Source: Nanobdellota archaeon (GTDB lineage: Archaea; Nanobdellota; Nanobdellia; Woesearchaeales; GW2011-AR9). From it: a DNA stretch of 49,891 nt. The notes beneath the pieces are model-generated. The model saw nothing but the letters and a program-made list of their open reading frames with translations, made no database searches and was not told where the DNA came from. The stretch lies in NCBI GenBank assembly GCA_038044525.1, contig JBBSZV010000025.1, positions 1 through 49,891 of the forward strand, written 5' to 3'. The translations under genes and the position numbers were made by a program. Shown one piece after another: positions 1 through 49,891 of the stretch (positions within the stretch are counted from its first letter, which is position 1; each line of letters opens with the position of its first letter).

Positions 1-163
1 AGACTATTTACTGACGAGAACTAATCACTTATCGACGGAGCTTTCCACGTACTCTGGATTATTGCTAAATGGTAACGGAACCAAGAAATCTTTATGAGAA
101 ACTCTGCTCAGTTGAAAATCTGGAGTTAGCTTTCAAGGGAGCTCGGAAAGGTAAAACTAAAAT

Positions 164-347
164 CTGCTTTTTCCACCAGTGTATTCACTGGTGGTGAATC
201 GGTGATTTCACCTCAATTGGAAAAAGCAGGGTCAGAAAACTGACCCGAGCGAAGCGAGCATGCATGAAATTTGAAAACCATCAAATTTCAGCACTAAAAA
301 CTAATCGTGGTTAGTTTTTATGTGCCGCCGGTCTATTGACCGGCGGT
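164..347 (+). other. Cluster of five consecutive perfect hairpins, possibly a structured ncRNA or a protein-binding palindrome array
   Basis: A 12-bp outer stem (164-175 with 218-229) encloses hairpins at 173-194 (CCACCAGTG/CACTGGTGG, loop TATT) and 193-212. Further hairpins follow: GGTCAG-aaaa-CTGACC at 230-245, GAAATTTGA/TCAAATTTC at 266-289, TAAAAACTAA/TTAGTTTTTA at 295-320, and GCCGCCGGTC/GACCGGCGGT at 324-347 (loop TATT). No ORF. Confidence 0.3.
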
Positions 348-484
348 GGTCAGTTTTCTTTGACAACACTAATGTTTTCCCGCCGGACCAGGTTAAAAGA
401 AAAAACATCACTTCACAACAACAAATTTTATAAATGGCCCCAGTCTGAAAGCTTTCAGAGGGAGTAGCTGTCAAGGGGGATCAC

Positions 485-1231
485 ATGAAATTAGTCTTAG
501 CTGAATCACGATACTTTAAGGAAAGCATCTCTATCGTTTCTGACTTAGTCACAGAAGCTAAATTTACTGCCAAACCTAATGGTTTAAAATTAGTAGCTAT
601 GGATCCGGCCAATGTAGCTTTGGTAGTGTTTGAATTATTAAGCAGCTGTTTTACCGAGTACCAAGTTAAAGATCTGGAAGAAATATGCATCAACCTGAAT
701 AATCTGAAGCAGATTCTGCGGCGGGCAAAAGCCGAAGATATATTGACTTTGGAGACCACCGAAGACCACAAGTTGAAAATTCAGATGAAAAGCAATGTGA
801 TAAGGTCGTTTTCGATTCCCACCTTGGAATTGGAAGATAAAGAGCAGCGGGTTCCGGAGCTGTCTTTTCCTATTACTATCGAATTGCGTTCGGACGTCTT
901 GACCGAAGCGATTGAAGATGTCAGCGTGGTAGCCGAATCAGTTACTTTTTTGGGTGAGAAAGACCTATTGTCTGTGAAAGCCGAAGGAGATTTATCTAAA
1001 GCGTTTATCGAAATAAAACCAGATGATACCACCATAATTAAGACTACTTCCAACGATAAGCTTAAAGCTAAATATTCTTTGGAGTATTTGAAGAAGATGA
1101 TTCCCGGAGGAAAGTTAGCGGAGAATGTATCGTTGTATTTTAATAACGATTACCCCCTGAAATTGGAATATAAACTAAAAGACAAGTTATCTTTGAGTTT
1201 CATCCTTGCTCCGAGAGTGGACAACGATTAA
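485..1231 (+). CDS. pcn: DNA polymerase sliding clamp (PCNA)
   Basis: 248 aa. The length and sequence look like archaeal PCNA (VAMDPANVALV, two-domain clamp fold, acidic C-terminus). Confidence 0.85.
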   Translation: MKLVLAESRYFKESISIVSDLVTEAKFTAKPNGLKLVAMDPANVALVVFELLSSCFTEYQVKDLEEICINLNNLKQILRRAKAEDILTLETTEDHKLKIQMKSNVIRSFSIPTLELEDKEQRVPELSFPITIELRSDVLTEAIEDVSVVAESVTFLGEKDLLSVKAEGDLSKAFIEIKPDDTTIIKTTSNDKLKAKYSLEYLKKMIPGGKLAENVSLYFNNDYPLKLEYKLKDKLSLSFILAPRVDND

Positions 1232-1314
1232 ATATTTTTTTCTGTTTTCTTAGGCGCCTCTTTCGCTAAAATTGGCGCAAATATTTAAAAAAAGTGCTGC
1301 TGTCTCGCCCTTAG

Positions 1315-2490
1315 GTGATCAAAATAAAAGAATTGTCTGTTAAACTGTCAAAAGTGGAACCGTCATCGACGCTCATGATTTCTGCAAAGGCCAGGGAGCT
1401 GAGAAAAGAAGGGCAGGACGTGATTGATTTAAGCATAGGAGAGCCAGGGCTGGTTCTTAAGAAAGAAATAAAGGATGCGGGGAAAAAAGCCATAGATGAC
1501 AACAAGAATACCTATACGCCGGTCGCGGGAATACCCGAACTTAAGAGAGCGATAATTGAAAAATTAAAACGCGATAACAATTTAGATTATAAGGAAAATG
1601 AGATTGTTATTTCCACCGGAGCAAAACAGTCGCTGTTCAATCTTATTGGCGTGCTGGCAAATCCGGGAGATGAATTCATACTGATAAAACCGTATTGGGT
1701 AAGCTACGCCGACCAGATTAAATATTTTGATGCGGTGCCGGTCATAGCGGAATGCACCAACAGTTTGGGGATAAGATCGGACTGCATAGAACAAAAAATA
1801 ACTGAAAAAACAAAAGCCATCATCTTAAATTCGCCGTGCAACCCCAGCGGCGCGGTGATTGAGGAAGAAGAACTTAAAAAAATATCAGAACTGGCTGTAA
1901 AAAATGACCTTTATGTAATCTCTGATGAGATTTATGAATACCTTATCTACGAAGGAACGCATAAGAGCATAGCAGATTATGGAGAAGATGTAAAAAAAAG
2001 AACAATAATCATCAACGGATGCTCAAAAGCCCACAGCATGACGGGTTTAAGAGTAGGGTATGCGACCGGGCCTTCCAACATAATAAAACTCATGGAAAAT
2101 TTTCAGAGCCAAGTCACTTCCGGCCCGAACTCGGTGTCACAATATATGGCAGTTGAGGCATTAGGATTGACCCGGGATGACTATCGCCATGAGATTAATG
2201 AATTCAAAAACAAAAGGAATTGGGTTATATCAGAACTGGAATCGTGCGGGATAAAAACAGAAGGGGCAAACGGGGCGTTCTACATATTCTTCAAAATTCC
2301 CGGCGATGCCAACAGCGAAGAGTTCTGCAAAAAACTGCTTCATGAAGAAAAATTAGCTCTTGTTCCGGGAATAGCGTTCGGGATGGAAGGATATGTGAGG
2401 ATAAGTTATGCTTCAGACATCAATACTATAAGAAAGGGCTTGGAAAGACTAAAACGATTTTTAAATGCTTGGTGTGCCCATAATAATTGA
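1315..2490 (+). CDS. PLP-dependent aminotransferase class I/II (aspartate aminotransferase-like)
   Basis: 391 aa. Carries the NPxNPSG-type motif (NSPCNPSG) and the SKAHSMTGLRVGY PLP-lysine region. Confidence 0.85.
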   Translation: MIKIKELSVKLSKVEPSSTLMISAKARELRKEGQDVIDLSIGEPGLVLKKEIKDAGKKAIDDNKNTYTPVAGIPELKRAIIEKLKRDNNLDYKENEIVISTGAKQSLFNLIGVLANPGDEFILIKPYWVSYADQIKYFDAVPVIAECTNSLGIRSDCIEQKITEKTKAIILNSPCNPSGAVIEEEELKKISELAVKNDLYVISDEIYEYLIYEGTHKSIADYGEDVKKRTIIINGCSKAHSMTGLRVGYATGPSNIIKLMENFQSQVTSGPNSVSQYMAVEALGLTRDDYRHEINEFKNKRNWVISELESCGIKTEGANGAFYIFFKIPGDANSEEFCKKLLHEEKLALVPGIAFGMEGYVRISYASDINTIRKGLERLKRFLNAWCAHNN

Positions 2491-2493
2491 ACC

Positions 2494-3963
2494 ATGAAAA
2501 CAAAAATAGCAAGAACCATGTCAACACAGCATCCCGATAACGTAGCTATCCCTTCCTTCGCGTCAAACCAAACCTTAACTGGGGACGATGAAGTGCAAGA
2601 AGCATTCTATGTATATTCGTGCCTGGGGATAGACGAGCAATTGTGGGATGTGGAAGGGAAAGAAGTAGATAATTATGTAGTCCATAAGCTCCTTTCAAAA
2701 TATCCGGATTATTTCCGGCAGAACAGATTAGGAGAACATAAATTTCTCACTATCAGAGCGCCGAATCCGGATGTCGAAAAGAACGAAGCTAAAATAATCC
2801 CCGAATTGATGCTCTCCATACCCAGAAACCACGACGTAGCCACGGTATTCTACCAAGAAGATACCAGCCCCATATTTGAGATAGTCATGCCCATGTGCAC
2901 CTCTGAAAAGCCGTTGATAAGAATCCGTGAATTGTACCGGCACTTGGTTAAGAATCTGCCTAACAAAAAAATAGGAGATATGAAATTGAAAGGATGGCTA
3001 GGAAATTTCAAACCGAAGCATATCCGGATAACTCCTCTTTTTGAGACTAAAGAAGAAATATTAAATTCCCATATTTATATAGAAAAATATATCCAATATG
3101 CAAAAATAAAAGATTTTCAGAGAGTATGGTATGCGAGAAGCGATCCGGCAATGAATTACGGCTCCGTAGCAGCGATACTGCTGGTGAAAGTGGCTCTGCA
3201 GAGAATAAGTTCTCTGGAAAAAAAATGTGGGATAAGTATACTGCCCATAATAGGGCTGGGATCAGCTCCATTCAGAGGCAATTTTAAACCTTCTACTGTC
3301 AGGAAAATCCTGGAAGGATACCCGAGTGTGCAAACATTTACCGTCCAATCTGCATTCAAATATGATTACCCTATCAAGCAAGTAATAGAAGCGATAGAAT
3401 ACCTAAACCAGACTGAAAGAGGAAAACCTTTTGAAATTGACGAAGAGATGGCTTTGAAATATATTGATGCTATACACAAAGATTATGCTGATACTATAAA
3501 AGAGATTGCTCCATTAGTTAATGATTTTAGTAAATACATTCCGGGAAGAAGAAAAAGAAAAATGCACATCGGCCTTTTTGGATATTCCAGAAATGCTTCC
3601 GGGATAAAACTCCCGAGAACCATAACTTTCTGCGCAGTGTTATACTCTTTGGGGATATCGCCGGAATTATTCGGGCTTTCGGAACTTACGGAAGAAGACT
3701 TCGCCAACATAAAAACAGGTTACACCAATTTTGAATATGATATGGGGGAAGCACTCCAATATTTCAATGAAAAAAATTTAGACCTGCTTTCACCGAGGAT
3801 GAAAGAAAAAATATCTAAGACTGCAAAAATGTTCAAGTACGAAGTTAACCGGGAACACCAGGAGATCACGACAAAAATAGCTAAGGCATACCGAGATAAT
3901 GATTGTGAAGCCATAAACGAATTAGTCCTGCGTGCCGGTAAAATCAGGGGATTTTTGGGTTGA
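2494..3963 (+). CDS. ppcA: Archaeal-type phosphoenolpyruvate carboxylase
   Basis: 489 aa. N-terminus MSTQHPDN is typical of the short archaeal PepcA family. Confidence 0.85.
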   Translation: MKTKIARTMSTQHPDNVAIPSFASNQTLTGDDEVQEAFYVYSCLGIDEQLWDVEGKEVDNYVVHKLLSKYPDYFRQNRLGEHKFLTIRAPNPDVEKNEAKIIPELMLSIPRNHDVATVFYQEDTSPIFEIVMPMCTSEKPLIRIRELYRHLVKNLPNKKIGDMKLKGWLGNFKPKHIRITPLFETKEEILNSHIYIEKYIQYAKIKDFQRVWYARSDPAMNYGSVAAILLVKVALQRISSLEKKCGISILPIIGLGSAPFRGNFKPSTVRKILEGYPSVQTFTVQSAFKYDYPIKQVIEAIEYLNQTERGKPFEIDEEMALKYIDAIHKDYADTIKEIAPLVNDFSKYIPGRRKRKMHIGLFGYSRNASGIKLPRTITFCAVLYSLGISPELFGLSELTEEDFANIKTGYTNFEYDMGEALQYFNEKNLDLLSPRMKEKISKTAKMFKYEVNREHQEITTKIAKAYRDNDCEAINELVLRAGKIRGFLG

Positions 3964-3974
3964 TGATTTTATAG

Positions 3975-4349
3975 TTAATGATTATCGCAACCAGAAAGTT
4001 TGGCCAACTGTTCTAAAGTTTTGTAACCGTTGATTTTTTCCCCATTCTTAAATTTCCAGAAAGGGAAGGTTTCAAACTCTTCCTTATCGCATCTTTGGCG
4101 TTCTTCCGGAGAGCTTCTGTCAGAACATTCGATGTAGTTTTTCTTAAAGACATTCCAGGCATCCGGACCGAAAGCTTTCTCTTGCTTGATGCAGGCCGGA
4201 CACCAGTAAGCACCAAAAAACTCCGCTTCCTGCGCGAGGCATTGCGCAAGTTTGATTTTAGCTTCTGCGACATCATATTGTTTGGGAGCAGAGTATTGAT
4301 TAACACAACTTAAAAGTGAAGCAAAGCCAGCAACAAGAATCTTTTTCAT
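3975..4349 (-). CDS. Secreted thioredoxin-like thiol-disulfide oxidoreductase (WCPAC active site)
   Basis: 124 aa. N-terminal signal/TM segment and a CxxC motif (YWCPAC). Confidence 0.7.
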   Translation of the reverse strand: MKKILVAGFASLLSCVNQYSAPKQYDVAEAKIKLAQCLAQEAEFFGAYWCPACIKQEKAFGPDAWNVFKKNYIECSDRSSPEERQRCDKEEFETFPFWKFKNGEKINGYKTLEQLAKLSGCDNH

Positions 4350-4475
4350 AAAATATTAGTAAGCGAGAGCTATATAATGGTTACGCATATATGAAATAAA
4401 ATAAATGCATATTGTAAGATTATGAGTTAGCTCTATTTAACAAGTTTTATAAACGAGTTTTATTTCTTTTGATGT

Positions 4476-4901
4476 ATGAAAAGAGGTTTGATAATAATCA
4501 GTTTCTTAGTATTATCTATTTTTCTCATTGGATGTAACACCTCAATTCCGGAAGTGACGGGAGAAAATGCCGGAAATGATGAAGAGCTAGCGGCCGGAAA
4601 CACTGTTACCATTACCGCCGAGGGATTTTCTCCAAAAACATTGACTGTAAAGGCCGGAACGGCCGTCACTTTTGTCAATGAAGACGCCAATGAACATTGG
4701 CCGGCTTCCGCTAGGCATCCTACGCATACCATGTACCCCGGCTCGAGTATCGAAAAATGCGGAACCGGCGAAGCGATATTCGATGCCTGCAAAGGTTTGG
4801 CGCAGGGAGAATCCTTTTCTTTTACATTTGATGAAATCGGCTCTTGGAAATATCACGATCATCTTAACGTGCCTTTGACTGGCACTATAGTGGTAGAATG
4901 A
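4476..4901 (+). CDS. Cupredoxin-like lipoprotein
   Basis: 141 aa. Signal peptide with lipobox (LIGC), a beta-sandwich TVTFVNEDANEHW pattern and a C-terminal YHDH...TIVVE. First gene of an operon whose stop/start codons overlap with DoxX and VKOR. Confidence 0.45.
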   Translation: MKRGLIIISFLVLSIFLIGCNTSIPEVTGENAGNDEELAAGNTVTITAEGFSPKTLTVKAGTAVTFVNEDANEHWPASARHPTHTMYPGSSIEKCGTGEAIFDACKGLAQGESFSFTFDEIGSWKYHDHLNVPLTGTIVVE

Positions 4902-5263
4902 AAAAAACAACCTGCGATTATTCAAAATTAACTTCATTTATTCTGCGAGTTGCCTTGGCAGTGCCTTTTCTCTTCGCAGCGATCGATGCTACATTGCAGC
5001 CAGAAGCGTGGATCGGATTCATGCCCTTGTTTTTCAGAAACTTATTGCCTGAAGCTTTGTTATTAGTGGCTTTTTCCCTGCACCAAGCCGGACTGACTTT
5101 TTGGCTCCTTTCCGGTTGGAAAACAAAAGAAGCGGCCGTGTTTGCGGCGTTGACATTATTGATAATAACTGCGGCAAATATTACGGTTTTAGAAATCGTC
5201 TTCCGCGACATAGGATTATTGCTGGCAGCAGTAGCTTTGGGGGTCTTGCATCTAAAAAAATGA
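4898..5263 (+). CDS. DoxX family membrane protein
   Basis: 121 aa with 4 TM segments and DoxX-like topology. Its stop overlaps the VKOR start codon. Confidence 0.7.
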   Translation: MKKTTCDYSKLTSFILRVALAVPFLFAAIDATLQPEAWIGFMPLFFRNLLPEALLLVAFSLHQAGLTFWLLSGWKTKEAAVFAALTLLIITAANITVLEIVFRDIGLLLAAVALGVLHLKK

Positions 5264-5670
5264 GCACGGTATTTACTGCTTCATTCATGACCTTAGCTAT
5301 CGCCGGCATAGTGGATGCCGGATATTTGGTCTGGAAACATTATAAAAACAACGCTAAGCCGTTAGTCTGTCCGCTGGATCATGATTGCAGCACGGTTACT
5401 GAAAGCAAATGGTCGCATATTTTCTTTTTCAGAAATGAAGTTCTGGGGCTTTTGTTTTACGCATCCATGCTGGCAGCAGGGATCATTGTTTTCCTTGCGC
5501 CGGAATTCATTCTTCTTAAAATACTGATCAAACTTGCGGCAGGGGGAGGATTGCTATTTTCGCTTTTCTTAATATGGGTGCAGATATACAAAATCAAAGA
5601 TTATTGTTTTTACTGTATGCTTTCGGCGTTGATAACTTTATTATTGTTTATGAATAGCTTATTATTGTAA
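5260..5670 (+). CDS. Vitamin K epoxide reductase (VKOR) family protein
   Basis: Start trimmed to the ATG at 5260 (MSTVFT...). Loop cysteine pair CPLDHDC, active-site CxxC (CFYC) in a TM helix, 4-5 TM segments. Confidence 0.8.
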   Translation: MSTVFTASFMTLAIAGIVDAGYLVWKHYKNNAKPLVCPLDHDCSTVTESKWSHIFFFRNEVLGLLFYASMLAAGIIVFLAPEFILLKILIKLAAGGGLLFSLFLIWVQIYKIKDYCFYCMLSALITLLLFMNSLLL

Positions 5671-5729
5671 TTAAAACAGTTCTAATATTTTAGAAATATT
5701 TTTAAACATTAGATTCATAATAGCATTAT

Positions 5730-6227
5730 ATGGCTGCCGGAAGAGCTTATGATACCCTTTGTGATAAGTTAGAGCCGTATGTTGCTCCCATCGTTAATCT
5801 TATCACAGAAGAAAAAAAGTATGCTGCTGAAGAAGCTACAGATAAGACTTTGGAAGACGAATTCCTACCTCCTTGGCCTTATGACGATTTCCTACCGCCA
5901 GATCCCCGTATACTGAGGATATTACGACTCAAGGTAGGGACTGAACTTATTGCTTCCGCTTGGTCAGAGACTCTTCGTATATTATATAAAGAACGGGGCG
6001 AAATCGAGTTGCGTGATTGTTTGCTGCCAGAAGAACTAGAGGGCGCCAGTTCCTCATGGAACAGCGATCTAAGCCGTTTCGGTTTTAATCATGAACAAGT
6101 TGAAAACATTCTCCGAAATTTTGGCCAACAAGAAATAACAAATAGCGTAGAATTGCCTTGGGGAGGATATGTAATACGGGTTGCTGACAGATTTAAATTG
6201 AGTGAGTCCTATAATAAGAATATCTAA
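5730..6227 (+). CDS. Hypothetical protein
   Basis: 165-aa ORF with no recognisable motif. Confidence 0.4.
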   Translation: MAAGRAYDTLCDKLEPYVAPIVNLITEEKKYAAEEATDKTLEDEFLPPWPYDDFLPPDPRILRILRLKVGTELIASAWSETLRILYKERGEIELRDCLLPEELEGASSSWNSDLSRFGFNHEQVENILRNFGQQEITNSVELPWGGYVIRVADRFKLSESYNKNI

Positions 6228-6304
6228 GCTTATTTTCCTTCCACACCCAAAAGAATATATAGGTCTGCTTATTTTAGAGCTAAAAGTGAAGGGAGGTTTA
6301 AATT

Positions 6305-7009
6305 ATGGAAGAGATGCATAAAGTTGATTCAGCTGCGAAACCTAAAAAGTTTAGCAGTGATATGTTTTGGAAAGTCACTACTGTCGTATTGATCATAGTT
6401 TTAGTTGTGCTAACATTCAAAGGTAATAATAATTCTGCCCCTACCGGGGGCACGGTTGTTGACAACCCTGAACCGGCTGTCGCAGTTAATTTTGAAGACT
6501 TATTGGATGATGATGCCGTGAAAGGCGATGAAGATGCTCCAGTAACCATCATTGAATGGAGCGATTTTGAATGTCCTTTCTGCGCCAGGTTCTATCGTGA
6601 CACTTTACCCCTGATCGAAGAAGAATACATCAAAACCGGTAAAGTAAAATTAGTGTTTAGGGACTTTCCATTGAGTTTCCACCAGAACGCTCAGAAAGCG
6701 GCAGAAGCTGCGGAATGCGCTGGAGAGCAGGGAAAATTCTGGGAAATGCATGATTTACTGTTCGAGCAAGGAGTGGAAGGCGGCACGGCCGGATTCAAGC
6801 AGTACGCAAAACAATTGGGCTTAAATACTGCCAAGTTCAATGAATGTTTGGATTCCGGAGCGATGGCTTCGGAAGTGCGTAAAGATACAGCTGACGGAGC
6901 TGCCGCAGGAATTCAGGGAACACCAGGATTCTTAATAAACGGGAAACTGGTAAGCGGAGCACAGCCATTCAGCAGCTTTAAGCAAGTCATTGATGCTGAA
7001 CTGGAGTAA
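6305..7009 (+). CDS. DsbA-like thiol:disulfide interchange protein, membrane anchored
   Basis: 234 aa. N-terminal TM segment, then a thioredoxin fold with SDFECPFCARF and a DsbA-like helical insert. Confidence 0.8.
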   Translation: MEEMHKVDSAAKPKKFSSDMFWKVTTVVLIIVLVVLTFKGNNNSAPTGGTVVDNPEPAVAVNFEDLLDDDAVKGDEDAPVTIIEWSDFECPFCARFYRDTLPLIEEEYIKTGKVKLVFRDFPLSFHQNAQKAAEAAECAGEQGKFWEMHDLLFEQGVEGGTAGFKQYAKQLGLNTAKFNECLDSGAMASEVRKDTADGAAAGIQGTPGFLINGKLVSGAQPFSSFKQVIDAELE

Positions 7010-7101
7010 AAATTTTATTATTTTTTATTATTTATTTTAATATTATTTGAAATCGGCTCTAAGGTCAAAAAGATTATATAGGCGCAGCAATTATCTAAGT
7101 T

Positions 7102-7713
7102 ATGGTCTTTACGTTTGCCGCTTTGACTGCATTGAGCTTGTTCTCTCAACCTTATGCGCCGGAAACTGATTTTAAACTTGATATGTCAGCACCGTATTTT
7201 TCGCAGGAGACGGCTAAAAGACCAAAAGGCGATAATCAAAGGATCGCTGATATTATTTATGCTAAGATTCTTGCCCATACCCTTTACACGCAGATGGAAC
7301 AAAAAGAAAATATATTCGTCTTGTTCTTTGAAAGCTATGGCGGGAAGCATAAGGGATTTTATGTGGAAAGGAATCTGCCTGATGAGCCAAGACATCTTAT
7401 CCTCCATGCTGACGACCAGAAAAATGGAATTACTGCGGCCATCACCGTCCACGGAAAACTCAGCAGTATCGACAGCGTGATCCTTAAGAAATTCGAAGGC
7501 GGAAAACCTATCAAAAAGAGGGATATCTCTCCGGAAGATAAAGATGCGCTGCTGCTTTACAGAAGGATGCTGGAAGCGTCGGTCTGGCACATCGGCGGGG
7601 CAGAGGTAAGCAGAGATCCGGTCGGCTTTAACATCGCAAAATATGGCGGGCATATCAAAGATGATGAATTTGTCTCCTCTTTGGAAAATCTCATCAGCAA
7701 GGCTAATATGTAA
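7102..7713 (+). CDS. Hypothetical protein
   Basis: 203-aa ORF with an N-terminal hydrophobic segment. Confidence 0.4.
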   Translation: MVFTFAALTALSLFSQPYAPETDFKLDMSAPYFSQETAKRPKGDNQRIADIIYAKILAHTLYTQMEQKENIFVLFFESYGGKHKGFYVERNLPDEPRHLILHADDQKNGITAAITVHGKLSSIDSVILKKFEGGKPIKKRDISPEDKDALLLYRRMLEASVWHIGGAEVSRDPVGFNIAKYGGHIKDDEFVSSLENLISKANM

Positions 7714-7780
7714 TTTCTTTATATGGAAGTTTTTTAAGATTATTTATGGTTAACAAAGAAAAATATAAAAAAAATAAACT

Positions 7781-8182
7781 TTAAAATAGTTCCTTCTTAA
7801 GCAGTGCTTGTTCTAAACTCCATTTGCCGTTGCCATGCACAGCCACAATTATAAAACAGGCCAGGAATAAGAGCGCCAATTCTCCCTTATTTACTATCGG
7901 CACCAATCCCTGCGGGAAATGTACTGTTGCTAACGCGCCGACCATGATTGCTGTTCCGCCTACAGAAGCGAGCCTGGAGAAAAATCCTAACGTAATTGCC
8001 AATCCGCCGACCAGTTCGACCGTACCTGCAAAGCCCATCAGACTTAGCAGCGACACGGTTCCTTGAGAACCGAACCAACCTAACAACTTCTGCGCGCCAT
8101 GCTGCACAAACATTAACCCGACAATTACGCGAAATATCGCATACCCTTCCGCGTGATACTTCTGCAATTTCTTCAATACCAT
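7781..8182 (-). CDS. DoxX family membrane protein (second copy)
   Basis: 133 aa with 4 TM segments and DoxX-like sequence (FRVIVGLMFVQHGAQKL). Confidence 0.7.
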   Translation of the reverse strand: MVLKKLQKYHAEGYAIFRVIVGLMFVQHGAQKLLGWFGSQGTVSLLSLMGFAGTVELVGGLAITLGFFSRLASVGGTAIMVGALATVHFPQGLVPIVNKGELALLFLACFIIVAVHGNGKWSLEQALLKKELF

Positions 8183-8254
8183 TTGATAGCCTCCTTTTGT
8201 TTTGAGTTTTATTTAGGAGAAAGATATTTAAGCTTTCCGAAAACGCAGTTATAC

Positions 8255-8698
8255 ATGGACCCCTTGTGGATATTAGTTTTGGTTTTATTCATAGTGGTGG
8301 CTGCTCTCGCTTACCGGATTGGAGTTTCTGCCGGAGCTATGAAGCGGGATAAGCATTGGGAAGAACAAATCCCGGAAATCAAGAAAGATTCTATTGATCG
8401 TTCCAGAGCTTCACTAAGCGGACAGTTTTCTGAACAACTGGCGCCATATCTGCCTAATTTCAAGTACAAGCCGACGGAATGCAAATTTCTGGGCAAGCCG
8501 ATTGATTTGATTGTGTTCAGTGGATTAGATGAAAAAGCTGTTACGGAAATAGTGTTTGTGGAAGTGAAAAGCGGCGGTTCAGAACTGAATTCGGTGCAGA
8601 GAAAGATACGAGATGCAGTTAAAGAAGGAAGAGTCAGATGGGACGAATATAGGATTCCGAAGGAGTTGGTTATCAGAAAAGAAGAGAAATCTATTTAA
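8255..8698 (+). CDS. Membrane-anchored PD-(D/E)xK nuclease related to archaeal Holliday junction resolvase (Hjc-like)
   Basis: Start trimmed to ATG 8255. N-terminal TM segment, then IDLIVF...EIVFVEVKSG, matching the D-ExK core of the Hjc/COG4741 family. Confidence 0.5.
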   Translation: MDPLWILVLVLFIVVAALAYRIGVSAGAMKRDKHWEEQIPEIKKDSIDRSRASLSGQFSEQLAPYLPNFKYKPTECKFLGKPIDLIVFSGLDEKAVTEIVFVEVKSGGSELNSVQRKIRDAVKEGRVRWDEYRIPKELVIRKEEKSI

Positions 8699-8721
8699 AG
8701 AAGGAATTCATCAAGAAAAAT

Positions 8722-9438
8722 ATGGGATTGGTCCAGATATATGATACTCAGGAAGAAGTGTTGCAACGAGTACGGCAAGTAGTTTATGAATCTAACCTAA
8801 AAACCAGAGAAACACTAGAGAGCCTTACTAAAGCAGCTATGTCTGAGTACAGAGAAAAATCAGGTTTTGATGAACGATGGATCAGGAGGAATGAAGAATT
8901 CAAAAAGAAAAAACCTTGGGCGTCAACTTTTCCGCCAAATATGGTCCACTTGTCAGATGATGAGCAAAAAAATTTCAAGGAACAATATCATGATTTAGGA
9001 AAGGATTTGGAGCTTACTGTATTGGTTCATCTCTCCGCTGTTGGCGATGAATACAACTTTGACGATGTATCAGGCGGTATTGGTATAGGCTTTGTCGGAC
9101 CGTACAAAGATATAAGCTCTATGGCATTAGACATAAAGGACATTTTGCAACAGCTAAAAGGTAAATTCTCTGGAGCAAAACTAACTCCCGCCTTTTATAC
9201 TACTAAAGAAAATAAACCTCTTGTGCCGGAAGAAATAAGTAGTGATGTTGATGGTTGGCTAAACGGTATTGCGCAAGAAATGCAAGAAGATGATGATCTT
9301 CCAGAAGAAGCAAAGACTTCCATTTATGAAGAGCTAAGAGAGTTTGCTTCTTCTAAAGATAGGTATGGAGGACTGACCGAAGCAGAATGCGCAGAATTTG
9401 AAAGATTATTTTGCCAACAAGCCACTAATACCCCTTAA
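8722..9438 (+). CDS. Hypothetical protein
   Basis: 238-aa ORF with no recognisable motif. Confidence 0.4.
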   Translation: MGLVQIYDTQEEVLQRVRQVVYESNLKTRETLESLTKAAMSEYREKSGFDERWIRRNEEFKKKKPWASTFPPNMVHLSDDEQKNFKEQYHDLGKDLELTVLVHLSAVGDEYNFDDVSGGIGIGFVGPYKDISSMALDIKDILQQLKGKFSGAKLTPAFYTTKENKPLVPEEISSDVDGWLNGIAQEMQEDDDLPEEAKTSIYEELREFASSKDRYGGLTEAECAEFERLFCQQATNTP

Positions 9439-9841
9439 TCACTTTCTCTCTCAACAGCGTCGATTTATGCTTCCCTGATTTAAACGGTTTCGCGCGGCAT
9501 ATTTCCGGCTGCAAACCGCGTTCTTTTAACTTCACGACCAATTCTTTCTCGCTGATTTGATGATCGTATCCCAAGAAAATGACATCGGGTTTCTTTTCTT
9601 CAATAATCTTAAAATAGTCTTCAGGATAACCGAGCACCGTTTCGTCGACAATTTTTAATCCTTTTACCAACTCCAGGCGTTCCTTTTCAGAGAAAATAAT
9701 CTCTTTCTTTTGCATCAGTTTAGTTTTATCTAAGGCAATTACCACCATCAGATAATCCCCGTATTTCTTGGCCTGCTGAAAATAGTTAAGATGGCCCAGA
9801 TGCAATAAATCAAAAGTGCCGAAGCACATGACGGTTTTCAT
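9425..9841 (-). CDS. Cytidylyltransferase-like nucleotidyltransferase (RibL FAD synthase / TagD-like)
   Basis: 138 aa. GTFDLLHLGH (HxGH) motif at the N-terminus, typical of the small cytidylyltransferase family. Confidence 0.75.
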   Translation of the reverse strand: MKTVMCFGTFDLLHLGHLNYFQQAKKYGDYLMVVIALDKTKLMQKKEIIFSEKERLELVKGLKIVDETVLGYPEDYFKIIEEKKPDVIFLGYDHQISEKELVVKLKERGLQPEICRAKPFKSGKHKSTLLREKVIKGY

Positions 9842-9937
9842 AGTGGGAATTAATGGTTGTTAATTATTTAAATCTTTGCTTCAAACTCTCCCGCTAATTA
9901 CAAAGAGATAAGATTAAATAGTTTTTCATTTTTTAGA

Positions 9938-11131
9938 TTGGAAATGAAAAACACTATTAATCTCTCCCCCTGGTATGAAGATGAGAGAATAGTTGAAGAC
10001 TATCTAAAAGAAGCACCCAATAAGAAAGAAATTCATTGGTTTGATCTGCCTAATGGAACACAATTTTTACTAAAACACTTCCCAGATAATTTACATAGAT
10101 TGGGTAAAAGTAATTTTGTTAGTATAGAAAGATTGAAGAAAGCTTGTGGATTAAGTAAAGAAACTAATAACCTTATTATTGGAATAAAAAGAACGATGAA
10201 GGGAAATGATTGTTTAAATGTTAATTTTCCAATAAAATTAGAAAATCATGAGTACACAACTCTTTATTCATTGATGCTTTCTGAAGGATCTACTTCTTCC
10301 GAATTTTCGTTAAACGTTCCAGAACAATTTTTCCATGAGAGGTTCAAAATAAAAATAGGAAATTTAATATCTGAGGATTTTTCTAAAAATATTGCAGTAG
10401 ATTTCCAGAATGGCTTCAAGAGATCTAGAGCTCCTGCTAAAATAAGGCATTTAATTCCTGTAAGTGAACATATCCCCAAGTTTATTCTGCTTAACAAAGA
10501 ACTTGCTAGAGAATATCTTAAAATAGCTTTTGAGGCTGAGGGAAGCCCCATACTAAACAAGAATCAGATAAAAAGATATATTAAACTTTCCAGGTATGTT
10601 GATATTTCAAAATATGTAAATGTAGAACTACCTCCCGATAGAAGAGTTTATACTGGAGAGATTCAAGAAAAATACCCCTTACTCTACGATAAAATCAAGG
10701 AATTTCCCCCGCTTCCACTATTAGGTGAATTTATTCTTCTAAAAAAGCATTTTAGTATTAATAGTAAAATCACTTTAGAAGCAATTAAACAAAATAAAAC
10801 TGCTTTTCGAGCAGGTAAGGTTAGTGCACGTTGGACGTTACTAATCTATGCAGACGACATAAATAGATTCATTGAAGAGATTAATTTTATTTCAAAGAAA
10901 AAAAGAGAAATGTGTGAAGAAATGTTAAAAATTAGAGCAAATAGACGCCAGTATTCAACATTCGAGTTTATTAGAGCAGTTGAAAAAAATGGAATTATAG
11001 CAAGAAAAGATTTCGTAAGCATCATGAAGAAACAAGGCTACAAAAGCCCAAGCTGTTATATTCACCGATTTGAGAAAAAAGGTTTACTAGAAAGAATTGA
11101 GAATGGGAAATATAAATTACTTGTTAATTAA
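9938..11131 (+). CDS. Hypothetical protein with two LAGLIDADG-like helices and a C-terminal winged-helix
   Basis: 397 aa. Two helix-(S/A)EGS motifs (LMLSEGS, AFEAEGS) about 110 aa apart, and a basic wHTH-like C-terminus. Confidence 0.35.
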   Translation: MEMKNTINLSPWYEDERIVEDYLKEAPNKKEIHWFDLPNGTQFLLKHFPDNLHRLGKSNFVSIERLKKACGLSKETNNLIIGIKRTMKGNDCLNVNFPIKLENHEYTTLYSLMLSEGSTSSEFSLNVPEQFFHERFKIKIGNLISEDFSKNIAVDFQNGFKRSRAPAKIRHLIPVSEHIPKFILLNKELAREYLKIAFEAEGSPILNKNQIKRYIKLSRYVDISKYVNVELPPDRRVYTGEIQEKYPLLYDKIKEFPPLPLLGEFILLKKHFSINSKITLEAIKQNKTAFRAGKVSARWTLLIYADDINRFIEEINFISKKKREMCEEMLKIRANRRQYSTFEFIRAVEKNGIIARKDFVSIMKKQGYKSPSCYIHRFEKKGLLERIENGKYKLLVN

Positions 11132-13228
11132 GATAGCTTTTTTTATTATCAATTGGCCTGAATTTTCCGAACTCATTGATTTTCCCGTTTTTATTAATAA
11201 TATTTTTTTCTTAAACAATGGGCAATCTAGAACTACTGTTTCGGCTTCACCGCCTTCAAAAGCTTCATTAATTCCTACTTTTTTATGTAATTTTTTAAGA
11301 TCATCAATCATTTTCTGATCGATTTTCCTTCCTAACCAACCCTTATCCAATCCTTCTGCGGCGACTGAAGTTAAAATAATCTCAAATCCGTTGTCAAGCA
11401 GTTCCTGCATATGCTGATCCTGCGGCTTATGCCATAAGGGGGAAAATATCTTCAGGCCTAATTTATCGCAGATATTTTCGATCCGATCCCGCTGGTATGT
11501 CGAGAATAATGCGCCGGAAACTACACCTTCTATCCGATATTGCTCTTTTGCTTTCAGCAGGGCGGTTTCCAGATCCTCCAGCTCTGCTTCTTTCTCGCCT
11601 TTGGTTTTCTGGATGATGATCGGCAATCCCATCGCTTCTGCCTGCAATTCTACCAGCTCGGTTCCTGCGGTTTGGAACATATACGAATCTGGATTTTCTG
11701 ATCGGATATGGATAAGGCAGGTTAATCCATAATTCTGTTGTTTCATTATGTACGCCGCTGCCGTGGAATCTTTTCCGGAAGAGAATAAAACGCCCAGTTT
11801 TACATTGTGAGAGGGATAAAATGTTTTTAGATAGGCTGATTTTGAAGGAAATTTGTTTTTCTTAGCTAATTTTCCCAGCGCATAATCAAATTTGGAGCCG
11901 TACTGTGCGGCCGTCTTTTTGCGGAAGGCAGATCCTTGCGGAATCCCTTTTTCCAAAGCAATAACCCGCAGGATGTATTTAGTGACCCCTTCTTTGATCT
12001 TGTACTTGCCGGGAATCTTCAAAGCGTAATCTATCAGCTTTAGATCCAAAAATGGAAGGCGCAGCTCCAAGCTATTATCCATGGTGAGCACATCATCCCG
12101 GTATAAGTCGCGTTCATACATTTTTAACAACCCAGACACGCATTCCTGATTGATGTTCGCGGAATTCTTATGCCGCTCATAGCCGGCAAATATCTCTTCG
12201 CTGCCCAAGCCGGAGAAAATAACCTTGCAGCCATCTTCCTTAGCCATCTCACAGGCAACATAGAAAGTCAACGCTACGCCAACTTTTACTACATTAGAAT
12301 CTTCGATCAAAGGGACAATTTTTTGCAGATAGGAAGATATCTCTTCCAATTTAATTTTTTTGACTTTCAATTTCAGCCCTAACTCCCGGGCAACCTTTTG
12401 TGCGGATTCCAGATCGGCAGGGACGGCTTCTGAATCTAATACTGCGGTATAACAAGTGAAATCGCAGCCCCGATCTTTAAAGGATTTGGCCAGATAAGTG
12501 GAGTCTATCCCCCCAGAAAATAAAAGGCCGAATCTCTTGCCGGGAATCCTTTTTTCGACAGCCTGGTCAAGAAGGGCGGCAGTTTTTTCTTTAAGAATAT
12601 CAAATGATTCTGCAGTTTCTGGAAGATAAGAAAAAAATTCCCGATTGATGAATTCTAATCGGTTTTCTTTTAATCCATATTTGATCCTGCTTCTCGGATT
12701 GAGTTCCTGGATGTCGAGAAAACCTAACTTTTCCAGCGCTTTCTTTTCGGAAGCGAAAGCAAAAGCATCGGTGTTATGGACAAACCAGAGCGGTTTTTCT
12801 CCCAGGATGTCTCTGGCCAGATAGAGGGTATTTTCTTTCCAATAAGCAAAAGCGTAAACTCCGTCCAGCTCCTGAAGGTTATCTATCCCAAATTTATCTA
12901 AGAAAGATAAGAGCAGTTCTGCATCGTTTTTGACCTTAAAATTATATTTTCTATTAAGTTCTTCCCAATTGTAAATCTCGCAGTTAGCCGCCAATAAGCC
13001 TTCTTTCTTCAAGGGCTGGGGCACTTGGCTTACTACTGCGTGCAGGGAATGACCGAGAAAATGTTTGCCGGATAAAGAAGTGAATTCATCCAGCTCTTTA
13101 TGATGCTGGATTTCCCTGCTGCCGGCGATGCCGAAACCATCCCGGCCCCGGTTATGAAGCAGAGCTAACGCCGTTTTTACTTTAGCAAACGCGTCCTTTT
13201 GGTTGAAAATCCCGATGATGCCACACAT
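11117..13228 (-). CDS. Asparagine synthetase (glutamine-hydrolysing) fused to a Dph6/MJ0570-like PP-loop ATPase domain
   Basis: 703 aa. N-terminal MCGIIG Ntn glutaminase, central SGGIDS PP-loop (AsnB), then a C-terminal domain with SSGKDS and EGGEAETVVLDCPLF, which is the MJ0570/diphthine-ammonia ligase signature. Confidence 0.8.
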   Translation of the reverse strand: MCGIIGIFNQKDAFAKVKTALALLHNRGRDGFGIAGSREIQHHKELDEFTSLSGKHFLGHSLHAVVSQVPQPLKKEGLLAANCEIYNWEELNRKYNFKVKNDAELLLSFLDKFGIDNLQELDGVYAFAYWKENTLYLARDILGEKPLWFVHNTDAFAFASEKKALEKLGFLDIQELNPRSRIKYGLKENRLEFINREFFSYLPETAESFDILKEKTAALLDQAVEKRIPGKRFGLLFSGGIDSTYLAKSFKDRGCDFTCYTAVLDSEAVPADLESAQKVARELGLKLKVKKIKLEEISSYLQKIVPLIEDSNVVKVGVALTFYVACEMAKEDGCKVIFSGLGSEEIFAGYERHKNSANINQECVSGLLKMYERDLYRDDVLTMDNSLELRLPFLDLKLIDYALKIPGKYKIKEGVTKYILRVIALEKGIPQGSAFRKKTAAQYGSKFDYALGKLAKKNKFPSKSAYLKTFYPSHNVKLGVLFSSGKDSTAAAYIMKQQNYGLTCLIHIRSENPDSYMFQTAGTELVELQAEAMGLPIIIQKTKGEKEAELEDLETALLKAKEQYRIEGVVSGALFSTYQRDRIENICDKLGLKIFSPLWHKPQDQHMQELLDNGFEIILTSVAAEGLDKGWLGRKIDQKMIDDLKKLHKKVGINEAFEGGEAETVVLDCPLFKKKILLIKTGKSMSSENSGQLIIKKAILINK

Positions 13229-13251
13229 ATATACTACGGAATATAGGTGTT

Positions 13252-14346
13252 TTATAAAAGTTTATGGGGATTAGGGAAGGTTCTTCTACCTAACTCTTTT
13301 GTTATCCATTCTTCCTGCTTTTGGCAAATGGTGTAGGAATTGCCCAGTAAGGCATAACCTTTCCAACCGTTAAAAATATCAAATACTTGCTGCACAGAGA
13401 CTTTTTCTGATCCATAATCTTCAAAAAGCAAAATCATCTTTCTTCGGAAGGTGCGTAGATTGCGTTTCCTAATTAATTTATGATGATAAAAAATGCGGAA
13501 GCCAAGAAGATTTATCCCGCTACTCAAGGGAATTATTTTACACTTATCTGAATGCAGCTCAACCCTGAGAGAAGATAAAAATTCTTTTATTTTAGGTTCA
13601 TATTCCCGAAGAGCTGTTTTTGATTGATGAAAAACAACAAAGTCATCAACATAGCGAAGATAATATTTTGCTTTCAATTCATGCTTGACAAAATGATCTA
13701 ACTCATGAAGGTAAATGTTGGCAAAGAACTGGCTGGTCCAGTTGCCTAGAGGCATGCCCTTTCCAGAAACACCAGAATTGTAGTTGTTGAGAATTGCAGT
13801 AATCAGCCATAATACCTCTTGGTCTTTAATCCTCTTGCTGATAATGCCTATTAACAACTTATGATCAACATTATCAAAGTAACGCTTAATATCGCACTTT
13901 AAAGCATAACCTTTGACTTGGTTGTTGTTTTTAGCTTCTTTGACCAATCTTCCATTTCGGGTTACTTTTCGGATAAAAATAGCTGCTCGCTTCAGCGCTA
14001 AAAATGTTCCCTTGCCTCTTCTGCTGGCGTGACTATCGTAAATGAATCTCGGCTCAAAGATAGGCTGCAAGATATTAACTAAAGCATGATGAACGATCCG
14101 ATCCCGGAATTGGCTGACGCAGATACGCCGCGTTTTAGGGTCGCGAAGAATAAAAATCTTCAGGGGTTGGGGTTGATAGGTTTTATTGCACAATTCATGA
14201 TGCAGTTTCCAAAGATGATACTGCCAATGCTCAGCAAATTCAGCTACGGAAGGCGGGGATAATTTTCCTTTTTTTGCTTTTTGGTATGCTATTTGCAAAT
14301 TATCAAAAGAACAAAGCTTTTGGTATAATTTCTGGTATGTTTTCAT
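13252..14346 (-). CDS. Diversity-generating retroelement reverse transcriptase
   Basis: Start trimmed to ATG at 14344-14346 (MKTYQ...). Carries the RT motif 5 YxDD (YLRYVDDFVVF), the DGR-specific motif 4 LGNWTSQ (SQ in place of QG), and an N-terminal SFDNLQIAYQKAKKGK. It lies directly downstream of the TR. Confidence 0.8.
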   Translation of the reverse strand: MKTYQKLYQKLCSFDNLQIAYQKAKKGKLSPPSVAEFAEHWQYHLWKLHHELCNKTYQPQPLKIFILRDPKTRRICVSQFRDRIVHHALVNILQPIFEPRFIYDSHASRRGKGTFLALKRAAIFIRKVTRNGRLVKEAKNNNQVKGYALKCDIKRYFDNVDHKLLIGIISKRIKDQEVLWLITAILNNYNSGVSGKGMPLGNWTSQFFANIYLHELDHFVKHELKAKYYLRYVDDFVVFHQSKTALREYEPKIKEFLSSLRVELHSDKCKIIPLSSGINLLGFRIFYHHKLIRKRNLRTFRRKMILLFEDYGSEKVSVQQVFDIFNGWKGYALLGNSYTICQKQEEWITKELGRRTFPNPHKLL

Positions 14347-14383
14347 GCCTGAAAAAATCCTCAAAATGCTAAGGCAGTCTATT

Positions 14384-14460
14384 CCGCGAGAAGCCCTGTT
14401 GTTGTAGTTGCAGCTGTTGACATTGAACCTGTTGTTGAAGTTGCCACGACCAGCAGGCAG
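14384..14460 (-). repeat. DGR template repeat (TR)
   Basis: 77 bp matching 14723-14799. 7 of 8 mismatches fall at TR adenines on the coding (minus) strand. In the target frame it encodes seven AAC and one AAT Asn codons. Confidence 0.7.
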
Positions 14461-14691
14461 CTCAGTAGCCCCGCCACCTTTCGTTTTCACTGCTGCTCCA
14501 GTCGTTCATCCAAAAGATTACTTGCTGTTGCAGCTGTATTTTATAGCAATGTTGACTAAAAGCCAAGCTCTTGCCGTGATGGCAGGACGTGTAGTCCACC
14601 CTCTCACCTAGCCGCAGTGTGCTGCGGTATGGGGCATTTTGAGGACAACAAACAGGGAAATGATCATTATAAAAAACTTATCGCACATGGT

Positions 14692-15384
14692 TCATTTTTT
14701 CGCGCGCGACGACGGGACTACCCCGCGAGAAGCCCTGTTGTTGTAGTTGTAGCTGCCGACATAGAACCTGCTGCCGAAGCTGCCACGACCAGCAGGCAGA
14801 ATCTGTCCGTCAGCAGGCAAGTATAACTGCGCTCGTTTACCGTCTTCACACATTGCCTGCGGCAGCTGCGCAAACTTCCGCGTGTACAAAAATTCAACAA
14901 GATCATTGCCAAACTGGTTCAAATCGACCAATTTAGTTGATGGAATGCCGGCGATAGAAAAATCTCTCTTACTTTCAAACGTGAAATTTTCCATCACATA
15001 AGTAGAACCATTCCACACCAATCCTTCTGGATCGGTGTAAATTGTAAGTTTATCTTTGTTTCTTTCCATCGCCGCACTCAGCCATTCGCCATAGCTGTTC
15101 AGCATGTCCTCAGCTATTGATTTCTGTTCAGCAGTTACTTTGTTTTCAAGATTGGCGATCAGCAGGCCGAACACTTCCTGCGGACGAGGATGTCTGGTTT
15201 GACCGCGGCTTCTCAAACTGGCCAGGCTAGCGTCGTAGGTCAAAAGTTTCTTATTGCTGCCTTCGTAGGTGGCTTTCGCTTCAAACTTCACATCCTGAAG
15301 CACCAAATAATCGTCTAAGCTATAAGGTGGTTTGATTATCGGCTCCTTTTTCTCTTTCCAGCCAAGACTAAAATCTACCGGCAT
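14692..15384 (-). CDS. DGR variable (target) protein with C-terminal VR
   Basis: 230 aa. The last ~35 aa are encoded by the VR (LPAGRGSFGSRFYVGSYNYNNRASRG). No signal peptide. The ATG lies immediately after the TAA stop of the upstream gene, in the same frame. Confidence 0.7.
   Translation of the reverse strand: MPVDFSLGWKEKKEPIIKPPYSLDDYLVLQDVKFEAKATYEGSNKKLLTYDASLASLRSRGQTRHPRPQEVFGLLIANLENKVTAEQKSIAEDMLNSYGEWLSAAMERNKDKLTIYTDPEGLVWNGSTYVMENFTFESKRDFSIAGIPSTKLVDLNQFGNDLVEFLYTRKFAQLPQAMCEDGKRAQLYLPADGQILPAGRGSFGSRFYVGSYNYNNRASRGVVPSSRAKK
14723..14799 (-). repeat. DGR variable repeat (VR)
   Basis: Counterpart of the TR. TR AAC codons read as AGC/GGC and TR AAT as TAT in the VR. GC-rich IMH-like sequence at 14701-14722, which is absent from the corresponding TR flank. 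Confidence 0.7.
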
Positions 15385-16749
15385 TTAAATCCCCTCTTTC
15401 ACGGTCAATATATAATCAATCGCACTGGACAACAGCGTTTCAGCGTTTTTATGCGTCATTCTTCTCTCTTGATACGCTTGCATCAGCTGCGGTAATTTTG
15501 CGCCATGGGTCTTCTGCGCCTGCACCAGATCGGCAACGATATATGAAACTGCTTCTTCCGAAAGCTGATCCAGCATCTCCCAGAACGTTTTCTGTCCGGG
15601 AAGCTCGACTGCCTGAATAGAGTTATACGCTCTCACGAAAGAAGAAAAATCGTCAATTTTGGCGGCAATGTTTTCAGCTTGGGTAAGCAGGGTCAGGCTC
15701 GGCTTCACTTCTGCAGCATAGACCAGCTCTACTCCTTTGCTGGGAAGTTCTGATATGCTCTCTAAAGGAACCCCAGAATTGATCAGCCATTCTGTTTTAT
15801 CTCTTCCAACTTTACTTTCCAATCCGGCAATCTTTTCAGCTAACCCTTCGGTAAGACGTTCTTCAAAGAATCGCTCAAAGAAAGGTTTACCGGTTTCGTT
15901 GAAGTATCCCCAACGTTTATCCTTATGCACTTCAATGGCGCCAGTTTTGGTTTTAGCAGCGCTACCAAACGTATCTTCTCTATCAATAGCGCATCTTAAT
16001 CCGTTCTTCAACAGGACATGATGTTCTTTATGATTCGCCGCCGCCAAATACAGTTCTCCCTGCTGGTGCACTTCGTTGTATCCAAAAGCTGCTTTCAAGA
16101 ATGTATCAACTCCGGGCGGGGAATAATTAACTACCACTTTCTGACCATCAAGCCGTGCATCATAGCCCAGCTTGATCAGATTCCCTGCAGCTTTTTCAGC
16201 ATTGCTCAATTTAAAGACAGCTCGAGGGTGCCCTAAGCGCTGATAAGCCTGCACTACTTTCAATGGATCCTGCATCTCTTCTAAGGACACAAATTCACCT
16301 AAGGAAATTCCATCCTGGAGCGGAGCAGCGCGATTTCCATCCAGTAAGTTCAGCGTCTGCAGCAGGTGATATTCAGCATTCTGAGCAAAAAGAGCAACAA
16401 AATCAGCCGGAACAAAGAAATCCATGGCCAGCTGGGCAAGATTTTCTAAGAAAACTTTACCGTCCTTGTTATCTTTCCAATAATGCGCCTGAAAGCGATC
16501 ATAATTCTGCAGCAATGGATTTTCAGTTGCTGCTTGTTCTATGGCATTGATACGAGGATCCCATTGTTCAGAGTAAAGCCCTTTAAAGACAGTAGACATC
16601 CTATAAGCCAATTTTTGGTATTCCTTAGGATGCTGGGGCGTTCCTTTAGCGATACTTTCTGCCCGGACAGCATCCATATCTTTCAGTAAAGAATCCAAAT
16701 CTTTGCGCAGATCTGCATCCCGAATATCAACTTTGATTTTTGTGTTCAT
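15385..16749 (-). CDS. Hypothetical protein (DGR operon)
   Basis: 454-aa ORF. Its stop codon directly abuts the target gene's ATG. Confidence 0.5.
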   Translation of the reverse strand: MNTKIKVDIRDADLRKDLDSLLKDMDAVRAESIAKGTPQHPKEYQKLAYRMSTVFKGLYSEQWDPRINAIEQAATENPLLQNYDRFQAHYWKDNKDGKVFLENLAQLAMDFFVPADFVALFAQNAEYHLLQTLNLLDGNRAAPLQDGISLGEFVSLEEMQDPLKVVQAYQRLGHPRAVFKLSNAEKAAGNLIKLGYDARLDGQKVVVNYSPPGVDTFLKAAFGYNEVHQQGELYLAAANHKEHHVLLKNGLRCAIDREDTFGSAAKTKTGAIEVHKDKRWGYFNETGKPFFERFFEERLTEGLAEKIAGLESKVGRDKTEWLINSGVPLESISELPSKGVELVYAAEVKPSLTLLTQAENIAAKIDDFSSFVRAYNSIQAVELPGQKTFWEMLDQLSEEAVSYIVADLVQAQKTHGAKLPQLMQAYQERRMTHKNAETLLSSAIDYILTVKEGI

Positions 16750-16815
16750 GTTGTGCCTCCATAAGCGTAGTTATGCTGATTGGTATTCTGTTCTTTAGGT
16801 TGGATTTGGATCAGA

Positions 16816-17571
16816 TTATTTTTCTTTTTTCGAAAGTTGGACAAAATATACAGGGTATTTAACCATTGTTTCAAGAACAAGGGGGCTGGATATACTAATA
16901 GGTACCAAAATGTCTTCTTTTTTTGGAGTATTCTTTCCTGAGTTCAGGCAGAAATAAAAGTCGTCTATTTCATCCATTATCTGAGCGATGGGAACAGCAA
17001 TATGCTTATACTCACGAAGTAAGGTCTGGTCTTCCTCCAAGGCAGCAAGCCATAGTGCTTCATAATTATCGTCATGTTGCCAATCAAGTTGGTAGCCATC
17101 AATTAGATTATAATCTATAGGAATAAAATCTTGATTAAAATCAGATGCAAGCTCAATGAGGTTTGGACATAGAGGTATAATTTTGAATTTACTGGTTGCT
17201 GCCTTATAAGCTACTCCGGTGCAACTGCTTAAGTTGGCATTGCAGTCAAAAAACTTTAAACGATCTTCCAAATCTCTTTTTATACCTGATTTATCATATT
17301 CTCGGTTAAAATCCTCCACCTTTGCTAAAATACTCTCCCTGATAGTAAGAGGCCGGTATATTTTTTTGCCATCACCTTTCTGATGCAGGGGCTGTAAAGT
17401 GGCTGGATCAGAAGTGCATTTTTTCTGAAGTAGTTGTAAAGATTGACCATAGGTACTATTGCCTTTGGAAAGAAAAAATTCAGCTTCGGAGAAAAGATAT
17501 CCTGGAGTTTCTCCTTTTTTTTCTTCCTTCCCTTTCAAACTTAGGCTCATCTTTACTGGCATAATAATCAT
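16816..17571 (-). CDS. Hypothetical protein (DGR operon)
   Basis: 251-aa ORF. Its start overlaps the stop of the upstream 384-aa gene (ATGA). Confidence 0.5.
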   Translation of the reverse strand: MIIMPVKMSLSLKGKEEKKGETPGYLFSEAEFFLSKGNSTYGQSLQLLQKKCTSDPATLQPLHQKGDGKKIYRPLTIRESILAKVEDFNREYDKSGIKRDLEDRLKFFDCNANLSSCTGVAYKAATSKFKIIPLCPNLIELASDFNQDFIPIDYNLIDGYQLDWQHDDNYEALWLAALEEDQTLLREYKHIAVPIAQIMDEIDDFYFCLNSGKNTPKKEDILVPISISSPLVLETMVKYPVYFVQLSKKEK

Positions 17572-26779: not shown

Positions 26780-27712
26780 ATGAAACGTAAATTAGTCCAG
26801 CAGGGAACGACCACTTTAATGGTTTCCCTGCCCAGCGATTGGATCCAGCGCTTCAAGCTAAAAAAAGGGCAGGAAGTGGACATCACTGATGTCAAAGATC
26901 ATCTCATCATCGCTTCTTCGGAACGAAAACACCAGAAAGAAACTATCCTATCCTTCAAAACCCATACGGAATCAGCGATCAGACTGACATTAATCAATGC
27001 CTATCGTGCTGGATATGATGTTTTAACCATAAAAAATATTGACAAAGGACAGCTTAATATCATCAGAGAAGTCCTCCAGAATTATCTTCTGGGGATGGAA
27101 ATAACGCATCAAGATAAAGGAACCTGCATTATTGAAAGCATCACTGAGCCGCACGAAGAGAAATTTGACTTGATCTTCCAGAAAATCTTTAACGGCATTG
27201 CTTCCATGATCCAAAGTACTGCGGCAAGAATAAAAAACAACACGCCATTTACTGATTATGAGTTCACCATGCTGAATATCCACAAGTACGATAATTTCTG
27301 CCGAAGGATGATGACCAAGCAGAATATTTATTCTGACAAAGCAATCTTCTTCTGGAACTTTCTAAGTTTGGTCATCCATGCTCCCAGAGAATTGTACCAT
27401 CTTAACAAGTATTTAGATAAGCAAAAACCAAAATTATCCGTAAAAGAAAGCGCCATGCATGCACAATATCTTTTTTCATTACAAGAACTGTTTTTGATGT
27501 TACGCCATGCTTATCAGGAAAAAAATCTTTCTGCCATAGAAAAAGTACATGAAAAATCTAAGGGGCTGCTGTTTACTAATCTTTATGATGCGATGAAGAA
27601 AAATAATAGCAACCAGATAATATTGCACCATATCGGTATGGCTTTGCGAAACCTGTATCTTTCCACCAGCCCTTTGCTGGGGCTTCTTTTAGAGAAAGAT
27701 TCTACTTCGTAA
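26780..27712 (+). CDS. AbrB/SpoVT-domain + PhoU-like regulator
   Basis: 310 aa. N-terminal swapped-hairpin AbrB-like segment (QQGTTTLMVSLPSDWIQRFKLKKGQEV), then a helical PhoU-like body, as seen in archaeal COG0704-type proteins. Confidence 0.5.
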   Translation: MKRKLVQQGTTTLMVSLPSDWIQRFKLKKGQEVDITDVKDHLIIASSERKHQKETILSFKTHTESAIRLTLINAYRAGYDVLTIKNIDKGQLNIIREVLQNYLLGMEITHQDKGTCIIESITEPHEEKFDLIFQKIFNGIASMIQSTAARIKNNTPFTDYEFTMLNIHKYDNFCRRMMTKQNIYSDKAIFFWNFLSLVIHAPRELYHLNKYLDKQKPKLSVKESAMHAQYLFSLQELFLMLRHAYQEKNLSAIEKVHEKSKGLLFTNLYDAMKKNNSNQIILHHIGMALRNLYLSTSPLLGLLLEKDSTS

Positions 27713-27713
27713 A

Positions 27714-29471
27714 TCATTTCTTCCATTCTCCGTGAAAACTTTGCAAGTTCTGCCGAGCCCGCCGGTATGTCTCAGGATCATAACTTTCAAGAATCTTTCT
27801 TGCTTCTTCTATTACCGGTTCTTTAAACTGCACTTTAGGAAGAAACTTATCTTGGCCGTCAATAGTGATGGCCCGCGGAATTTCTACCTGATAAAAATCT
27901 CCCAATAATCCCCGCGGCCAGATCATCATGCAGCCTTCTCTGCCGGCATTGAGAAATTCCAGCAAAACCTTAGCCTCATCAATAAACCCAGCATCAGCAC
28001 ATTGCTGCAGCATCGCATATTTTTTCTCTTCTTCAACAGAAAGAGTATCTGCCGGAAATATTTTTGCTGCAGTGATCAGCCAGCAATCATACGGCTGCAG
28101 AATCTGCACCTCTTCATGCAAACTGCCAACTTCGCCCCCTAATAAGGTATGCGCTTCCAAAATTTGCTCATCGTTATGGGCTATCACCAGAGTGCGGCGA
28201 TAATCTTCTCTCCAGCCCGGCGACCAGGTTCCGAAGGAATAATAATCTGCTTCATCGGTAAGTTTAAGCATGAGTTTGCCGGCATTTAAAGAATAGATCT
28301 CCTTGCTGGTGCTGGAAATTATTCGGTCACCGCCAAAACCATGATGCTGAAGGCTATTTTCTCTATCTCGTTTTCCATATTTCATGACCATTCCTGCTGC
28401 CATTTCTATCACTGCATCTATTTCTGGAGCAGCTTTTCCTTTATTTATGCCCTCCAGATCCCTGCGCAGGACTTTGTCCAAGGGCATCACTAATTCTAAA
28501 GATCTGCCAACAGCATAGTCAAAATCTTCCTTAAATTTGGCATGGGCTTCTTCAGAACTGAGATTCACATAGCTTTTTCGTTCCAAAGAAAGGCAGTTCA
28601 GCAGCAGTTCCTTAAAGCGTACCGGAACCGGTTCTATTTCTTGTTCCAGCTTTGCATCATGCTCTTCGGGAGAGATGCTAACCAGCCTCAGTTCATCTTC
28701 TTCCAGGGCAATGTAAATTTTTTCATCTCTAATTTCTAAAGGCGTTCCGTCATCAACAATATTCACTTTATATCGAAACGGCGGTTTTCCTACCAAGGCA
28801 TAAAATAATGTTGCGCCTAAAGCATAAAATTCCGTAGCTATAGTCGCTCTATTTGGAAGACCCTGTAAAAGTGTATTAACTAAATCGGGATGAGTATAGC
28901 CCGTAGCTCCTCTGGTGGGCATAAGTTTCAGTTCTATATCATTCACTAACGAAGCAGTTTGAAAATCAGCCACTTTCACTAAATCTGTCTGTCGACCGAT
29001 CAGGATATTAGAAGGTTTAAGATCGCGGTGCAAGATATCTCCCCCTGCATGAAGATAGCGCAGCGCATCAGTTACTTGGGAAAAAACAATCTTTAAAAAA
29101 TCCTGATTTAGGATCGGCCCTTGCATCCTAACTTTCTCTTCTAAAGAAATAGCATCGAAATGCTCTTCAATGATGATTTTTCTCTTTTCATCCTGAAGCA
29201 GGTCATATATTTGGACAATATTAGGGTGGTTAATGATATTAAGTAATTCAATTTCTCTTTCACTTAATCTATCTTTTGTTTTATTTATTTTATGTTGAAC
29301 AGAATCACCACCATTAGGGCGCTCCCATTTTGCTACAAATCTTCGTTTCAGTTCCCCTTTATGGCGGACTACTTCATAGGCTACCCGAAAGTAACCTTCT
29401 CCGATTTTTCGCCGCAAGGCATAATTATTCCGGTTCAATAGCGCAATCAGTTCTAAATCAAAATCTGCCAT
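27714..29471 (-). CDS. Hanks-type Ser/Thr protein kinase with ~300-aa C-terminal domain of unknown function
   Basis: 585 aa. Glycine loop IGEGYFRVAY, VAK lysine, catalytic loop HRDLKPSNILI, and DFQ in place of DFG. Confidence 0.8.
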   Translation of the reverse strand: MADFDLELIALLNRNNYALRRKIGEGYFRVAYEVVRHKGELKRRFVAKWERPNGGDSVQHKINKTKDRLSEREIELLNIINHPNIVQIYDLLQDEKRKIIIEEHFDAISLEEKVRMQGPILNQDFLKIVFSQVTDALRYLHAGGDILHRDLKPSNILIGRQTDLVKVADFQTASLVNDIELKLMPTRGATGYTHPDLVNTLLQGLPNRATIATEFYALGATLFYALVGKPPFRYKVNIVDDGTPLEIRDEKIYIALEEDELRLVSISPEEHDAKLEQEIEPVPVRFKELLLNCLSLERKSYVNLSSEEAHAKFKEDFDYAVGRSLELVMPLDKVLRRDLEGINKGKAAPEIDAVIEMAAGMVMKYGKRDRENSLQHHGFGGDRIISSTSKEIYSLNAGKLMLKLTDEADYYSFGTWSPGWREDYRRTLVIAHNDEQILEAHTLLGGEVGSLHEEVQILQPYDCWLITAAKIFPADTLSVEEEKKYAMLQQCADAGFIDEAKVLLEFLNAGREGCMMIWPRGLLGDFYQVEIPRAITIDGQDKFLPKVQFKEPVIEEARKILESYDPETYRRARQNLQSFHGEWKK

Positions 29472-29559
29472 TTTTATTACTGGTTGAGAGTAATTTAAAA
29501 GATTTTCCTTTTAAATACCAAAACTATCTTCTAGCTGTAAGTGATGAGAAGTATAACTT

Positions 29560-29904
29560 TCACGGCTCGTATCGGTTATTGAACCATTCAAAATTTTGTT
29601 TCAGTACTTCAAAAAAAAGCGATTCTTCGTCAAAGTCAAAAAGCATTATCTTGGCGGTGTAATACAGTTCTTCGCCGGGGACGTAGAACGTTTTTTGGCA
29701 AAAAACATTTAGATCATTGGTTAAGGTAACAATCAATCCCCGGGCTGCTGTTTTATATATCCGTTCCTGCCCTACGCCATAAGGCAGTTCAAATGGATAT
29801 GCTCCCATAAGTTTTCCGTTAAATCGGGAAATAGTTTCTTCTAAATCCTGCCGCAGTTCTTCTGCTTCTATCTCTTTTGGAAGGTGCAACGTGATCGTCT
29901 GCAT
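29560..29904 (-). CDS. Hypothetical protein
   Basis: 114-aa ORF. Confidence 0.35.
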   Translation of the reverse strand: MQTITLHLPKEIEAEELRQDLEETISRFNGKLMGAYPFELPYGVGQERIYKTAARGLIVTLTNDLNVFCQKTFYVPGEELYYTAKIMLFDFDEESLFFEVLKQNFEWFNNRYEP

Positions 29905-30002
29905 ATATGCTTATAATTATCCGGAAGCTGATAAAACTGATTGATAGAAACTATATAGCTGTTTCCTCAGTTAGGCGTGTTAGTGCTAATAATTACTAAT
30001 AG

Positions 30003-30659
30003 TTATGCTAACATCTCCCGCAGGAATTTTGCCGGATCTCTCGCTTTGGAAACCGCATGCCCTATCAACACGCCTTTGGCGCCCAAGATCAGCGCCTGCC
30101 CTAAATCCTGTTTAGAATGCACCCCGGCGCCGCACAACACTTTAGTCCCGGGACTCGATTTTTCCACGATCTCCAATGCTTTCAAGATCACGTCAGGCCG
30201 GGCTTTAGTGACCGACACATCCCCGCCGATCAGTTCCGGCGGCTCGTAAGCAAGAAAATCCGGTTTCATTTTCGCGATCTTCTCTGTTTCCGGAAGCGAA
30301 GAAGCGCAGACTATCGTTTTTAATTTATTTTTCCTGCACGCTTCTATGATTTCGCTGAGATCTTGCAGCGGTATTTTCCGCTCAGAATGGTTCAATAAAG
30401 TTCCTTTTATGCCGATATTTTTTAATTCTTCAACCGGGATCATGCCGGTATGCGCGCCCAAAGAAACATTGTCGGCATGCTGGGAATACACGGTCAAGGA
30501 TGTTTTTTCTGATATTTCTTTCAACATCAGGAGCGACGGCGCGACCACCAGATCATAATTTTTAGGACGCACTTTTTCAAGCTGTTTAGCCAGCCTTAAC
30601 GCATTTTTTCCTGCTGCTTCCTTGTAAGTCTTTAAGTTTAAAACTATCAGCGGTTTCAT
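30003..30659 (-). CDS. tpiA: Triose-phosphate isomerase (short archaeal type)
   Basis: 218 aa. LNLKTYKE N-terminus, AYEPPELIGG active-site region, and archaeal TIM length. Confidence 0.85.
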   Translation of the reverse strand: MKPLIVLNLKTYKEAAGKNALRLAKQLEKVRPKNYDLVVAPSLLMLKEISEKTSLTVYSQHADNVSLGAHTGMIPVEELKNIGIKGTLLNHSERKIPLQDLSEIIEACRKNKLKTIVCASSLPETEKIAKMKPDFLAYEPPELIGGDVSVTKARPDVILKALEIVEKSSPGTKVLCGAGVHSKQDLGQALILGAKGVLIGHAVSKARDPAKFLREMLA

Positions 30660-30672
30660 AGGTTTAAGTATT

Positions 30673-30858
30673 TCATTTTTGTCTTGCTTCTTTTTTTAAT
30701 TGATTAAGCGTTTTGAAAAGGTAGCTGAGGGCGACTATGATTATGACTACCGGAAGGAGGAGTATAAACAGATTGAAAACTAGCACTAAAATTATTATGG
30801 TAAATACTATCATAATCAAAGCGATTATCCAGCCCTTAAGCCCTGCTGCGACGAACAT
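30673..30858 (-). CDS. Small hydrophobic membrane protein
   Basis: 61 aa with two TM segments; could be spurious. Confidence 0.3.
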   Translation of the reverse strand: MFVAAGLKGWIIALIMIVFTIIILVLVFNLFILLLPVVIIIVALSYLFKTLNQLKKEARQK

Positions 30859-31444
30859 AGTTCAGGGGATACTTGATAGATATAAAAACTATTCCAAAAA
30901 ATAAGCTCAAGAGGAAGATGTTTTTGCTTATAGTTATGAAGAAAGTTATCGGGAAAGTCCGGATCAGCAGCGAATCTGCCGGAAAGATCCAGTTGCCCTG
31001 CGGGAAGAAGAGCTGGTGGAAGACCGTGAAAACCTCGTTGAATGAAGCTAATGATAAGAGAAAGATCATCAAGACCGCCGAAATGGTTGCTATTCCACCA
31101 TAGCTGAATAATCTCAAGAGTTCCTCCCGGTTCTTTTTATGGTGCGTTAGGATCAGAGTAAGAGCCAGCATCAGCCCGTAGAACAGATAATTTAGATAAG
31201 CCATCACTTTTTTGACATCATCCAGGTGGGAGATCTCCCCGCCGCTATAATCCGGCTTTAAATCTTCCTTCCCCTGCAGATAAGCAATGGTGTTCTGCTG
31301 GTCAGCGGTAAGATCGGTAAAAAACAGGATAGTTTTGTAAGACAGAAGCATCAGGAACAAAGGCAGGGCGAGGCAGAATAAGGCCAAGACTATTTTCTGG
31401 GCATGGGAGCGTATAAAATTAAGTTTAAAATTTAATTTATCCAT
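30836..31444 (-). CDS. Integral membrane protein (hypothetical)
   Basis: 202 aa with 4-5 TM segments. Confidence 0.45.
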   Translation of the reverse strand: MDKLNFKLNFIRSHAQKIVLALFCLALPLFLMLLSYKTILFFTDLTADQQNTIAYLQGKEDLKPDYSGGEISHLDDVKKVMAYLNYLFYGLMLALTLILTHHKKNREELLRLFSYGGIATISAVLMIFLLSLASFNEVFTVFHQLFFPQGNWIFPADSLLIRTFPITFFITISKNIFLLSLFFGIVFISIKYPLNYVRRSRA

Positions 31445-31480
31445 CTAATAAAGAAAAAAGAAGATAATACTTAAAAAAGT

Positions 31481-31849
31481 TTAGGGATTTTTGCGAAAAA
31501 CCGCCTTGAAATCGCTGTTTTGCAGATCAGAAGGCCTGGTCGGTTCGCACATCCAGGCTTCTTCTGGACACCCATACCTCTCTTCAATTCTATCCCGTTT
31601 TCGCAGTACGGGGTTTAAGGAACCATCGTAAAGCGTGTCCGCGGTCTTTCTGCTGCATCCGTCGGAGAATTCATTTCTTACCGGAGCAAGTTTCTCTAAA
31701 CAAACAATTTCTTTGGCGGCAGCTTCTTCAGCGGCATGATAACCGGTTTTATGTCCTACGCCATATCCAACGCCGCAGGTAGCAGCAGTATACCCTAAAA
31801 ATACGCCTAACGTCCCTAGTTTAAATTTAGTGGTAGCTTTCATTTTCAT
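31481..31849 (-). CDS. Hypothetical secreted/membrane-anchored Cys-containing protein
   Basis: 122 aa with an N-terminal hydrophobic segment. Confidence 0.4.
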   Translation of the reverse strand: MKMKATTKFKLGTLGVFLGYTAATCGVGYGVGHKTGYHAAEEAAAKEIVCLEKLAPVRNEFSDGCSRKTADTLYDGSLNPVLRKRDRIEERYGCPEEAWMCEPTRPSDLQNSDFKAVFRKNP

Positions 31850-32138
31850 TCACCTTATTAGTTCCAGAATCAAAACTCCTTTATAAATGTTTGGTCACTA
31901 AGCAGTAGCAATAACACTTTTTCTAAAATCCGTTATTATGTCCCGAGGCAGTGAAGTGACTGAATAGCGACGGAAGAGAAGGCGTTATTGTGGCTGTCAA
32001 AAGCTGCGCTTCCTAAGGCGAAAACTTGGGGCGTGGTACTATAAAACGGGGTAACGAGCCTGCATTTTTTATTTTTAATCGAAAAATTTATATAATACCT
32101 CAATTCAGGTATGACTATACTATAAAAAAGGTATTCAT

Positions 32139-32765
32139 ATGTTAACGCCCAAACAGATTAAAATATTTGAAGCATTTCTGAGAAAACCTTACAAAGAGCT
32201 TACTTATAAGGAGATAAAAAATTACTCAAAAGAAAAATCAAATTCAATCATTCAAAAAGCAGTGGTGAAATTTCTCGCAGAAGAACTTGTCAAAAAAAGA
32301 GAAGTTGGAAATATCATTTTATATGCTATAAATTTGGATAATAGCACTGTTTTTTCATACTTTGAGATACTCATAAAAGATAAAAGCCATAACCTTGTTA
32401 AAAATAGCTTGAAGATAATCAGGGAAGAATTATCAAACACTGAATTTATATCTCTTGTAATATTTGGATCATATGCTGAAGGAAAGCAAAAAGAAAAATC
32501 TGATTTAGATATTGCAATCTTCGTAAATTCAATAGGGGATAAAAAGAATTGTGAATTATCTATGAAGTCTGCTGAACTGAAATCCATTCTAAAGATAGAT
32601 GTCCAGGTCATTACAAAAGTCGAAATGCTTCAAATGTTAAAAGATAAACACGAAAATTTGGGAAAACAGATAGCTTACAAGCACTTAGCCATTCAAAATC
32701 CAATCATCTTTTATTCGATACTTCAGGAGGGGATAAATAATGGATTCAAAATTGTATATTCATAG
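32139..32765 (+). CDS. Minimal nucleotidyltransferase (MNT) with N-terminal wHTH (second pair)
   Basis: 208 aa. Motif LVIFGSYAEGKQKEKSDLDIAIFV. Overlaps the downstream HEPN ORF. Confidence 0.7.
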   Translation: MLTPKQIKIFEAFLRKPYKELTYKEIKNYSKEKSNSIIQKAVVKFLAEELVKKREVGNIILYAINLDNSTVFSYFEILIKDKSHNLVKNSLKIIREELSNTEFISLVIFGSYAEGKQKEKSDLDIAIFVNSIGDKKNCELSMKSAELKSILKIDVQVITKVEMLQMLKDKHENLGKQIAYKHLAIQNPIIFYSILQEGINNGFKIVYS

Positions 32766-33207
32766 AGCGGAAAATGAGATAAAGTTAGCAGGAATAATCT
32801 TTGCAATCAGTGAAGAGCCAAACATACAAAAAGAGACTTTCAAAGTCAATGATCCAGAAACATATTATAGCGCGGTTATTGCACATAGCTATTACAGTAT
32901 ATTTTATGGGGCGAAGGCATATCTTGTAAAGAAAGGAATTGAAGTTTCTGCTCCAGAAGAACATAAAAAAGCATTCACAGAATTCAAAAAATTTGTTGAA
33001 AATGGAGAACTTGACGTTGAACTTCTAAATATATACCAAGAAGCGTTGGTTCGAGCAGAATACTTGTTAGGGCTATTCAAGGAAGAGAAGAAAAAAAGGG
33101 GGGAATTTACATACAGAACAATGCCGCAAGCAAACAAAGAACCCGCAAAAGAGAGCATGGAACATGCAAAAATATTTTTCAAGCACATGTTTGCAATTTT
33201 TAATTAG
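32740..33207 (+). CDS. HEPN domain protein (partner of MNT, second pair)
   Basis: 155 aa, helical; overlaps the MNT gene's 3' end. Confidence 0.55.
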   Translation: MDSKLYIHRAENEIKLAGIIFAISEEPNIQKETFKVNDPETYYSAVIAHSYYSIFYGAKAYLVKKGIEVSAPEEHKKAFTEFKKFVENGELDVELLNIYQEALVRAEYLLGLFKEEKKKRGEFTYRTMPQANKEPAKESMEHAKIFFKHMFAIFN

Positions 33208-33296
33208 AGATCAAAAATGAAATTTGAATTAGAGGAGTGTAATAGAAACATAACTGAAAACCAACTTATAAGGGATTTAATCCTATAGAGTAACAA

Positions 33297-35126
33297 CTAT
33301 CTATGTCCGGTGCTAAGAATCTTCTGGAGCTGCTCGGAAATGAACTTCCCGGAAGCTTTCCCGGCCAGCCGTTTCATAGCCAGCCCCATCAATGCCGGAA
33401 AGGGGGCATTTTTATTTTCTTCGATGATCTTCATCAATTCCTGGTGGATGTCTTCCGTGCTTAAGCCGGCATATTTAGCGATATCAAAGGTTCCGGTAAT
33501 CATGTCTAAAAGGACATCAATAACGATATCCTTGTGGATTTTATCTTCCGCCAGATATTTGAACAGCTTCCTGAAATCTTCATCATCCAATCTATCTGGA
33601 TCCTGATGGTGCTGGCGCTTGATGTCCAAAGGCGTAGAGATAAGCGTTTCTGCGATGAAAGCCGGCTTAATTACGGGATACTTTCTAATTAACTCCTCAA
33701 ATAAATCTACTCTTTCTGACTTGGCAGCAAATTCAGCTAAATCTTTGCTCAAGCCCAGTTCTTTCTGATATCGTTCCATCTTTTTCTCAATTGTTTCCGG
33801 CAGTTCGATGTTTTTCAGGTCGGGCTTGATCAAAGGAACGTCTGTTTCCGGATACATCCGCGCAGCTCCCGGTATAGGTCTTAGATAAGAAGTAGTGCCG
33901 TCGGCATTCGCTTTGCGCACTTCGGAAGGAATTTCTTTCAAGACTTCACGTGCACGTTCGTGCACCGCTTCTAATGCCGCCCTGGCGCGTCTTTCTTCAT
34001 CAGCGACTAATACAAAAGCGTCCTGCTTAAGGCATCCCAATAGTTCTTTTATCGCTATGACTTCCGTCTCAGAGATGCCGTAGCGCGGCAGTTCATCTGA
34101 ATGGAAAATGCCGCCCACGCCGGCCTGCACTTTAGCCCGGTCAGAAAATTCCGTACCTAACCGCCTGCCGGGCTGGAGTTCTCTTCCGATATAGCCGGCA
34201 AATCCCGGTATTTTGACCGCAAGGATCTTTCCGTTTTTAGCTAAGGTATTTTTGATGATATTAGCAGCGGATTGGGAGAATAATGAAGTGGCATCGGTGG
34301 TATCTAAAGCGGGCAGTTTTACTTTTTTCAATTCCTCTTTGATCTTAAGCAGTTCCTGCTGGCGTTTCACTTCCAATTCTACCAGCAGCGGCAGCTGCCG
34401 CAAGTCCTGCGCGCCTTTTATCTCGATCCGCGCCCCGCCTTTGATAGAAACATTCACGTCCTGCCTGATAGTCCCCAGGCCGCGTTTTACGCCCGGCAAT
34501 GAGCGCAGCAACAGGCCTATTTTCTTGGCAGTTTCCTGACATTGTTCCGGTGAAGTGATATCCGGCGCAGTTCCTATTTCAATCAGCGGAATTCCCAGAC
34601 GGTCAAGCGAATAGGTTTTTTCTTCTGCGGTCTCTTTGACGATCTTACAGGCATCTTCTTCTAAGGAGATGTTGGTTATGCGTACCGGCCCGGAACCAGT
34701 GTTCAGCGCGCCATCTTTAGCTATCAGCGCAGTCCGTTGAAATCCGGAAGTGTTGGAGCCGTCCACGATAGTCTTCCGCATCACCTGCACGACGGGAAAA
34801 ACTTCCGCCGCAGCCAGCCTGCATAATTGTAAAGCGGTGTATAACGCTTCGGGATTGATCTCGTGCGGCGGTTCGCAGTCCGCTTCTACCAGGCAGGTAG
34901 TATCGGAATAACCGTGATAGACAAAAGTCCTGCTTTTCATCTGTTCCTGCAATGCTGCGACATCTATTTTTCCGCCTTCTCCGGCAGCAGCCCGCAGTTT
35001 CCTCCGGAGGATAAAACCCGGAGCATCATCGCGCAGGACCGTCGGACAGGAGCAGAACAGTTTTTTCCCTTCCAATTGCTGGTGGATTTCCAGACCGCAT
35101 CTCAAGCCCAATTCCTTATAGTCCAT
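33297..35126 (-). CDS. gatE: Glutamyl-tRNA(Gln) amidotransferase subunit E
   Basis: 609 aa. N-terminus MDYKELGLRCGLEIHQQLEGKKLFCSCP is characteristic of archaeal GatE. Confidence 0.85.
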   Translation of the reverse strand: MDYKELGLRCGLEIHQQLEGKKLFCSCPTVLRDDAPGFILRRKLRAAAGEGGKIDVAALQEQMKSRTFVYHGYSDTTCLVEADCEPPHEINPEALYTALQLCRLAAAEVFPVVQVMRKTIVDGSNTSGFQRTALIAKDGALNTGSGPVRITNISLEEDACKIVKETAEEKTYSLDRLGIPLIEIGTAPDITSPEQCQETAKKIGLLLRSLPGVKRGLGTIRQDVNVSIKGGARIEIKGAQDLRQLPLLVELEVKRQQELLKIKEELKKVKLPALDTTDATSLFSQSAANIIKNTLAKNGKILAVKIPGFAGYIGRELQPGRRLGTEFSDRAKVQAGVGGIFHSDELPRYGISETEVIAIKELLGCLKQDAFVLVADEERRARAALEAVHERAREVLKEIPSEVRKANADGTTSYLRPIPGAARMYPETDVPLIKPDLKNIELPETIEKKMERYQKELGLSKDLAEFAAKSERVDLFEELIRKYPVIKPAFIAETLISTPLDIKRQHHQDPDRLDDEDFRKLFKYLAEDKIHKDIVIDVLLDMITGTFDIAKYAGLSTEDIHQELMKIIEENKNAPFPALMGLAMKRLAGKASGKFISEQLQKILSTGHR

Positions 35127-35316
35127 GGATATACAGTAAAGAAATGGTGTTTAAAAAAGCTATGGTTTTGGGATGCAGCACGGGTTGATAGTTTAAACGC
35201 GGATAAAGCTGTGTATGAGGGGGTGGGTGGTTTAATTGTGTTTAAGTTCTAAATTACAAAAACGGGGGGGAGTTCTGAACTATAACTAAACTATACTCTT
35301 GGGGGGTGAGAAAACT

Positions 35317-37680
35317 TTATTTAACTAACCCAAGCTTTTTCAAACGAGAACTAATGGCCCCAGACTTTCTCTGAAATATTTCAGACAATTCAGAATTTGA
35401 TTTTCCTTGATGATGTAACTTCCTCATTTTTTCATCTGCTTCTGATGTCCAATGTTCGTAAGCATTTGGATATTTTTCTTTAATAATCTCTAATTTTTTA
35501 TGATAATTTGACTTTGGTAGTTCGCTACTTTTAACCGTTGGCTTTTCTTCTAGAACATACTTCATTCCTTTCTTAGTAATTCTCAAAGTTCCATCAATTT
35601 CCTCTTTCAAATGTTCGTTATTTATCAAACCTTCAAGAATCTTCTCTAAAACTATTTTTTTATCCTTGAATTGTTTTAAAATTTCGTGACAAGTTAAGTT
35701 AAATTTCCATCTACCACTAAACCGATGTAAATCGCCAACTAAAATATTTACAAAATCCTTCTTTGATATCCCTCTATCTCTGGCGATAGATTTTAATAGA
35801 ATAACTGGCAAAGCATCTTTAACTATATCAATCTTCAAATTTCTAATGAATTCAATCTCTTCATCACTAGCATGATTTTCGTTGATTTCTGGTTTTATCC
35901 TTTCAGCCAATTTGTCACCAACACAATAAGAACACATTTCACAATCATCCCTTAAATGTGGCTCATCAAAATATTCCAGAATGTTTTTTCTTATGCATCC
36001 TTGTTTGGCAATGCTTTTGATTAGCAAATCTACTTTACCTAAATCACGGTTTAATATGGAATCAAAGAGATTGACCAATGGAATAATGTCAAAATGATTT
36101 ATTCCATCTTTTATCCAAATAAGGTCTTTACGCATAATCTCTGAGAATTTAAGATAGTTCTCTTTTCTTAATTCATTTATGATTTCCAAAATTCTAAAAT
36201 AATTCAATCCCGTTTGGTCAACTAATTCTTCTAAAACAAGCCAAGTTCTTCTGTTATTTTTAAAGAAATCACAAGAAAATATCTTTTTTAAGTCCGATTC
36301 ATACTTTGGATTTTTTTCAATAATCTTAGAATAACTTTCACCGAATAAAGGCTTAACTTGATAAATAATGTTTGTAAATACTTTTATTGCTCCAGATTCT
36401 TCCAATCTATGCAAAATTAGGTTAACAGGTATCTCCTTAATATCGCAATCAAAACAAATTTTTTTAGCTGTTGTAAAAATATATTTGCTATTTCTACTTT
36501 TTAGATAGGATATTATATTCTTTATTTTGTGTTCATCAGGCCAACTACTGGATATTAAATCCTTAATTTTACTCTCATCAGTTTTTGTAAATAAGACGAT
36601 ACAATTAGAAATATCTCCATCCCTTCCTGCTCTTCCAATTTCTTGGTAATAATTTTCTATTGATTGAGGAATATTATAGTGGATTATATTTCTTATATCT
36701 GCTTTATCAATTCCCATGCCAAAAGCTATGGTAGCTACGATTACTCTGGCCTCTCCTGAAATAAACTGATTTTGTATCTTTTCTCTGATTTCCTTATCTA
36801 GTCCAGCATGATAATGAACACTATTGACTCCATTGGAATTTAAGATCTCTGATATTTTCTCGGAAGTGGTTCTGTAAGTTACAAAAATAATAGTTGATCC
36901 TTTCAACTGCTTTAATAAGCTAACTAAGAATAACTCTTTTTTAACATTTTTTTCTAATTGAAGAACATCAATATAGAGGTTTGGACGGTCAAAAGATGCT
37001 TTAAATACTTTACATTGAGTTTTAAACTGTTTTTGTATATCCTTCTCTACATCTTTTGTTGCTGTTGCAGTAAGTGCCAAAATTTGAGGATTATTCAGTT
37101 CTTCAATAATTTCTGGAATCCTTAAATAATCTGGTCTGAAATTATGCCCCCATGTTGAAATGCAATGGGCTTCATCAATTACAAATAAGCCAATATCTAA
37201 TTTTTTTAGCACTTCTAGAATTCTTTCTGATTTTAAGCTTTCTGGGGCAAGGTACAATAATTTTACTTTTTTCTTTTCTACTAAGTCTATAATCTTTTCT
37301 TTGGTATTCTCCGAAATCGAAGAATTTACAAAAAAAGCAGTATAAATCCCTTTTTTGGTTAGATTGTCTATCTGATCTTTCATCAAGGCAATTAATGGAC
37401 TTACAACAATAGTAAGATTTTCTCGAATCAAAGCCGGAATCTGAAAACAAACTGATTTTCCGCCGCCAGTTGGCATAATGCCTAATGTGTTACCTTCTCT
37501 ATTAAGGATTCTTGTAATAATCTCTAATTGTTGAGGTTTGAATCCATTATGACCAAATATATTTTTGAGTATATCAAGTGGTTTTGAAGAAGAAAAATCA
37601 AACTTATTATTTTCAGCTTTTAAGATTGAATTAAGTAGCTTTTGCTCGTAATTTTCAAGAGTTTCTTCTGGTTTAATCAT
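35317..37680 (-). CDS. RecQ-family ATP-dependent DNA helicase with C-terminal wHTH extension
   Basis: 787 aa. Walker A PTGGGKS, DEAH box (VIDEAHC), RecQ Zn-binding/RQC-like region, and an extended C-terminus. Confidence 0.85.
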   Translation of the reverse strand: MIKPEETLENYEQKLLNSILKAENNKFDFSSSKPLDILKNIFGHNGFKPQQLEIITRILNREGNTLGIMPTGGGKSVCFQIPALIRENLTIVVSPLIALMKDQIDNLTKKGIYTAFFVNSSISENTKEKIIDLVEKKKVKLLYLAPESLKSERILEVLKKLDIGLFVIDEAHCISTWGHNFRPDYLRIPEIIEELNNPQILALTATATKDVEKDIQKQFKTQCKVFKASFDRPNLYIDVLQLEKNVKKELFLVSLLKQLKGSTIIFVTYRTTSEKISEILNSNGVNSVHYHAGLDKEIREKIQNQFISGEARVIVATIAFGMGIDKADIRNIIHYNIPQSIENYYQEIGRAGRDGDISNCIVLFTKTDESKIKDLISSSWPDEHKIKNIISYLKSRNSKYIFTTAKKICFDCDIKEIPVNLILHRLEESGAIKVFTNIIYQVKPLFGESYSKIIEKNPKYESDLKKIFSCDFFKNNRRTWLVLEELVDQTGLNYFRILEIINELRKENYLKFSEIMRKDLIWIKDGINHFDIIPLVNLFDSILNRDLGKVDLLIKSIAKQGCIRKNILEYFDEPHLRDDCEMCSYCVGDKLAERIKPEINENHASDEEIEFIRNLKIDIVKDALPVILLKSIARDRGISKKDFVNILVGDLHRFSGRWKFNLTCHEILKQFKDKKIVLEKILEGLINNEHLKEEIDGTLRITKKGMKYVLEEKPTVKSSELPKSNYHKKLEIIKEKYPNAYEHWTSEADEKMRKLHHQGKSNSELSEIFQRKSGAISSRLKKLGLVK

Positions 37681-37993
37681 TTAATTGTTGGAATAATATG
37701 GGTTTTATAAAGATTTAGTTCTTCTTCTATTTTCCTTCAAAGTATTTTCTGATTAGATAACCATACCGTTCAATTAATTCCTTGTCTACTCTAATAAATC
37801 TCTCATCTTCTAAAGGAAATAATTTCTCGCTTTTCACAAATTCTTTAACTCTAGATATTCTAAAATGTGGTTTATCATAGGAAATAATCATTAATCTACT
37901 TTCGGCCCAATCTTTTCCTAAGGTAGCTTGGGAGTTTTAGTTACTAACAGATTAACACAAACATTTATATAATAGTTATAGCTAGATTAAGTT

Positions 37994-38614
37994 ATGAAAA
38001 AAAGAGAGCTTCTCCAAAAACTAGCTGGAATCCAAACCATAGAGTCAGTTATGGATATACTCAAAGTTGATAAAAGAATGGCTATTTATTACCTCTACGT
38101 TCTTAGAAAAGATGGTTATGTCAAAACCAGAAGACAAAGTAATAATCGAAGAGTTTACAATATATCTTTAGATAATAAACTGGGGGGTAAAAGTTACTAT
38201 GATATTATTAACCGATATTCTCCGATTAAGATTTCCACGCCAGTAATTCACAAAATTTATGGTAAAGAACCAAGTTTAGAAGAAACTTTAATTTACGCCA
38301 TCAAAACTAAAAGCCTTAGAACAATTCTCGCTTCTTTAGCCTTGTTCAAAAAAATTAATAATTGGGTGGAATTATACCATCTTTCTAAAGAGAATCATAT
38401 TGAAAGACAAGTTGGGGCTTTATATGATCTAGCCCGTAGTATCATAAAAGTAAGAAAAATGACCACTAAATTTAGAAGTAGTGCTCTCTCCAAAGAAAAA
38501 TATAAATTTGAATATGTTATTCCAGAATTAAAATCGAGAGACTTTACGAAAATAGAAAGAGTATGGAAAATCCATCTCCCATTCAATAAAAAAGATTTAG
38601 AGGAATACCGATGA
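37994..38614 (+). CDS. Hypothetical protein with N-terminal wHTH
   Basis: 206 aa. Overlaps the downstream NTase-like gene by 4 nt. Confidence 0.4.
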   Translation: MKKRELLQKLAGIQTIESVMDILKVDKRMAIYYLYVLRKDGYVKTRRQSNNRRVYNISLDNKLGGKSYYDIINRYSPIKISTPVIHKIYGKEPSLEETLIYAIKTKSLRTILASLALFKKINNWVELYHLSKENHIERQVGALYDLARSIIKVRKMTTKFRSSALSKEKYKFEYVIPELKSRDFTKIERVWKIHLPFNKKDLEEYR

Positions 38615-39267
38615 TTACCATAGATCAACAACAAAAATTATTATTAAATGTAGCCAGAAGACTTACTAAAAAAATAACTGTTTATGCCATCGGAGGGACG
38701 GCTATGATGTTCCTCGGGTTTAAAGATGCAACTTTAGACATCGATCTTGTCTTTGAGAATGAGAAAGATAGGGCAATATTCAAAGAGGCAGTAAAATCTC
38801 TTGGTTATTTAGAAATGGATGCAATTAAAATTTATGGTACAAAGAGAAATACCCCGGAGATGTTTAAACTAAACGATGAACGTTTTGATTTGTTTGTAGT
38901 AGAAGTAATAGATTTCATCTTCTCAGAAAATATGAGAAAAAGAGCAGAACAAATTCACCAATTTGAAAAAAATTTAATCTTAAAAATAGCTAATCCGCAT
39001 GACCTTATTCTTATGAAATGTGCTACCGACAGAATAAAAGATAAAGATGACGCTCGAAAAATTATCAATTCAACAAAGATTGAGTGGGATATTATTATAG
39101 AAGAGGCTAAAAATCAAACCACTCTAGGAAAAGAAAGAGCAGTATTTGATCTAACTGGTTTTTTGGAAGACCTTAGAAAAATTGGCGTGAACATCCCTTC
39201 TGAGATTATGGGAAGGCTCTTTGAACTAATCGAAAAACAAGTCAAAGAGAAAAAGAAAAATCTATAG
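38611..39267 (+). CDS. Nucleotidyltransferase-fold protein
   Basis: 218 aa. GG-x8-G...DIDLV pattern (YAIGGTAMMFLGFKDATLDIDLV). Confidence 0.45.
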   Translation: MITIDQQQKLLLNVARRLTKKITVYAIGGTAMMFLGFKDATLDIDLVFENEKDRAIFKEAVKSLGYLEMDAIKIYGTKRNTPEMFKLNDERFDLFVVEVIDFIFSENMRKRAEQIHQFEKNLILKIANPHDLILMKCATDRIKDKDDARKIINSTKIEWDIIIEEAKNQTTLGKERAVFDLTGFLEDLRKIGVNIPSEIMGRLFELIEKQVKEKKKNL

Positions 39268-39479
39268 GGAAGTAATTCTGATTCTCCCGCACGAATTTGA
39301 CTCTGCTTCGCAGTAATTGATTAGAATTAAAGTAAGAAAAAACTACGTTAGTCCCTAAAGTCTCGGCAATGGAAAAAATCCCTGCCTGGCCCGGTCGGTG
39401 GATGACCTGCTGAAAGATCTTTCTCCGGAAAAATCCCCAGAATAGTTTTTTAAAAGAAAATTATCGGATCTCTTATCGA

Positions 39480-41192
39480 TCATCTGCTGCTTTTTCTATA
39501 CATCTGCTCGATCTCTTTTCTGGTGGTGGCCTGTTCCGCTTTCTTATCGTCCCTGAAGCGGATAAATCTTGGAAAGCGTAATGCTAATCCTAAAGCGTGG
39601 CTGGGGCTTTTGGTTATTTCCGCCGCCAATACTTCCACTACCAGCACCGGTTCCAGCCACACTTCCGGTTTTATCTGGCTCACCGCTACCCGCGCCGGCT
39701 TTTTGTCTCTCTGGTATTCTTTAAATTTGCCGGGCAGCTCCGCCAGCATCTCGTCAGTCAATCCCGTCCCTAATTTAGTGACGGTCTCAAAAATATCCTC
39801 TTTTTCATGGTAACTTGCGCACAGCAATGCGCCATAAGTGCCGGAACGTTTTCCCTTGCCGTGGAATGCGCCGACCACGACCAGATCAAAGGTATCGGTC
39901 ATCTCTTTTTGATACTCTTTCTTCCACTTGATCCAGTTCCAGCCCCGCGTCCCGGCCTGATATTCTGAATCCACGGATTTGATCATTATGCCTTCCTGTT
40001 TTTCCTTCAGCATCTTCTGGAAAAAAGCATTTACGTCTGCTAAATCGTCGGTGATAATCCGGTCGGCCAGCGTGATATGCTTTCCCTTCGTCACCGCTCC
40101 GACCAGCCGTTCCGTCCTTTCAGAGTAAGGCTGATGGAGGTACGATTTTCCATCAAGATACAGGAGATCAAACAATTTTAACTGCACCGGAACTTTTTTA
40201 ACATATTCTTCGATGTCCGTCTTCCGTTTGCGCTGCATCAACACTTGAAAGTGCAGCGGCTGACCTTCTTTATCTATAGCGATAATCTCCCCTTCGATGA
40301 TGTATTCCTTGCCGGAAACATGTTCTTTCAGGTATTTCACCACGTCCGGAAATTGTCCGGTGATATTCTCCATCCGCCGTGAAAAAATAGTGATTTTATC
40401 CTTATTCTTGTGGACCTGCATCCTTTCGCCGTCGTACTTCGCTTCTATCGCCAGTTTGCCGGGAATCTTTACGGCTGCCTCTTCCAATGCCTCTACCCGC
40501 TGCGCTAACATCATCTTGATCGGGCGGCCTACCTGCACGTCGATCTTTTCGATGCCTTTCAACCCTTTCTTGGCTAACGTTTCTGCGATGATGCCTACGT
40601 CGGGGCAGAGGTTGTATGCTTTTTCCAATGATTCCTTGTCCTTCTTGTCGCCGGTATAGGCGATAGCCAGCGAATCAAGCATCGTCATGTCTGCAACACC
40701 CATGCGTAAAGTGCCGAGCGCGATCCTGACGATGTATTTTGCCCCTTTCGGCGATGCTTTCTGCAGCAGGCCGACTAAAATGTTTATTTTTGTTTCCTGC
40801 GATCCGGTGCCGCTCGCTTCAGTGATCTTATGCAGTTTTTCAAAGACTTCTTTCACGCTCAGTTTTCCTAAAGGCACGAGAGTCTGCGGTTTTTTCTGCA
40901 GTGATTTCTCTGCTGTCAACCCGGCATCTCCGGTTTCCTGCATGGATCTGGCGGTTTTTGATTCCTCAACTCCGGCAGCTTTGGCGACAGCTTTAAGGAT
41001 GGATTTCTCTGCCAGCCCTAAAACAACATCTTCATATTCAGATGCGATGCGGCCTAAGGTCAGATAACTGATTACTTTGATGTCTTCTGCGGGAACCTCC
41101 TTAAAGAAACCGGAAAGGATTTCCCGTATCTTATTGCCGGAAGAAGTATTTTCCATTTCCTGATACAGATCGACCAGCTTTTGAAAATCCAT
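39480..41192 (-). CDS. lig: ATP-dependent DNA ligase
   Basis: 570 aa. Motif I KYDGER (adenylation lysine) and archaeal/eukaryotic ligase domain order. Confidence 0.85.
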   Translation of the reverse strand: MDFQKLVDLYQEMENTSSGNKIREILSGFFKEVPAEDIKVISYLTLGRIASEYEDVVLGLAEKSILKAVAKAAGVEESKTARSMQETGDAGLTAEKSLQKKPQTLVPLGKLSVKEVFEKLHKITEASGTGSQETKINILVGLLQKASPKGAKYIVRIALGTLRMGVADMTMLDSLAIAYTGDKKDKESLEKAYNLCPDVGIIAETLAKKGLKGIEKIDVQVGRPIKMMLAQRVEALEEAAVKIPGKLAIEAKYDGERMQVHKNKDKITIFSRRMENITGQFPDVVKYLKEHVSGKEYIIEGEIIAIDKEGQPLHFQVLMQRKRKTDIEEYVKKVPVQLKLFDLLYLDGKSYLHQPYSERTERLVGAVTKGKHITLADRIITDDLADVNAFFQKMLKEKQEGIMIKSVDSEYQAGTRGWNWIKWKKEYQKEMTDTFDLVVVGAFHGKGKRSGTYGALLCASYHEKEDIFETVTKLGTGLTDEMLAELPGKFKEYQRDKKPARVAVSQIKPEVWLEPVLVVEVLAAEITKSPSHALGLALRFPRFIRFRDDKKAEQATTRKEIEQMYRKSSR

Positions 41193-41649
41193 GCCTTTGC
41201 GAATAAGTTTTGGTTATTTAAATCTTAACAGATAGTTTTTTATAGCTCTTGTAATCATAAGCAGGGTGGCAAAAGTATTAAACGAAATCGGGCGCAGGAT
41301 AGCTCTTACAGACATCTTGGCAGATCTGGAAAAAGATGGATATAAACCGGCATCTTTGTTGCGATTCGCGGCCAGAGCGGCATGGCGAGTGATGGGCGAT
41401 CTGGAAGCAGCGACCGTAAGTGCGTATCTTATCACCGTCCAGCCAGATGATGCTTTAAGATATGGCCTGATCGGCGCAGGCGGAATGATGGGGGCATATC
41501 TTGCTGATTATCTTATTTTTGAACAATTACTACCGAAAATAAACGCGTTGGGCAAGAAAGACTGATTCCCAACAGGATTTTGATTACCGCTAAATATATA
41601 AAATGTAAAATTATTTCTTCTAAATGATGTTCGGATGAGAGTTGATTAG

Positions 41650-42897
41650 ATGGCAGAGTTAGTTTTGATTGGCAATTTCTTATTGGCATTAGCTTTGGGT
41701 TCATTGATAGGATTAGAACGGGAATATGCGCGGCATAGGAAGAAAGCCCACGATTATGCCGGCATCAGGACTTTCCCACTGATAGCTTTGTTCGGAGCGC
41801 TTTCGGCATTCTTCAGCGAGACCATCAATCCTTGGCTTATGATCGCCGGGATAGTCTTGATGGGCGCTTTGATCATCGTCTCTTATTTTGTGCTTTCCAC
41901 CGGCAACCGGGAATTCCACGGCGCAACATCGGAAGTGGCCGGCTTCCTGACTTTTTTTATCGGCGTTCTTTCGTATCTCGGCGAAATAAAATTGGCGGTG
42001 CTTTTAACCGTCGTCATCACTATAATCCTTTATTCCCGTTCCATGCTCCATCATTTCGCAGAACATCTGAAGAAAGAGGAACTGCGCAGCACTTTGATAT
42101 TCGCCCTGATCGCTTTTGTCATCCTGCCTTTTCTTCCCAACCAAGGCTATGGGCCGTATGCTTTGTTCAACCCGTATATTTTCTGGCTGATGGTGGTTTT
42201 CATCTCCGGCATCAGTTTTGCTGGGTACATCCTGATGAAATGGTTCGGCGAAAAAAGTGTCTTATTTACTGGTATTTTAGGCGGTTTAGCCAGCAGCACT
42301 GCAGTTACGTCAAGTTTTGCCGAACGGAGCAAACAACATCATACTATGTATAAAGCTTTAGCTGTAGGGGTGATTCTTGCCAACGGGGTGATGTTCGGAA
42401 GAGTATTATTAGAATTGTTTGTCTTAAATAGATCTTTGTTTCTTAGTCTCCTTCCGATAATGGTAGTTTTGATTCTGGTTACCGGTTTAGCATCTTACTT
42501 ACTATTGAAACGTGCGCAGAATATCTCGGAAAAAATTAAATTAAAATCGCCGTTCACATTAAAGCCGGCATTGAAATTTGCGGGGATATTCGCTTTAGTG
42601 CTGGCTTTTCTTAAATTTGCGGAAATTTATATCTCATCCAGCAAGGGCGTGTATATTGTAAGTTTTCTTTCCGGGCTGGCAGATACTGATGCTATTACTA
42701 TTTCGTTGGCGCAGGCAGCAGGAAATTCTATATCTTATGGAACTGCGCGTAACGGCATAATCCTTGGTGTGTTGGCAAACGTTGCTACGAAAGGGTGCAT
42801 CGCTTTTGTTTTCGGAGAAAAGAAATTCAGCAGCATAGTTCTGGGCATCTTTTTACTGCTTATCTTGGTGGGGCTGGGGCTGATATTCATATTATAA
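41650..42897 (+). CDS. MgtC/SapB family + DUF4010 membrane protein
   Basis: 415 aa, about 10 TM segments. N-terminal LGSLIGLEREY motif typical of MgtC. Confidence 0.65.
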   Translation: MAELVLIGNFLLALALGSLIGLEREYARHRKKAHDYAGIRTFPLIALFGALSAFFSETINPWLMIAGIVLMGALIIVSYFVLSTGNREFHGATSEVAGFLTFFIGVLSYLGEIKLAVLLTVVITIILYSRSMLHHFAEHLKKEELRSTLIFALIAFVILPFLPNQGYGPYALFNPYIFWLMVVFISGISFAGYILMKWFGEKSVLFTGILGGLASSTAVTSSFAERSKQHHTMYKALAVGVILANGVMFGRVLLELFVLNRSLFLSLLPIMVVLILVTGLASYLLLKRAQNISEKIKLKSPFTLKPALKFAGIFALVLAFLKFAEIYISSSKGVYIVSFLSGLADTDAITISLAQAAGNSISYGTARNGIILGVLANVATKGCIAFVFGEKKFSSIVLGIFLLLILVGLGLIFIL

Positions 42898-42913
42898 GGA
42901 TGAAACGGACAAA

Positions 42914-43456
42914 ATGGCTGATATAGTTTGTTCACCGGCAGAATTTTTTACCGAAACCATCGAGCAGGCAATCGACAGGCATCAGGCAGATGTTTCTAAG
43001 CCGGCCAGAAAATATTTAGTTGAGATGCTGCAACGATTTTTGGATACTCCGCTTGCGCTTGATGAACCAATAACTTTTCAGTATCAAAGAACCCTGACAG
43101 AAACCTATCGGCTCCGCCAACAGCAGCAGCGTGAATTAGGGGATCATTGCTTGTTCTTGGTAGGTTATTTCTATGATTTTGTGCGCAGGGAAGGGCAGTC
43201 AAATGTGCACTACTATGCGCAGATAGGTTCTGCCGCTTATCAGAAAGCGGGCCGGCATCCTTTTACCGAGATGTCGCGGGAATTTGAGACGCTTTACTTA
43301 GTCATCGGCGATCTGCATCTGCCGGAACTGGATACGGAAGAGAAAGTCATGGAAATCTATGAGCGGTGGCTGAAAACCGACGGGGATAAATATTACGAAT
43401 CCTTACTGCTGGGCAAGGGGATTGTCCCGCAAAAGATCAAGCTGGACAGCAATTGA
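42914..43456 (+). CDS. Hypothetical protein
   Basis: 180-aa ORF. Confidence 0.4.
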   Translation: MADIVCSPAEFFTETIEQAIDRHQADVSKPARKYLVEMLQRFLDTPLALDEPITFQYQRTLTETYRLRQQQQRELGDHCLFLVGYFYDFVRREGQSNVHYYAQIGSAAYQKAGRHPFTEMSREFETLYLVIGDLHLPELDTEEKVMEIYERWLKTDGDKYYESLLLGKGIVPQKIKLDSN

Positions 43457-43518
43457 ACGCCAACCCGGCGGGAAAACTCTGCATAATCGCTGGCAGCGGC
43501 CAGTAGTATCAGTAATAA

Positions 43519-43773
43519 TTAGTAATATTCCAGCTGCGGCTTATCTTTCTTTTCACTTTTTTGAGTTAAATTAAGAAAAGAGCTGAAATCAGGGGCATTT
43601 CCTTTAGTCTCGACGGTTCCTTTCTGCTCATCCGAAAACATCCCCATCAGGTTAGTAGTATCGGCAGCCGGAGATGCCGAAGAATCTTTCTTTTCCAGGA
43701 TGGAAGTTAAAATCTGCAAAACTTTACGTATATCCTCATGCGTATCCACTTGAGTATCGATGGTAAGTTTCAT
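43519..43773 (-). CDS. Hypothetical small protein
   Basis: 84-aa ORF. Confidence 0.3.
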   Translation of the reverse strand: MKLTIDTQVDTHEDIRKVLQILTSILEKKDSSASPAADTTNLMGMFSDEQKGTVETKGNAPDFSSFLNLTQKSEKKDKPQLEYY

Positions 43774-43814
43774 CTGTGCACCAGTGGATAGAAAATCAAA
43801 GAAGTTTAATAAGT

Positions 43815-45296
43815 TTATTGTTCTTTTGGCTTTTTAATGGCTGCATCAAGTGCTTTTCCCAGCGCTTCTGTTAACCCCCCTTCAAATGCTTTGCAGGCAT
43901 CTGGCGATTTAGTAAAAATATGATTTGCTTCGTGGGCATACGTCTGCAAAAAATTTTCTGCAGTTTGAAGACATCTTCGATTGATATATATTCTTGGCTG
44001 TTGATTTTGGCCAAAATAACTCATGCCATTAAACCAAGTAACATCGCCGTGCTTATCATAGGCGCGGGAGAAAATCCGGACTTCCGCCGGCAGGGGGCGG
44101 CCAAACATTATCTTGTCTGCCTGATGGCGCAGTTCATAAACATTCTTCTGTTCAGGAGACAGGTTTTCTAAAGAAACAAGATCATAACTCGGCGAATAAT
44201 TTAGTGCCTTATCTGCAGTTTTTATGCCTGCTGAGACCAATAGTGTATGCAAACCATAAGGAATATCCTTGACTACTGAGTAGCCCTGCGCCTGTGCATC
44301 TTCATTAATATGGGTGTTATTCCGGTCCCTCAAAATTGCTTTTGGTCCGTACAATTGATGGAAGGCATCCTGCCATAATTTTGGGCACACCGGCTGGTCT
44401 AAAGAACTGAAATAAATATCTTTTTCAAAACATTCAGGGGTAAAATGATTTAAAAGTGGTTTTATGAGCGCAATGTTGTCAAAATTTAAGATGATCTCTT
44501 TTAAAATCTGTTCCAGTTTCTGTTCCAAAACCAGATCCCGGTCTGGTGTAAGAAGCGAATCGGCCGCTTTGCCATTTATCTGGTAGGTAAGATAGGTCGG
44601 TTTGTCCAGAAAATATTTTGTTCTTTTGACAAAAAGTTCTCCAGCAAATAATCGCTCGGGCAGAAATACTTTATGTTTGGGATGGCATCCTTTCAAGCTG
44701 CGTGAAGGTGCAAGATCCTTGCGAAAATCAATGATCCGTTCCGCAAATGAACAGATATGTTCCACCAATTCTTTCGGAGGGTTTCTGATAAGAGTGTAAG
44801 ACCCCTTCATCGCCTCATATCCTTCAGTAACTTCCTGACATAAAAGGAAGGTTTTCTTTTCTTCCTTAGGCAGATATAATTCTTTCATCATCGGCCGGAC
44901 CGACCAATCTTTAGAATGGAATGAAATATCAACTTTATGCCGCAGACAAGTAGCAGAGATCATTTTCAATCCCTCTCCGAATTTTCCCGTCTGTGTCTCC
45001 CGATCTTTTTTATTGCTGTGATGAAGGACGGTATAAATATAGTCGTATCCGGTCCCGTCATCGCAAAAATATACTTCTTCTACCGGTTTTTTAGGCTCAT
45101 GACTGCGAAAATCAATGTTTTTTCCGTCCTCGACGAAAATGATCCAAAAATTCTTTCCGCCGCAGTCTTCTGGAAAATGGTTGCTGATGCCGTCAAACGC
45201 AACCCTTTCATATCCCCATTTTTCAGCACGGTAATCTAAGGTGCTCCAGGTTTCCAGAACCTTGGTTTCCAAGGAAGTTTCTTCAGTTTGAGTCAT
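43815..45296 (-). CDS. GHKL (Bergerat-fold) ATPase-like protein with C-terminal HExxH motif
   Basis: 493 aa. DDGTGY (G1 box) followed by GKFGEGLK (G2 box) in the N-terminal third. HEANH near the C-terminus. Confidence 0.45.
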   Translation of the reverse strand: MTQTEETSLETKVLETWSTLDYRAEKWGYERVAFDGISNHFPEDCGGKNFWIIFVEDGKNIDFRSHEPKKPVEEVYFCDDGTGYDYIYTVLHHSNKKDRETQTGKFGEGLKMISATCLRHKVDISFHSKDWSVRPMMKELYLPKEEKKTFLLCQEVTEGYEAMKGSYTLIRNPPKELVEHICSFAERIIDFRKDLAPSRSLKGCHPKHKVFLPERLFAGELFVKRTKYFLDKPTYLTYQINGKAADSLLTPDRDLVLEQKLEQILKEIILNFDNIALIKPLLNHFTPECFEKDIYFSSLDQPVCPKLWQDAFHQLYGPKAILRDRNNTHINEDAQAQGYSVVKDIPYGLHTLLVSAGIKTADKALNYSPSYDLVSLENLSPEQKNVYELRHQADKIMFGRPLPAEVRIFSRAYDKHGDVTWFNGMSYFGQNQQPRIYINRRCLQTAENFLQTYAHEANHIFTKSPDACKAFEGGLTEALGKALDAAIKKPKEQ

Positions 45297-45430
45297 TTGT
45301 CATCCGATCGCTGGATATCTTATTAAATTTAAGGCAGCCATATATATTTTTGATGTATATGCCTTATCGGCATATCCCCTATTATGCCTATTTTGGCTGA
45401 TAATCCGGTTATTTTATGTCAGTTTTACTT

Positions 45431-46060
45431 CTACGTTTTCATCATCCGCCATAAACCCACATCAACCATCTGTAAGGGCTTCTCGTGGAACTTAAATACG
45501 GCTTTGATGGGAAATTCATACCGCCAGACATCGGAGATTTTAAATCCATGATCTTTAGCTATGGCTTCCACAAATTTCTGGGTGCTCCACTTGTGCATGC
45601 TGTAAACTATCGGGGCGGCGGCAAATGCTTTCTCCAAAAATTTCTTATCAGCGTGTTCCTGCTTGGTGCCGAAGGGCGGATTCTGCACCATTATATCAAC
45701 CTCATCGTCAAATAAGCTGATATCGTGGGTGATGAACTCGGCTGCCCCGATTTCGTATTCTTCCTTCAGGAAATCATAATTCTCATGACAGATCTGCATG
45801 ATCTCTGCGTCCTTATCGATGAAAATAACCTGTTTAGCGCCCATCAGCAGCAATCCCAGCCCTAATATGCCCGGGCCGCAGCCAGCATCAGCGATAGTTT
45901 TGCCGGCAACTTCTCCTTTCATAGCCATATTCCAAACCCATTCCGCCGCTATATTGCTGGAGGTAGGATATTGTTCCAGCAGGAAAGAAGGTTTTTCATA
46001 TACTTTTAATTTACTGAGGACGATTTCTAAATCTTTTTTGGAGCGGATAGTCATGATCAA
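45431..46060 (-). CDS. METTL5-like (COG2263) N6-adenine RNA methyltransferase
   Basis: 209 aa. SAM-binding DAGCGPGILG and the NPPF catalytic motif. Confidence 0.7.
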   Translation of the reverse strand: MIMTIRSKKDLEIVLSKLKVYEKPSFLLEQYPTSSNIAAEWVWNMAMKGEVAGKTIADAGCGPGILGLGLLLMGAKQVIFIDKDAEIMQICHENYDFLKEEYEIGAAEFITHDISLFDDEVDIMVQNPPFGTKQEHADKKFLEKAFAAAPIVYSMHKWSTQKFVEAIAKDHGFKISDVWRYEFPIKAVFKFHEKPLQMVDVGLWRMMKT

Positions 46061-46171
46061 ATTTCACCAGTTTGCGGCATACCTAATGATAACGGCTTAT
46101 TTTAAAAAACTTGTTCAGTTAAAGGCTTGTCCGGAAATCCGTCTGCCTGGAGAAGAGGCGGGGAGCAGGGT

Positions 46172-47074
46172 TTAAGGCTGATCCCGGCCTTGGCCATAGG
46201 CAGTCTCCATAGTATAAGATTCTGCTTCCAAAAGATTCCACCAGCGCCGGGAGCAATATTGATTACCAGCTGCGATACAGCCAATCTCTTCAACCCCCCA
46301 AAACATTAAGGAAACGGCATCTTCTCCCAATCTGTAATGAAACGTATCTTCTAAAATGGAAAGCTTTTCCGGAACCAGCAGTTGCGCAGGCCTGAAACGC
46401 GCATATTGAAGGACATGATTAAATTCGTGCGCTTTAGTTCCGGGATATTCCGTATTATACATCATAATATTTCCAATAGCAAGACCTGTCTGCGGTTCGG
46501 CAGGAGTTACGGGAGCGTGGCTATTGAACACAAAAGTTTGGTACGAAAAAGAATCCAGCCAATTAAATTCATTATTTTCCGTGTAATTGTAAAGCAGGCC
46601 GATGACCGGCGCGACTCTCCAATAAAAATCAAATCCTTTGTTCTTGGTGTCTATCTTGAAAAGCGCGGGACCGAATTCGTAGTATAAATGTTCAAACATC
46701 TCCCTGCCGGCAAGCGTATTGTCGATGATTGACGTGCCGGTTTCCACTGCACGCAGACCTATGCCGGGCAGCACAGGAATATTGTTCATGCCTATTTCCA
46801 TGCCGGCATATTGCATCATTCCTCCGCCCATACATTGGCCGATATCCTTGAATATCTCTCTCCTTTCTTCGACCGCAGCGACAATCCCGCAGATAAGACC
46901 ATTAAGACCGACATTAACGCCCAGCACTCCCAGACGGGCAGCTGGATCAACATCTCCTATATATGAGGGATCATCTGGCATCTGCGCATTTGAAGTTGAA
47001 GAAATGGACGCAACGGCTGTAAAAGGCAGAAGCATTTTCAAACATTTTTCAAGAGCATTCATTTTATCTATCAA
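46172..47074 (-). CDS. Secreted putative zinc metalloprotease (HExxH)
   Basis: 300 aa with a signal peptide and HEFNH. Confidence 0.45.
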   Translation of the reverse strand: MIDKMNALEKCLKMLLPFTAVASISSTSNAQMPDDPSYIGDVDPAARLGVLGVNVGLNGLICGIVAAVEERREIFKDIGQCMGGGMMQYAGMEIGMNNIPVLPGIGLRAVETGTSIIDNTLAGREMFEHLYYEFGPALFKIDTKNKGFDFYWRVAPVIGLLYNYTENNEFNWLDSFSYQTFVFNSHAPVTPAEPQTGLAIGNIMMYNTEYPGTKAHEFNHVLQYARFRPAQLLVPEKLSILEDTFHYRLGEDAVSLMFWGVEEIGCIAAGNQYCSRRWWNLLEAESYTMETAYGQGRDQP

Positions 47075-47322
47075 ATCTATTAGGGATTATTATCTGTTAT
47101 AGGGGTGATAAATCATTTATAATATCTCGTGGTTTCTAAAAGCATCATTTGAAGCATAATTTCAAAAGATATGGTATGTTTTGATGAATATTATGCGTGC
47201 GAATTTCTAGCAGGTTATTTTGGTCGCGGGGTACGCACATATCTCTCCTAATTTTGATACAAATATTAATAAACCTTTGAGATTTGTTATAGCCAGAGAT
47301 GTACGTACGAAAAAAGGGGAAT

Positions 47323-49891
47323 ATGGTAGTTTTGATACTGGTAGTTTTATTTGCTATTCTAAGCTCTGTTTTATTTGTCCGGGCTGACGTTTCTCTCACT
47401 GATTGTGGTGTGCTGAACATCGCGGGAGAAAGATATGCTCTTAGCAATTCTGTTATCGCCGGCTCCACTGCAAAAGCTTGTTTTCATATTACTACAAGTA
47501 ATATTACGCTGGATTGTAGGGGTTTCATGATCACTTATACGGGAGGCAACAGTGTCGGAATCAATAATACTGGCTGGGTAAATACGGTAGGGGGAAATGA
47601 TATTGGTAATCATAACGTAACTATCCGGAATTGCGTTATTTTCGACGAGAACACCGGAACGACAACCAATCGTTATGGTATTTATTTTCGATTTGCTGAA
47701 AATGGAACGATTGAAAACAACATCATCAATACCTCCCATTCAGAATCTTCAGGTATTGTTCTGGAATCATCGCATCGTAACTATCTTTTTAATAACAGCA
47801 TTAAGCTAAAGATTCCATTGAAAGTCCCCGGAACAGAACCGGATACTTATTCTTATGGCGTATTAATAAACGGCACTTCCGAATTTAATCTATTGACCAA
47901 CAATAATTTTACCAATGCTACTCCTTATTCCATCTATCATAACAGCCTAAAACCGGCTTACTTGAAGTACAATAATTCTCAGGCTTCCATATTTTGGAAT
48001 AAGACTAATATCACCACCAGCCTGAATCTTTCTATCGATTTAAATGTTTTTCTCGACAACGGTCTTGCTGGTTTTTATCCTAGTTCTCTCCCGACTGCAC
48101 TTATTATAGATAACCTCAATTCCAGTGCCAAAATCCAATTCAAGAACTTATCCTACCTACAGACACCTAGAGTATTAAAAGATGGCAGACGTTGCGATAA
48201 CGTGTATTTCTCTCCGTCTGGCGATGGAAGTGATCCTGTTTTTGCCTGCCCTATAACACAATACATTTCTACGCCTCCGTTCCAAGGCGTACTAGATTTC
48301 AATGTAACTTCTTTTAGCAATTACACTTTGCAGGACAACGATCCGCCTAACGTTACTATTATTCATCCTAATAGAAATAACACTTTCATTGGTCCCGGAA
48401 CATTTCAATTTCTTGTTACCGTCATTGATTCACATACTTCTATACACAACGTTACGTTCCAATTCAATAATGAATCCTGGCCGTTCAGTAGAAATGCTAC
48501 CAAAGTAGGTGCCGGTTATGATTGGATTTTAGATATTAGCAGTTATAGTTTCTCTCAGGGAATGCATGGTTTCAGGGTGTGGGCCAATGATTCCCTCAAC
48601 AATATCAACAATACTGAATTTTTTAACTTTACTATTGATTTAACTGCGCCAAATGGAACTTTTGTCAATCCGGCCAATGGTTCTAATTTCAGCTTCGGCA
48701 TGCAGGCATTCAACGCTACTATCCTTGATAATTTCACGAATGTAAGCACGGTGCTATTCATGTTCAACACTAATGCCACGCCGTATAATGTCACCGCAGT
48801 CAATCAAAGCGGCAGATGGGGGGCATTAGCCAACTTGACTGTATTCCCGGAAGGTCTTCACTCGGTAATTATTTTTACTAACGACACGGTGAATGTGTCA
48901 TTCGCAGGTCCGAACATTAACAACACCATCAACATTTCATTCACCGTTGATTTGACGGCGCCGAATGGAACTTTTGTCAATCCGGTCAATGGTTCTAATT
49001 TCAGTTTCGGCATGCAGATGTTCAACGCTACAATTCGTGACAATGTAACTTACGTCAAGAGTGTATTATTCATGTTCAACACCAATGCCACGCCGTTCAA
49101 TGCAACTCCAACTAATCGCAGCGGAAACTGGGGAGTGTTAGTCAACTTAACCGTATTCCCAGAAGGATTGCATTCAGCGATAGTGTTTGCGAATGATACC
49201 GTAGATAACATCAATAACACCATCAACATTTCATTCACCGTTGATTTGACTGCGCCGAATGGGACCTTCATTACTGCTAACGGTTCTAATTTCAGCTTCG
49301 GCATGCAGGCATTCAACGCCACTATTCTCGACAACGTTACTAATGTAAAGAAAGTGTTGTTCATGTTCAACACTAACGTAACGCCGTACAATGTCACCGC
49401 AGTCAATCAAAGCGGCAGGTGGGGAGCATTAGCCAACTTGACGGTATTCCCAGAAGGATTGCACTCGGTAATCGTATTTGCCAATGACACGGTAGATAAC
49501 ATCAACAGCACCATCAACATTTCATTCACCGTTGATTTGACGGCGCCGAATGGAACTTTTGTCAATCCGGTCAATGGTTCTAATTTCAGTTTCGACATGC
49601 AGATGTTCAACGCTACAATTCGTGACAATGTAACTTACGTCAAGAGTGTATTATTCATGTTCAACACCAATGCCACGCCGTTCAATGCAACTCCAACTAA
49701 TCGCAGCGGAAACTGGGGAGTGTTAGTCAACTTAACAGTATTCCCAGAAGGATTGCACTCGGTAATTGTATTCGCCAATGATTCGGCGAACAACATCAAT
49801 AACACCATCAACATTTCATTCACCGTTGATTTAACTGCGCCGAATGGAACTTTTGTCAATCCGGTCAATGGTTCTAATTTCAGTTTCGGCA
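47323..49891 (+). CDS. Large secreted/surface protein, 3'-truncated by the window end. Signal peptide, beta-helix-like N-terminal region, tandem Ig-like repeats, and very dense N-glycosylation sequons
   Basis: I read the frame by eye and it is open from ATG 47323 to 49891 with no stop. It is absent from the ORF track because it has no in-window stop. Purine-rich RBS-like run aaaaagggga 2 nt upstream, and a signal peptide MVVLILVVLFAILSSVLFVRA. The N-terminal ~430 aa are rich in N/G/T/I, with NxxI repeats. At least four tandem ~97-104-aa repeats, each starting TVDLTAPNGTF. Confidence 0.75.
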   Translation, partial: MVVLILVVLFAILSSVLFVRADVSLTDCGVLNIAGERYALSNSVIAGSTAKACFHITTSNITLDCRGFMITYTGGNSVGINNTGWVNTVGGNDIGNHNVTIRNCVIFDENTGTTTNRYGIYFRFAENGTIENNIINTSHSESSGIVLESSHRNYLFNNSIKLKIPLKVPGTEPDTYSYGVLINGTSEFNLLTNNNFTNATPYSIYHNSLKPAYLKYNNSQASIFWNKTNITTSLNLSIDLNVFLDNGLAGFYPSSLPTALIIDNLNSSAKIQFKNLSYLQTPRVLKDGRRCDNVYFSPSGDGSDPVFACPITQYISTPPFQGVLDFNVTSFSNYTLQDNDPPNVTIIHPNRNNTFIGPGTFQFLVTVIDSHTSIHNVTFQFNNESWPFSRNATKVGAGYDWILDISSYSFSQGMHGFRVWANDSLNNINNTEFFNFTIDLTAPNGTFVNPANGSNFSFGMQAFNATILDNFTNVSTVLFMFNTNATPYNVTAVNQSGRWGALANLTVFPEGLHSVIIFTNDTVNVSFAGPNINNTINISFTVDLTAPNGTFVNPVNGSNFSFGMQMFNATIRDNVTYVKSVLFMFNTNATPFNATPTNRSGNWGVLVNLTVFPEGLHSAIVFANDTVDNINNTINISFTVDLTAPNGTFITANGSNFSFGMQAFNATILDNVTNVKKVLFMFNTNVTPYNVTAVNQSGRWGALANLTVFPEGLHSVIVFANDTVDNINSTINISFTVDLTAPNGTFVNPVNGSNFSFDMQMFNATIRDNVTYVKSVLFMFNTNATPFNATPTNRSGNWGVLVNLTVFPEGLHSVIVFANDSANNINNTINISFTVDLTAPNGTFVNPVNGSNFSFG
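48628..49891 (+). repeat. Coding tandem repeats, period ~281-312 bp, at least 4.3 copies in an A-B-A-B pattern
   Basis: Repeat starts at 48628, 48940, 49244, 49525 and 49819. Alternate units are nearly identical (units 1 and 3; units 2 and 4), which indicates a recent duplication of a two-unit block. Confidence 0.8.

Follow-up and report, generated by a model that had tools for sequence, protein, structure and literature searches.

Elongation factor 2 (EF-2) carries a conserved modification, diphthamide, which is produced by diphthine--ammonia ligase (Dph6), an enzyme that adenylates the diphthine carboxylate on EF-2 and then amidates it to give diphthamide. Where does the ammonia come from? 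To our knowledge, no one has tested which source archaea use for the last diphthamide step. The standalone archaeal Dph6 proteins PF0828 (structures 3rjz, 3rk0, and 3rk1) and PH1257 (2d13) are single-domain proteins of about 225 amino acids and have no glutaminase. In the eukaryotic enzyme (yeast YLR143W), the Dph6 PP-loop domain is fused to extra domains that have been proposed to supply ammonia (PMC3541065).

A second kind of fusion was described in 2012 by de Crécy-Lagard et al., who found AsnB-DUF71 proteins in Methanohalophilus mahii, Methanosalsum zhilinae, and 'Ca. Nanosalinarum J07AB56' and proposed glutamine as their ammonia source (PMC3541065). The active site of the AsnB-like part was not analyzed in that paper (PMC3541065), and literature searches covering the years after 2012 found no later description or test of the fusion. 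NCBI names such proteins diphthine--ammonia ligase, and they are a routine annotation in DPANN genomes. The protein described here has the same domain order as the 2012 fusions (class-II glutaminase, Asn_synthase PP-loop, DUF71/Dph6) and the same proposed role, the likeness being one of description, and it comes from a Woesearchaeota-type DPANN archaeon. Neither the architecture nor the main hypothesis is therefore new, both having been published in 2012, and the original prediction, which did not know the architecture from model archaea, needs correcting on this point. The yeast protein also differs from it in that its partner domains are RidA/YjgF-like, unrelated, and C-terminal, whereas those of the present protein are N-terminal.

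The gene is a single open reading frame with an ATG start. The original prediction had placed a 703-amino-acid frame at these coordinates without giving its strand, which is the minus strand, and all four of the motifs it had picked out (MCGIIG, SGGIDS, SSGKDS, and EGGEAET) were located by translation. The features, within the window (the whole 49.9-kb stretch of DNA that was analyzed), are as follows.

11117..13228, minus strand: whole gene, a glutaminase + AsnB-like PP-loop + Dph6 fusion of 703 aa, stop codon at 11117-11119 (open reading frame list, Pfam, NCBIfam)
12644..13228, minus strand: class-II (Ntn) glutaminase domain, aa 1-195 (GATase_7/GATase_6 matches)
13211-13228, minus strand: MCGIIG, aa 1-6 (translation)
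11825..12595, minus strand: AsnB-like adenylating (PP-loop) domain, aa 212-468, from a non-canonical subfamily (Asn_synthase match)
12500..12517, minus strand: first PP-loop, SGGIDS, aa 238-243 (translation; near-invariant in 130 family representatives)
12278..12292, minus strand: VVKVG, aa 313-317, in place of the AsnB Thr-Thr-x-Arg (alignment to 1ct9 'DVTTIRAS', residue counts)
12194..12214, minus strand: SGLGSEE, aa 339-345, with Leu341 at the catalytic Glu position (alignments to 6gq3 and 1ct9)
12092..12112, minus strand: RDLYRDD, aa 373-379, opposite human ASNS D400-D405 (alignment)
11798..11824, minus strand: linker TFYPSHNVK, aa 469-477, from the AsnB-like domain to Dph6 (pLDDT, spacing)
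11129..11797, minus strand: Dph6 domain, aa 478-700 (TIGR03679)
11765-11782, minus strand: second PP-loop, SSGKDS, aa 483-488 (translation)
11237-11257, minus strand: EGGEAET, aa 658-664 (translation)

Pfam matches all three of the domains that had been predicted, on one chain: GATase_7 at residues 70-166 (1.2e-20), Asn_synthase from residue 217 (4.4e-43), and Diphthami_syn_2 (PF01902) at residues 477-698 (1.5e-66). The polypeptide thus runs in the AsnB-DUF71 order, a class-II glutamine amidotransferase (GAT-II) domain followed by the Asn_synthase PP-loop domain and then DUF71, and the frame is unbroken through both domain junctions. Could an assembly error or a frameshift, the danger raised in the original prediction, have joined separate asnB and dph6 genes? 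Two other metagenomes, assembled independently, contain the exact 703-amino-acid protein with identical neighbors, 118 full-length close homologues carry the same single-frame fusion, and the linker is conserved. A genome scan with a narrower alignment of the AsnB-like domain found the single-frame, three-domain architecture in nearly all of 80 DPANN species-representative genomes (the best 80 of 259 loci, all of them close DPANN relatives). An artefact was rejected on these grounds, its probability being practically nil. The fusion gene is real, far beyond chance, and is neither a frameshift nor a chimera.

The three-domain form spans a range of 32% to 100% identity, and variants of it exist. 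A few homologous loci appear split (such as L050) or cut, the cut ones mostly at contig ends. Fusions of the AsnB-like and Dph6 domains without a glutaminase also occur in the subfamily, as do standalone glutaminase + AsnB-like proteins with no adjacent dph6, although the class counts are approximate, since some 'standalone' matches are contig-end truncations (e.g., P0154). A few members, such as P0148 and P0174, keep the middle domain while Cys1 and the Dph6 motifs decay. A neighbor-joining tree of the domains, poorly resolved, suggests secondary loss or fission but falls short of proof. No second copy of either domain was found in the 49.9-kb window. Linkage to dph2, dph5, or EF-2 was not seen in the neighborhoods of the 80 loci (the best 80 of 259), where the only conserved neighbors are a DRG-type GTPase and a cytidylyltransferase-like gene, each present in roughly a quarter to a third.

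The C-terminal domain was correctly predicted to belong to the Dph6 family. In addition to PF01902, it matches TIGR03679 (Dph6_archaeal) over model positions 2-218 of 218, scoring 269.3 bits against a cut-off of 197.3, as well as PH1257 (2.4e-55) and PF0828 (2.3e-52), with which it shares about 40% identity, an SGGKDS-type PP-loop, and an EGGEFET-type motif. Its predicted fold superimposes on the structures of these two proteins with a TM of 0.95 and an rmsd of 1.2-1.4 A, though here Dph6 makes up only the C-terminal third of a 703-amino-acid chain. Across 69 fusions, G485, K486, D487, E658, E661, and E663 are invariant. Nine residues of PF0828 (S44, Y45, E78, Y103, Q104, A149, E183, E186, and E188) set Dph6 orthologues apart from the DUF71 subfamily of B12 salvage (PMC3541065). 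These EF-2/diphthine-site residues correspond, in the 3rjz alignment, to S515, Y516, E549, Y578, Q579, A624, E658, E661, and E663, all of them kept, and most are invariant or near-invariant in the 69 fusions. By these markers the domain is orthologous to archaeal diphthine--ammonia ligase, and amidation activity is predicted for it.

At the chain's opposite end, the catalytic Cys2 directly follows the start Met, and Arg27, Asn82, Glu84, and Asp102 are retained. M1 and C2 are invariant in 69 diverse fusions, with R27, D30, N82, E84, and D102 at least 90% conserved, and Cys2 is present in 118 of 118 close homologues. The glutamine site of AsnB (N-terminal Cys, Arg, Asn-Gly-Glu, and Asp) is reproduced, with Cys83 at the position of Gly75. 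Every catalytic residue of a class-II glutaminase is in place, and the domain is intact.

The middle domain is where the protein departs from what was expected. It shares much with E. coli AsnB (1ct9) and human ASNS (6gq3 and 8sue), including the Ntn glutaminase with N-terminal Cys that precedes it, the SGGxDS loop, the AMP-anchoring Ser-Gly, the equivalents of Asp384/Arg387 and Lys449, the hydrophobic tunnel residues, and the fold. The family profile matches 1ct9 at 2.5e-44, and the predicted fold superimposes on AsnB/ASNS with a TM of about 0.8. The SGGIDS PP-loop, S339-G340, K438 (the equivalent of Lys449; Lys449/Lys466), D374, and R377 are all near-invariant, the acidic pocket residues E344/E345 are retained, and most tunnel-lining residues are kept. 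The differences fall at three places. (i) Leu341 stands where asparagine synthetases have their catalytic Glu (E. coli E348, human E364), a position occupied by Leu in 118 of 118 close homologues and by L, I, V, T, M, S, N, or A in 130 representatives; human E364 sits at the end of the ammonia tunnel, and D400-D405 of ASNS line that end. (ii) Thr-Thr-x-Arg is replaced by Val-Lys-x-Gly, whose Lys315 is invariant and new to the subfamily. (iii) The C-terminal ~100 residues of AsnB, including the Cys523 region, are absent, the domain ending about 30 residues past K438 and the 1ct9 match stopping at residue 451 of 553. Because it lacks residues that true asparagine synthetases need, the middle domain is probably not a normal asparagine synthetase. 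The original prediction of a glutamine-dependent asparagine synthetase in the N-terminal half consequently survives as to the glutaminase and the PP-loop and fails as to a standard synthetase. Judged by its residues, the AsnB-like domain forms a distinct subfamily, which is what the present analysis adds to the 2012 description.

Might the chain nevertheless hold two independent enzymes? The glutaminase and AsnB-like domains would then be a functional asparagine synthetase fed by glutamine, or a related small-molecule amidotransferase, able to work with Leu at Glu348, while Dph6 would use free ammonia and the fusion would serve co-expression only. The near-invariant first PP-loop, S339/G340, D374, R377, and K438 and the acidic pocket fit such an enzyme. 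In the NCBIfam set, TIGR01536 (asn_synth_AEB) is matched just above its cut-off (270.7 against 267.1 bits), while PRK09431 (AsnB) reaches 202.8 against 499 and falls short, a score on the side of a non-canonical domain. Tyr376 is conserved only when the glutaminase domain is present, whereas a group-specific conservation scan of Dph6 found no glutaminase-tracking positions, a weak negative given the 16 glutaminase-less sequences on which both comparisons rest; the apparent coupling to the glutaminase is seen only with the AsnB-like domain. Standalone glutaminase + AsnB-like members fit two enzymes as well, and the 2012 paper allows for ammonia delivery to both synthetase domains (PMC3541065). 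An aminotransferase and a PEP carboxylase are encoded in the same window and could provide a genuine asparagine synthetase with aspartate. Set against this, the Glu348/364 position is never a conserved Glu, and human E364A/Q variants are inactive; the missing Thr-Thr-x-Arg and Cys523 regions are implicated in aspartate/ATP binding (PMC5775275). Co-expression alone does not account for a fusion that persists between 32% and 100% identity, whose short linker keeps a constant length and whose model is packed with confidence, nor for the AsnB-like + Dph6 fusions without a glutaminase. Two separate enzymes on one chain are, on balance, rather unlikely.

The same residues have also been weighed as those of an active amidotransferase working on another, probably bulky, carboxylate, either diphthine-EF2 together with Dph6 or some other translation component, so that one macromolecule would be the substrate of both PP-loop domains. 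In favor of this, the residues for adenylation are retained while those specific for aspartate are substituted and Lys315 is a new invariant position, and the cleft may be more open without the C-terminal ~100 residues. AsnB relatives with another residue at Glu348 do other chemistry: beta-lactam synthetase and carbapenam synthetase, both of which match the model and the profile, have the AsnB fold with Glu348 replaced, by Tyr in CarA (aligned 'TGYGSD'). Those enzymes, however, form lactam rings and have a dead glutaminase, as opposed to the intact glutaminase and non-catalytic Leu found here. The persistence of the AsnB-like + Dph6 pair without a glutaminase would fit a bulky substrate, and, in the review of the 2012 paper, one referee pointed to a need for a further 'ligase' partner (PMC3541065). 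The neighbors, a DRG-type GTPase and a cytidylyltransferase-like gene rather than dph2, dph5, or EF-2, give no pointer to a substrate, however, and the proposal is speculation from residue patterns. We know of no second amidation in archaeal diphthamide synthesis, and in other archaea Dph6 on its own is regarded as enough. A bulky substrate for the AsnB-like domain is improbable.

How, then, might the three domains work together? AlphaFold2 predicts one compact three-domain unit (pLDDT 94, pTM 0.90) in which the linker is short and ordered (pLDDT 93-95 over TFYPSHNVK), and 107 of 118 close homologues share a motif-to-motif spacing of 43 residues across the linker. Glutamine would be hydrolyzed at Cys2, the ammonia would reach the middle domain by an AsnB-type tunnel, and from there it would be used by the tightly packed Dph6 domain to amidate diphthine. 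The middle domain might act only as an ammonia relay under ATP control or might, in addition, catalyze a separate amidation. It is plausible that diphthine is amidated with ammonia from glutamine, and there is about an even chance that this member of the known AsnB-DUF71 (Dph6) fusion family, one polypeptide of a Woesearchaeota-type DPANN archaeon, is a diphthamide synthetase that depends on glutamine and not a conventional asparagine synthetase. The AsnB-like and Dph6 domains remain fused even where the glutaminase is gone, in keeping with that role. As further support, an 'AsnB' is retained and expressed in DPANN genomes from which amino-acid biosynthesis is almost wholly absent.

Several observations count against delivery of ammonia to Dph6. 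Because its PP-loop and Lys438 are near-invariant, the middle domain may itself be an active adenylating enzyme, as the residues suggest, and could consume the ammonia. The standalone glutaminase + AsnB-like members, those in which Cys1 and the Dph6 motifs decay around a retained middle domain, the possible aspartate supply in the window, and the restriction of glutaminase tracking to Tyr376 in the AsnB-like domain point the same way. Standalone archaeal Dph6 proteins, of course, have no glutaminase. The stronger form of the proposal, in which the AsnB-like module is no asparagine synthetase at all and instead serves Dph6 as a dedicated partner (either relaying ammonia under an ATP gate or providing a second active site that amidates EF-2), is tentative, at somewhat below an even chance.

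Overall, this fusion family, abundant in DPANN archaea, offers a natural system in which the ammonia source for diphthamide can be tested. Where 'asnB' is called automatically in reduced archaeal genomes, biosynthetic capacity may be overstated, because the 'asparagine synthase' half lacks residues for asparagine synthesis. If the AsnB-like module is indeed a dedicated Dph6 partner, diphthamide formation in many DPANN archaea would depend on glutamine, and the lone 'AsnB' in metabolic reconstructions of DPANN archaea would modify a translation factor instead of serving amino-acid biosynthesis.

The original prediction read the 703-aa protein as a glutamine-dependent asparagine synthetase joined to a Dph6/MJ0570-type domain, and the Pfam and NCBIfam matches confirm this three-domain structure. 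All four of the motifs it quoted (MCGIIG, SGGIDS, SSGKDS, and EGGEAET) were found, and the nucleotide coordinates were checked.

11117..13228, minus strand: fusion ORF, 703 aa (ORF list)
aa 70-166: class II glutaminase, GATase_7 (Pfam)
from aa 217: Asn_synthase (Pfam)
aa 477-698: Diphthami_syn_2/PF01902 (Pfam, E = 1.5e-66)

In NCBIfam, the C-terminal third scores 269.3 bits with TIGR03679, the archaeal Dph6 equivalog, whose cut-off is 197.3. The N-terminal part barely exceeds the cut-off of the generic asparagine-synthase model TIGR01536 (270.7 versus 267.1) and falls far below that of the AsnB model PRK09431 (202.8 versus 499). No second copy of either domain was found in the window.

Could two genes have been joined artificially? 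This is excluded by several lines of evidence. (i) The same protein, with the same flanking genes, occurs in two other groundwater metagenomes that were assembled independently. (ii) Against 5.8 billion proteins, at least 120 clusters matched at 63-100% identity; all of them combine Asn_synthase with PF01902, and nearly all are full-length, two being marked as partial. Several, from Woesearchaeota or Nanoarchaeota, bear the name "diphthine--ammonia ligase." (iii) The one-frame, three-domain form is present in nearly all of 80 species-representative genomes, all DPANN-type (the best 80 of 259 loci), the exceptions being mostly contig-end truncations, with locus L050 alone looking split. The inter-domain junction is short and nearly fixed in length across homologues. 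One Nanoarchaeota genome has, immediately downstream of the fusion gene, a second copy of Dph6 that is shorter (a paralogue of 207 aa, 146 bits; locus L052, 4719-5339, plus strand). Loci in many third-party ENA MAGs named "uncultured Methanosarcinales archaeon" (L002, L004, L005, L007, and others) share 80-87% identity with Woesearchaeota/Nanoarchaeota genes; the taxonomy assigned to these bins looks unreliable.

Judged by alignment and predicted structure, the Dph6 domain is a typical one. It shares about 40% identity with PH1257 and PF0828 (E = 1e-52 to 1e-55), on which its predicted model superposes with a TM score of 0.95 and an rmsd of 1.2-1.4 A. Nine PF0828 residues that PMC3541065 singles out as specific to Dph6, located at the modelled EF-2 interface, align with S515, Y516, E549, Y578, Q579, A624, E658, E661, and E663 of the fusion, and most of the nine are invariant or near-invariant among 69 diverse fusions. 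The glutaminase likewise looks active: in the same 69 fusions Met1-Cys2 is invariant and each of R27, D30, N82, E84, and D102 is kept in at least 90%, these being counterparts of the glutamine-site residues listed for AsnB enzymes (PMC5775275).

The middle domain, by its residues, is AsnB-like without being a canonical asparagine synthetase. Its profile best matches E. coli AsnB (2.5e-44), followed by human ASNS, carbapenam synthetase, and beta-lactam synthetase, and the PP-loop SGGxDS, the AMP-anchoring Ser-Gly, and the equivalents of Asp384/Arg387 and Lys449/466 are near-invariant. However, the Glu of the AsnB/ASNS "SGEGSDE" motif (E. coli E348 by 1ct9 position count; human E364) is replaced by Leu, both in the fusion and in all 118 close homologues. 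In a set of 130 family representatives, 124 have one of the eight residues commonest at this position (L, I, V, T, M, S, N, and A), and Glu is not one of the eight. In human ASNS, E364 is conserved and sits at the end of the ammonia tunnel on the synthetase side; variants E364A and E364Q are inactive. The Thr-Thr-x-Arg segment of AsnB, implicated in aspartate/ATP binding (PMC5775275), is instead Val-Lys-x-Gly, its Lys conserved in the family. The domain ends some 30 residues past the Lys449 equivalent, so that about 100 C-terminal residues of AsnB are missing, among them the Cys523 region that belongs to the aspartate site. With the PP-loop kept and this region missing, the middle domain might amidate another substrate, possibly a macromolecular one, though we rate this rather improbable.

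Which domain, then, receives the ammonia? The original prediction, to which the architecture was unfamiliar from model archaea, suggested that glutamine-derived ammonia is channelled to diphthamide synthesis or to another amidation. This interpretation is partly supported, in that the domains are as read and the same proposal has been published; neither it nor the three-domain architecture is new. De Crécy-Lagard et al. (2012, Biol Direct 7:32, PMC3541065) described proteins of Methanohalophilus mahii, Methanosalsum zhilinae, and "Ca. Nanosalinarum J07AB56" in which a COG0367/AsnB module precedes DUF71 on the N-terminal side, and proposed that DUF71 and the Asn_synthase domain receive NH3 from the GAT-II domain. 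A reviewer's query there, left unanswered, asked which PP-loop domain consumes the ammonia and what reaction the AsnB-like domain carries out. A literature search found no later paper testing the proposal, and sequence and fold comparison found no solved structure with the whole architecture.

An AlphaFold2 model of the whole chain (69-sequence alignment) has a mean pLDDT of 94.3, a pTM of 0.90, and an ordered linker, from which the three domains are predicted to pack as one unit. When 48 glutaminase-containing fusions were compared with 16 glutaminase-less ones, only Tyr376 was conserved with the glutaminase and lost without it; it belongs to the segment RDLYRDD, whose aligned counterpart in human ASNS, D400-D405, lines the tunnel. 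No Dph6 position tracked the glutaminase in this comparison. The pattern supports coupling of the glutaminase to the middle domain, as in AsnB; it bears on that step only, not on any transfer onward to Dph6. Two independent activities on one chain, the main rival, is a less probable reading. We put at about an even chance that the fusion is a glutamine-using diphthamide synthetase with a diverged AsnB module as its middle domain.

How widespread are other arrangements? In an exhaustive HMMER search, 876 of 1.84 billion representatives matched at E <= 1e-30. The top 150, sorted by architecture, include three-domain fusions, AsnB-like plus Dph6 fusions without glutaminase, and standalone glutaminase plus AsnB-like proteins that end at true stops, lie among archaeal housekeeping genes, and have no dph6 next to them. 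Some seeming standalone forms are contig-end truncations. P0164, which lacks the glutaminase, is not a split gene, because its upstream neighbour is on the opposite strand. In a crude middle-domain tree the three-domain form occurs throughout and the remaining forms are nested groups, which suggests later loss or fission. Scattered members of the 150 have decayed Cys1, Dph6 motifs, or first PP-loop. In P0148 and P0174, Cys1 is gone and the Dph6 motifs have decayed, with the middle-domain PP-loop kept; P0191 has Asp to Asn in that PP-loop and has lost the Lys449 region, with Cys1 and Dph6 motifs kept; P0163 has LGGGVES where the first PP-loop stands. Such natural "knock-out" variants could reveal the interdependence of the domains.

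In related genomes a DRG-type GTPase is the conserved upstream neighbour and a cytidylyltransferase-like gene the downstream one, with no dph genes among the conserved neighbours. The cytidylyltransferase-like gene directly follows the fusion in many of these genomes; in the window an ORF that looks like an insertion lies between (called as a 395-aa gene in both independent assemblies), and immediately upstream of the fusion gene is a diversity-generating retroelement.

9425-9841, minus strand: cytidylyltransferase-like gene, parted from the fusion gene by the 397-aa ORF
9938-11131, plus strand: 397-aa ORF, no Pfam match, 15-nt overlap with the fusion gene 3' end
13252-15384, minus strand: diversity-generating retroelement
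13252-14490, minus strand: its reverse transcriptase gene (RVT_1)
14379-14460, minus strand: template repeat (82-nt template/variable pair, 88% identity)
14718-14799, minus strand: variable repeat, inside the target ORF 14692-15384

Nine of the 10 mismatches between the repeats fall at template adenines (coding strand), and the variable repeat encodes the C terminus of a 230-aa target protein without a Pfam match. Downstream of this region, amid several ORFs without a family match, are genes for a CDC48-like double AAA+ ATPase, a Fic-domain protein, and a eukaryote-type Ser/Thr protein kinase (18719-22163 and 27714-29471, minus strand). At 23587-25848, minus strand, is a gene for a protein of 753 aa in which a Major Vault Protein shoulder (6e-29) is combined with Vault_3 repeats, which is unusual in an archaeal genome.

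Also in the window, a class I/II aminotransferase gene is followed immediately by one for an archaeal-type PEP carboxylase (PEPcase_2, 3.9e-170; 1315-3963, plus strand). The two could form a route from PEP through oxaloacetate to aspartate, which bears on the cell's need for an asparagine synthetase. DPANN studies report that very few amino-acid genes are present and expressed in these archaea, "asparagine synthase" among them; this would make sense if the fusion serves translation rather than asparagine supply.
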